A DNA stretch of 64,000 nucleotides from Heteronotia binoei (lineage: Eukaryota): contig NC_083228.1 of NCBI RefSeq assembly GCF_032191835.1, forward strand, positions 53,382,001 through 53,446,000, in the 5' to 3' direction. The stretch's first letter is position 1; each line of letters opens with the position of its first letter. Position numbers and translations under genes: made by a program. The notes below the pieces were generated by a model that was not told where the DNA came from, did no database searches, and worked only from the letters and a program-made list of their open reading frames with translations. Of this stretch, positions 1 through 64,000 are shown in pieces.

Positions 1-1509
1 AAGTACCCCAATGGCAAAAAGCATAGCTTTCTGGGGTTGTATTTCTTCCCATGGTAGCTTTTTACAAAAGAAAACTGTAAGTGGTAAGTGGCTGTACTTT
101 GGTGACACTCTTTGTTACTGTACAGGGGACAGTGTCCTAGAGGAATAGCTGCTAGAGCCACTTTTATCTGCATTATAACAAAAAACAATCAAAACAGAGT
201 AAGTAGTACCCCCACTGGGTTGCTCAAGGGCTGAATGGCCTGAACAACCATGACCCCGGGGGTATACTACCTCTTCTTCGCTAAGTAAGATGACAACTGA
301 GCAAAAGCAGCCATAAACTCCAGTGACCAAACAGCATCTGTCCAGCTACAAAGTTAATTGGAAAAGAAGTTGAACTGTGCTCAAGATTAATTTTGCCAGA
401 GAATATAGAGGCAATCTACTCAGGAGCTCAGTTTTCTGAGAGAGTTTAAACAAGCTATGTTTGCCAAATGAACATGGCTGCTGCAAAGTTCTCAGTCCAC
501 CCAGAGAAACAGTCAGGTGAAAAACTAGAGTAACAAGGTTGTATTTGACAACTTATTTAGGAAAGAGAAAATCTCAACCTGATTGCAAATTATTTAGTGA
601 AGAGAAAATCTCAAACTTTCCTTCCTGTAGCTAGTATTCCCTAATTTAGTCATTAAGAACCACACCCTGATTATTCTGATTTATAACAGATAAATTCAAA
701 ATTAAATTGCAAAAGAAGTTGTATTCAAATAAAAATGTGGTCCATTTTGTATACCTCATTACAGATATATAGATGATAAATAAGAACAAATCATGTGATC
801 TGAAATGCAGGGAGAAGAGATTGTTCCCTGCTTCTCTAAATAGTACATCTGGCCCCAAATGATGGGAGCCTCTTTACTCTTAGGCTTGCCATGAGCTTGA
901 AAAGTCTGAGAGTATTAATGTAGACATGCTGATATAGACAGTCTGATCTTCTGGAACTCTAAGAGTGTGATCCTATGCAAAGATACTCCACTCTAACACA
1001 GGTGAGTAAGCCCCAAATATGATTGCTATGTGATTGTTTTCTTCTCAACTTCTATTAAAAATTCCTTTATCAGGATGTAGACTGGCTTCCTTTTCATTAG
1101 CAAGTGATTTGCTATAGTGGGGCCCATAAAATATGAGCGATTAGGGATGACAACAACAATAGTAATCCTACAAAATACTGAAAATCCACAACCTGCCCCT
1201 TAAATGAAGGAGGGCTAAAGGAGTTTTAACTTTTGGCTCATTTTCATTTTATTTTTTTTCCTCTTTTCTTTATTACATGTGTTTATTTTCTTTATTATAT
1301 TTATTATTTGTTTCCATTAGAACTGAAGCTTGATGCTATTAATGACTAAGGTCTTCTTGGCTGAAGCCCTATGTTGATTCCTTCTTTTTGTTTTACTCTG
1401 CTTACCACACCCCAACGCTCAGAAAAAGCTTATTCTCTAAATGATGTTATGAGTCTTGTAATATGCCCTGAGCCCACTCCATGGACAGGACAGGATATAA
1501 ATCAAAAAA

Positions 1510-1770
1510 GAAGGGATTGGATAAACATATGGAGCAGAGGTCCATCAGTGGCTATTAGCCACAGCGTATTGTTGGAACTCTCCGTCTGGGGCAGTGATGT
1601 TCTGTATTCTTGATGCTTGAGAGGGGCAACAGTGTGAGGACTTCTAGTGCCCTGACCCCACTGATGGACCTCCTGATGGCACCTGGGTTTTTCGGCCACT
1701 GTGTGAAACCGAGTGTTGGACTGGATGGGCCATTGGCCTGATCCAACATGGCTTCTCTTATGTTCTTAAA
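1510..1770 (+). mobile_element. CR1 LINE 3' end fragment
   Basis: GGATTGGATAAACATATGGAGCAGAGGTCCATCAGTGGCTATTAG (ORF2 end) plus 3' UTR ending TTATGTTCTTA; homologous to copies at 20716, 21337 and 42405. Confidence 0.85.
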
Positions 1771-1836
1771 CAAACAAACAAAAAAATCTGTCCTGATTTG
1801 TTTAGATACAGTTCAAGTGGCTAGTTTAAACCTTAC

Positions 1837-1950
1837 CTTGTGATTACATATGGTGCAAAGCAAAGTATAAATGTGCCAATAAAGGTGCTAATTTTCTTGG
1901 TTGCTCGTTGTCTCCGTCTCTTCTGTTCTTCTAGACATCGCTCTCTTACA
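1837..1950 (-). CDS. GPR26: GPR26 coding exon 2 (114 bp; not in the ORF track)
   Basis: Minus strand reads acag|T GTA AGA GAG CGA TGT CTA GAA GAA CAG AAG AGA CGG AGA CAA CGA GCA ACC AAG AAA ATT AGC ACC TTT ATT GGC ACA TTT ATA CTT TGC TTT GCA CCA TAT GTA ATC ACA AG|gtaagg = (S)VRERCLEEQKRRRQRATKKISTFIGTFILCFAPYVIT(R). Phase matches exon 1; canonical AG/GT sites. Confidence 0.95.
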
Positions 1951-2859
1951 CTGTGTAGTATTTTTGACAAAACAAAACAAAAACTGAATTATAATTCCAA
2001 ATAGCATTTCAGCATTTTTTAATTGTAGCTTTAATTACCTGGGTTTTCCTAAGAGGTATTCCATTTGTTTAGAGTAACAAACATATGGAATCAAACATAT
2101 GGTGTCAAACATATGGCCTGCTGGTTGGAACTGGGCCATTCAGGGCTCTTATCCAGACCATGAGCAGTTGATGCTGTTCTCACCCCATAAGGGAAAAGAG
2201 GTCACTGGAGGACAAAAAGCATCCCCTGGAAGTTTTGGAAATAGCCTCTCTGTCAGGACTTCCCCTCAGCTCCTCTGCTTCTGTGAAAAATATAGGAGGG
2301 ATGAGAAATGGAGGTGGGGGATCTGGGAGAGCCAGGGTTTTGTGGGTTCTCCCGTAGTAAATTGATTGCTTTCACTGCTAGGAATCAATTGCTTGAGTTA
2401 AAAATAATACCATTAATCAGGTTCGCCTGTGTCCTTTATAAAGTTTATATCTCCAGAAGCTGGTATTACATTTTAAGGCAAACTTGGCCTGGACTGCCAA
2501 ATTGACATTTATGTAACAATTACGTAACAAATGAGTTTAGCTCCTCTTGTTTACAGCATTACTAGATCTTAAAGCATTTAATCTCTTGTGAACAAATTAT
2601 GTCAAGAAAACTATTTCCTTTAGTTTGTGATGGCATTGTGTCAAATGGTAGTCATATCAGGGCAGGAAGAAGTTCTGTAGAAGTCCATCAGTACTCCTCA
2701 GTAGTCTTTAATATTTATACTAGAAAAAAGGAAATGCATTTTAATCTATATAATAATACCTATTTTCCAGGTTTTGAATTGACTTTTTATTTTTTCTGAT
2801 GCAAAGTACTTATTTGATTATTGATTTGAGGAAGTGCAAACCTTGTAGATGTTTAGAAA

Positions 2860-2932
2860 AGGGTAAAACATGATCCCATAAATTATAAAAGACAACAGGG
2901 TAAAACATGATCCCATAAATTATAAAAGACAA
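2860..2932. repeat. Perfect 36-bp tandem duplication (period 37)
   Basis: AGGGTAAAACATGATCCCATAAATTATAAAAGACAA occurs at 2860-2895 and 2897-2932. Confidence 0.9.
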
Positions 2933-3467
2933 AGGCCACATTGCGGACTAAAGCATGCTTTTAACTCATTGATTGCAATTTTGGCCCAGCAGGCATTTGA
3001 GAAGTATGAAGAGCCAGCACTTCAAAAAGGAATCCCAGTGAGTGCCTATGGAAGACTTGAAGTGGATGTTCTTTCAGCAGTCTATTGCATGGGGCTTTAT
3101 TGGCTCTTCCTTTATCCAAAGCTATTGGAAGGAATGAAGTAAGCTCTGATAAATGGCTTACTACAGCTTTGTTGTACCCCTTTATCTCAAAAATCTTCAT
3201 AAATGTTATTTTCTAGATAAAGTAATAATTAAGGCCTTTTCTACCATCAGCCACCTCTGGTTAAAAAAATTACAACTAAAGAAGGAAAACCACATATTTG
3301 CCATGATTTCACAAAACTATATTTTCTGGAAGCTTGCATGATTACATAACTTCTGTTTACTTGGTCTGATATTGTTCATGAAATAGCAAGATCATACTGC
3401 ATCATATTGTATGGATTCATTAATATGGGAAATGCCTTCAAACTTACTTGCAGGGCCATCTCATGGG

Positions 3468-3661
3468 CAATGTTCCCTCTAAGCTGAGTTAGCGTGAGCT
3501 AGCTCACAGGTTTTTAGCCTACAGCTCACACATTTTTGTCTTAGCTCATGAAGGATGATCCCACAGCACAATAATTTATGCAGTAGCTCACAACTTTAAT
3601 ACCAGCAGCTCACAAAGTAGAATTTTTGCTCACAAGACTCTGCAGCTTAGAGGGAACATTG
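3468..3661 (+). mobile_element. hAT-type MITE, copy 1 (194 bp)
   Basis: TIRs CAATGTTCCCTCTAAGCTG / CAGCTTAGAGGGAACATTG; perfect 8-bp TSD CTCATGGG. Confidence 0.92.
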
Positions 3662-4389
3662 CTCATGGGTCAAGCAGCATAAGCAGCCACTTGAGGTGGC
3701 ATTTTGATGGGGGCAGCATTTTCTCAAGCCCTGGCACTTGGCTTCTCATCCATCCTAGTTCTCCCTTTCTGAGTGGCCATCTTCCTTCTTTCCCTTTGGC
3801 CATAATTGGAGAGGGACTTAGCTACCTTAAACACCAACCTGTTCACAGCCAACCAATCATTTATGGCATTCCACTTGAGCTTGGGGTGTTGTCAAAACCA
3901 GGAGTGTTGTCAAGATTTTGTGAGGCCATAAAATATCTTCCCATAACCCCACAATCTAGTCTAAAATAATTTATGCATTATAACTGAAAATAGATTTCAT
4001 TTTTAAACTCTTCTAGATTAAGTTAATTTTGAAGGCTGTTGTCATATCTAATGTCCCACTTTTTGTAGAATATTTTTCCTAAAACTTTTTTTATCATATC
4101 ACATGCATTACATTAGTTTCAAATAATTTCAAAATCCAGAATAAAATCTTTACTATTACTTTGCATAATTAAATAGAACAAAGTTAGAGTCCAATGGCAC
4201 CTTTAAGACTAACAAAACACTCCCTTTGTTGGTCTTAAAGGCGCCACTGGACTCTAACCTTGTTCTATTGCTTCAGACCAACACAGCTACTCACCTGGAT
4301 CTATTTGCATAATTAAATGTTCAACGTACAAATCATGTTAAATGTTCAACATATGATCCTTCACTTAATATTGGACTGAGGTATCACCA

Positions 4390-5265
4390 ATATGCTGTTA
4401 TCACCAGCCTTAGCTGTCAAGAACTTAGGCATGACTCTGGATGCCTCCTTGTCTATGGAGGCCCAGGTCACAAAGGTTTCCAAGCTGGCATTTCTCCAAC
4501 TACAACAGGTTAGGCAACTGGCTCCCTACCTGTCTCACCCTAACTTAGCCATGGTAATCCATCTAAGACAGAAATCCTGTGTCTGGATTGGGGGAGGGCA
4601 GGAAATGGGATCAGGCTCCTGCCGTTTGATGCCATCAACAGAGCTGAAGAGCTTGAGGGGGGGGTATTCCTGGATACCTCTTTACCTATGGAGGCCCAGG
4701 TTGCTGCCACGGCAAGGGTCACCTTTTTCTATCTGAGGTTGGCCCCCTACCTTCCCCCCCCCTGTGATCTAGCCACAGTGATTCATGCAACGGTCACCTC
4801 CAGATTGGACTATTGTAACTCTTTCTACATGAGGTTACCCTTGATTTTGCTCCAGAAACTCCAGTGGGTGCAGAACGCAGCAGCCCTATTATTAGCATCG
4901 AGGCCTTTACAGGCATGGATGCATCCAGTGCTGTGCGAACTGCACTGGCTACTCCTTGAGTATCGGATCTGTTTCAAGGTGTTGGTCTTTACCTTAAGGC
5001 CCTTTACGGCCTGGGACCTGCATATCTTTGGGACCACCTCTCCCCATATGAGCCCCCCCCCCCGAGCTCTGAGGTCAGCTGCACAACATCTTCTTGTGAT
5101 CCCTGGTCCTAAGGATGCATGACTGGCTTCAACAAGGGCCAGGGCCTTTTTGTTCCGGGCCCCCACCTGGTGGAATGAGCTCCCATTGGAGATCCGGGCC
5201 CTGCAGGACTTATCTAAGTTTCACAGGGCCTGTAAGATGGAGCTCTTCCACCAGGCTTTTAATTG
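4390..5265 (+). mobile_element. L2-clade LINE, 5'-truncated ORF2 C-terminus, with the SMEAQV segment occurring twice
   Basis: DLATVIHATVTSRLDYCN...QNAAA...LHWL...FKVLV motifs, homologous to the 3' part of the L2 at 31500-32100. Confidence 0.85.
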
Positions 5266-5539
5266 ATCCAGTGGGTGTCCCCTGAAGTCATTGCTCACCC
5301 CAGCACCTTGCCATCTATGCTATGCTGAATACTACCAGCCTATGTGTGGTTTATGACTTGTTGCCAATGATGTGGATCATAGTTTCTGTTAATTCGGTAA
5401 TTTATGATATTATCTAGTCTGGATGTGGTTTGTTTAATGTTTCTGTAAGGATTTTAATGTTGTAAGCCACCCACAACCCACTTGCAGAATAGAGCGGGGT
5501 ATAAATAAAAAAATTAAATTAAATTAAATTAAATGCACA

Positions 5540-6230
5540 CATTGGTGGTAATCCACAGTTACTGTAATTTGCTTTAAGTGGGCTCACCCTTGTGCCTGAT
5601 CCTAAAACTCCAACTGATCCAGAATGCAGCCATACAGGTCCTAACACGGTCCCCTTGTAACACCTACAGTCTGTGTTGCATGAGCTGCACTGTCTTCTGG
5701 TGGAGCACCGGATCTGGATCCAGGTTCTGGTTTTGACCTTAAGGCCTTTAGCAGTCAGGAATCCACATATCTTCAAGATCGCTTCTCTAAGTATGCCCCA
5801 GGAAGAGCATTACAATCTGGAAATAAGAACCTCCTGGTGGTCCCCAGCCTGAGAGAGATCTGGCTGTCCTTGCCTAGTTATGGAATTCCCTGCCTGAGGA
5901 CCTCCATGCCCTACAAGATTTGCTACCATTCTGTAGCACTTGCAAGGCAGAGATGTCCCACCAGGCATTCAATTGAGGACAGTGACAATCTGGCACTCAA
6001 ACATCCCATTCTCCCTCTTTTCCATCTCCTTATATTTTACCTACAGAGGGGGCAAGTGAGCACTGAAAAATTCTATTCCCATCTTGGTTAGTGTATTATT
6101 TTTTACTGCAGATACTAAATATTTTAATGCTGTTTGAATCATGTTATTGTATTTTCTTTGATGTAAGCTGCTCTGGGCCTTGCTCACAGGGAAGAGTAAC
6201 CCTACAAGTCCATTATAATAAATAATAATA
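5540..6230 (+). mobile_element. Older L2 3' fragment
   Basis: Degenerate DYCN / QNAA / LHxL / KALYG-type coding remnants followed by an L2-like tail; boundaries approximate. Confidence 0.6.
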
Positions 6231-8228
6231 ATAAATAATGAGTGATTTGAAAGTATTACCTGGTCCTTCTCATAAAAGCATTGTTTGGAAGATCTCCTAT
6301 TCAACATTGATAGTTTTACAGTCTCAAACAGGCTTGAAGTTTACCCCTGGTAGGGTTCCATAAATAGCAAGTGGACCATGGATAGTTTGGTGGTCACATT
6401 ATGCAAACTTGCTGTAAGATGACTGGAACACAGTCCATTCTGAATCAATGCATGTGCCACCAAATTAACATCTTTATGACTTTTTCTTCTTTTAAAAAGA
6501 TCTGTGTCTTAGTATCTTTGCTAATGATTGCTGAATGGCACGACAGTGCCTGGCTTCTTTCTCTGAAGGTTTCTGTTCTTTGCAGATCCATGAATTTTTA
6601 CTCATAGCCCTCCCCAAAAAACAAACAAACCATGCACAACAGATAGAATCACTATGTTCTTGCATGTTTAGTACAGAAATACTGAATATACATGACATGA
6701 AATTGGCCCTGGAGTGGTCCAGGTTTAAGCCAATTTTGGACTGTTTTTCAGCCATGTGAAAAGCCATTAAGGTCTTAAAATAGCTATGTCCTGATAAAAC
6801 ACTGCACTGAAATCAGTGCTATTTCTGTACAGAGGCAACAAAAGGAGCTACATAGATGCTAGGTTTTTAGTTCAGGTTGCCTTTGACATTTAACTGAGTT
6901 TAACTAGAGCTCCTCTATAAGCTCGCACTGTCACACTCACTAAGCCATTCATCTAGGTGTGATGCCATAATGGCTTGCACCTACAAGCAGCTCCTTTCAC
7001 AGTTTTAATAAAGGTAGGAAAAATGAATAGGCTTAACAGCAAATTGTGGATAATTTTGAATGCCTGTGTAGGCTCAGTATCTTACTCCTCTGGGTGAAAC
7101 AAGAACATTTACATGACTGATAAATCTTTATAATGCATGCATTCTTGTAAGAAGTTTAGATGGGTTATGCTTACTGTTGCTCAGCCAGCTTCAGAGCTAC
7201 ATACCATTGAACTGATGAGGTGCATAATTTACAAAGTTCTTTCTATTATGCTGGAAATCACTGTTCAAAATTTGTGTAAATTATCCCTACATATCTAAGA
7301 TTTGTCCCAGTGTTGACAGGTAAATCTACAATTTTGGGGGTTTGCAAATGTAGGGGAAATTGTCAAAACATCTTGATTTTAAATAACAGTTAATCTTTAC
7401 ATCTATGCACATGATTTGGATGGCATTTTGTGTCACTGTGGTGGTCCACAGGGGAAGATGGCAGAGGTGGCAACAACCAGGAGAAAGAGTCAAGGAGGGA
7501 GAAGTCAGCGAGATGCTTGAGCTGGTGGAAGTGAACCAGTAATGGTACAAAAGGGGAAAACTAAGAATTAATTAGCAGTGGGGGAGCTGAAGTTGGCAAA
7601 AATTAGCAGTGGGGGAGCTAAAGTTGGCAAAGGTGAAACTGGTGGCAAAGGGAGGAGTAGACAACTGGGGATTTTTCCTCACACACGTCTTTGTGGGCCT
7701 CTTTTGTACCTTTTATTGCCTAAGACCCCAAATGCTGCAAAAAAGTACTGAAAGGTATTCTGCAAATAAGGTCATCCTTGTTTACATAGCTGCCATTCAT
7801 TATAGCCTATTTTGCCATTGACTTCAATGGCCCAGAGGGTATAATGGAGTCATTCATTTGGGAATAGCCTAGTATCTCCTGAATCAGATTCAGCTACTGA
7901 ATATTTTGCCCCCAAATAACCCCAAATCCAAATTTTACCAGATTTTTTTTTGCACTTCCCTAATACTGAACTTCATGCTCCAAGGACCTATAAATGGGAG
8001 AGGGCTGCCACTCCACCTGGACTTATCTTGTATTAGTACCAACTACCTAGGATTTGATGACTTTGGAGAGGAAGATACTGTATATAATAGACGTAGTAGC
8101 ACCATTGTGATTCTACTCGATTGTTTTATTGTTTAATATTGGTTACTAATGTTGCCTTTGTTTATCTTATGTTGTTAGCTGCCTTGAGTCTTCGCAGAAT
8201 GGGTGGCATATAAATCTAAGTAACTAAC

Positions 8229-8270
8229 TGAATGAATGAATGAATGAATGAATGAATGAATGAATGAATG
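8229..8270. repeat. (TGAA)n microsatellite at the tail of an L2/MIR-like 3' end
   Basis: Direct reading of the sequence. Confidence 0.9.
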
Positions 8271-10406
8271 GATAAGATTATGCTATCAAATATGTTATGG
8301 CAAAAGATTCCTATGCATATATCCATAGGAATAGAATATGTTTCTCCTCCTGGACCAAAAGGTTGGAAGAAAGCAAAAGGACTGGGGTAGAGGATAAACC
8401 TTTATGATATTCCCTTTTATTCTGAGTTGCAATTCTCAGAACAAAATACAACCAAAGGACTGTGTCATAAAGGGTCAACGGCACATTGAAAAGTCAGATA
8501 AATGAAGAATAAAGTTAAAAGATAATGCAATTGGCACCAGTGCTCTATTTCATGAAATGGCAAGATAACATTATCTTGTTCTATCTAGTATTTGTTTATT
8601 TTGTCCTGTTCAAGATTTACAAATGCCTTGTTTTGGCAGAAATAGCAACCTACCATCCGTTAATTAATTATTCAAGCAGGTGTTTTACATGCAAGGACTC
8701 AGGTTAAAAAAATGGATGGAATATGCAAGCAAGGAGAAAGAAACACTACTGTTTCCCATCCTTTGCTTCTTTGAGTACTGTTGCATCCATCATTTTCCCA
8801 CTGGTCCAGCTAACTTCTGATATCAGAATCTGGCCATGATAAAATAAACTTGAAATGGCAGAGTTCAGTGCAGTAAAGCAGGGAAGGGAAAGCAGAGTTA
8901 GTTCTAGGCAATCTGTATTCTAAATTTGGTAAGCTTTGGTAAGTTTGAACTGAATATCCCCATTTTGAGTTTGCTTCTCCCTTGAAAGAATCCACCTCTC
9001 CAGAGATCTGTTTGAGGTAGCCCGCAAACCAAAAACGACAACAATCTCAAAAACAACATTATCAATATTAAAACAAACCATAAAAACCACAGCATAGATA
9101 GAAGTGGATCATAACTTTTTAAAATAGAAGACTTAAATTAAAAGCTTATTTTAGCCTGGCTTATACTGCCTTATCTGTTTCTGGTAAATCTCAGTGTGAA
9201 AAGCTGGGCTGGCTTTAGCGTCACAAGAGAAAGCCATTCAATTATCCACAGCTCATGGGTCATTAAGTGACTGTGTTTCATGTCCATCTCCTCAGAAAGG
9301 AGGCCACCAGAGGGTATGATGAGTTCACCCTCCACCCCATAGACACCTCAGGGAAAAAGGGACTGAATCTTCACCATGATCCAGCTTTTCCTTCCAGGAC
9401 TCCCCCATCCTTTCCTAGCCTCTGAGCTAGCTCTATAGAGAAAGAAGAAGCTACAATCATGTGCTCTCAGCTCTGAGGTGAAGGAACTTAAATAATTCTT
9501 AACAGTCCCTGCAAGTCTCTCCCCTGCCCCTTTCTCTGATTGGTAGGAACTGGACAATCCCAGGTGTTGCCTCCCATCCCTGAAAAAGAGCTGGGGATGT
9601 TCTGTGCTCCCTTGTGGTCAGCTTTGCTCTGGTCTTTTCCATGGGGCTGTCACATGGATTTGATTTCTGGCCTACTAAGGCTTGAAGCTGCAGTGTTGCC
9701 AACTTGCCACTTGCTTCCTGCACCCTAAGAAAGCCTGAGCCCACAGCCACATTGAGGAACTGTGCCCCATCCTACATCCCCATCTTTGCAATGGTTCTGG
9801 GACTGATGTCAGAGTACCTATCTGGCTCTGAATCCAGACACTCTGGATGAGCTCACTCAGTGGTGATGAACAGAAAGGAACCTATGGTATCCCATCACAC
9901 AAATTCAATGAAGTTAACCTTCTGAACCACCTGGTGAAAATGGGCCTAACTGGTATTAGATTGTTTTTGGTCTTTTTGGAAGGTAAGTTTCAAAAAGTGG
10001 TTCTAGGAAACTTTTACCCAGCCCCTTGACCATGGCTCTGTTGGGTTACCACAAGGCTCCAGTGTGTAATCCCATGGTATTTGTTATCTATATGAAAGTC
10101 TTGGGGAGCTCTTTCCATAAAGATCTAGAGAAGCTGTGGATGAACTTAACTGGAGTCTATGAAAGACTGAAAGAAGATAAATGGAATTAAATTAAATCCA
10201 AACAAATTAGGTTGTGCAGACGGTTGGGGGGGGGAGTTTATCCAGGAGTAAGTATTAACCTGCATTGGACTGGGGTGTACTCCTCCCCACCAAAGAAACA
10301 TGCCCACTGTTGGGGGTCTGCTCCTGAATGAAGCACTGATCCAGTCTACCAGTTTGATATGTCTTTTCTGTATAAGGCAGATCTAGGGCCCAAAGTCAGA
10401 TGGCCA

Positions 10407-10804
10407 TGTCGGAGCGGGAGTAGCAGAGTGAGGGAGATGACTTGCCCGACACAGGGCTTCAGGAAAGAAAATCAGGCCGACACGTGCAACTAGTGCCAAA
10501 AGGTGTATTAACATATATACACGACAAGTGCTCTCTTGTGCAGTCTATACAATATCACCTCCACGGACAAAGTGCTTCGCCTAACCACCATCTCACAGGG
10601 AGAGACCTGTGTGATGCACACACAGATCATATATAGTCCAAGCAGCCAATCCTGGCCGTGCTGACTCAGCAGATTGCATCACTTGGCTTCTGCCGGCTCA
10701 AGCCGGTCTGCTGATCAGGTCACTGTGACCTAGCCTGGCAGCTAGATCACCAGCTGTCATACTGTAGCTGTCAGACTGGGTTTATGTAGATTCTTGCTCC
10801 AACA
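10407..10804 (-). repeat. 3' LTR of the copia element
   Basis: Reads TGTTGG...CCGACA on the minus strand; preceded by the PPT and followed by TSD. Confidence 0.95.
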
Positions 10805-10889
10805 CACCTCCTAATCTATTTAAACCCAGTGCACCAAAACACTTTACACAGTTTACATACATGTGCACCAGCAACATTACAGTTCATAT

Positions 10890-13550
10890 TTACGTAGCTC
10901 GGAACCCTTTCCGGAATTCGTTCAGGAACTCATCATGATTGTAAAACACATCATCGTGTTCCTGTTCAGCCAGCTCTTTCAGACGCTTGGCTTCAGCCTC
11001 CTTCTCCCTTGCCTCGCACTCTGCCACCCAGGCTTTCCATTTCTTAGCCTTTTCTTTTAACATTTCCTCAAATCCGGGTGGGTCTGGATTGACAGTCAGA
11101 GTGACATAGGGACACTTGTACCTAGCGGGACGTTGGCCTTTGGTGGACCTGGCAGACACCCGTGGCCCTGTGCTTGGACCAGCTTTGTCTTCTTCGGGTT
11201 GCTCTGTTCCCACCTCCTGGGCTGGTTGCTCTGCCCCTGTAATTGGGTGTTGAACCTCCTGACTCTCACACTTTACCTCCAGTTCCTGCATTTGAGGCTC
11301 TGCCTCCTGACTCTGCTCGTCAGGCTCTGTGCCAGCATTCGGCTCACCTTCTCCAGCCCCACTGGGTGCCACCTCCTGGGCTGGAGTTCTGGGCTGCGCT
11401 CCAACATCGTTATCGCTACTTGGCAGCAGGACAAATTGTTTCTGCAAGGAGTGCAACCTTGGCCAGCTGCTTTTTTCATTGAACTGGGCACTCTTACTAA
11501 GTGTTATCTTGCTTTTGCTATTGCAGAAACGATAACACCTGGCCCTTGGCTTGTAGCCCAGAAAAATTAGGCTCTCTGCCCGGACATCCCCCTCCCCGCT
11601 ACTCGTGGAGTGGATGCCAACCCGAGCCCGTGACCCAAAGACTTTTAAAGAACTCAAATCTGGGGTCTTGTTCAACAGTAACCTGTAAGGCACATTTTTC
11701 ACAGTATTACACCAAACCCTATTTTGCAAAAAAACAGCTGCATGTATGGTTTCTGCCCAATAGGTCATTGGCAGTTGTGCATCCTCTAACATGCAATACA
11801 TCACATTCTGCAATACAGCCCCATGCCCATTTTCTCGGGGCGTTGCCGGGTTCGTCAGACGGTGGGCGATGCCCTTGTTCTCCAGCCAACGTTTCATCTG
11901 GTTAGATAAGAATTCCCCCCCTCTGTCGGTTTGTACAGCTAGGAGATTAACCCCTAATTGTCTCTCCACTGCTTTGACCCACTTGGTGAATGTCTTATAC
12001 ACCTCAGACTTATGCACCATGGTGAAAACCCACGCGTACCTCGTGTGGTCGTCGGTGGCCACCAAGCAGTATCTCCTCCCCGACAGACTCTTTGGCAATG
12101 GGCCAATAACGTCTAAATGGACTAGTTCCAGGGCTCGTGTGCTTTCCCTTGAGCTTTCTTTAGCAACAGCACACGCCTTGCTTTTGGTCTTCTTGCAGAC
12201 CTGGCAATCCAAGTAACATTTGCAAGGATTTACTTTCAAACTAGGCACAAGCTCCAGGGTTTTCTTTAACGCCCTAAATCCGCAGTGCCCAAGTCTCCTA
12301 TGGAGCAAATGTATACAATTATTGTGCACAGGCTCATTCGACACCTGAGCCACCTGGGCACAATCACTCTGGACCACATACAGTTTACCTTCCCTCTTTC
12401 CTGTCACCAGCAACTTTCCCCCACCTCCCAGGATTTTGCAGCAGGTTTTCTCAAATCTCACCTGGTATCCCTGGTCAAACAGTGTGCTAACACTCAACAG
12501 GTTAGACTGCAGTGAGGGTACATACAACACATTTTGCAACATACATTTCAGTGCAGGAAATTCCACATTGCCTGAGCAAACAGAATTGGCAGTGGTCCCA
12601 TCAGCCAATCTCACATACTTATGCTCAGGACTGTCAATGTTTTTCAACAACTCCTTCTCGCAGCAGAGATGGCTCGTTGCCCCGGAGTCTAAAATCCAAG
12701 CAGACCCTGTGCTCTCTACTGCAGACGTGACCAGCCGGGTTGCTTCCTCACACGGGCTGGCGGTCCTCCGCTCTCGCCGCACACGCCCCCGCCTCTTCTC
12801 CCTCTCAGGGCAAGCTCGGAGCAGGTGCTGCGACGACCCGCATCCATAGCAGCGACGGACTGCAAACGCAGTCGGCTCCACTTCCTCCACCTTCGGACGC
12901 CTGCCAGCAGCAAAAGCTGGCTCATTCTTGGCTGTCTTCCCGGACACACCGATAACAGCACGCTGCCCGGCCGACACCCCCGGACAGCTCACGGCCGCAA
13001 TTCTCTCTTGGAAGTCAAGCAGGTGGGCACAGACGTATTCCATGGTCAGGGTCGCTACGTCCACCGTCTCCAGAGAAGTTATCAGGGGAGTGTACTCAGG
13101 TGGCAACGACGACAGCAAAATGTACACTCTGTCGTCTGGGGCTACAGTCTTGCCTCTTGCCTCCAGCTCAACGAAACAGTCCGTTAGCCGTTTGATGTGA
13201 TCTTTCACACACCCTCCAGCCGGCATAACGGTGCGGAACATCCTCCTTGTCAAGGCCATGAGGGAACCAGCAGTGGTGCTAACATGCACCGCACTCAACG
13301 CGTCCCAGGCAGCCTTGGGAGTGTCCTTCCCTCGCACATAAACCAGCTGGTCATCTCCTATAGACAGCACTATGTTGGCCAGTGCCTTATCCGAAAACAC
13401 AGCCTCGGCAGGAGATAAGTCAGCAGGGGGGTTACTCACGAACAGCCATTGCCCTTCACGCTTGAGGTAGTGTTGCATTCTCAGGCTCCACACCGCGTAG
13501 TTGGCTGAGGTGAGCTTCTCAACGGCTACTCCAAGCTGTTGCTGAGCCAT
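10890..13550 (-). CDS. copia polyprotein, 886 aa: Gag, CCHC knuckle, aspartic protease, HHCC + integrase core + SH3-like region; truncated at the start of RT
   Basis: NYAVWSLRM/ALANIVLSI Gag N-terminus; CYGCGSSQHLLRAC knuckle; WILDSGATSH protease; HRRLGH...CQVC zinc finger; VHLDVIGP and VQTDRGGEF integrase Asp motifs; LKVFGS/IFLGY. ATG in context GGCACGATGG. No YVDD or RNase H motifs. Confidence 0.93.
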   Translation of the reverse strand: MAQQQLGVAVEKLTSANYAVWSLRMQHYLKREGQWLFVSNPPADLSPAEAVFSDKALANIVLSIGDDQLVYVRGKDTPKAAWDALSAVHVSTTAGSLMALTRRMFRTVMPAGGCVKDHIKRLTDCFVELEARGKTVAPDDRVYILLSSLPPEYTPLITSLETVDVATLTMEYVCAHLLDFQERIAAVSCPGVSAGQRAVIGVSGKTAKNEPAFAAGRRPKVEEVEPTAFAVRRCYGCGSSQHLLRACPEREKRRGRVRRERRTASPCEEATRLVTSAVESTGSAWILDSGATSHLCCEKELLKNIDSPEHKYVRLADGTTANSVCSGNVEFPALKCMLQNVLYVPSLQSNLLSVSTLFDQGYQVRFEKTCCKILGGGGKLLVTGKREGKLYVVQSDCAQVAQVSNEPVHNNCIHLLHRRLGHCGFRALKKTLELVPSLKVNPCKCYLDCQVCKKTKSKACAVAKESSRESTRALELVHLDVIGPLPKSLSGRRYCLVATDDHTRYAWVFTMVHKSEVYKTFTKWVKAVERQLGVNLLAVQTDRGGEFLSNQMKRWLENKGIAHRLTNPATPRENGHGAVLQNVMYCMLEDAQLPMTYWAETIHAAVFLQNRVWCNTVKNVPYRLLLNKTPDLSSLKVFGSRARVGIHSTSSGEGDVRAESLIFLGYKPRARCYRFCNSKSKITLSKSAQFNEKSSWPRLHSLQKQFVLLPSSDNDVGAQPRTPAQEVAPSGAGEGEPNAGTEPDEQSQEAEPQMQELEVKCESQEVQHPITGAEQPAQEVGTEQPEEDKAGPSTGPRVSARSTKGQRPARYKCPYVTLTVNPDPPGFEEMLKEKAKKWKAWVAECEAREKEAEAKRLKELAEQEHDDVFYNHDEFLNEFRKGFRAT

Positions 13551-13696
13551 CGTGCCGACTCCTCCTCACAGCTGGCTGCCGACGTCCCTCTGGCTCTCAA
13601 ACAGAGAACGGTGGTGCTTCTGTGTCCTTCACCGGCGTTCCTCGCCTCCGGCTCTTTCCAAACTCACAGTCAGCTCAACTCTCAACTCTCTCCCCC

Positions 13697-13727
13697 GCGC
13701 AGCGGAACCGCCCTGGGCCCATAACCC
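13697..13727 (-). promoter_or_regulatory. Primer-binding site for the 5' half of initiator tRNA-Met (copia type), extended
   Basis: Plus strand GCGCAGCGGAAccgccCTGGGCCCATAACCC versus recalled tRNA-iMet nt 10-40 GCGCAGCGGAAGCGTGCTGGGCCCATAACCC: 28/31 identical. Confidence 0.88.
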
Positions 13728-14125
13728 TATCGGAGCGGGAGTAGCAGAGTGAGGGAGATGACTTGCCCGACACAGGGCTTCAGGAAAGAAAATCAGGCCG
13801 ACACGTGCAACTAGTGCCAAAAGGTGTATTAACATATATACACGACAAGTGCTCTCTTGTGCAGTCTATACAATATCACCTCCACGGACAAAGTGCTTCG
13901 CCTAACCACCATCTCACAGGGAGAGACCTGTGTGATGCACACACAGATCATATATAGTCCAAGCAGCCAATCCTGGCCGTGCTGACTCAGCAGATTGCAT
14001 CACTTGGCTTCTGCCGGCTCAAGCCGGTCTGCTGATCAGGTCACTGTGACCTAGCCTGGCAGCTAGATCACCAGCTGTCATACTGTAGCTGTCAGACTGG
14101 GTTTATGTAGATTCTTGCTCCAACA
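13728..14125 (-). repeat. 5' LTR of the copia element
   Basis: Reads TGTTGG...CCGATA on the minus strand and directly abuts the PBS; offset 3321 bp from the other LTR (the same 64-aa ORF appears in both). Confidence 0.95.
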
Positions 14126-15094
14126 GGCCATTAGTATCCTGGTTGGGCTACTATAACACAATCTGCAGAGTGTTGCTTTTAAAGATAGTTTATACTCTTC
14201 AGCTGTTCCAGATTACAGACCACATGGGCTGTGGCCACACAGCAGAGTTAGCATGGTCTGGCCCCACCTCTTTTTGTACTGGAGAAATTTAATCAGACAT
14301 TCCATCCTTAATCCACTTTATCCTGCACTCACCCCATGAAGGACTGATCAGATGGAATTGTTTCAAAGTCCTGGCAACTGGTGGTCAATGGGATTGCAGG
14401 ATACTACTGCTGAAATTTGTTGTACGGCTGTGAGAAAAGTGTTTTCTAAATTGTGCTTTTAAAAAAATAAATGTTTCAAAGCCAGGGGGGAGAATAGAGA
14501 AGCCTCATCTTGTGTCCTGTGCACTGACATTTTTATTTAAAAGCTTGGAGCAAAACTGGAGTCATGGCATCATTCTCAGATGGCCTCACTCCCCTCCCCC
14601 TCTGAAAAAAACTCATCTTTTCAATTAACTCCTTACCCAACGACCTGTGCCACAAAGCTGTAGACAGATAACAGCTGAAACACACATAAGTATCTTTCTT
14701 TGGAAGGTTTTAAAAAGGTTTTAAAAGAAAAACACACGGGGCAAGGATCTGCTTAAGCGCACACAACTACATTATTTTTTTGAAATGGTGCTGACACAAG
14801 TGTGCTCTCTAGCTTCCCAAATAGCTTGATTTTTCAGGAGAAAGTTCAGACATCAGGAATTGTGTGGTGAGATCAATTCAGTCCATAAAAGGTCTGCTTT
14901 ATTCTGGTGTTGGGAAAATCAGCTGTGAGTATGGGCTGCTAACAAGCAGAACTGTCTGAACAATCTGAACAAACTGTAATTGTCTGAATAATCATTTTTA
15001 ATCTGTAAGGGAAAAGCAAAGAAATTGGGTCAAATAGCTTGTCTGATCACAGCCATAGTATTCTGCTGATCATAGTTTTCTGATGGCTGTTTAT

Positions 15095-15364
15095 AGAAGA
15101 AGAAGAATTGCAGATTTATACCCTGCCCTTCACTCTGAATCAGAGTGGTTTACAATCTCCTTTATCTTCTTCCCCCCCAACAGATACCCTGTGAGGTGGG
15201 TGCAGCTGAGAGAGCTTTCACAGAAGCTGCCCTTTCAAGGACAACTCCTACAAGAGCTATGGCTAATCCAAGGCCATTCCAGCAGCTGCAAGTGGAGGAG
15301 TGGGGAATCAAACCCAGTTCTTCCAGATAAGAGTCCACACACTTAACCACTACACCAAACTGGC
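15095..15364 (-). mobile_element. tRNA-derived SINE with L2-like tail (Squam3-like)
   Basis: Head GCCAGTTTGGTGTAGTGGTTAAG...GGTTTGATTCCCCAC (A/B boxes) on the minus strand and a (TTC)n tail; homologous to 48037, 57370 and 58812. Confidence 0.85.
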
Positions 15365-16164
15365 TGTCTTATAGAGATCAGTTCAAAATATTTCCTAAAT
15401 TATGGACTTTGATCTGTACTGCCATATTTGTCTATACTACTCGCTGGCTATGACTATTTTGAAATCAGTAAACTGGTCTGCAATTGTTGAACATAAGAGC
15501 TTTGTGTGGGATTTTACCAGTATTGCTTATATGAGGTTTTTTTTTTAATATTGCCTTTTTTGGGAGAAGTTTATGGCTAATATTGAAATTTATCTTTTTA
15601 CAGTCAGCTGCTTTACATTTATTTGCAATTTTGTGCTGTTTTATGGCAGGTCTGTATTATTTTTGTATTTTTATTATCCTCTTTTATGGGATTTTAACTG
15701 TAAACTCCCTCAACCTGTGAGAGAGCACAGTATATAAAAATATGAAATATTAAAGACATAAAAGAAACAAACAATAAGGACTACTGACAATGACAACATA
15801 TGGAAATCAAAAGAAAATAAAAATACAACATTTTCATTTATCCCTAGTTAGTCCCCCTTGTTCCCATGCTCAGTTTTGTATATAGACAGACCCACTCCAC
15901 CTGCTATACCATCCCCCCAGTGACTGTATGCCTTTTTTCCTGCAAGATCTGCCAGTGAAGCAGAGTTTACAGAATGGGGCTTTCTAGCTTCCCCCTCCTG
16001 CTATACCCCACTGAGGGTATATTGTTCCAGTGAGTGAGAAGACACATATGCACTTATATAGAAGGCAAAGTGGGAATCTGCAGTGGGAGGTGAGTCAGCA
16101 GAAATCATGTCTCCTTCCAACAATAGAAGTGCTGTTTTGTCATCAAAAATGGGTAGCAAGACAG

Positions 16165-16363
16165 ATATTTGGCTCTGAACTGGCCCAGTCTCAGAGGCTA
16201 AGTAGGGTTGGCCTTGGTCAGTACTTGGATGGGAGACCACCAAGGAAGTCCATGGTTGCTATGCAGAAGCAGGCAATGGCAAACTACATTTGTTTGTCTC
16301 TTGCTTTGAAATCCCTGTGGGGTTGCCAAAAGCTAGCTGTGGTCTGACAGCAATTTCCACCAC
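16165..16363 (+). mobile_element. 5S rRNA-derived SINE with a Sauria-like body (5S-Sauria-like)
   Basis: 16189-16247 matches recalled 5S rRNA internal control region at 49/59, then continues into GGCAATGGCAAAC, a motif shared with the Sauria SINEs in this window. Confidence 0.75.
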
Positions 16364-17021
16364 CCAAAGATGTATAAGAGATCCAGTAACCTGAATCAGT
16401 GGTTCTTGCTTGCATAGAGAGACTATCTGATCATTTGTCATTAATCCCTCTCACATATTCAAGTGTGTATATTTGTTCTTTTCCTGTTTGGGGTAAGAAA
16501 TCTGTACACATATGAACTATACATGCATAGACTATTCCCAGATTCAGGTGAACAAATGGAAGACAGAGAACATAATAACTGGCCCATTGGGGAAAAAAGG
16601 CTGGGTGAACACTAATAGCCTTATACTTACAAGAACTTTAAATGTCAAGCTTCTGCCTTGACAGTTGTCCTATATTCTGGAGAGAAGAGTGCAAGAAATC
16701 AAATACTAGTTGTAAAAGTCCCTTATAAACATCACATGCCTTGGTCACTTTTTTCTCCTCTCCTTTAGTAAGTTGGAGAGGGACAGATAAGGGAAACTGC
16801 CTGTCTAATGATCCATCTTTTTGTTCTAGAACTTGGCATTATTACAGAGTGGAAGCTCAGCTAGGAAGCTCGTGTGCTTTCATCTATCCTTAGTGAGGAC
16901 AGTGTTTGATTCTTCTTGTAAGCAGTTCAAAGCCTTTGTTGTGACCTCAGTTTTCTCCCTTCCAAGGAGATAAATGGAACAAATGTGAAAAAGTGAAATC
17001 TGGGAGGAAGTTCAGTTTGTT

Positions 17022-17215
17022 ATATATTTATAATCCACTTTCCCCCATGGAGATCCAAAGTAGTTTACAACACTGTTCTCCTGTCTTCCATTTTATTCTC
17101 ATATTACACTGTGTGGTAGGTTAGAGTGAGAGACTGTGAGTGGCCCAAGGCTACTCAGCAAGTTTCCATGGCATAGAGGGGATTCAAACCTGGGCCTCCC
17201 AGATCTCAGACCAGC
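17022..17215 (-). mobile_element. Old MIR/CORE- or Squam3-like SINE fragment
   Basis: Degenerate similarity to the younger SINE copies (GGATTCAAACCTGGG, TATATTTATAATCC tail). Confidence 0.5.
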
Positions 17216-17390
17216 TTTCTTCCCACTAACATCCTCATCTCAACAAGCAATCTTTAAATGTTCAATATACCATCTGTGTCAGAGATGAAAAAGGTCTTTG
17301 TTCTACTACAGCACACTCCAGAAAAGAAAGACCATCACACAGAAGAGTGGGTAACTGAAACCATCCACACCCACACTATAGAATGGGTCC

Positions 17391-18313
17391 TGTGATGGAC
17401 TGAAAGCAGTCTGCATGAGTGAAAGTTGAGAAGCTCACTCTGATTGGCTGAGCTGCTTCCATGGTAATGAATGTATCAAGTGGAAGGAGGCAGCCGGGGG
17501 AGAAATCTCCTCAGTTTTGAATTGGAGATTGGAGCTGAAAGTGGGAGAGTTCAGTTCATTTCCTGAGACCAAGCTGGTTGTGATTTAGAGCTCTTGTCTG
17601 AATGAGAGTTTGTGAGAAGGGGCTAACAATAGTTCTTTCAGGGGAAAACTCTCAAGGCTGTGGCACATAGTGTCACAAGGCAGAATGAGATGGTAAATTT
17701 CTGCTGAGGAGTTCTGTCAGACCAAAGGGCAGACTCCTGGTTCTAAGAAGAACATCAACACACACACACTATGAGAGGGACAAAAGGTTATTGTGCCTCT
17801 GTGGAAATCCCAAAAGTCAGACAGAGATCCTAGGGGACTTAACACAAGTGAATGAGGAGCTAGTGTGAAGAACCCTTAAGGGTGTAAGCTCTACAGCCTA
17901 GAGGATACCTAATATTTGCTAGGGGAAAGGGTCTGTTAAGGGGAGATCTGTCACATTCAGTCAATCTTCTGTGTGAGTGAGATAGTGGGTGGAGATATAT
18001 TTGAGAAGCCTGAAACATCTAAATCTTTCTAGAGTGAATGAGTGTTGTCCAGTGTAAAGAAAACACTGTTTGTTTTTTATATCATAACATCAGCCTGCCA
18101 ACATTAGTAGTGTTCTTGAGTTTATTGCTACTTGATTTTCTGCCTGCTAACTGATTTCAATATACATTTATCTGATATTATTTCCTCCCTTCGTAGCCTT
18201 TCTGTACATAATAAATCTATTATTTGGTTTGAACTTTAAAACACTATCAGTGCCTTCATTATTTCTGACAAGGTCAATTTTGGATTCTCCTGAGCTACTG
18301 TGTAAAGGTGACA
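17391..18313 (+). mobile_element. Possible solo LTR
   Basis: TGTGATGG...GGTGACA ends, a CCAAT-like ATTGG, AATAAA near 18211. No TSD found, so tentative. Confidence 0.35.
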
Positions 18314-18753
18314 AAATTCAAAGTGGTCCCTTTTCTACCTGCTTACTTCTGACATCCCTCACAGTTCCATCAACCTCTGACCTTGTACAACCAAAATCAA
18401 GAAAGGGGGATCTTGCACATATCAGGCAATGTCAAATCAAAAGGACTATATTCTTAAACAGATGTGAAATACTTGAGAGAAATTTTGCAAGACCTTATGC
18501 TCTCATGAAATCTTATGGAAGCAGCTTTCTGCTTAGCCAGTGACCTTCTCCTCTTCCTTAGTAATGTAGAGAGGGACACACAAAAGGAACTGTTTGCCAA
18601 GGGTCCAGATCATAGGTGCATTATCCTAGCTAGGATGATAAACTGCTTATTGGGCATGCCGCATGTGATATGTTGAACTTCATCCACCAAGAGCACCAAA
18701 GGCCAAGAGGCGGTCCTGAATTGTATATTCCTGAAAATTAACACAGAGTTATT

Positions 18754-18962
18754 GAACATATATGAACATATGAAGCTGCCTTATACTGAATCAGACCCTT
18801 GGTCCATCAAAGTCAGTATTGTCTTCTCAGACTGGCAGCGGCTCTCCAGGGTCTCAAGCTGAGGATTTTAACGCCTACTTGCCTGGACCCTTTTTGGAGA
18901 TTCCAGGGATTGAACCTGGGACCTTCTGCTTCCCAAGCAGATGCTCTACCACTGAGCCAGTC
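18754..18962 (-). mobile_element. tRNA-derived SINE with CR1-like tail (Squam2-like)
   Basis: Minus-strand head TGGCTCAGTGGTAGAGCATCTGCTTGGGAAGCAGAAGGTCCCAGGTTCAATCCC; tail ...GCTTCATATGTTC. Confidence 0.8.
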
Positions 18963-20715
18963 CTCTGTGATTTGCTGCCTGCCATTCTTGAGGTGCTCTA
19001 AGCTACTTCTTGCTTATTCTGCCTGGGAGAATTTTAGTTATTAATAAGACAAGTAGAGGTCTTTCCTCCTGTCTGTCTGATATCTGGTAGGCAGGATTCC
19101 TGCAATGAGGAATACAGTCTCTAAGCATTCCATTCTAATTGGATGAAGTCTAAAAAGTTAGAAGCAGAAATGTGCTCCTCTTTGACTTTTTCATATTGCA
19201 CTGCGAACATACTTGTGCTATGATGCTATCAAAAGCATAGTGGGGGAGCACACATAGTGGCCAACCTCCCCTGGGTAAAACAGAAGGTTGGCATATGCTA
19301 TTGTGTCTGAAGGAAACTGCTTGGGGTTTCTTGGGGTTCACTAGGCCTGTACATGGGACTTTTTTCATCCCCCCTCCCTTTATTACTTTCAAAACAGATC
19401 ATTTCATTATTGGATGGTTTCATTATTCTTGCTTTGTTTGCATTGTTCTATTTTATTGTTATTTCCCACTGGTTTCAATAGAATCCCCCCCACCCCTTCT
19501 ATCAGATCTCTACGATCAGGCTTTCTTTGTAGAAAAAGCCAAGCAGGAGCTTCAGGAAGCACAGCTCAGCCCTGCAAGCCTGGCTGGCAAGCCCAGACAG
19601 GAAGCTGTGCTCCAGGGAACTGCACTGCAAGCTCTAAGAAGATGCAACTGCAGCATGGTTCAGCCCCTTGAGCCCAGCTGGAGAGCAGGGCTCCAGGAAG
19701 CTGCTTCTGCAGCTTGGTTTGGCCCTGCAAGTCTGGCCAGCAAGCCAGGTTCCAGGAAGCTGTGCTGTAGTATGGGTCAGCCCCCATGAGACTAGCTGGT
19801 GAGGAGGAGAAGCATAGACTGCATGGGAGGTTGGCTGACAATCCAACTTTTGGGAGGAAGGGCAGGAGCCCTGGCCATCCCAGGCAGAGCTGCACTCTAT
19901 TGAGCTCCTGCTCAAAAAAGAAAAGAAAAGAAAAAAGCCCTGTCTACCATAATAGTTTTCTATCCAAACTGGACAGAAATCAAGGGGATAGTAGTATTCC
20001 ACAAGGATACCCTGTTGGCCAACTGCAGACAGATAGAATAAAGCTTCCCCCCCTTGAGGCAAAGAAAGGGAATGTTCAACATTAAAGTCGATGAGAGAAT
20101 TGACATGAAAGATTCCAACAGTATCATGGACAGCACCGTACCCACTTAACTTGAACAACAGTTGCACAAGGAAGAAGACTGCAAGGAAAGGGCAGTTGGG
20201 AGCCAAAGGAGGATAAGGCATCTGGGCAGGCAGACAATAGGAAAAATACCTTGAGGTAGATTTGCTTGGACAAGGAATAAGGTTTGGAGAGCAGCATGCA
20301 ACTGCAGACTGCAAGGGAAAACTTGGCACACCAGGGCAGGCTTTGGGAGGAGGAAGGTAAAGTGCTATTCAATATATTTCAGGATTTGAACACATCACAC
20401 ATGTACATAATCCTATTGGCTACAGCTTACAGTCAGTCAAGAAAGCCCAGAGCCTGTCTCCCCCTCTCCTTAAGGAACACTGTGCTCTCTCTCTCTCTGT
20501 GGCCTTATTAGAAAATGCTGCCTGTCTTGTAAAAATGAAACAAAGGCAAAGACTGCCATAATGAAAGAAAGCAGAACAACATGAAAGGATTTCATGTCCT
20601 CCCCTCATTAGAGGTTGTTTAGATGAGTAATTTGTTTTGTTTTTGTGTTGAATGAACAAATGAATGCATTTATTGTTTACAGCCAAAGACCATTACAATC
20701 AACAAGAAGATAAAA

Positions 20716-21065
20716 CTTAAGAACATAAGAGAAATTATGTTGGATCAGACCAGTGGCCCATCCAATCCAACACTCCGTATCACACAGTGGCCAAAACCCA
20801 GGTGCCATCAGGAGGTCCATGAACAGGGCCAGAACTCCAGAAGCCCTCCCAAGCACCAAACAGGGCATCACTGCCCCAGACATAGTTCTCCCTTTATATG
20901 TTATGACAGCTACAGATGGACCTCTGCTCCATATGTTTATCCCATCCCTAGCTTGTAGCTGCCACCACTTTCACCAATTATATGTGTTAATTACTCTTTG
21001 GGTGAAGAAGTACTTACTTTTATCTGTTCTAAGCCGACTGCTCATTAATTTCATTGAGTGCCCAC
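20716..21065 (-). mobile_element. CR1 3' fragment
   Basis: TTAAGAACATAAGAG tail and a UTR homologous to the other CR1 copies. Confidence 0.8.
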
Positions 21066-21336
21066 AAATTAAACCATAAATAACATCTTCAAAATAACCA
21101 AATCTAAAAGTACTTATGTTAAAACATTTCACCCTTCAGATAGAGCTTTTGCTCATATTTTTGTGACAAGGCAAACAGTGACACTCTGTATAAAACAAGC
21201 AACCCAGGAATTTGTTTCATTTTCATATTAATCGCAATAATGATGACACTTCCCATTTTTATAATTATAATAATGCAAATGTCTAGTCTCCATAGGGAAA
21301 GGCCTAGTTCTCCTTGTGTTATTTGGTTGCTGGATA

Positions 21337-22183
21337 CCACAGGAGGTGGTAGCAGCAACAAGCACAGACAGCTTCAAGAGGGGATTGGATAAACATATGG
21401 CGCAGAGGTCCATCAGTGGCTATTAGCCACAAGGTATAGATGGAACTCTCTGTCTGGGGCAAGTGATGTTCTGTATTTTTGGTGCTTGGTGGGGGGCAAC
21501 AGTGGGAGGGCTTCTAGTGTCCTGGCCCCACTACTGGACCTCCTGATAGCCCCTAGTTTTTGGGCCACTGTGTTTTTGCGCCACCTTCATCACTTTCGGG
21601 GTGTGGATCCCCCAGTGGGGTGGGCTCCCGCTGAAGCAGCCTGTCACTAATAACACAGGTCGAGATGCAGGACAGGAACCCGGAAGTGACCGACAGGCTG
21701 CTTCAGCGGGCTGCCGCGCCGGCCCCCTGGGTCCCACAACGATGGGACTGATGCCACAGGGACGGGCTCGAAACACTCTATAACCCCTCAAAAGAACAGC
21801 AGTCTAGCTCGCTTCCCCCGAGCCCTGCTGCCATAAGCCTCAAGGGGGGAGGGTGGCACCCGCACGGGACACATATCAAATGAAAGAGGGGGCGCAGGGC
21901 TATCAGAAACAGCCGGCGGAGGGAGTCGGGAGCCCACCCCACTGGGGGATCCACACCCCGAAAGCGATGAAGGTGGTGCAAAAACACAGTGGCCCAAAAA
22001 CTAGGGGCTATCAGGAGGTCCAGTAGTGGGGCCAGGACACTAGAAGCCCTCCCACTGTTGCCCCAGACAGAGAGTTCCATCTATACCTTGTGGCTAATAG
22101 CCACTGATGGACCTCTGCGCCATATGTTTATCCAATCCCCTCTTGAAGCTGTCTGTGCTTGTTGCTGCTACCACCTCCTGTGG
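21337..22183. repeat. Long inverted repeat: arms 21337-21630 and 21927-22183 with a 296-bp spacer
   Basis: Arms are reverse complements with 2 substitutions and one 37-bp deletion. Each arm is CR1 3' sequence plus ~57 bp of non-CR1 sequence. The right arm continues as ordinary CR1 to ~22300. Confidence 0.93.
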
Positions 22184-22739
22184 CAGTGAATTCCATGTGT
22201 TAATCACCTTTTGAGTGAAGAAGAACTTCTGTTTATCCGTTGCTCAGCAATTTAATTGAGTGTCCATTGAGAAAGGAAGAAAAGTACTTCTTTCTCTACA
22301 AGATGTGTACAGTGTCTCTGCTCTAGTGTCCTCCTACAGTGTACCACTTTCCCACCATCTAAAGCAGAGATGCTTCTAATATAGGTTTAAAGATTAAGGG
22401 ACATCTTATGGAATAGTCAGTAGATGGGGGAATTTTTACATCAATACCACCTTTGCAAATGGTCCCTTAGCTGCATTCATACATAACAGCAAAGCATGGT
22501 TGAGTCTGTCCTTGAGGAACAGCTCTTTTTTATTCCAAATGACAGCCAGGATTTCTGTAATTCTGCTTCACTACACTGTACTAATAGTGTAGGCATAACT
22601 CTCTTGGAGAACTTCCCCTGGAATCTCACTGGAATCTGACTGGCTTCTCAGCGTGGAACCCGTTCTCTCTAGTCTTCTCACTTTGAAAAAAGTAAAAAAA
22701 GAGTTTTATTTAACTTTATTTCCCCCTTTCCCTCTCTAT

Positions 22740-23066
22740 AAATAATCTTGGTGTTTTCGGCGGTGATATTTGGGGGATTTTGGGGGACATCACAGGAAGT
22801 GCTGTGAAGTCACTTCCTGTTTCCAGCAGTGGCATTTGGGGGAAATGATGTCACAGGAAGTGATGTCACTTCCTGCTTCCGGCAGGTGGTGCGGGGGGGG
22901 ATGATGTCGCAGGAAGTGATGTCACTTCCTGCTTCCGGCGGTGGCATGACGTCGCCGGAAGTGACGTCACTTCCTGTTTCCGGCGGCGCGCACGCTGCGC
23001 GCGCACACACATCATTCCCCCCCTCAAGGTGTCCCTGGCTGGCCTGCAGATATTATGGTCACCTTA
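22740..23066. mobile_element. hAT-like MITE remnant carrying GGAAGTGAyGTCACTTCC palindromes
   Basis: Ends in TATGGTCACCTTA (cf. TAGGGTGACCA-type TIR); four palindromic units; left end not found. Confidence 0.6.
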
Positions 23067-25009
23067 CATGCAACTTTATTTGAAAACAGTGAAAACAGAG
23101 ACAAATTGGGCATCTGCTGGAATTTCTAACACCCCAAGATGGAATTTTGCCCTCCAGATGGAATTTGCCCTATGGTGTTTTCCACACAAGCAATGAGTAT
23201 GTGGTTTCCTGTGGCTTCTGTGGCTGTGATACAGCATGGTGGCAATGTGGCTTCCATGTGGCAGATTTCCCTGCATTTTCCCTGCCCCAGTCCCTCCATA
23301 GTGGCCAGTTTCCCTCTTTGAGTCACAAGGTACCTTTTTTAAAAGTAATAAATGATATGTTATAGTGTTGTGACAATTGGTCTACCCACAATGAAAGGGT
23401 CTAAAATATCTTTCTTTAAAAAAAAAAGAAAGCTGGTGATTTGGAGAAGCTGGTGGATAATGTTATAATGCTACAATGATATGTCAGTTGCCAGTTTAGA
23501 AAAGAAAAGTCCTCTGGTTGCAGGAGGGAATGTTCACTGCAGAGGACTGGTGATTAAGGACAATGGTGCCAATGTGGGTGGGAGGGAGAAGATCTGTTTC
23601 CCATCCATATGGGTGCCCTTTGGCTTTTCTGTGATCTTTGCTAAAACATGGCAGCAAAGTAAGTTTGGGAAAGATCAGGAAAGGCAGGGGAAACCTGGAA
23701 ATTGCACAGAAACACCATGATGCTGTGGGGAAGTGGAGGAAAACCTGCTTCACAATAGCATCCAAGCTGAATCAAACAACCCACACACAAGTGGTATCTG
23801 AAAAAATTAGTATGCTTTCAGAAGCTTATACCCTGAATAAAACTGGTTGGTCTTAAAAGTGCCATTAGACTCAAACTTTTTTCTACAAGTGACCTAAGCA
23901 AGAGTCAGGGACAAATAACTTCTGGGATTCGTATTTTCAAGGCTGAACAGCTGCAGTGAGTTCTCTGTGCTAGTAGCCCTAGCTGCCGCAACCTGAAATC
24001 TGTTTTGCATAATGTAACCGAAGCTCTCCTACTTAAAATACCTAGTCAAATACACCATTGTTTTTTTTTTAAAAAAAATGGCTGTACAGTTGCTGGTAGT
24101 CCCAAGTAGTCCCAAAGTTCAAGAAAAACAGAACAGGGAAATATCATTATTTTTTGTTGTTCTATGGCTTCCTATGAAGTCATTTCCTTGATGGCTTTTA
24201 GCCTTCCTTAGGACATGGGTAAAGTCAAACTGCACTTAAGCAAACTTCCTTTTTCCTGTAAATATTTATTAAAATATTTATTAAAATATTTACTGGAAGT
24301 TGCCTGCAGAAGGCATTTTTTTAAAGTTCAATTTGTGAGTTATTTCCTAGGATTGAGTTGAGTCGAAATGTTGGGACAAGGCAGAGAGAATCTTTGTCTC
24401 AGGTATTATGGCAGCCCTTGTCCACATGGATCCCACAAACCTGGGAATTAGCATTCTTGGGGTTAGTTGGAAAGTTCAATGAACATCAGCACTTGCCACT
24501 GATAGATCGCTGGATACAATCCATGGTGCTGCAGATCCTGCTTTTAAATTAATATAATATAGAATCCAAAACATGGTTTTTTTCAGCTCATGGTTCACAC
24601 CTGAAATAATTATTAGAATTTGCTTTGTATGATTTTGTCTGTGTGGAATCCCAACCCTGTTTAAAGAGACATTTGATAATCATATTTAATGTCTCCCAGA
24701 TCATTTAGATAAGTATGAATATACTGTACTATGGGGCAAAATGTCCAAAGAATTTCCCACATCTAGTTCTGTAACACTTTTTCTTTAATTTTCAGGTTAC
24801 ATGGACACTGTTACTCACATCTCTTACACTTGGGAAGCAGAGGTACCTAAGAGAACTGGAAATTCAGTAGAATGTGATTGCTAGTGAAAAGTATTAATAA
24901 GTATTTGTCCAGCACATAGCTTGAAAAATCAGGCTTGCTGAGTAGCTGTGACCTCACAACTCTGATTAGCAAGAGGGTGGGTGAAAATACTGTTCTTTCT
25001 GATTTCTTT

Positions 25010-25420
25010 TCTTTCTTTTTTTAAATTTCAAATGATTTTATTAATGAAAATTCTGAAAATGAACGTATCATAGATAAGTATAAAAGTTACATACATTAAT
25101 AAAAATAACCAATACATAACACACATTAAACATAGAAAATAAAGGAGAAAAACCAATAGTAGGCTTACATAGTTAAATATATTCAAGTAAATTATAGCCA
25201 CAAAAAATCTTTATATAATTTAGATTTGTTGTAAGAATTAATATAAAATGGATCACTATCAATTTTTTCTAAGATAGGGAACCAGGTCGCTATGTACTTG
25301 GAATAAGCCTGGTAGGGGTCGAAAGTGTCTAATGTCGCCTGGATTTTGTCTATCAGGAATGTAGTGAGAGAGCTGAAATAAAACTAGTCTAAGGGAAATA
25401 ACCCTCAAAATGGCCTAACT
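25010..25420 (-). mobile_element. L1/Tx1-like 3' fragment
   Basis: Minus-strand LDTFDPYQAYSKYIATWFPILEKLI resembles an L1-clade ORF2 C-terminus, followed by an AT-rich UTR and an A-rich tail. Confidence 0.45.
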
Positions 25421-26800
25421 ACAACAGGTTATCCCCAAATCAGGTTAGAGACATGTTTGGAAGTTCTGAGCTGGACAAATAGCAGCCCCTGAGACCATTT
25501 CAGGTCTCACCTACCCACCTACTTTTTGATTAAATTACTAGAATCAATTTTGGAAAAGAATTGTTTCAGGTTTGGAACATCTTTTTTTCTATAAACATGT
25601 GGGATTGCCATGGGAAGTCCAGTAGCCCCTGATTTAGCCAATCTGTTCATGGATTTTTTGAACAATATATTTTTTTCTGACACCAATCCCTTTAAACAAC
25701 ATATTCAAATGTTATATAGACAACATATTTTGCCTTTTTACAGCATCCAACAAAATTAATGATTTTAAAAGGTGGCGGAACTCTTTACATTCCACAATAA
25801 AATTTGACTTCCATTTTCATAATGAGCAAGTGAGTTTTCCGGATACCATAGTATACAAACAGGATACTGGCCATTTAGCAGTCAAAGTATTTCATAAACC
25901 CAGTGACAGAAACTCCACTCTACATTTTTCTTCACATCATCCATACCATTTGAAAACAGCATTGCCTCTAGGGCAGTTTATTAGAATTAAGAAGAATTCT
26001 ACAACTGAACAAGATTGTATCAAGGATTCTCAGGCTCTGGAAATAAAGCTCAGGAACAGGGGCTATCCCAATAATATTGTGCAAAAATACAAAAAGGGAA
26101 GTTGAACACAGGGACAGGAGGCAGTTGTTACAATATAAACCAAAAACTGAAATCAGACAAGATAACATGTGCCTTTCAGTTTTTAGGACTTTCTTATGAT
26201 ATCAACAAAATAATAAGGAAACACTGGCACATTATCTCACATCTACCAGAGTGTAAAATGGACCTGGAATTGGATTGAGGCATAGAAAGAATAATAATAA
26301 TAATAAAAAAAAATAATTAGTGAAAGCAGACATCTCAAGTCAAACAAAAGATCAGGTAACTAGTGTAAAAGGCAACATTAGATGTGGACACTGCAAAGCA
26401 TGCAAAGTTATACTTGAGGGTGATAGTTTTACTGATCCAACTAAAGGCATAAATTTAACATTTTCTTTCCTAGCTTCATGTGCAACCAAACAAGTCATTT
26501 ATTTGTTGGTCTGCCCCATGGATTCCTGTGCACAGGAATTTCCACATGCATAATGCAAGCACAGGTGTTAGAACACCAGTCATGGGTTTGTAATCAAGTC
26601 AAAGATGTCCCCATCTTTGTGGAACATTATATAAAAGCTGGACACACTGCAGATGACATGAAATTCTGTGTGATATACACACATAAGACTAGACAATACA
26701 GTTGGGAAAGTGTCTCTAAGGCTTTATTGCAGAAAAAAACAGAATTTATTTTTAAATTAAGAGCTTTCTCCCCTCTGGGCTTGAATTAATGTTTGAACTT
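25420..26800 (+). mobile_element. Penelope-like element, decayed RT plus GIY-YIG region
   Basis: LLESILEKNCFRF...GIAMGSPVAPDLANLFM; FHKPSDRNSTLHFSSHHP; RGYP; CGHCKAC; VIYLLVCP; EHY. Multiple frameshifts and stops. Confidence 0.85.
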
Positions 26801-27850
26801 TACACCATTCCTGTTAAAACAAAACAAGCATCAAGTAGATCTGTAGTGAATATTCTGAAATTTAGTAAGTCACTTTAAATTGCTACACCTGCATGCAGTC
26901 AGGAAGGCAGCCTTTATATAAAGAGAGATATACAATAGTTCCTTGAGAGCCCACTCTGTCTTTACAAAGAATGAGCTAGAGCCTTGTGAGGAAGAGACAG
27001 GATTTTGGGGGTAAGGATGAATAATATGTAACTTTTATTAAAGGTGTATAACTTTAATTATATTTTTTGCAATATTGAATGTTGTGTATTTTTTACACAG
27101 TTCCACTTAAAAGCCATCAGTCTTGATAAAGGCAATGAAACATTTGACACCGGCTAATGCAGACTGGCTTTATGTGAATGAACTTATTCTTTATCCCAAC
27201 ACCTCATTGAAACAATAGTGGACTGGCAGTGCATGACTGTGAAGTGGGATAATTTGTTTGATAAAGTGCATGTGTGCACTCTTGATGAAAGAATCCATTA
27301 CAGACTGTTTTCTAACATTTTGGTTTATGAGTCACATGCAGATTCTCAGCCCATAAAAAGTGCCTGTGTGCACTCTGATTTATTCTACTGCGGACTGTTT
27401 GGATTCATTTAAGTGCAGACTATTTGGGAAAAGAAGCTATTTTAAAGTGCCTGCATGCACTTTTATGTAATTTATTGTAGTCTTTTAAAAGGCAGAGGCA
27501 TTGGAATGTTAAAGTGCCCGCATGCACACTTATAGTTCTCATTATTGACTGTTTAGAAGTAGAGGCTACTTAGAAGTAGAGACCACAGGTTTTTCTCTTA
27601 ACTCCATTTTCTTGTAATAATTTTTTTATAGTATAGTGTTTATTGTTTCACCCTGATGTTTGTTCTATTATAACCATTTCAGGTTGGGCAAATGGCTGGG
27701 GAAAGGTCCAAATCCCCTGTGCAGAACCACATGCTCATCTCTAGTGTGAACAGCAAGTATGGGGATTAATGGCTGAGGAAGGCAATAGTGGCAGGAGTCT
27801 CTGAGAAGGTGATGCTACTTGCATGGTCATCATGATAACAAAAGCTAACA

Positions 27851-30800
27851 AAAGATGGCAGCGACGGTCGAAGCCTAGGTGCTAGGGCTTCCATCCGTTA
27901 ATAGCTATAGTCGCCATAAACAACAAAATTGAAACCAAACCAACGAGTGAACGAACATCAACATCAACATCTACAACATCTACAAAATACCATCCAGAAT
28001 TAACTCACGCCGATGACTACTGGGCCCTGCAGAGAGATCGGGAATGCTACCGCCAGCTGGGCCAACGCTGAAGTGGATGCGGGGCGCAGCCGCGGGCTGG
28101 AGTACGAGAGAGCCTGGGTGGCACTGGGGAAGGGGGTGTGGAGCAATGTGGTGTGGCGGAGCAATGAGAGTGCGTGTGTGCGACGAGCATGCTGTGTAGC
28201 AGGGACCGGAGGCTGCCACGATGGAAGCTGGCGAACCGTGGGTGCAGTGAGCGGTCGGAGGGGTGAGTTGGTCCCGGGACGTCGGTCTCGGAGGGCACCT
28301 CCAACTTTCATCTTTCCCCCTCATCCTTCCGCCTGTGGCTGCTAGTTGGGGTGTGGCTGAGCCGGCAGCTGGGAACTCCCCGACTGGGAGGCCTGTGCGG
28401 GCCTTGAGTGACACGGGGAGGCCCAGAGTGTGCGGGTGATCCACGGAAAGACCAGAAGCGGTGCCACGGGGCTGTGATCTTCCAGGCTGAGGCTACAGGG
28501 GCTAACTTGAACAGCTGGGAGGACACAGGGGAGGTCTCACCCCCCTCAGGTCACCTAAGCTGTGAGTACTATCAGGCCCTCAAGGAAGTCACGCTCATAT
28601 GAACTGCACCGCACCTTGCGAATTGCACTGCACTTTGAGAACTGCACCACACTTTGAGAGCGCAGTCTGAGAACAACTGTGACTATTTATAAGCACTGCA
28701 CTTTAAAACAACATTTTAAGATCAATACATGTTATCTACCTCCTGATTTAATATCCTGGTCTTCCACTCCACCGAACTAAAGACTCTGCTGATCACTAAT
28801 TGGAATATATTATTAATTAATTTGATTAGATATTAACTGATTGATTAGTAATTGGATTGTTATTATATATTGGAATAGATATATTTATATATTTATATTT
28901 TTAGCAGATTGGGAAATTATAAGGGGGGATTGTTTATTAATGTGCTAGAAATGGAATTAAATTAACTTGACTAATCAATTAGAGGGAGAAGTAGGGTGGG
29001 TTCTTTAAATTAATTAATTTGATTTAATACATAGTGAGTCAGACAATAAGGGGGTTGAAGCGGATGGTGAGGCAGGAACTCAAGCTGCAGACTGAGAATC
29101 TGGATGGGAGGGTGGAGACTGTCCGGGATTAGTAAAACCATACCGGGAATAGGTGTGGATGCTTGGCCAGGAGATTCCAGTGCTCCTGGGGAGGGGAAGG
29201 TATGACGGTGGGAATAGACAGAAGTGTAATGGAAGGAGGTGGAGACAAAACAGTGCTTGGCCCCCTTCCAGTCTACTTCCCATCCCAACGATGACAGGTA
29301 GTGGGGCCAAGAGGAAGTGCCCGTTTCCGTCATTGGTGTTATGCAACGCCAGGTCCGTGAATAATAAGACCTCAACCCTTAGGGAGTTCCTGCTTCGGCA
29401 GGATGTGGACATGGCTTGCATGACCGAGACTTGGGTGCGAGATGGGGAGACGGTGGCTCTTTTCCAAATGACCCCCCCTGGGCTACTTGGTCTTTCATCA
29501 ATCGCAGACTAGCGGGTGAGGGGAAGGGGTGGCGTTATTCATATGGGAGGGTTACTCCTTCCGGGCTCTCCCGGCTCCAATGATCGAGGGTATTGAATGT
29601 GCTGGTCTAGCGTGGGATGTTGGAGAGGGGTTGGCAATCTGGCTGGTGTACCGTCCGCCTAACGCACCAGCCAGTGCCTTACTATCCCTGATGGAGGCGG
29701 TGGCAGGCTGGGCATTGGAGTACCCAGGGCTTATGGTCCTGGGTGATTTCAACGTCCATGCTGATGACACGGCCTCCAATCAGGCGATGGATCTGGTGTC
29801 ATCCATGGCGACTCTGGGACTCTGTCAATTTGTCACGACACCCACGCATCAGGCTGGACACACGTTAGACCTGGTCTTTGCGTCCGGGATTTTGGTGAAC
29901 AATATCGCAGTAGACGCGGTACCATGGTCGGATCACCTAGCCCTCAAAGCCCATATGGAGACGCCGCCTCAACCCTGTATGGGCGGAGAGCCTATTTTGG
30001 CTCGCCCACGGAGCCTAATGGACCCGGAACGGTTCCAAATGGCCCTGCAGGACCCCTGGACCCCTGGCAATTCCCTTGATGACCTGGTGGAGGCCTGGCA
30101 AAACCGGCTATCCAGGGCAATCAATGAGATCGCACCTCGACGTCCTCTGCGCTCTTGTGTAAGGCTGGCTCCATGGTACACCTTGGAGTTACGTCAGCTG
30201 AAACAAGGGCTCAGACGACTATAGAGGCAGTGGCGGCATACTCGTGACAAAGCAACGAGAACATTCTACAGAACGTTTATGAGGTCTTATGAGATGGTAG
30301 TCAAGGCCGTGAAGAAAGCTTACTTTGTGGCCAGGATTGCATCTGCAAATTCACGCCCAGCACAATTGTTTAGAATAATTGGAAGTCTTACTACACTGCC
30401 TCAAGGCAGACCAAATGTGAGAGAATTAGAGATAGGCTGTGAGGCTTTTGCGAAATATTTTGCAGATAAAATCACGTCGCTCCGCCAGGACCTGCCTATC
30501 ACATTGGATACAGTACAGGAACTTGAGGCTCCATGCCTGTCTTCCGATTTCATTCTGGATCGCTTCGACCCACTCAGCCTGGAGGAAGTTGACGGAATTC
30601 TCTTTTCCGCACGCCCAACAACTTGTGATTTGGACCCTTGCCCCTCTTGGCTGATTAAATCTTGCCAAAGGGAGCTTAGATGTCCTTTATGGGACATCAT
30701 AAATAGATCCCTCTCTGAGGGGTGCTTTCCAACACCCTTGAAAGAGGCTATGGTCCGCCCCCTCCTGAAAAAATGTACAGCAGACCCGGCCGAATTGGCA

Positions 30801-32333
30801 AATTACCGACCGGTCTCTAATTTACCGTTCCTTGGTAAAATTATTGAGAGGGCAGTGGCATTGTAGTTGCAGGGTTTTCTGGATGACGCTTCCATCCTAG
30901 ACCCTTGCCAGTCCGGCTTTCGCCCAGGTCATGGGACAGAGACAGTGCTGGTCGCCTTGGTAGATGACCTCCAGCGGCATCTCGACCAAGGCGGCGTGGC
31001 GATGCTGATGCTATTAGATCTGTCGGCCACATTCGATACGGTCGACCATCAGTTACTGACCTGCCGCCTCGCCGACATAGGGGTTAGGGGGTTAGCCCTA
31101 CAATGGCTTTCCTCCTTCCTCAAGGGACGGGGACAAAGGGTGGCAATCGGGGGTGAGCTGTCCCAGAGGCACACACTAGATTGTGGGGTGCCGCAGGGAG
31201 CAGTTCTCTCCCCGATGCTATTTAACATCTATATGCGCCCCCTTGTCCAGATTGCCCAGAGGTATGGGCTTGGGTGTCACCAATATGCAGATGACACCCA
31301 GCTCTATCTGCTAATGGATGGCCGGCCTGGCTGCATTCCAGGGAATTTGGACCTGGCATTGCAGGCCATGGCAACCTGGCTTAGACTGAGTGGGCTGAAG
31401 TTGAACCTGACGAAGACAGAGGTCCTTTGCGTGGGCCACGGTGCCCTATGGAGAGAAATACCTCTCCCGGTTTTTTATGATGTATTGCTGAAAGCGGCGC
31501 ACCGGGTCAAGAGCTTAGGAGTTCTACTGGAGCCTTCATTATCAATGGAGGCCCAGATAGCAGCCACTGCCAAGTCGGCGTTTTTTCACCTGAAGTGGGC
31601 AAGGCAGTTGGCTCCCTTCCTGGAGCGCCGGGACCTAGCAACAGTGATTCATGCAACGGTCACCTCAAGATTGGATTACTGTAATGCCCTCTACATGGGG
31701 CTGCCTCTGTGCCAAACCGGGAGGTTGCAGCTTGTGCAGAATGCGGCAGCTAGGCTGCTATTGGGGCTCCCGAAATCAGAGCACATACAGTCGAGGCTAA
31801 GCGGACTGCACTGGTTGCCAGTTACTTACCGGGTTTGTTACAAAGTGCTGGTTATTATTTTTAAAGCCCTATATGGCTGAGAACCTGCCTACCTGAGGGA
31901 CCGTCTTTCCCCATATGAACCCCAGAGAGCACTGAGGTCAGCAGGGAAGAGCCAGCTTATCCCTGGACCAAAGGAGGCAAAACTACAAAATACTCGCACA
32001 CGGGCCTTCTCTATCGCAACTCCACACCTATGGAACCAGCTCGTGGAAGAAGTGTGAGCCCTGCGTAGCCTTGACCAGTTCCGCAGGGCCTGCAAGACCA
32101 CCCTTCTCAGGATGGCCTTTGCCGGCTGAGCGACTGATGTTGGGTGTCTTCTGTCACCATTATCTTATGAACAGAATTAGCACCTGGAATTTATTTGTAT
32201 TTATTTGTATTTGTATTTGGTTTAAATTGGAATGTTTTAAAATTAATGTGATTTTAAACCTTTGTATAATTATATGAATATGCTGTTAGCTGCCCTGAGC
32301 CTGCTTCGGCGGGAAGGGCGGGATATAAATAAA

Positions 32334-32365
<32 letters not shown>
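27851..32365 (+). mobile_element. Near full-length L2-clade LINE (APE + RT), disabled
   Basis: APE motifs CNARS, TETW, VYRPP, GDFNVH, TLDL, SDH; RT motifs QSGFR, LLDLSATFDTVDH, GVPQGAVLSP, YADDTQLY. In-frame stops at 29517, 30222, 30864 and 31878 and a frameshift near 29480. (TTA)n tail at 32335-32365. 5' boundary approximate. Confidence 0.92.
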
Positions 32366-32389
32366 GATACAATTGGAAGAAAAATTATT

Positions 32390-33745
32390 TCATAGAATCA
32401 TAAAATCATACAGTTGAAAGGGACCTCTGGGGTCATCTAGTCCAACCCTTCACAATGCAGGAAACTCACAAACACTTCCCCCTAAATTCACAGGATCTTT
32501 GTTGCTGTCAGATGGCCATCTAGCCTCTGTTTAAAAACCTCCAAGGAAGGAGAGCCCACCACCTCCCGAGGAAGCCTGTTCCACTGAGGAATCGCTCTAA
32601 CGGTCAGAAAGTTCTTCCTAATGTTGAGCTGGAAACTCTTTTGATTTAATTTCAACCCATTGGTTCTGGTCCTACCTTCCGGGGCCTCAGAAAACAATCC
32701 CACACCATCCTCTATATGACAGCCCTTCAAGTACTTGAAGATGGTGATCATATCACCTCTCAACCACCTCTTCTCCAGGCTAAACATTCCCAGCTCCTTC
32801 AACCTTTCCTCATAGGACTTGGTCTCCAGACCCCACACCATCTTTGTTGCCCTCCTCTGGACCCGTTCCAGCTTGTCTATATCCTTCTTAAAATGTGGTA
32901 CCTAAAACTGAACACAATACTCCAGGTGAGGTCTTACCAGAGCAGAGTAAAGCGATACCATCACTTCACATGATCTGGACACTATACTTCTGTTGATACA
33001 GCCCAAAATTGCATTTGCCTTTTTAGCCACCACATCACACTGTTGACTCATGTTCAGTGTACGATCCACTAAGACCCCTAGATCCTTTTAGCACATATTA
33101 CTGCTAAGACAAGTCTCCCCCATCCTATAACCATGCATTGGATTTCTCCTACCTAAATGCAGAACTTTACATTTATCCCTGTTAAAATTCATTTTATTGA
33201 TTTTAGCCCAGTTTTCCAGCTTGTCAAGGTCATTCTATATCCTGTTTCTGTCTTCTTCTGTGTTTGCAACCCCTCCCAATTTAGTATCATCTGCAAATTT
33301 AATAAGCATTTCCTCTATTCCTTCATCCAAATCATTTATAAAGATGTTGAACAATACAGGTCCCAGGACAGATCCTTGAGGCACTCCACTTGTCACTCCT
33401 CTCCAAGAAGATGAGGAACCATTCACAAGCACTCTTTGGATGCGATCTGTCAACCAGTTACAGATCCACCTAACGCTAACAGGATCCAAACCAACTTGTC
33501 AACAAGGATAGTATGTGGAATTTTATCAAAAGCCTTACTGAAATCAAGATAAACAATGTCTACAGCATTCCAGTGATCCAGCAAGGTAGTCACTTTATCA
33601 AAAAAAAAGAGATCAGGTTAGTCTGGCATGACTTGTTCTTGAGAAACCCATGCTGGCTCTTAGTAATCACATCCATTCTTTCTAAATGTTCCAGGACTGA
33701 CTGTTTGATGATTTGTTCTAAAACTTTTCCAGGTATAGATGTCAA
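32390..33745 (-). mobile_element. CR1 LINE, 5'-truncated
   Basis: [22 protein letters not shown]...KFADDTKL; YEERLKELGMFSLEKR; tail seen as CATAGAATCATAAAATCATA on the plus strand. Confidence 0.92.
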
Positions 33746-33989
33746 GCTGATCTCTTCATAGAGATTAGGGTATTTAAAACTTTTTTTCTTACACTGGAAG
33801 TTAAGGAGTCAGAGAGAATATTTGACATACTGTCAAATGAGTCTTGAGAGTTCTTACACATACCTCCCAGGAGTACCATCACAGCACTTTTCATCCCAAC
33901 CGCCTGCAGCCTCACTGTAAGGACAGAGGGACACATTTGCCACCCTTGGGGGAAGAGAGGAAGACTGACAGCCCAATGGGCTTGTGCTT

Positions 33990-36232
33990 GGTGGCAGGGC
34001 TGGCTGCAGCAGCAGCATGCCTTCCCCACTCGTGCCAGTCTCCATCTGATGATCTGTCTAGGCAGGAGAGCTTTTAGCTTGCTCCTGCTTAGATCTTATC
34101 AGTTTCAGTTGTTTTTAAGGCATTCCTTAAGTGAAGATTAGGTGGCTGAGCAGGAGCATTTTTGCTTGCTGGCTCTGGTCTTGTCAGTTCCCCTTTTCTT
34201 CTGGCTTTCGGACGTTTTAAGAAAGATTGGGGGCTGATCAAGTTGTTGATAAGGCAGGGCAGGAGTGCTTTAAGCTTGCTCCTGCTTCATGTCAGTTTTA
34301 TTTGGCTTCCCGGCATTCAGAAGCCGATCGAGAACCGGCGCAAATGCCCCAGGAGCTATGAGTGATTGGAGAGTGATTGGAGAGCTGATTGCAGAGCAAT
34401 AGTGCCCAGCATTAGTGCCCAGCAATAGTGCCTAGCCATTGTGCCCAGCACCAGGAAGTCTTATGAACGTGCTGTGCGGCAGTTTGAGGACTTTAAATCA
34501 GAGGTAGGGTATCGCATTGTTTGGCTCCTCCCGGTGGAGCAGTTGCTCCACTACTGTGTTGCTTTAAAAGGTAAGGGATTGGCCGTGCGATCCATTAGGG
34601 GACACCTGTCTGCTCTGGCTTTTGCTAGTAAGGCTTTGGAGTATAAGGAAGAAACCACAGACTCATCTGCGAAAGATGCTGGAGGGTTGGGCTAGAGAAG
34701 CCGGACCTAATCCTGACACTAGGAAGCCTATTTCCTCTTTGATTCTTAGGGCCTTGAGGGGGGTTTGGGGCACAGTGTGTGCATCCTATTTTGAGTCCAC
34801 ACTGTTTCATGTCGCTTCCTTGGTTGCCTTCTTTGGGGCCCTTTGAGTCAGTGAGCTAGTGGCATGCTCCAGAAATGATGTTTCTGGTAGTGCTTCGTTA
34901 CCAAAGGACCTGAGGTTAGTTGAGAGTAAGGCAGTCATCACCGTTGGATGCTCCAAGACTGACCAGCATCACAAGGAAACCGTTTTGGAGCTGGGCACAT
35001 GTTCTGAGCTGGAGTTGTGTCCAGTTTCTGCTCTGGCTGCCTATTTGGCAGTACGTGGTCCTAGGGAGGGATTTTTGTTTTGTCATGTCAATGGCAGTCC
35101 ATTGACAAAACATCAATTTTGGGCTGTGATTAGTCGGACTTTAGCTAAGTTCGGGTTGTCTGGGGTGCGGTTTGGAACCCACTCCTTTAGAATTGGGGTG
35201 GCCTCTATAGCTGCCGCCCTGGGCTATCCTTCCTAGGTCATTCAGCATCTGGGCCATTGGCAATACTTGGAATTAACTTGGCTCTCAGCTGGGACTCAAC
35301 CAGTGGGTTACCATTGAATGGCAGGGGCCTTCATTGGCCTGGCCTGTTGCCGTTGTTATTTCAAGGGAGTTCTTGCCCTCCTCACCAGGTCTTAGTTATA
35401 CACCTGGGGGGTAATGATCTTGGGCTGATGAAGAGCACAGCTTTGGCCCTGCAGGCAGAGGAGGATTTTAGGGCTATCAAGGAGAGATGGCCTGGGACCT
35501 TTTTTGGGGGTCAGTCATGATCCCCCGCCTTTTTTGGCAGGGTGTTTGGGACCCTTTGGGCATCAACGGGGCCCATTGCAAGGCTAATAAAAGAATTCTG
35601 AGAGCCTTGGAAGATGGTTTGGGTTACTACTTGCCTCATCCAGACATTCATATTAATTGTCCCCATCTCTATAGGGGTGATGGTGTTCATCTTTCGGATG
35701 AGGGTAATGGTCTCTTCTTGGGAGACCTTTGGCAAGGGCTGCGGGTAGCCTTGTGCCTCCCAGTGGGTGCTAAGGCCTAAGCAGAGGCTTGGCCTTAGTG
35801 GTGGCAGGTTTCTGTGGTTAATGAGCTTATGCGGCTAGGGGAGGACCAGAAAGCATCCCCCTTTTGTGGGGTTAAGGGACTGTCAAGATCGACCTTTGGG
35901 TTTTCTGGCCTGGTGTGGGAGAATGCAGACCATCCTTTGGGGCTTACCTGGAAGGTTTCTTTCATTGAGTTGCCCGGCTCATGGTTGGACCTTCCTGGTT
36001 TGTTGCCTATTTGCTGAGCTGGCCTGATGTGAGCTGTGGTGTACAGCTCTAGCCAGGGGCTGGGTTGCTCGCCCGTTAAATGGCACGGAAGGTGTCTATT
36101 GAACCCCTAGCCCTAACCAGGACGCAGGTTCTGTTTAGCCCTTGCCATTTATTAATAAATTAAATAAAGTGGCCGTTAGTTTAATCCAATTATTGCTTCT
36201 GACTCTTTATTTCAACCTGGGGGGGGGCAATA
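33990..36232 (+). mobile_element. Ngaro-type DIRS (tyrosine-recombinase) retrotransposon, internally deleted; YR plus SGNH hydrolase
   Basis: YR remnants FFGAL*VSEL, SKTDQ, CPV, GTHSFRIG, LGHW (34441-35260); SGNH remnants VIHLGGND and GDGVHLS (35285-35780); 3' terminus TAAATAAAGTGGCC...GGGGGGGGCAATA. No RT/RH seen. 5' boundary uncertain. Confidence 0.85.
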
Positions 36233-38736
36233 CTGTATTAACCACTCTAGCTTAAATGCACTGTAGTCACCAAAAGCCAACTCCTCTCTGCTTAAAGTTG
36301 CTCAGTTGCATAGACTTGTGAAACACTGGGGAAGGTCCTGTAGATAAATTTACAGTGTGATACACAGTGAATTCCAAAGTATGAATGATGCAGTCATGAC
36401 CCTGTTCATTCTGACCTCGCAAATACAGTCACAGTTTTTGTTACACAAATTATATTCAGGAAGGATTTACAGTTTATCTTATTATTGGCATTCAGGGAGT
36501 AGGTGGGTATTACAGAAAGTGTCTAATTACCATTAAAGGGCATTTTTGCAATCTAGATTTAGCAATTTAGTCTATATTAGTGTGTCATATTACAGGAGAA
36601 ATAAAAATATACAATACTTGGAATTAACTTGGAATGACTGCCAGATCCCACATTCTCAACTGAATGCTGTTGTTCAGCAACACACATAGAACATATATGA
36701 AAAATGAAGGTTAAGGAAAGAACACTGTGATGTAACTTTTCAGATAATGAACATTTTCTTTAATCTTCTTTACTTTTGCCACTATTTTCAAGTAAAATAA
36801 TATATATATCAAATATAGGAGTTTTCAGTATGTGTTTGCACTGGGCATGCAACAAAGCAATTGGAAAAGCAAGGGAAACCCTATATGCCACATATAAACA
36901 ATTCAGATAAATAAATAAGTCTACTGTAAAGGAGCCTACTTATGCAAAAAATGCTCATTGTCAGTTGTGAGAAGAAGCAAACTTTCCGCACTTCTCAGTT
37001 TATTAAAATGCTAATACATAGAATGTTCATACATAGAGCTGATGCCATATTTAAATGAAAGGTTGCTTCTAGCTAGTTGAAGAAAATCAGTACAGCAAAC
37101 ACTTAATGATTAAGTGCTGAGGGAAGGTACTGGCCAAGTTCAGTTCTGGTACACGGCCATGTACTTCGGTAAAGCTGCTTCAAGGGAAATTAATTTTGTC
37201 CATGCCTTCTTCCTTCATCTCTCCACATCCCTTCCTTTTCTTTCTAGCTAAAACTGTTTTAATATGTCATCTACCTGATCCCATATGTTGATCTGGGGAT
37301 GTGTGCATATAAAGGCCATAATGCATATAAAGGCACTAAAACCCCATCACTTTCCTACAACTTCCTTATCATTGTTGTTGGTGAAAGAACATATAATTTA
37401 TAAGACCATCCTAGGAAATGTCCCCGCCTCTCACATTCCATGATAGCTTCTGTTAAACTTTTGACTTCAGCTGTACTAGATAACCAGCCACTTCAACATA
37501 TTGATTTTTTCAACAGGTTTCATTCCCTTGAACTTATTTTTATCTACCACCATTAATATCCAGAATTGTCAGATTTTCTCCTTAACAGATTATTCCTTCT
37601 GATTCATCCTAACCTGCAGCATGTCACACACACACACTTAGGCTATGGGCGAGTCACCTTTTCTGTATCTGTTTCTCCCAATGAGTTTTTTTGTCAGAGG
37701 TCTGCGGGCTCTCCCTAATACCAGAGGCCAACTACAGCCTTTATCCTTCAAATGTGGTCTTTCTTGCTGCCTGCCACGTACCTGATGACACATTTCTCCT
37801 CTGTCCACCAACTCATGTGCCCTGAAAAGCTCTCTGCTCTTTCCTTTTTTTTTTCTCCTTCAAATTCTGTATCTGTCCCCCATCAGTAAAGTTAGCCAGT
37901 CACTTTCCTCCCTGTCAACCCTTCTCCTATCTAACTTCTCTTACTTTGTACCATACTGATCCTCTAGTTAGGCTTCTTAATTCTCTGGGTTATTCAGTTT
38001 TGTACCTCCCTGTGGTAACTTTGTACATCCCTCCCTTTGTTTTGAAAGTCATCCTCTTAAACCCTGAAAATCTGGGTTGATTTAATGTCTCCTGAGCGCA
38101 TTTAAATCAAGACTCCTTTGCTTGTCTGTATGCATTTGCATCTTTAGGCAATTTTGGACATATTTCTACCTAGTTAGTTGCTTGTGTTTATTTTGGAAAT
38201 ATTATTTCTCTGGGCACTCTTCCTTCAAAGGAAATAAAGTTATTGACTCCAGAGTGATATTTTTTAAAAAGTACAAACAAGAGAATGGCATTTTGTATGC
38301 TATTTCACCCAGTGTGAAGTCTTAAAGGACATAAGTACTTGCAGTATGCAGTTTGATTCACTTCATGGAAGACTTTAATGAACAGGCATGGAGCTGTTCA
38401 TTGCTACAGGAAAATAGCAAAGATCCAGAAACATACTCAAAAAAGAAATGCATTCATATACAAGCCTTTTGATTGCCCTGTAGCTTTCAAACACATCCAA
38501 GGATTCCCGGATAACATCTTGTGCTACTTACAATATATAATTACCAATTAACTGTACAACAGTGAAGAGATTCAGGAATGTAAACATGCAGATTGGAAAC
38601 AGGGAAGTGGTAATTTTAAAATAATGAGATACAGATGGATGCTAATTCAGTTTGATATTGAACCTAATTTTGTCATTCCTCAGGCATCCTCAGCAGTGCA
38701 TGCCCTTGCTAGTCAAGGACACAGGTATCTCCTTAC

Positions 38737-39404
38737 CTGGGATGGATGTCCACCAGCAGCACAAGGGTCTGCATAGTTATCACGTCAATCCTTTTACAGT
38801 GAAAGCGTGCCACCTTCAGCACTTTTAGATATGTGAAACACAAGACAATGAGGGAAAGGACGAAGCTGAGGGAATGAAAGACCCCAGTAAAAATCATAAA
38901 CTGTGTCCTGTCCTCCAGTCTCTTGTTGTACAGGGTGCAGGAAGCATAAAGATGATGGAAACCCACCCAAGAAAGAGAAGTTGCCACTATAGGGAAGGAC
39001 ACAGAATGCAACCACGTGTAGCTGAGTATGAGAGCAGCATCTTTGTAGCGCATCTTGGAATGATAGTTCAGAGGAAACACCACTGCTATCCACCTGTCTA
39101 TGCTGAGAGCTGCCATGCTGAGCATGGAGTTGGTGGTCAAGAAAGTCTCCAGGAAACCCACCATATGGCAAAGCTGTTCTCCTCCCGGCGGATTCTTGTA
39201 AATGATCCCAGCCAGGGTCAAGGGCATGTTCAAAACAGTCATCAACAAGTTGCAGAAGGTCAGGTTGAGGATAAACAATCCAGGGACTTGCTTGCGGATA
39301 TCTGTGCTGTACAAAAAGCAAATCAGCACCAGCACGTTGGACAGCAACGATACAAGAATGAGCACCACAATTAAGAAAGCCAGGATCACTTCCCAAATGT
39401 TCAT
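38737..39404 (-). CDS. GPR26: GPR26 orphan class A GPCR, coding exon 1 (TM1-TM5 and start of ICL3; 668 bp)
   Basis: Translation MNIWEVIL...NSMLSMAALSIDRWIAVVFPL...SWVGFHHLYASCTL...YLKVLKVARFHCKRIDVITMQTLVLLVDIHP closely resembles GPR26 as recalled. ATG at 39404 is in strong Kozak context GGCACCATG. Exon ends CCC AG|GTAAGG (phase 2 donor). An in-frame upstream ATG lies at 39455. Confidence 0.93.
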
Positions 39405-39769
39405 GGTGCCTCCATTCACAGGAGGAATATTTCCAAAACTGTTCCCAGCCGGCATCCAGAAAGCATGGTGTGAGGCACTCTCACACCCTCCTCCTCCTCC
39501 CCAGACTGCTCACACTCCTGCATGCCCTCAGTATTTTTAGGAGAGCTGCAGTTTTTTCCCTCTCTGCTGCTGCTTCTTTCCACGTCAACGCTTTTTAGAG
39601 ACATGCACAAAAGCACGGGGAATGCCCATCAAACTATGAAAAAGATTTTGTTGTTAAAAATCACAATCTCGTTCTAAAGAAAGCAGCATATTCTGAGAAG
39701 CTGCTCTCCTGAGATCTCTAATTATTGGTCCTAAAGCTTCCCAGCAATTCAACCAGTACATTTATGCTC

Positions 39770-39840
39770 TTTACCTCTCTTCCTCTCTCTCTCTCTCTGT
39801 GTCTCTCTCTCCCTCTTGCTCTCACTCTCTCTCCCCCTCC
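39770..39840. repeat. CT/GA-rich tract upstream of GPR26 (putative promoter or 5' UTR region)
   Basis: Direct reading; a (CA)n tract follows at ~39978-40000. TSS not determined. Confidence 0.6.
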
Positions 39841-42404
39841 CACTTACACGCTTCCAGGCTGACTCTAACCTGCTTTTATGATCACAGATAAATCCCCCAT
39901 TAATGGATTAAAGCGTGCTCACTGCTCATGATTTACTAACATGATTAGATCTGACTCTCCCTCCTCACTTAAATTCTACACACACACACACACACACACA
40001 AACATCCCACTAAAATCAGGGAATTAAAAGATTGGACTAGACTTCTTTGAAAAGAGCTTCCAGCTTTTCATAGTTAATTTCAAAGTGTACATTCCAGTAT
40101 TCTGTCCTTCAACCCCCACCCCCACGTGCATCCTTAAAAATAAAAGCTATTTCAAATTGACAAACCTGGCTCCAGAAGGTGTCAAATACAATATAGAATT
40201 GCCACGAGCATTACAGGGTTCCTGTTCTTTCAGACAACTCTTTACTTTATGAATTTCAAAATTATTTAATGAAAGCTATAAAGCTCTTTTCACAGAAGGA
40301 AAAAAGAAACAAATGCAGAGAATGGTTGGATATAATTTATTCTCATGCCCACCCACTCTGCCACTAATTCTGCCTGACATTGGCAAGCCTGTTAAAACAC
40401 TTAGATTATCATGCATTTAGGTTATTTGTGAGGATTAGCATTTTCATGAAAGTTATATATTTTTTTCTCATAGCACTGTGGTATAAGAAACTGATATGAC
40501 ACTACAAATGGGGAGAAATGGAAGCAGGAATAGTATGTCTCAAGGAAGCATCTAGAGAATGAAGGACACAAAGGAGAGAATTTCTACCCCCTGGCCACTG
40601 AAAGTCCTGAAGAAAGCCACCTGTTTATTCAGAACTTCCAGCAAATAGTTCCTTGACTATACTTTTTCTTACAGGTGCAAAGACTAGGAATTTGGTATTT
40701 TTCATTATCAGATCCCAAATGTTACTTGATTTCACAGTTTGCTTAAATATCTATGCTGGGATATTATTCACTTTATATTCCACCTTTCTCCATCATACTA
40801 TTCCAAGAGACGTACATGGGCATTGAGGAAAACTCCCATTCAGGCCATGACCAGATGCCACCAACTTGGCTTTAGTATGATTACTATAGCCCATGCCTCC
40901 CACCTGAACAAAACATTCCCACCCCAAAAAATTAGTTTAAAAAATTGTTCCAAAAGTTAAAATGCTGTATATCTGATACTTGGCATAGTTTCAAAGATGT
41001 GTGGTTATACCCGTTATTTTCTAGACTTAGTCTCCCCAAAACAGTCTACTATATTTACTTTGGAAAAAAGTATGATCAGTGGTTGATTTTGAACATTGTT
41101 CAGAGAGAGGGCCCAAATCCCACCCAAGTCTAAACATCCTCCCTTTTCCTGACATCATATTAGCCTGCTTCACCTAATAGAGAGACAGTAAACATTTTGG
41201 AGTGAAAATAAAACAATTGTGCTTTTGACATAATGTTGAACTATTGAGCGCATATTTGGCAGAGAATATCTGCAAGATGAAGGAAAGGACCAAGACTGAC
41301 AAATAGAACTGGTAGTTCCACGTAGTTCTGATAACAAACTTCATTTGGTCAACTTCATTTGTTATCTGAACTCTAGCAAACATCACTAAGGGTGATGAAG
41401 GACATGGAGGAGAAGTTTACTGGAAGCTCACCATTTGTGCATGGATGAACTATAATGTATATCTGGAAAGAACCAGCAAAGTAGAAAGTATTAACCAGGC
41501 CAGGAAAAGATATTTGGGACAAATAAGTAGAGGCATGTAAGGATCATAGATGTCATAGGAAGTGTTGGAAGAGGGGCTTAAATTGTGCACATGTTACAAT
41601 GGGTGAGTATGTATATGATACAAAGACTGTTGGATTGTGAATGTGTGTATATGAGAGAGGAAGGAGGTGTGTGTATATAACAAATAAGAAATTTAGTCTC
41701 TGTACATGAGGCAGAAAGAACCTTTGGTTTTTTTGAGTTCAGTGGATAAGAGATAGTTTTGTTCAGAGGTAGAGAAAGGGATTATTTGGTGAGATAGAAA
41801 AACTGGGTGGAGCCATACTTGTATCAGTGAGAGGGAATGGGGTTTGTTGGTATGGGATTGCATAGGCAAATAACGGGGAAAAGTGAGAAAGAATAATTTC
41901 CCCCTTTAATTAATTAATTTACTCAGATAATATATGGAATTCAAACTGTAAGCCAGTGAATGTCCTGGCAGCCAGAAGCATAGATGACTTCAGAAGGGGT
42001 TAGACAGGTACATGGAGAATACGTTCAACAGTGGCTACAAGCCATGGTGAGTAAAGGAAACCTCCTTATTCAGACACAGGAAACCTCTAAAACCCAGTGC
42101 TAGGAGGCAATAGGGCAGGGAATTTGCCTCTATGCTCTGTTCATTGGCCCTCCAGAGCAACTGGCCTAAACGAGCTCATGTTCTGTTCTTGTGTTATAGT
42201 AGGTTACTGTAATGTCGATCACCAAGGCTGCAGGGCAGAATGGAGGAAAGGAGGCAGGGAAAGGAAACAAGTCCCCATACCTAGAGAACAAGATGACCTT
42301 GCCAGTCAAGTAAGGAGATTAAATCCAAAGTGACAACTAACACTGCTTTGACATTCTGCCAGTCTTTTGTTGGGGACCAGATAGCACTGTTAAGAGAAAT
42401 TCTC

Positions 42405-44312
42405 TTAAGAACACAAGAGAAGCCATGTTGGATCAGGCCAATGGCCCATCCAGTCCAACACTCTGTGTCACACAGTAGCCAAAAAAACCAAGTGTCATCA
42501 AGAGATCCACCAGTGGGGCTAGAAGCCCTTTCACTATGCCCCCCCAAGTACAAGAATACAGAGCATCATTGCCCAAGACGGAGAGTTCCAACAATAAGCT
42601 GTGGCTAATAGCCACTAATGGACCTCTGCTCCCTATGCTTATCCATCCCCCTCTTGAATCTGTTTATGCTTGTAGCCACCACCACCTCCTGTGGAAGTGA
42701 ATTCCACATGTTACTCACTCTTTGGGTGAAGAAGTACTTCCTTTTATCAGTTCTAACCCGACTCCTCAGCAATTTCATTGAATGCCCATGAGTTCTCATA
42801 TTGTGAGAAAGGGAGAAAAGTACTTCTTTCTCTGTCTTCTCTATCCCATGCATAATCTTGTACACCTCTATCATGTCACCCCACAGTTGACATTTCTCCA
42901 AGCTAAAGAGCCCCAAGTGTTTTGACCTTTCTTCATAGGGAAAGTGTTCCAACCCTTTAATCATTCTAGTTGCCCTTTTCTACACTTTTTCCAATGCTAT
43001 AATATCTTTTTTGAGCTGCGGTGACCAGAATTGTACAAAGTACTTCAAATGAGGCTGCACCATCGATTTATACAGGGGCATTATGATACTGGCTGATTTG
43101 TTTTCAGTTCCCTTCCTAATAATTCCCAGCATGGCGTTGGCCTTTTTTATTGCAATCGTACACTGTCTTGACATTTTCAGTGAATTATCTACCATGACAC
43201 CAAGATCTCTCTCTTGGCCAGTCTCTGCCAGTTCACACCCCATCAACTTGTATTTATAGCTAGGATTTTTGGCCCCAATGTGCATAACTTTGCACTTGGT
43301 CACATTGAACATCACCTGCCACATTGATGCCCACTCACCCAGTCTCAACAGATCTCTTTGGAGTGCCTCACAATCCTCTCTGGAACCACCCGGAACAATC
43401 CACCCGGAACAATTTAGCGTCATCTGCAAACTTTGCCACTTCACTGCTTACTCCCAACTCCAAATCATTAATGAACAAGTTAAAGAGCGTGGGACCCAGT
43501 ACTGAGCCCTGCGGCACCCCACTGCTTACTGTCTTCCACTGCAAAGATTGTCCATTTATACTCACTCTCTGCTTCCTATTAATTAGCCATTTTTTGATCC
43601 ACAAGAGGGCTTGTCCTTTTACTCCATGACTCTCAGGCTTACTAAGGAGCCTTTGATGAGGAACTTTATCAAAAGCTTTCTGGAAGTCAAGGTAAACAAC
43701 ATCTATTGGGTCCCCTTTGTCCACATGTTTGTTCACCCCCTCAAAGAACTCTAACAAGTTAATGAGACAAGATCTTCCCTTACAGAACCCATGCTGAATC
43801 TTCCTCAATAACTTGTGTTCATCAATATGCCTACTCATTCTCTCTTTGATAATGGTTTCTACCAACTTTCCCGGTATTGAAGTCAGACTGACTGGCCTGT
43901 AATTTCCCGAATCTCCTGTGGAATGCTTTTTTAAAGATGGGGGTGACATTTGCCACCTTCCAATCCTCAGGAACAGAGGCAGATTTCAATGAAAGATTAT
44001 ATATTTTTGTCAGGAGATCCACAAGTTCACCTTTGAGTTCTTTCAGAACTCATGGATGTATGCCATCCAGGCCTGGTGACTTATTACTTTTTAATTTGTC
44101 TATCAGTTGTAGGACCTCCTCTCTCGTCACCTCAGTCTGACTCAAGTCCTTCAACACCCCTTCCAAAATTAGCAGTTCTGGAGTGAGCAAATGCTTCTCT
44201 TCCACAGTGAAGATGGAGGCAAAAATTGCATTCAGCTTCTCAGCCATTTCCCTATCCTCCTTCAGTAATCCTTTGACCCCTTGATCATCCAAGGGTCCCA
44301 TCTTAATTCCTC
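42405..44312 (-). mobile_element. CR1 LINE, 5'-truncated (1.9 kb)
   Basis: [67 protein letters not shown]. Imperfect 15-bp TSD TTAAGAGAAATTCTC (42390-42404) / TTAACATAAATTCTC (44313-44327). Confidence 0.93.
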
Positions 44313-44929
44313 TTAACATAAATTCTCCTTGAAATCCAACAAACCCAATTTCTCCTTGAAATTCAACAACCCATTTCTTTCCCTTTTTTTAGGAATTTGG
44401 AGTCAGTTTCCAGTCAGCTCCATTTTGATCAAAGATAACTGAAGAAAAAAAGAACAGGGAGGGAGATTCCTCAAAATTTCAGAATTTCACTCTGTGGCTG
44501 TTCAGGCAATGCCTTCCAAAACGTTTTATGTCATCCTGCTAGAGCATAACACTGTAATGTATAACATTAAAAAAAACCCTGCAACAGTTGAAGTTAGAAA
44601 ACTGCATTGATTTTTGTACAAAGTTAAATAAAAGATCATCTTTTTTTTAAAAAAAGAGAGTAAGTGGAATTAATGGCCATATACTCCCTTATAAACCTAC
44701 CCATCTGTTATGGTTTTTTTCCAAGGTCATCCTTCAGGTGTCCTCCTCACCTTCAGAAGTCCTTCTTGCACTGAAACACTGGAACTCTGTCCTCAGAGTT
44801 GCCGGTCCCCTTCTTTTGCCATCTACCACCAGCAGATTAAGATTTCTGTATCTCTTCTTATGTTCCATGATCCTTCTTTCCTGCTCTGTTTTTGATTGCT
44901 GATATTATTGTACTGTATTATTGTACTGT

Positions 44930-45590
44930 AAGTTTACAAAGCGGTTGTGATGACAACCCTCATCTACGGCTCCAAATCGTGGGTTTTATACCGTCATCAA
45001 CTGCGATTCCTTGAGCGCTTTCATCAGCACTGCCTTCGCACCATCCTCAACATCCACTGGAGTGACTTTGTGACCAACACTGAAGTCCTCAAGAGGGCAG
45101 AGGTTACAAGCATCGAGGCACTGCTGTTGAAGACGCAGCTGCGCTGGGCAGGGCATATTTCTAGGATGGAAAACCACCGCCTTCCCAAGATTGCTCTGTA
45201 TGGCGAACTTTCCACCGGCCATCAAAATAGAGGGGCACCAAAGAAGAGGTACAAGGACTCCTTGAAGAAATCCCTTGGCACCTATCGCATCAACCATCAC
45301 CAGTGGTCTGACCTAGCCTCAGATCGCAAAGCATGGAGGCACACCATCCACCAGGCTGTCTCTTACTTTGAGAACGCACTCATAGCTGGTCTTGAGGACA
45401 AAAGGAGATTGAGGAAGAATCGCACTGCTACAGCACCAACCCCAAATCAGACTTTTCCCTGCAGCCACTGTGGCCGGACCTGCCTGTCCTGCATTTGTCT
45501 TGTCAGCCACCAGCGAGCCTGCAGCAGACGTGGACTACTGCACCCTTCTTAAATCTTCGTTCGCGAAGTCAAGCCGAGAGAGAGAGATGT
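44930..45590 (+). mobile_element. RTE-clade LINE 3' fragment with a C-terminal C2H2-type finger
   Basis: LIYGSKSW, LERFHQHCLRTILNIHW, QLRWAGHISRMENHRLPKIALYGEL, DRKAWR, CSHCGRTC...SHQRAC; tail AAGCCGAGAGAGAG. Confidence 0.9.
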
Positions 45591-48036
45591 GTATTTTAAC
45601 TTGGTTTTGTTTGAAGGATGTGGCTTTTTGTTTGCTTTTAATTGTTTGTATGATGTGTTTTAGTATGTACATTTTAAATCTGTTAGCCTTGCTGGTGACC
45701 CCTATCAGGGCAGAAAGGTAAATAAATGACAAATAAATTACATCTAAAAAGGGACTTTCAGAAAAATTTCCTTCTCTATAATAACACTAGAACCAGAAGG
45801 AAGGGAGAGATGAAGTTGTTTACATCCACTCAATGGAGTGGAGACATTAGTAATGCTATGAGGAATTTGGGACTTTTAAAGCTGGGCTCAGGATAATATT
45901 TAGCTGCATTTGAGAAGCACCAGCATCAATAATTGGCTTTATCAGTCTACACCAAGGCTCATCAAAGTGAAGAACAGAAGAGGAAGGAATTTTTTTTGTG
46001 ATGGAGAAGGGTGGAAAGGCAGAAGGCTGTGTGTGTCAAACTCACAGCATCATTAAAGCCAATCTATCTGACTGTAAAATCAAGCACAACAAACTTGTGG
46101 TGAAGGGGAAGGGAGAAGCAAGATCTGGTTTGTACCCCTTGGAAAGAAGGCAGATTCAGAGGTAGAGGCTAAGAAGTGATAAATTTGGAAAACCCAGAAA
46201 TGCCTAATTAAAGTTTGAGAGAAGTAAGAGCTATTGGGTTGTTTTTTCTTCTCCTGATTTTGAACCAAATACAATTTACTAAGTAACCAATGGTTAGAAG
46301 CTTAACTATGAAGGCGGGCTTTAATGGGGTTGTTAAGGCCATATAGCAGTATCTTAACTGCTCAATAAGAGCATGGTTTAAATTCCACTTCCAGCCGATA
46401 GGGAAAGAAGAACAATACCTCAGAAGTGAGAAGTACCCTTCATACAGAAAGAGCAGATGAAAGCCAGACTTTACTAGAGCTTACACACTGATGTGGGGAA
46501 ATATTGGGCTTTCTTACAGTATCTTACATCAGAGAGAGGGTTGTTTGATTGTACTACTAGTGGCTGTGAGTAAATTGCTCTCTTGAAGCCACTGTTCTCA
46601 TCTTCACAATGGCAATGATAATGACCCACCTCACACCATTTTGTCGCCCTCAGCCTACCTGTCTTCAAGACAGAGAATGCCAGTGCGGTGACTGCTGCTG
46701 CTACACATCCATTGCTCTTTCTAGTGAATTATTAATGCCCAGGTTGTCACAAAGTCTTAGTTTGCTTCATGCAATTAAAGAAATGCCAGGTTTTCAGGCA
46801 TACAGTGGCTGTTTTGCCCTTTTGGAGAGTGTTTCTTTTGGAGATAGAGAATGAGAAAGCTTTTAAGGTAGTCTTGAAAATCAAATCAATCCAGTAGCAG
46901 CAGTAGCAACCCACGCAAATCTTTGACTGGAAAATCTTCTGTGGGTGGATCTGTGGGGGTGGAAGGTACTGTCTTTCTGTGGACAGTTTTTGAGCAGTTT
47001 CTGAGCTTCATTCCATACAATCAATTATGGGTTGAACTATGTTATTGTCAACTGTTATGTATATATACACAGCTGTTACAAGTACTCAATAGTACTTTGA
47101 AATGAATAAATTACCTCTCTCTCTCTCTCTACATTGATATGGTTAACAGGGTCTTTTAAAAGTGTCCAGTATATAAATAATCACTATTATTTCTCAGTGA
47201 AAAAAAATAGTATAGTTAGTAATGGATACACAGTGTTTCTTATTATGTATGTGTATTATTTTCCTGAATTTAAATTCTTTCACTTCACTCAGTCATTTCC
47301 TGAAGTATGCTATTTCCAGCTAGGAAAGGTTGTTTTGTTTTTGGTAGGCATGGCTGAACGAGCTAGTTAAAATAATAGCAAAGGTGTTTCTAGTGGCAAT
47401 GTCAAAAGTGCTCTTATAAATTTGCTTGTCTTTTTCTTTCTCCATTGGTATGATACAAACTGGGGAGTAGTAAGCAATTGCAGAGGAAGGGGTGGGGGAT
47501 TTGGAAATCCCATCATGCCCCACTTTATCCTCTTCATGATTTTGCATACTTTTAGGAAGTTGAGGGCATTAACCTTCCCTCCCCTACCACCACCACCTTT
47601 AACTGAAATTTATCTTGCCTTTGGGACAAAATTCTGAATATCAGTTTCTCAATCACATTATCAAATTTTACTTGTTTGTTTATAGTAGGTCTTTCTCACA
47701 GGGGCTCAAGATGAATCACACAGTGAGTCAGTACAATGCAAAAGGAAAAAAAACCTGCTGTCAAAGTTGACACCTCTTTAAAAGCAGTTTTATTTCTTGT
47801 GGCTCCTTTGTTGTGCTGATGTTTTAGAATATTCCTCAGTAGGTTTCCTCAGTAAATGTTAATTGTCAGGAAACAATTGTTATAGCCTTATTAAGTAGCC
47901 ATGGGATCCTAGAAAAGGCAAACCAACCCTATTGAGGAGAGAAGGCAGCTTTGTGTGTGAAGGAACAGTAGGTTTAGTTTGAAAGATCTAACTGTAAAGA
48001 AGGAGGGTAACAGAGACTGCTATGTGTTGTACTACA

Positions 48037-48382
48037 CCAGTTTGGTGTAGTGGTTAAGTGTGCGGACTCTTATCTGGGAGAACCGGGTTTGATTCCCCAC
48101 TCCTCCACTTGCACCTGCTGAAATGGCCTTAGGTCAGTCATAGCTCTGGCAGAGGTTGTCCTTGAAAGGGCAGCTGTTGTGAGAGCCCTCTCCAGCCCCA
48201 CCCACCTCACAGGGTGTCTGTTGTGGGGGAGGAAGGTAAAGGAGATTGTGAGCCGCTCTGAGACTCTTCGGAGTGGAGGGCGGGATATAAATCCAATATC
48301 ATCATCATCTTCTTCTTCTTCTTCTTCTTCTTCTTCTTCTTCTTCTTCTTCTTCTTCTTCTTCTTCTTCTTCTTCTTCTTCT
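48037..48382 (+). mobile_element. Squam3-like SINE with an expanded (TCT)~25 tail
   Basis: tRNA-like head CCAGTTTGGTGTAGTGGTTAAG...GGTTTGATTCCC; L2-like end GGGCGGGATATAAATCC; pure TCT tract at 48308-48382. Confidence 0.9.
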
Positions 48383-48652
48383 ATTTGTTTATTTTCAAAC
48401 AAAACAAATATTACAAAACCGCTACAAGACTATGGTGCTTCATCCTCTGATTTGAACCAAATTAAGGTAAAATTGCATTGTTGTTCTCAAAAGAAAGTTA
48501 TGTTCTCATACTTCAAAGATTGGAGATTACATTTGAAATATGAAATTATCAGTAGTCAGGGCCACTTCTCAGCCCCATTGCAAGGCAAAAGAGTCCAGAA
48601 CACCCTAAGAACTGGCAGGATGCCTCCCATCCACCCCCACATCCCTTGCAAC

Positions 48653-48846
48653 CAATGTTCCCTCTAAGCTGCAGAGTCTTGTGAGCAAAAATTCTACTTT
48701 GTGAGCTACTGGTATTAAAGTTGTGAGCTACTATATAAACTAGTGTGCTCTGGGGTCATCCTTCCTGAGCTAAGACAAAAATGTGTGGGCTGGAGGCTAA
48801 AAATCTGCGAGCTAGTTCACGCTAACTCAGCTTAGAGAGAACACTG
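48653..48846 (-). mobile_element. hAT-type MITE, copy 2
   Basis: Same family as 3468, opposite orientation; 8-bp TSD CTTGCAAC. Confidence 0.92.
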
Positions 48847-50974
48847 CTTGCAACCACCCCTAATGCCTGGAACTTCCCAAAAAACAGTGGAGAGGGTCAA
48901 GGAAAGTAGCAGAGACAGTCCAGGGAATCAGGGTGACACTTCTGGGGGGCTCAGAAGCCACTGTGGAACTGGGGAAGATGCTGAAGAATCTGACAAATCT
49001 ACAGCTGAAGCACCAGGCAACAGCAAGACCTGATGTCAAGCCAGCAGCACCAACATGGAACAGCAGGTTCTCTCAGCCCAGGTCGTCCAAGTGGATACTT
49101 GCAGCAGGTGAAGTCAATCTCTTCTCTTCTCACCTGCACCCAGATACCCAAGGCATGTGCGGCAAGCTAACAGAAATGTGGGTGAGGGCAGACTGGAGAG
49201 GAGGAGCAGCTGGGTCAGGGCACCACTGGGGAGATGGGCTTGGGAACCAATGGGGGAGATGTCCAATGATTGGGCCCAGGAAAGGGCCAGGCTGGGGATA
49301 AGAGGAGTGGGGGAGAGTGTGACTGGCAGGGAAATAAAAAAGGTCCCAGAAAACAGGTGACCCTAGGCTGCAAGAGGATCATGACCAGCAAGGGAAAAAA
49401 CAAGGTTATACTACCCCCTTCACTCTCATTCTGAGGCCATGGAATGGGCAGTCAGGCATCATCCTTTTAAAAATAGTATTTCATGCACGTGCAGAAGCAT
49501 TCAAAGCACCACTCCATTTTGACAGATCTGTGTTCCCCCTGCCGAGTACTGTGGCCCTTCTCAGCCTCCTTTGATTTGCCTCTCTTCATTGGAATACAGG
49601 GGCAGGGAGTGTAAGTATTATGCAGATTTACAGGAGAGTACACCCATTGACTTTAGTACATTTACTCTTGCATCAATCATGGGATGGTCTCTGAAGCAGA
49701 AAAGCCTTTTTACTGCTAACATGGTTTGCATGGGGGGAAGTGTGATGGGATAGGGAGTAGGGTTTCCAGCAGGCATGGAAACTCCTGGAGATTTGGGGAT
49801 GGAACCTGGGGAGCACAGGGACTTCAGTGGGGTACAATGCCATTGAGTCCACCTTCCAAAGCATTCATTTTCTCCACAGGAACTGATCTCTATAGTCTGA
49901 TTAGCATCCCTCCACACACATACACACTTTAATCAAGGTCCATGCGCAGAAAGCCCTGCATGCACTATTGCCCAAGTTTTCTCAAAAGCAAGGCTGCCTG
50001 GATTTTTAAATTTTTTCCAGTTTTACCCAATTCTTCCTGACTTAGGGCTGCCAGCCTTCCTAGGCTCCCTGCAAATATAGGAGTCTAACTAGGAACTATT
50101 CAAAACCCTGGGGCAAAGATCTGCTCAAACATATATCGCTAACTGAAGTTTTTAAATGGCGGGCAGGTGGAAGTGTATGATTTGACTTTCCAAATGACTT
50201 GATTTCACAAGAGACAGTTCAGATATCAGGAAATTTGCAATGAGGCCAGATCAATCTGTAAAGACCAGACTTTCTCCAGTGTTGGGAAAGTTGGGTTGAG
50301 AACAGGCAATGATGGGGAACAGGATACAGACATCACCGTCTGAACAAGCATTTTTATCTGGGGGTGAGAAGCAATGACAGCTTAAACAGCTCATCTGATC
50401 AAACAACTCACCTGATCACATCCATAGATTTCTTGTAGGAATGCAAAAGCTATGATGGCTCAGAGGCAGAAACAAAAAGAGTAAGTGGCTAAGAACACTA
50501 GAGACACAGCAGAGACAGTTTCAGAGACCATGGCTTCTTGTGATATCGTCTGGTTTTCTATCATGTGCTTTCAATTTGGTGGATCCCCAAAGTAGTTCCT
50601 GGGTCTGAAATGGTTGAAGGTCACTGCTCCAAAGGAGTTGTTTGACATAGTTCTGAATCTTATCCATATTGTTCAAATATGAGGAAATTGCTCTCTACAT
50701 TTCTTCTTTGTCCTGAAACTTCCTATACTCAGCCCCATGAAGGGGCAGACATAGGGAAGATTTCTGGATCTGCTACTCCCTGGAACTTGGCCATGTGTTT
50801 GAAGGAAGATTTTTTTTTCTTACCGTTTTTAACATCTTGTATTTTAGGTGGAATTTTACTATAGGCTGATTATGTGCTAAGACTGAAAATTGGATGAAGA
50901 AAAGGAAGATATGGCAAGCTGGACCCATAAGAATTCTCCACACACCCCCCCCCCCCATGAGAACTGGTTATATC

Positions 50975-51133
50975 CAGGGATTACCAGGGATCATTTTGTA
51001 GAAAAATAGGTGGTAGAGCTCATACAGGGATTGTTATGCAGCTGCACTTACTATTCAAATGGACAAGGAGGTGGAACTCTAAGAAAAGTTCAGGAGCTGT
51101 GCTCCTGTGAGCTCCCACTGAATCTGAGGCCTG
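50975..51133 (+). mobile_element. hAT-type MITE of a second family
   Basis: CAGG...CCTG ends; 8-bp TSD GTTATATC/GCTATATC; homologous, in inverted orientation, to 59049-59208. Confidence 0.75.
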
Positions 51134-51622
51134 GCTATATCCCAACAATCATCCTATAGTGACATTTCAGCACAAAAGTGAGTCCTGTTATCAAGTTGTT
51201 GCACTGAAATTTTAAATCCTCTTATCTTCATTGTTATAGGGGATATATAATGTTAGATAACAACTACCCCAGTGATTTCCTTGGGGAAAAAATAAGTAAA
51301 GGTTAGGAGAGGTAGAATTATAGCATTTTGCATACATAATATCTTCAGAACACCAGATAATTTAGGTGTCAGTTTTAAAGACTTGCTATGAAAAGCTTCT
51401 GTTTTCCTTTGTTCCAACTAGGATTGAGAAACCTGAGTTTCCTTAGACTCTGTTTATAATAGGCCTGCCTAAAATAAAATAATTTGAGCTCAGTTTGGAT
51501 CAGGCCTCAATTCATTTCAATTTAGACCCATTCTCCATTAAGTCCTGATGATGTCATTGAGTTTCGAGAACATGTCAAGGCCTGAAGCTGCACCTCCTGC
51601 AAACCCTTTAATAATACATTAC

Positions 51623-51950
51623 TAGGATTGCCAAGTTCCCCCCCGGGGATTTGGGAGCCCAATGGGCCCTTCTTGCTGCTTCTCAGCTGGATGGAGAAAC
51701 AAAAATGGGCAAAGAAATACAGACATCACTTCCAGAGTGACCGGAAGTGACATTAGCACATCTCTGGCAATGCTCTAGCAGTCACAATTCTATCATTAAG
51801 CCATGGAGTTTCGGCCAAATGCAAGATCATCACTAGCCACATGGTAACATTACTTATGGTTGTGCCAGAAGTGATGTCACTATGTCATTGATGATGTCAT
51901 TACATTAGCTTCAAGTGAACCTCCTGCAGGTTGCCAGGCTGGCAACCCTA
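51623..51950. mobile_element. hAT-like MITE with TAGGGTTGCCA-type TIRs
   Basis: TAGGATTGCCA...TGGCAACCCTA; partial TSD TACATTAC/GCCATTAC; internal GGAAGTGACAT / GAAGTGATGTCAC motifs. Confidence 0.7.
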
Positions 51951-52087
51951 GCCATTACTCATGAAGAAAGATGATGAGGCTTGGAAGTTTGTGGAATCTC
52001 AACACCTCTGTGAGCTCTTACCCTTTTGCCAGAGTTGAATGGTAGTAGTAGTGGCAGCAACAAAGGGATTTGCAATGGAGTATTAAT

Positions 52088-52088
<1 letters not shown>

Positions 52089-52147
<59 letters not shown>

Positions 52148-52290
52148 TTTATTTGTATCCCGCCCTCCCCGCCGAGGCAGGCTCAGGGCAGCTAACAACA
52201 TCATACAAATTTCAATTATACAAAAAGCAAAAAGCACAAAATTACATTTAAGCATTAAAATTCTGATTAGGTTTAAAATTAGTTAATTAA
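52089..52290 (-). mobile_element. Short L2 3' end with a (GATA)n tail
   Basis: Reverse complement of 52145-52200 matches the L2 terminus at 32283-32335; (GATA)~14 at 52089-52145. Confidence 0.8.
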
Positions 52291-52689
52291 GTTAATAAAA
52301 GTGCTAAGGCTTTAAGATGCTGCATGAAAAGTATCCTAGACATCAGAATTGGTGGGAAGGTTAGCTGTCTCATGGCTTCTATGCCTATATTAATGAAACA
52401 GGAACTCTGAGAAACCATAATTCCCTGTAGTTCTCAGTATACCATAACCATGGTATGTTCCAGGATTTCTGGGATTTGAAGTTTCCTTTACATGAATAGT
52501 GTTGTGTATGTGGACTAATGTGAATATTATTATGTGTGTTGCTGCTTGGCTCATTGGAGCCTTAAAGGCAATATCACAAGAAGCCATGGTCTCTGAAACT
52601 GTCTCTGCGGAAGCTCCACCACTGAACGACCTGTACTTGCTCTTCTGCTCCTTTCAGTGTGTGTTCAAATAAACACAGGGGGTGCAGAC

Positions 52690-52886
52690 CAATGTTCCCT
52701 CTAAGCTGCAGAGTCTTGTGAGTAAAAATTCTACTTTGTGAGCTACTGGGTTTAAAGTTGTGAGCTACTGGGATTAAAGTTGTGAGCTACTGGGGTCCTC
52801 CTTCCTGAGCTAAGACAAAAATGTGTGAGCTGGAGGCTAAAAATCCGTAAGCTAGCTCATGCTAACTCAGCTTAGAGGGTATGTTG
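52690..52886 (-). mobile_element. hAT-type MITE, copy 3
   Basis: Same family as 3468 and 48653; 8-bp TSD GTGCAGAC; small internal tandem duplication. Confidence 0.9.
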
Positions 52887-53311
52887 GTGCAGACTCCTTG
52901 GTCCCTATGTATATACACTAGCAGCAGATGCTTCCAAAACGCAGTAAAATATGGCTGCTATATTGAAGGTGACTTTTAAGTCATCATTCAACAGGTGGGA
53001 TTTGAGGGTCTGGTCCATAGTTTGAAACCCATTACTCTAGAAAATCTAATCATGTATGTGTTAGTTTATAACTGTCTTTCCAACAATTATTTTAAGTCCT
53101 ACCATAACAAAAAAGGTCCACATTAAAACTTACAAATCGGCACAAAATTAAAGGCAGCATGATACAGGATCTGGCAAATGTCCTCATAAGCAAAACATTT
53201 TCACCTGACAACAAAACTATATTGGATGGTTGCATGTCTGAATTTCTGTGGGAGGATATAACACAGGTAAGTACCTCAAATGAAGGCCTTTCAAATGAGC
53301 CTCCCTTGTAT

Positions 53312-53612
53312 AAAGGGAAAGGTAGTCCTCTGTGCATGTACCAGTCATTTCTGACTCTGGGGTGATGTCGCATCACAATGTTTTCACGGCAGACTTTTTA
53401 TGGGGTGGTTTGCCATTGCCTTCCCCAGTCATCTACACTTTCCCCCCCAGCAAGCTGGGTACTCACTTTACCGACCTCGGAAGGATGGAAGGCTAAATCA
53501 ACCTTGAGCTGGTGACCTGAACCCAGCTTCCGCTGGGATTGAACTCACGTTGTGAGCAGAGAGTTCGGACTGCAGTACTGCAGTTTTACCACATTGCGCC
53601 ATGGGGGTCTCT
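53312..53612 (-). mobile_element. Sauria SINE (Squam1-like)
   Basis: Minus-strand tRNA-like head TGGCGCAATGTGGTAAA...GAGTTCAATCCC; body AAGCTGGGTACTCA; homologous to 57797. Confidence 0.85.
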
Positions 53613-55544
53613 CTCCCTTGTATAATCATGGTAAATAAGGAAACACAGAGCAAAAGTTCAGGGCAAAACTGCATATGGCACTATGAATCTGGGAATGGAT
53701 TACAAGTCATGTATTTTACCTGCAAAAGGGAACTGGGAGTGGGGGCGTGAATGCACACCCAGAACTCATTTCAAGTTGGGAAGATAGTACTTGTGCATTG
53801 GGGAGTAGGAAGCACTGGACCCTTTTCTTCTGCAGTGCCTCAGCTCTGATCCAGCTTTTCTTGTGGCTATAATTTATGTCTGCATCCCTACTTTGGTCCT
53901 CAGGAAAAGACAGGAGAAAACACTTCACACTAAATATTTTACTCTTTATTTCACCTGTTTCCACTGGGCTTCTTGCTGAATCAATATCAGAAGTTGATAC
54001 TGTACTACAAGCTTTCCTCATGGTTTTTCTAAATTTTTAAGTTGGGCTTTCCTTTGCACATTTAAACTGTTGAAAGATCACTTTTCTCAAATGTCAGCAC
54101 TTTTATCACCATACACTGCCTTTGTGGGTTTTTTAAAGTGCAGCATCAGTATATCAACACAGCAAGTTTCTGTGCAGCCCTCTGTTGTCCTCTTTCACAC
54201 TCTGTGCCTTTACCATTAGTGGCTTCTCCCCCCCCCCTTTCACTCTCCTCAGCCTTCTCCAACCATCCATATCAAACAGAAATCTCTGCTTACCTCTAGA
54301 TGAGAGAGAGGAGCAGCAGTGGTCACATCATCATTTTGAGAGCAGCTGCTGCATCCCTTGGTTTGGTTGATCTCTCTCACATACACTATCTTCTTCCCAC
54401 ACCCTTGCCGGCCCCCTTTGTTATAGATGGATCCTTCTCCTCCTTTATTTTGTGATTTGTAAATATTGATGGTGGTGAACTTCTCCCCTCTCCCCTACTA
54501 CCAGGTCCCACCAGTGGGATGATAAAAACTGCTGTGTCCTGCTTGTCAAAATTAAAGGGATGTGTGTGTGTGTGTATATTTCTGAACATTTATATCCCGC
54601 TTCTCCCAAAACATCTCAAAGCAGCTTCCAACAGTATTAAAATTGCAAACAATAAATACATTAAAAACAATAATATATCATTTAAAATCATATACTATAG
54701 AACAGGAGTCTTATTCAGCAAACTACAGTCAGTGGTCATGTAGCATATTGATCTCAATAAATTCTTATTAACAAAGCACCCACAAGGAGCCCAATCACTC
54801 TTGCCAGAGGTATCGCGGTACCAGATAAAGCCATCTGGCTTTTAAGAATTAGACTTATATAAACCCCTTTGCCAACACAATTGCTGAGTTTAATAACAAA
54901 AATTTCTGCTCAGGCAGCACTTTGCAAATTTAGCAGAATAACATAACTGGGGTTGGTGGACACTACTGAAGCAGGAATAGGAAAAAGTATCCCATGCAAT
55001 CCATTGCAAATTGGTGATAAGGCAGAACTGGAGGGGGGGCAATGAAGGGCATTCATCCTCGCTTTCTTGGAAAGTGTTGAAAAAGAATATACCGTTGCAG
55101 AAGGAAGGGGAATCTGCAAAAAAAGGTGGACAGAATGAATTCTGCTAACCCTCTTTCTCTAAAAACAATTTTAAATCAATAGATTTAGTGCACACACAAG
55201 AAAATAGGAGTGCAGATGGGGTGAAATGACATGTAAAAGGATGGAAGAAATGCAAAGAAGAGTGCACTGGTACATTGGAATTTCAATATTTCAACGGCTT
55301 TAATGAAGTGGAGGAAGAATGAAGACTTCACAGGAAAAATGGGTAATGAAAATGTGGCCAGGAAAAGGATTGCTTTGTAGACAAGACTTTAGGGAACACA
55401 GCAAACTCCATAGACTCAGCAAAAGGGGGAGGAGGGAGAGAGATAGAGAGACTTGGATGCATTTTTCTTGGGAACTTCAACACCAAGGTGGCTTGAGGAA
55501 AAACAGAGAAAAGCTGGCTTCAGCACACTGATGACAAACATATG

Positions 55545-56159
55545 GGTCGTTTTCGCACTTAGCGTTTGCTCCCCTTATTCCTCGGCGCAATTATGTCCGG
55601 ATCATTTTCCTCGTTTTCGCACATTGCCTCTTTAGTGGAGTCGCTTTCCATGAAGCCCCGGCTCAAATCGTTTTTGCACTAGCATCGACTTGAGTTCGAT
55701 GCCCTGTCAATCATTTTTTTTTAAGCGCAAGTCTAATTGCGTAACAACATAAACCGCATCACGTGTGCCGCTTCTGCTTATGGAGTGGCTGCAGCTGTAG
55801 TATCCTCCACAGCCCTTTATGTATTAACAGAAGCATTCACAGTGGAGAATCCCAGCACTAGATCCCCCCCCCCCAACACAAATTCCAGAGTTGCGTGTGT
55901 GTGTGTGTGTATGTGGCAGCTTCTTCCTTTCCCAGCCTCGTTCCCTCCCGGGTGGTGAAGCTGGGATTTCCTCCGCGCTCTTCCCCCTCCCCAGCTGGCG
56001 CTTGCAGCCGCAACGGGGACCTGACTGACTCCTGCTGCCAGAGCTCCCCCCCCCGCCCCATTCTCTCCTTCCCCTTCTGTGGCGTGTGTGAAGAGCGACC
56101 TCGCGTCTATTTTCCGGAGTTGCGAAATATCGCAATAACGAAGAGAGAGAAATCGAGGG

Positions 56160-56193
<34 letters not shown>

Positions 56194-57058
56194 CAGCTTC
56201 TTCCCTTCCCAGCCTCGATCCCTCTCGGGTGGCGAAGCTGGCATTTCCTCCGTGCTCTTCCCCCTCCCCGGCTGGCGCTTGCAGCTGCAACGGGGACCTG
56301 ACTGACTCCTGCTGCCAGAGCTCCCCCCCCGCCCCATTCTCTCCTTCCCCTTCTGTGGCGCGTGTGAAGAGCGAGCTCGCATCTGTTTTCTAACCGAGCG
56401 GAATGTAGCCAGGGTGGAGAATGCAGGACTCCAACTTCCCATTTTATACATGGCGATTTTGTGCAGGTCCAGAAATGCTGGTGGCACAGCTGAGGGAGGC
56501 ATTGCCTTTTTAAAACACACACACATGAACGCTTTGGCCCACGCCGGCACTAGATTCCCCCCCCCCAACAATGTATAATGTATAATGCAATTTCGAAGTT
56601 GCGAAATAACGCAACAGCGGAAAAGCAAGCTCACATACCCGCCGCTTCAGGAGGGTTTTTTTTTTCTATTTGTTAATTTCAAAATATCGCTATTACGCAA
56701 GAAAGATGAAGTTTTAAAAAAAAATGGCCGCGCAGGCACTTTTGGGAAGCGCCGCGAACGGCTGATGATTGGCCAAGGGGGTGGATGGGGTGGGAGGACG
56801 GAAAGGGAGAGGGTGACGCCCACAAAGCAGTCGATCCGGCGTGGATGGATTTCCCACAGCAAACTCCGAGGAGTGGATCCGGTGTGGATCCGGAGGTTTT
56901 CAAAAACTCCGGAAGGAGGTGGATCTAGATACTCCGGCGTGAAACCCCTGCAGCACCGGAGCAAGACGCAGCGCCGGAGCAACAGGTGCGAAAACCAGGA
57001 AAAGATCCGGAGGTAAATGGGGTGCTACGCCGGAGTAAACGCTAGTGCGAAAACGGCC
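55545..57058. mobile_element. PIF/Harbinger-type non-autonomous DNA transposon (1514 bp)
   Basis: TIRs GGTCGTTTTCGCACT(T)AGCGTTT / AAACGCTAGTGCGAAAACGGCC; 3-bp TSD ATG; internal ~250-bp tandem duplication with (TG)n; CpG-rich; no transposase ORF. Confidence 0.85.
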
Positions 57059-57369
57059 ATGGTGATGTGTATAGGATCAGGAGGAGAAGCACTGTTGTTA
57101 AGAAGCCAAGCTGGAGCAATAAGTCCATGCAGAAAGTCCCAGGTCAGGTGAAGTACAGCACCCAGGCCTTGAGTCGAGAGCAGAAGCAAACAAACAAGAT
57201 GTGGGATTTATTTCCTTGCTATTAATAATGTATCTCAGCCATCTTTTAAAAAGATGTGTGGCAAATTCCAAGTTAGAATTGGATGTAATATATCATGAGG
57301 AAAGATCTGCACAGGCATGTGTAACACACGTTTATCCCTCTTGAGTACAAGGTTGTCATATGTTTCTAT

Positions 57370-57642
57370 GAAGAAGACTGCAGATTTATACCCAACGCTT
57401 CTCTCTGAATCAGAGACTCAGAGCGGCTTATAATCTCCTATATCTTCTCCCCCCACAACAGCCACCCTGTGAGGTAGATGGGGCTGAGAGGGCTCTCACA
57501 GCAGCTGCCCTTTCAAGGACAACTCCTGAGATAGCTATGGCTAACCCAAGGCCATTCCAGCAGCTGTAAGTGGAGGAGTGGGGAATCAAACCCGATTCTC
57601 CCAAATAAGAGTCCACACACTTAACCACTACACCAAACTGGC
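57370..57642 (-). mobile_element. Squam3-like SINE
   Basis: Full-length homolog of 15095 and 48037. Confidence 0.88.
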
Positions 57643-57796
57643 TCATATATATATACATGTGCACAAGGTTACAGTGCTAGGCCCACTAAGAGTATATGTC
57701 ATATTGAAAAAATGGGAGGCTTTCATTGTTAGGCAGATAATTTGGAAATATTGATGCTGTAAGCCATCATGAAATTTGTAAAGAAGAAGAAGGAAA

Positions 57797-58092
57797 AAAA
57801 GGTAAAGGTAGACCCCTGTGCAAGCACCAGTCATTTCCAACTCTGGGGTGATGTTGCTTTCACAATGTTTTCACAGCAGACTTTTTTTTATGGGGTGGTT
57901 TGCCATTGCCTTCCCCAGTCATCTACACTTTTCCCCAGCAAGCTGGGTACTCATTTTACCGTCTTTGGAAGGATGGAAGGCTGAGTCAACCTGGAGCTGG
58001 CTACCTGAACCCAGTTTCTGCCGGGATTGAACTCAGGTCATGAGCAGGGACTGCAGTACTGCAGCTTTACCACTCTGCGCCATGGGGCTCTG
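57797..58092 (-). mobile_element. Sauria SINE (Squam1-like)
   Basis: Head TGGCGCAGAGTGGTAAAGC...GAGTTCAATCCC; tail CCTTTACCTTT on the minus strand. Confidence 0.88.
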
Positions 58093-58811
58093 TAAAACAT
58101 TTATTAGACATAAAGAAGAAAAATGCCTAATAAATGCTTAAAATAAATGAAATGTTTGCCAGGTATTTTCTTATTAAATCTCTTAAAACACCCATTCTAC
58201 CCAAAGGCATCCAAGCCATGTCAAGATTTAAAAACCTTTAAGTCTTAGTAATAAATGTCAAGAATGGTTCTGAACTGAAGGTTAATCAAGTAAACGAATG
58301 AATCTCTTTCCAATTTCTATCAGTTCCTTTATGGATGGAAGAAGTCATTAAAGGAAGACATTGTGCATACCTGAAGGAACAGCTTCTTCCATGAATTCCT
58401 TCTAAGATCTTTATGTAAGACTTTGCTTCTAATGCAGTCACAAACAAATTCATGCAGTCACAAACTTTAGCAGAACCTTTTACTATTGGCACCTACTCTC
58501 TGAAATTTCTCGAGAATTCAGAAGGGCCTCTTCCTTATATGCCTCTTGTCACTGACTGAAAACTTTATTATTTACAGGCATCTGCTGATTGACAAGTTGT
58601 CAACAGATAGTTTTGGCACAACAGATAATCTTTCAGAGATTTTAATTTTTTAAAAAATTAAGTTTTGGTTTTCAGCTCTAGTTTGGTATGCTGCTTTGAG
58701 CATGGGTTGGTAGAAAAACTAACAAATTATATGAAAATAGAGAGCAGGGAAATCCATGAAGACTTAATTTCACTGTCTAATCTGGAACTCTGAAGAAGAA
58801 GGAAAAAGAAG

Positions 58812-59247
58812 GAAGAAGAAGATATTGAATTTATATCCCACCCCATACTCTGAATATCAGTCTCAGAGTGGTCACAATCTTCTTCACCTTCCTCCCCCAC
58901 AACAGACACCCTGTGAGGTAGGTGGGGCTGAGAGAGCTCTTGCAGCAGCTGCCCTTTCAAGGACAACTCCTACAAGAGCTTGACCCAAGGCCATTCCAGC
59001 AGGTGCAAGTGGAGGAGTGGGGAATCAAACCCGGGTATCCCAGATAAGCAGGCCTTGAATTCAGCAGGAGCTCACAGGAGTGCAGCTTCTGAACCATTCT
59101 GACGGTTCCCCCTTCCTCCTCCCAATCTTGTCCATTGAATAGCAAGTGCAACTGCATAACAATCCCTGGATGAGCTTCACCACTTATTTTTCTACAAAAT
59201 GACCCCTGCAGGTAAGAGTCCATGCATTTAACCGCTACACCAAACTG
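58812..59247 (-). mobile_element. Squam3-like SINE interrupted by a hAT MITE
   Basis: SINE sequence resumes after the 160-bp insert at the duplicated CAGATAAG/CAGGTAAG. Confidence 0.85.
59049..59208 (-). mobile_element. hAT-type MITE (second family) nested in a SINE
   Basis: CAGG...CCTG ends; 8-bp TSD with one mismatch; homologous to 50975. Confidence 0.85.
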
Positions 59248-62200
59248 ACTCTCTGGAGAAGTACAGCTGCCTCCTGTCATACTTGTGTCCGTCAGGGCAA
59301 GAAGAATTTTAGCTGTTCCTTCCCACCTCTGTGAGAGGGAGTATTTTGTAAATGCTACTATTAATAATATGTCATCAGTATGCATGGTGCTGTACAGAGT
59401 ACAAGAAAATAAGTCACTGCACCAAGGATTTTATAATCTAAAATTTGACAGGAGGGAAACTGAAAAAGGAGGTAGAAGCAGAGATGAACAAAGGGAAGAA
59501 CATGTGTTCATTCATTCCAGTTAGCGGCACTTAGATTTACATTCAGTAGTATGGTAGTGTTAGAAAGAGGAATTTGAAGGAAAGGACAGAGGTGGCACCA
59601 TGCAGGTGTTCTGGAAGGCAGTTCCATTAACATAGCCCAGGTTGTAGTGCAATTGGTCAGTGACAATGGTAGTGCCCTTCTTCCCATTCACAAATGTAGA
59701 AATCTGATGAGCTTTCTAGGGAAGAATGAGGGAAGAATAGGAATAAGGGATATTTAGGGATTGAAAGTTCAGCAACCCAGTGACTCCATAAGCTGAATTC
59801 ATTAGCCTACTCTGGCCTACTTGCAATGTCTCTATACAAAGTCAGTTGAGGAACAGCTGCTGGCTCAGCATCATCACTGGTCTGCTATGCAATAGAAGAG
59901 GGACAGAAGCTTCAGCCCAGAGCATTAAGGGTCACCTCAAATGCACTTCTAAAACTCCCCTTCAGCAACACAACAGCAATTACCATGTCCAATGCCTCAG
60001 AAACTGTGGTGGTCTGTGACATTCTTACCACTCTGATACTGTGGAAGCAAGGAAAGAATAAAGGTAAAGGGACCACAGAGGGTCTTCTCACTGTCTTGTG
60101 ATGAGAATGATTGTGGAATTCATATTTGTTTGTGTGGATGGGACTGACGTGTGGTGTCACTCAACATTTCACAGTGTCTGCCAGCTGACTAATCACCATG
60201 ACATTTAAGCAAATGTCAGTTTTTCTATTAGTTTTATCCACGTACTTATCCATATTTAATCAGGCAATGTCCCCCTGAATACATGACAAACACAATGCAT
60301 TGACTACAAATGTCACTTTAAGAACCCAAATTTCAAACTATAGTAGTGAAACTCAAGACCCAAATTTGCCCCTTTAAACTTGAAATGCTGCATTTTCTGG
60401 GCGCTTTGATTTGGTTCTTAACAAGAACAAACCCTTCCCCAAAATATCTGTTCTTACCCTACTGATTAAAATATGTCCTCAGTTTTTGCCCCTACTAAGA
60501 ATGTTAGTACGTGCATTAGGATGCATCTGAACCAGTGGCTGGATGGTATTTTCATACTGTTTGATGCATGAATTGCAGTTAGTTTTGTGGTTTCTTTCTA
60601 GGATTTAAATATGACTGTAATATCAGGTGCAGTACCATTGCACCATTACTTTGCTACATAGTCTAAGAGACTCCAGTAGCAACAGTGTGCTCAATTGTCT
60701 ATAAAAAGTCAGGCAAGTCTTTTTAAAGAGTTTGTACTTCACTGGTCTGCTCATCTCTGAAGTCTTTTAAATGTTGTTTTATAGCTGGGCTATTAAATTG
60801 TTGTTTCTTCTCTACAAACATGGTCTTCTGAGTTATTTCTAGATCTAACTTTCATTTTGTTACAGGTTTTTTAAGGGATGTAGCTATCAGAAATAATGGC
60901 TAGTAAGACCTGAGACTGTCGAAGGCAATCACAGAGGGAAGCAGTTTCTGAGTGCATTGTGCCCGCTATCCCAGCAGTCCACTAGAAAAATGGAGATGAA
61001 CTACCCACTCAGGGTCTTTTGGAATCCTAGCTGGCATAAAGAAATGGACCCATTATAAAGAGTTTCTGTTCATCCCAAAGCAAAGTTCTGCAATCTACCT
61101 TTAATACCCTTGGCACATAAGAAAAAATAGATAGCATAAGGAGTCTTCTTTAGTTCATTTTGCAGTTTGCTATGCAAACATCATATTTAAAAATTACTTG
61201 GATGTCTTTCTGTCACCTTGGACTCCGCAGATGCTGTTAAGGGCTGCCCCTGCTTTGGTACAGTAACAGAACCAAGCTTCACCTGGATTTGGTCTCAGTA
61301 ACACCCTGAGTAATGCATACCATAACGCAAAAGAAGAAATTCAAGAAAAGGTATTAGAAACAAGGCATATAGTTCAGTGGCAGCATTAATGGACAAACTA
61401 ATACCAGATTCACAGCCGAACTGTGTAAGCTAACAGGCCAAAGTAGATGAACTTTGGCCTGTTAGTAATGGCCAGTATGGTGATGGGGTGGCTAAAACCT
61501 GCAGAGAGTCAGAGACCACTAAAATGAAAACTTAGTTGGAACTAACAGGAATATTCCTCTAACACGGCTTCTCTCTTGACATATGCTATGATCAGAATGA
61601 AGATAATGAGAATATCTGACCTTCAAGAAAGGGAGGAGGAGTGGTCAGGTTAAAGTCAGAAAGCAATGTGAAAGGTAACATGAAGTTCAGGCCAATGAAA
61701 GTGTTAGGCTATGTAACTATGGCATACCAGCATGACAGCTATATATATATATATCTCACCCAGCAATTAAGTAAAAGTGCCATTGGCTCTGAGAAAAAAT
61801 TGAACATCAGATGTTCACGTTTTGCATGAAAAATATCACCAAATTAAAACTTATTCATATGCTTAGGTAACCTCAGCTAATGATTCCTTGCCAAATTGTT
61901 TGAATAATGAGGAGATTCTTTTCATACTGTTGAAATTCAAGTGAAGGACTAAGGCCCCCAAATAATTAGAGCCCTGTTATTCCACCCTGGAATAAGTAAC
62001 ATCCTGCTACTTTAAACTGGATTTGAGACTCCATTCTTACTTTTTACATGGAGAAAGCACATAGGCATACATGCAAAGAAGGCATTTGTAGATATTTTTG
62101 CAGTCTGAGCATATATTTTTGGAAATATCTGCAGACATACATTTTCCCATAGTGAATTTGGTGGCCTCTAGAGAGCAAGAAAAGGTGATATCTAAATTCT

Positions 62201-62856
62201 GGCAGTAGGTGTTGCCTCAATCCAGGGTGAAAATGGGGAATGTGTCTTTGGAAGTTGACTACAAAAATCTCAATTAAGCCCTTTCAGTGATTAAGTATTA
62301 TGATATAGCAAATCTGATAGCTAAAAATGGCATTTCTCATTAAAATTTGCATTCATTCCTGAGGACTGCAAGGTAGCTAAAAGGGGTTCCAGAGGAGATC
62401 CAGAAAATTACAGGCCAGTCAATCTGACATCAATACCAGGTAAATTGGAGATCATAGGATCACCATAAGACAGAAGTGACTTTATGTCAAGCACACTCTA
62501 CAAGAGTTGCCAACTTTCTTTCCTAGTAAAGATCCTGCACCTTTTAATATCAGCACAGCAAGCAGAAATTTAGCAGATAGTTTTATGATCACTGCCTCAG
62601 CATACCAGGAAACATTTCCCCTGGCAGGTTTAATCCTGGTTTTGAAGTTTTCATCCCTGCCTTTTTGCCTCCAAAGTCACCATATCAGCAGTTTCCCTTC
62701 CTCTTTGTTTCTTAGCACCAAATTTCCCCCACACATACCCATTTTCAAACTTTATTTGGGGATCAATAAATCTGCATTATACATATATAAATGATATGCA
62801 TTTGTATTATGTGCACATGTATGATTTTACTATGAATGGATATATAACATACACAT

Positions 62857-63615
62857 AATTCGTCCCTGCCCGGCCGGGCCGCAAAGTGGCTGCATGCTGT
62901 GGGGCCGCGTTTTGCTTCCTCGGAAGGAGGAGAGGCTGGAGAGCTTCCCGGCCATCTGGGGCTGCGTGTGGGCGGTGCGTCGGGGCTATATATAGCCCCA
63001 CCCCCACCCAGATCAATGCAGTTTGTTTCGCTCTCGGCCCACCCACCCATCCTGCAGTAGTACAGGTTTAACCGGTCATCTTATTAGGGGCCAGGTAGGA
63101 ATTTTTCACCCCACCTTATTGGCCTGTGGTGAGGTATTTTTCGCCTACCTTGTACTGCTGGAAGTGGTGTGGAAGTTAGGGATGGATAGGTTAGTTTGGT
63201 CACTTGGCAGAAGGAGCAAGGGGTTTATACCTTGCAGGTGAGCACCCAGGCCACTGCACATGTTAGTGCAGTCAATATGCAGGAACGGAAGATGGGCTTT
63301 AGGGCTCAATGCTGTAGAATGCGGATCGTATTCATGCCTCCCCTAAATTCGCCTCCTTCTGGTGATCGGGGCTGAAGTTGAAGGGGAGGGTAGTTTGTGG
63401 TCTGGCCGGCCCAGCATTAGCCACAATCATATGGCTCGTGCTAGGGGCTTGGTGGCTCGCCCATTATTGGACTTGGTGGGGTCATGGGAAGACCCCAGGG
63501 CTTGTCAAATCGCAGGTAGCCCTTGCCGTTGTTGTTAGTTTTGTTAATTAAATAAAGTGGCCCGTTTCCCAAAATTCTGTGTCAGCCTCTTTATTCCGAC
63601 TGGGGGGGGAGGCAA
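62857..63615 (+). mobile_element. Probable solo terminal-repeat remnant of a Ngaro/DIRS element
   Basis: GC-rich island with TATATA near 62987; 3' end TAAATAAAGTGGCC...CTCTTTATTCCGACTGGGGGGGAGGCAAATA parallels 36160-36232; no coding remnant. Confidence 0.6.
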
Positions 63616-64000
63616 ATAAACATGCCTAGAAAACACAATGGAAACTATGACAAAACAAGAAACAAAATTCACTTATCTCTATAATATACAGAGCATTTAA
63701 TTGTTTAGATGTATATATCTAGCCATCGTAATGCTATGAGACAAGACTTTTCACAGTGTGCCATTGAACATAAATTAACCATAATATATTATGTCAAAAG
63801 CAGAAAAACTGAAGGACATTATGCTAGAAATATTCAAAGAATGAGGCTCCAGTTTAATACAAACCTAGCAAGCATATGAACTCTTCCTCACCCCACTGAA
63901 AAAATTGTAAATCAAATTATGTTCCTCCTTGAAATATTGTATGGAGGCTTGCAGCCAATGATTGGACTGGTTGCCCATCTTTTTGTCTCTTCTCATCTTC

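What the first reader, a model, noticed from the sequence alone, without database searches (positions are those of the whole stretch)
13697..13751. Split primer-binding system matching about 37 of the first 40 nt of initiator tRNA-Met
Seen: the leader has GCGCAGCGGAA (13697-13707) and CTGGGCCCATAACCC (13713-13727), and U5 has AGCAGAGTG (13743-13751), 15 nt inside the LTR. Against the recalled vertebrate tRNA-iMet (AGCAGAGTGGCGCAGCGGAAGCGTGCTGGGCCCATAACCC) these are nt 10-20, 26-40 and 1-9, plus 2 of the 5 intervening bases. Known: Drosophila copia primes from a 5' half-tRNA-iMet using a short PBS, and Ty1, Ty3 and HIV use extra primer contacts. Inference: the genomic RNA could clamp almost the whole half-tRNA, with the primer's 5' end bound to the template ahead of the polymerase, like a primer-activation or pausing switch. 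It might also help unfold or cleave the tRNA, or give this element an edge in competing for primer.
Basis: partly seen in the sequence, partly recalled or inferred. Interest (0 to 1): 0.78.

Follow-up and report, generated by a model that had tools for sequence, protein, structure and literature searches.

The report
Extended half-tRNA primer site in copia
A young jumping gene of the copia type in a gecko genome has a primer-binding region that can pair with 37 of the 40 bases of the front half of initiator tRNA, which is an unusually complete version of the known "half-tRNA" way of starting reverse transcription.

Summary
On the minus strand lies a 3.7-kb Ty1/copia element with 398-bp LTRs, a 5-bp target duplication and a Gag-protease-integrase ORF but no RT. 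Directly after its 5' LTR, 13697-13727 matches tRNA-iMet nt 10-40 at 28 of 31 bases. 13743-13751, 15 nt inside the LTR, matches nt 1-9 at 9 of 9.

The "D-arm box" is not a separate invention. It is the far end of a long (30-32 nt) half-tRNA primer-binding site. I found that site intact in 13 metagenomic loci (four of them confirmed copia) and in a Podarcis lizard copia family. It ends at or within 2 nt of m1G9.

In this family a 5-nt stretch interrupts the long site. A relative in another gecko has almost the same 5 nt, although its flanks do not align.

The U5 nonamer is kept (7 to 9 of 9) in three diverged gecko LTR variants seen in RNA reads. In one variant the spacer is unrelated. Outside geckos the enrichment is only weak (p about 0.04).

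Most likely this is an extended primer contact, comparable to the retroviral primer activation signal. No data support a pausing or cleavage switch.

The scan noted the same feature earlier on other copies in this genome.

The parts
13743..13751 (-). U5 box. On the element RNA it reads CACUCUGCU, complementary to tRNA-iMet nt 1-9 (acceptor 5' strand plus U8 and G9). Together with the next 2 nt it is also a sense copy of tRNA nt 66-74.
   Evidence: 9 of 9 match. Duplex -13.9 kcal/mol. Kept at 9/9, 8/9 and 7/9 in three diverged LTR variants in gecko RNA reads.
13728..13742 (-). 15-nt spacer, the last 15 nt of the 5' LTR (ends ..CCGATA). This is the first template stretch copied by RT.
   Evidence: LTR alignment and BLAST. 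13729 is the only LTR-LTR difference (A here, G at 10408).
13713..13727 (-). Core primer-binding site GGGUUAUGGGCCCAG, complementary to tRNA-iMet nt 26-40 (canonical 27-41), directly abutting the LTR.
   Evidence: 15 of 15 match. Unique in the window. Duplex -30.9 kcal/mol. The same core follows the LTR in relatives L001, L018, L021 and L022.
13708..13712 (-). Interrupting pentamer GGCGG (a perfect site would read CACGC). It gives two 1x1 purine-purine mismatches, opposite canonical G26 and G22, around 3 pairs.
   Evidence: A relative in another gecko, with unalignable flanks, has almost the same pentamer (13712 C>T).
13697..13707 (-). D-arm box UUCCGCUGCGC, complementary to tRNA-iMet nt 10-20. 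It is the distal part of the long half-tRNA primer site. The match stops exactly before G9.
   Evidence: 11 of 11 match; the next base (13696) is a mismatch. The same 11-mer sits in the same register in 13 metagenomic loci and in the Podarcis loci.
13728..14125 (-). 5' LTR, 398 bp, TG...TA (the 3' copy ends ...CA).
10890..13550 (-). 886-aa ORF: copia-type Gag, protease, integrase, then a non-RT tail. No RT or RNase H.
   Evidence: Pfam PF14223, PF22936, PF13976, PF00665, PF25597; no RVT_2.
10407..10804 (-). 3' LTR. It carries a second copy of the U5 box at 10422-10430 and is preceded by a short purine run (AGGAGG).
10402..10406 (.). Target-site duplication GGCCA; the other copy is at 14126-14130.

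Best explanation
This is the minus-strand priming region of a very young, RT-less Ty1/copia retrotransposon that uses the 5' half of initiator tRNA-Met as primer (the copia/Ty5 mode).

Shown:
- The element RNA carries, directly after the 5' LTR, a 31-nt site complementary to tRNA nt 10-40.
- That site is the long form of the half-tRNA primer site. The long form is common in copia elements and ends at or within 2 nt of m1G9, the first base of the half-tRNA that cannot form a Watson-Crick pair.
- In this gecko lineage the site is split by a 5-nt stretch that leaves two single mismatches.
- A 9-nt motif 15 nt inside the LTR is complementary to the remaining nt 1-9.

Inferred:
- The long site is kept by selection for stable annealing, or unfolding, of the primer. 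Probability about 0.8.
- The U5 motif is an extra contact with the primer's freed acceptor strand, comparable to the primer activation signal of HIV-1 or the U5-TpsiC contact of RSV. It would help form or stabilise the initiation complex and is displaced once RT has copied 15 nt. Probability about 0.5.
- The two mismatches may give the long helix the bend needed for the primer's 5' end to reach a box only 15 nt from its 3' end. This is a weak inference.
For: Element anatomy: LTRs, TSD, copia Gag-PR-IN domains.

Matches of 28/31 and 9/9 to the tRNA-iMet sequence from PMC8216282. Duplex energies -64.4 and -13.9 kcal/mol.

The long site is widespread:
- A pattern scan of metagenomes gave 13 loci reading LTR end (..ACA or ..TCA), then a perfect 30-nt complement of nt 10-39. 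Four of them go on through nt 9-8.
- L003, L005, L007 and L008 carry copia Gag/Pol domains.
- Podarcis lilfordi copia elements, the closest protein relatives at 44% identity, have 30/31 (L018, LTRs 99.6% identical) and 29/31 with a perfect pentamer (L021, two G-to-A changes at CpG in the D-arm box).

m1G9 is virtually fully modified and acts as an RT block in human tRNA-iMet. m2G10 and m2G26 do not block (PMC7293042).

Ty1 and Ty3 strictly inherit their own primer site rather than the tRNA copy (PMC7472051). A perfect long site therefore implies selection for pairing.

U5 box in RNA reads of related geckos:
- variant V1 keeps 9/9 while the flank beyond the box has diverged
- variant V3 keeps 7/9
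- variant F2 keeps 8/9 at the same position although its 14-nt spacer is only 5/14 identical and its leader is unalignable
- F2's box still pairs with the tRNA at -14.0 kcal/mol but is not predicted to pair with its own leader

Outside geckos, 4 of 17 bona fide half-tRNA loci have a U5 site at -10 kcal/mol or better. Only 20 of 500 permuted queries reach the real summed energy. Leader sequence downstream of the site shows no such sites.
Against: - No experiment or read shows the primer itself, its 3' end, or any tRNA-cDNA junction.
- The gecko tRNA-iMet gene was not seen.
- The cross-family enrichment of U5 complementarity is weak (p about 0.04-0.05). A stronger earlier figure was inflated by loci that turned out not to be half-tRNA sites.
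- Most long-site copia loci have no U5 box.
- V1 shares most of the last 30 nt of the LTR with the window, so its conservation says little. The F2 variant rests on 7 reads of one run.
- In the free RNA the minimum-energy fold pairs the U5 box with the leader, so the box could be kept for that stem. That fold is no better than shuffles, z = -0.22.
- m1G9 cannot pair, and simultaneous pairing needs a pseudoknot-like geometry that was not modelled.
Confidence: 0.55

Rival explanations
1. The U5 nonamer is not a primer contact. It is either a chance match or is kept for another reason, such as a U5-leader stem that encloses the primer site, a packaging or dimerisation signal, or 3'-end processing. 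Only the leader site binds the tRNA.
For: The minimum-energy fold of the free RNA pairs the U5 segment containing the box with leader sequence just beyond the D-arm box. Most long-site copia loci lack any such box. Enrichment outside geckos is marginal. Across a 64-kb window this 9-mer is expected about 0.8 times by chance.
Against: The nonamer is exactly the part of the half-tRNA left over by the 31-nt site, and it lies within 25 nt of it (chance about 4e-4). F2 keeps 8/9 at the same distance while spacer and leader are unrelated, and there it has no predicted leader partner. The U5-leader fold is no better than shuffles (z -0.22).
Confidence: 0.3
2. The long complementarity (nt 10-40) is a passive footprint. 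Plus-strand strong-stop DNA copies the primer up to the m1G9 block, as retroviruses copy 18 nt up to m1A58, and each cycle rewrites the site from the tRNA. On this view the D-arm box has no selected RNA-pairing role.
For: The match ends exactly before G9 here and at nt 10 (or nt 8) in 13 of 13 other long sites. m1G9 is a documented RT block, while m2G10 and m2G26 are not.
Against: The three non-tRNA bases of the pentamer persist in this family. They are seen unchanged in contigs of another gecko, and nearly unchanged in a family with unrelated flanks. No tRNA-like pentamer appears among the laid reads, although depth there is only about 10. A site rewritten from the tRNA would lose those bases quickly. 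Ty1 and Ty3 do not inherit the tRNA copy. m1G9 also explains the boundary under the pairing model, because it cannot pair.
Confidence: 0.15
3. One reading: the genomic RNA clamps the whole half-tRNA so that the primer's own 5' end, bound ahead of the polymerase, acts as a pausing or activation switch, or guides unfolding and cleavage of the intact tRNA at nt 40/41.
For: The geometry is possible in principle: a 15-nt linker against a 31-bp helix that has two mismatches to bend at (inference). The box is identical to the tRNA's acceptor 3' strand plus A73 and C74, so it could displace the 3' half.
Against: No data on pausing, cleavage or competition. The box is missing from most elements that use the same primer, so it cannot be needed for making the half-tRNA. 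The RNA reads gave no molecule ends.
Confidence: 0.1
4. The region is a captured or decayed tRNA-iMet pseudogene or SINE fragment lying antisense in the element, with no priming role.
For: 37 of 40 bases match a tRNA. A Podarcis copia family does carry a sense tRNA-iMet-like stretch upstream of gag.
Against: The match starts exactly at the LTR boundary and is antisense, as a primer site must be. nt 1-9 are out of order (permuted). ARAGORN finds no tRNA there. The same arrangement recurs after the LTR end in many unrelated copia elements.
Confidence: 0.02

Closest known systems
Drosophila copia and yeast Ty5 half-tRNA priming (Kikuchi 1986 and Ke 1999, as cited in PMC10886601 and PMC5371799)
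   Same: Ty1/copia superfamily. [quoted passage not shown]
   Different: By my recollection the classic copia site is about 14 nt. Relatives L001 and L022 read here have 14-nt sites. The site here reaches to nt 10 (31 nt with two mismatches), and a U5 motif covers nt 1-9.
Long half-tRNA primer sites of other copia elements (metagenomic loci L002-L016; Podarcis lilfordi L018 and L021)
   Same: Same core and same D-arm 11-mer in the same register, with the boundary at nt 10.
   Different: Those sites are uninterrupted (pentamer CACGC) and mostly lack a U5 box, or have a weaker one 25-58 nt from the LTR end. I found no description of this long form in the held literature, which does not prove it is undescribed.
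HIV-1 primer activation signal (PMC1865047) and the RSV U5-TpsiC contact
   Same: A short U5 motif upstream of the primer site pairs with a part of the primer that the site itself does not bind. In the free RNA it may be masked in a U5-leader stem.
   Different: There the partner is the TpsiC arm of a full-length tRNA. Here it is the acceptor 5' strand of a half-tRNA. No functional data exist here.
Ty1 extended and Ty3 bipartite primer sites (Friant 1996 and Gabus 1998, as cited in PMC5371799)
   Same: Primer tRNA-iMet, with extra genomic contacts to the D arm and other parts beyond the short site.
   Different: Ty1 and Ty3 use the tRNA's native 3' end. Their extra boxes lie downstream in the leader (Ty1) or in U3 (Ty3), not in U5.

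Membership tests
Ty1/copia (Pseudoviridae) LTR retrotransposon | Two LTRs with TG..CA ends and a 5-bp target-site duplication | tested here: met
   398-bp LTRs identical but for one base. TG...ACA in the 3' copy...ATA in the 5' copy. TSD GGCCA.
Ty1/copia (Pseudoviridae) LTR retrotransposon | Copia-type Gag, protease, and integrase placed before RT | tested here: met
   PF14223, PF22936, PF13976, PF00665, PF25597 in that order.
Ty1/copia (Pseudoviridae) LTR retrotransposon | Own reverse transcriptase and RNase H (autonomous member) | tested here: not met
   No RVT_2 hit. The ORF ends 85 nt before the 3' LTR. This copy is a non-autonomous derivative.
Half-tRNA(iMet)-primed elements (copia/Ty5 mode) | [quoted passage not shown] | tested here: met
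   15 of 15 to nt 26-40, starting at the base after the LTR.
Half-tRNA(iMet)-primed elements (copia/Ty5 mode) | Minus-strand strong-stop DNA physically joined to a 39-40-nt tRNA fragment | not testable with these tools
   Needs particle cDNA. The RNA reads showed no molecule ends.
Primer-activation-type U5 contact (HIV-1 PAS, RSV U5-TpsiC) | U5 motif complementary to a primer segment not bound by the primer site | tested here: met
   9 of 9 to nt 1-9, -13.9 kcal/mol.
Primer-activation-type U5 contact (HIV-1 PAS, RSV U5-TpsiC) | Motif conserved among diverged relatives | tested here: inconclusive
   Kept at 9/9, 8/9 and 7/9 in three gecko variants. Only weakly enriched in 17 other loci (p about 0.04).
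Primer-activation-type U5 contact (HIV-1 PAS, RSV U5-TpsiC) | Motif masked by a U5-leader stem in the free RNA | tested here: inconclusive
   Present in the minimum-energy fold, but z = -0.22. Absent in the F2 partial sequence.
Primer-activation-type U5 contact (HIV-1 PAS, RSV U5-TpsiC) | Mutating the motif lowers initiation, and compensatory primer changes restore it | not testable with these tools
   Bench experiment.

The most novel reading that the evidence does not exclude
Half-tRNA-primed copia elements follow a rule that has not been stated: the primer site extends over every pairable base of the fragment up to m1G9. In squamates a U5 mimic of the acceptor 3' strand then captures nt 1-8. 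The genomic RNA and the 40-nt primer would thus form a closed three-helix initiation complex, in which the two kept mismatches act as a hinge. This complex would gate initiation or evict the tRNA's 3' half.
Probability: 0.25. Interest if true: 0.7.

Novelty: new variant of a known kind. Interest (0 to 1): 0.5.

Why it matters
Half-tRNA priming has been known since 1986, but how the fragment is chosen, unfolded and held is still unclear. An element whose RNA can pair with essentially the whole fragment, and a site boundary that coincides with the first unpairable modified base, give concrete sequence-defined hypotheses that simple in vitro assays can test. The finding also shows that extra U5-primer contacts, known from retroviruses, may have arisen independently in the copia superfamily. 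It is a refinement of a known mechanism, not a new kind of system.

Tried and rejected
- Exact-protein look-up of the window ORF found nothing.
- The word-based and exhaustive protein searches found no relative closer than 44% identity. No second gecko copy could be fetched as DNA. Gecko comparisons therefore rest on one read-laying run, whose runs turned out to be related species (reads 90-95% alike). They gave no transcript starts or ends, so the R/U5 boundary is undetermined.
- A scan of viral contigs for the long site found nothing.
- Nested cofolding cannot include the U5 pairing, because the topology crosses.
- The first enrichment tests included L017, L019, L020 and L023. One search showed that the L019/L020 'site' is part of a sense tRNA-like stretch, and L017 and L023 have only 8-9-nt matches. 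These loci were removed, and the signal fell to p about 0.04.
- L013 was rejected because it is a pair of real tRNA-Met genes.
- Ke et al. 1999 is not held in the library.
- Considered and dropped: that the pentamer reflects a variant gecko tRNA. It would put C opposite C13 in the D stem.
- Considered and dropped: that the pentamer pairs with the U5 spacer. F2 has no such partner.
- The GGGCGG created by the pentamer is absent from F2.

Full report
WHAT IS THERE

The finding lies in a Ty1/copia LTR retrotransposon on the minus strand of the window.
- Its LTRs are 10407-10804 and 13728-14125, each 398 bp. They are identical except for one base, 10408 G against 13729 A.
- The LTRs start TG and end ACA (3' copy) or ATA (5' copy). 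A 5-bp target-site duplication, GGCCA on the + strand, flanks them.
- Between the LTRs is one 886-aa ORF (13550 down to 10890) with copia-type Gag, protease and integrase domains and no reverse transcriptase.
- Earlier notes of this scan identify the genome as a gecko and describe several such RT-less copies. I did not test the species assignment.

THE OBSERVATION

The + strand is tRNA-sense, so the element's RNA is complementary to the tRNA. I compared it with the human initiator tRNA-Met sequence printed in PMC8216282.
- 13697-13727 is identical to nt 10-40 at 28 of 31 positions.
- 13743-13751 is identical to nt 1-9 at 9 of 9 positions.
- The three differences lie in the pentamer 13708-13712.

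Reading the RNA 5' to 3', the parts are:
- the U5 box CACUCUGCU
- a 15-nt spacer, which is the end of the LTR
- the core site GGGUUAUGGGCCCAG, directly abutting the LTR
- the pentamer GGCGG
- the D-arm box UUCCGCUGCGC

The next base does not match G9.

No other word of 9 or more bases complementary to the tRNA occurs anywhere in the element. Predicted duplex energies are:
- -30.9 kcal/mol for the core
- -64.4 for the 31-nt stretch, folded as 15 bp, a 1x1 mismatch, 3 bp, a 1x1 mismatch, 11 bp
- -13.9 for the U5 box

ARAGORN sees no tRNA gene here.

THE D-ARM BOX IS PART OF A COMMON LONG PRIMER SITE

I scanned metagenome contigs for the core and the D-arm 11-mer five bases apart, preceded by something other than a tRNA gene context. 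This gave 15 loci.
- One locus (L013) is a pair of real tRNA-Met(CAT) genes.
- In 13 of the others an LTR-like end (..ACA or ..TCA) is followed by a perfect 30-nt complement of tRNA-iMet nt 10-39 (L011 and L014 look like one family). Four of these continue through nt 9 and 8.
- L003, L005, L007 and L008 encode copia Gag or Gag-Pol.

The closest protein relatives of the window ORF in two very large protein searches are only 36-44% identical. The best is from the lizard Podarcis lilfordi.
- Its locus L018 is a young element (LTRs 99.6% identical) with LTR end ..GCGACA followed by 30 of 31 bases complementary to nt 10-40.
- A second copy of that family, L021, has the perfect pentamer CACGC and two G-to-A changes at CpG in the D-arm box.
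- More distant relatives (L001, L022) have the classic 14-nt site.

So both short and long forms exist in this superfamily. The long form ends at or within 2 nt of nt 10. In human tRNA-iMet, G9 is virtually fully converted to m1G9. That base cannot form a Watson-Crick pair and blocks RT, whereas m2G10 and the partial m2G26 are invisible to RT (PMC7293042). The boundary therefore coincides with the first unpairable base of the fragment.

SELECTED PAIRING OR PASSIVE FOOTPRINT?

A retrovirus-style explanation is that plus-strand strong-stop DNA copies the primer up to the block and rewrites the site each cycle. Two things speak against this as the sole cause.
- Ty1 and Ty3 are reported to inherit their own site strictly, not the tRNA copy (PMC7472051; Lauermann and Boeke 1994, as cited in PMC5371799).
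- The three non-tRNA bases of the pentamer persist. Contigs from another gecko (run X1) show none of the listed differences across 13697-13755.

Reads of a third species (run X8) reveal a family, here called F2, whose homology to the window is confined to 13693-13728.
- Its leader and LTR end do not align with the window's.
- It still has pentamer CCGCT on the + strand, that is, the same two mismatches.
- No tRNA-like pentamer was seen among the reads, although depth is only about 10.
- These reads are not tRNA reads, because their flanks are not tRNA sequence.

I therefore read the long site as maintained for pairing. Why the pentamer is kept mismatched is unexplained.

THE U5 BOX

The same read-laying gave three further LTR-end variants.
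- V1 has the box 9 of 9, with a 1-nt insertion before it and a diverged flank beyond it.
- V3 has 7 of 9; the acceptor-strand complement CUCUGCU is kept.
- F2 has 8 of 9 at the same position, while its 14-nt spacer matches the window's at only 5 positions.

In F2 the box still pairs with the tRNA's 5' end at -14.0 kcal/mol and is not predicted to pair with F2's own leader. In the window's free RNA the minimum-energy fold does pair the box with the leader just beyond the D-arm box. That would resemble the masking of the HIV-1 primer activation signal, but the fold is no better than shuffled sequence (z -0.22).

Outside geckos I scored the last 100 nt of the LTR of 17 loci with a bona fide core site for pairing with nt 1-9.
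- Four loci reach -10 kcal/mol or better: L012, L021, L003 and L018. Their sites lie 25-58 nt from the LTR end.
- Only 20 of 500 permutations of the 9-mer reach the real summed energy.
- The 100 nt downstream of the site show no such sites.

An earlier, stronger figure included loci that I later rejected. The cross-family support is therefore weak. The gecko support is moderate and rests on few reads.

MECHANISM

Shown: complementarity, position, and partial conservation.

Inferred:
- The element RNA anneals to nt 10-40 of the primer, unfolding the D and anticodon arms.
- The U5 box pairs with nt 1-8. It is also a sense copy of tRNA nt 66-74 and so competes with the tRNA's own 3' strand.
- RT starts at C40 and copies the 15-nt spacer, then displaces the 8-bp box helix.
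- Binding both at once is a crossing topology. A stiff 36-bp stack would span about 100 A, against at most about 95 A for a 15-nt linker. A bend at the two mismatches would therefore help. This is my inference, consistent with but not shown by the fact that the two interrupted sites have 15-16-nt spacers and the uninterrupted ones 25-58 nt.

Nothing here bears on pausing, cleavage or competition for primer.

COMPARISON AND NOVELTY

Half-tRNA priming by copia and Ty5 is established, and it is known from several plant and fungal copia lineages (PMC5371799, PMC10886601, PMC6317226). Extra primer contacts are established for Ty1, Ty3, HIV-1 and RSV (PMC5371799, PMC1865047).

I found no description of the 30-32-nt form, of its boundary at m1G9, or of a U5 contact to the acceptor strand in the held literature. 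This is not proof of absence.

The scan has already noted the same feature on other copies in this genome (s1-335860 and others). This is a new variant of a known kind.

LIMITS

- The gecko tRNA gene was not examined.
- No other gecko copy could be fetched as DNA.
- The R/U5 boundary is not known.

Noticed in passing
L019:2251-2310 (Podarcis lilfordi, OX395128.1); the same leader is in L020: Another copia family carries, upstream of gag, a SENSE tRNA-iMet-like stretch. It matches nt 7-24 exactly and can be aligned on to about nt 55. Its apparent 'GGTTATGG' primer site is really part of this tRNA-like sequence. It could be a tRNA-derived leader or a cis primer mimic.
   Followed up: partly
window 13729 against 10408: The only difference between the two 398-bp LTRs is the second base from the LTR/primer-site junction (ATA in the 5' LTR, ACA in the 3' LTR). 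This is where DNA synthesis starts on the primer and where plus-strand strong-stop DNA enters the tRNA.
   Followed up: no
L007, L010, L012, L016 (bases after the 30-nt site): Four of 13 long-site loci continue with CA, complementary to G9 and U8, and then all read A or AG. A sublineage seems to extend the site across the m1G9 position.
   Followed up: no
window 10890-11300 (-), C-terminal tail of the ORF: Where RT should follow integrase there is a low-complexity acidic stretch and then a Lys/Glu/Ala-rich, probably helical tail with no Pfam hit. Neither was examined.
   Followed up: no
window 18895-18965 (-): ARAGORN calls a tRNA-Pro(GGG). In a vertebrate intron this is probably a pseudogene or a SINE head.
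   Followed up: no
window 13480-14125, runs X7-X9 and X1: RNA-seq of related gecko species contains reads and contigs 90-99% alike to the LTR and leader, so relatives of this family are transcribed. LTR segment 13825-13870 has no cover in the three raw-read runs and is probably a diverged stretch.
   Followed up: partly
L013:4962-5173: A metagenome contig with two tandem tRNA-Met(CAT) genes. The 5' half of the second is identical to the human initiator over nt 1-39.
   Followed up: partly
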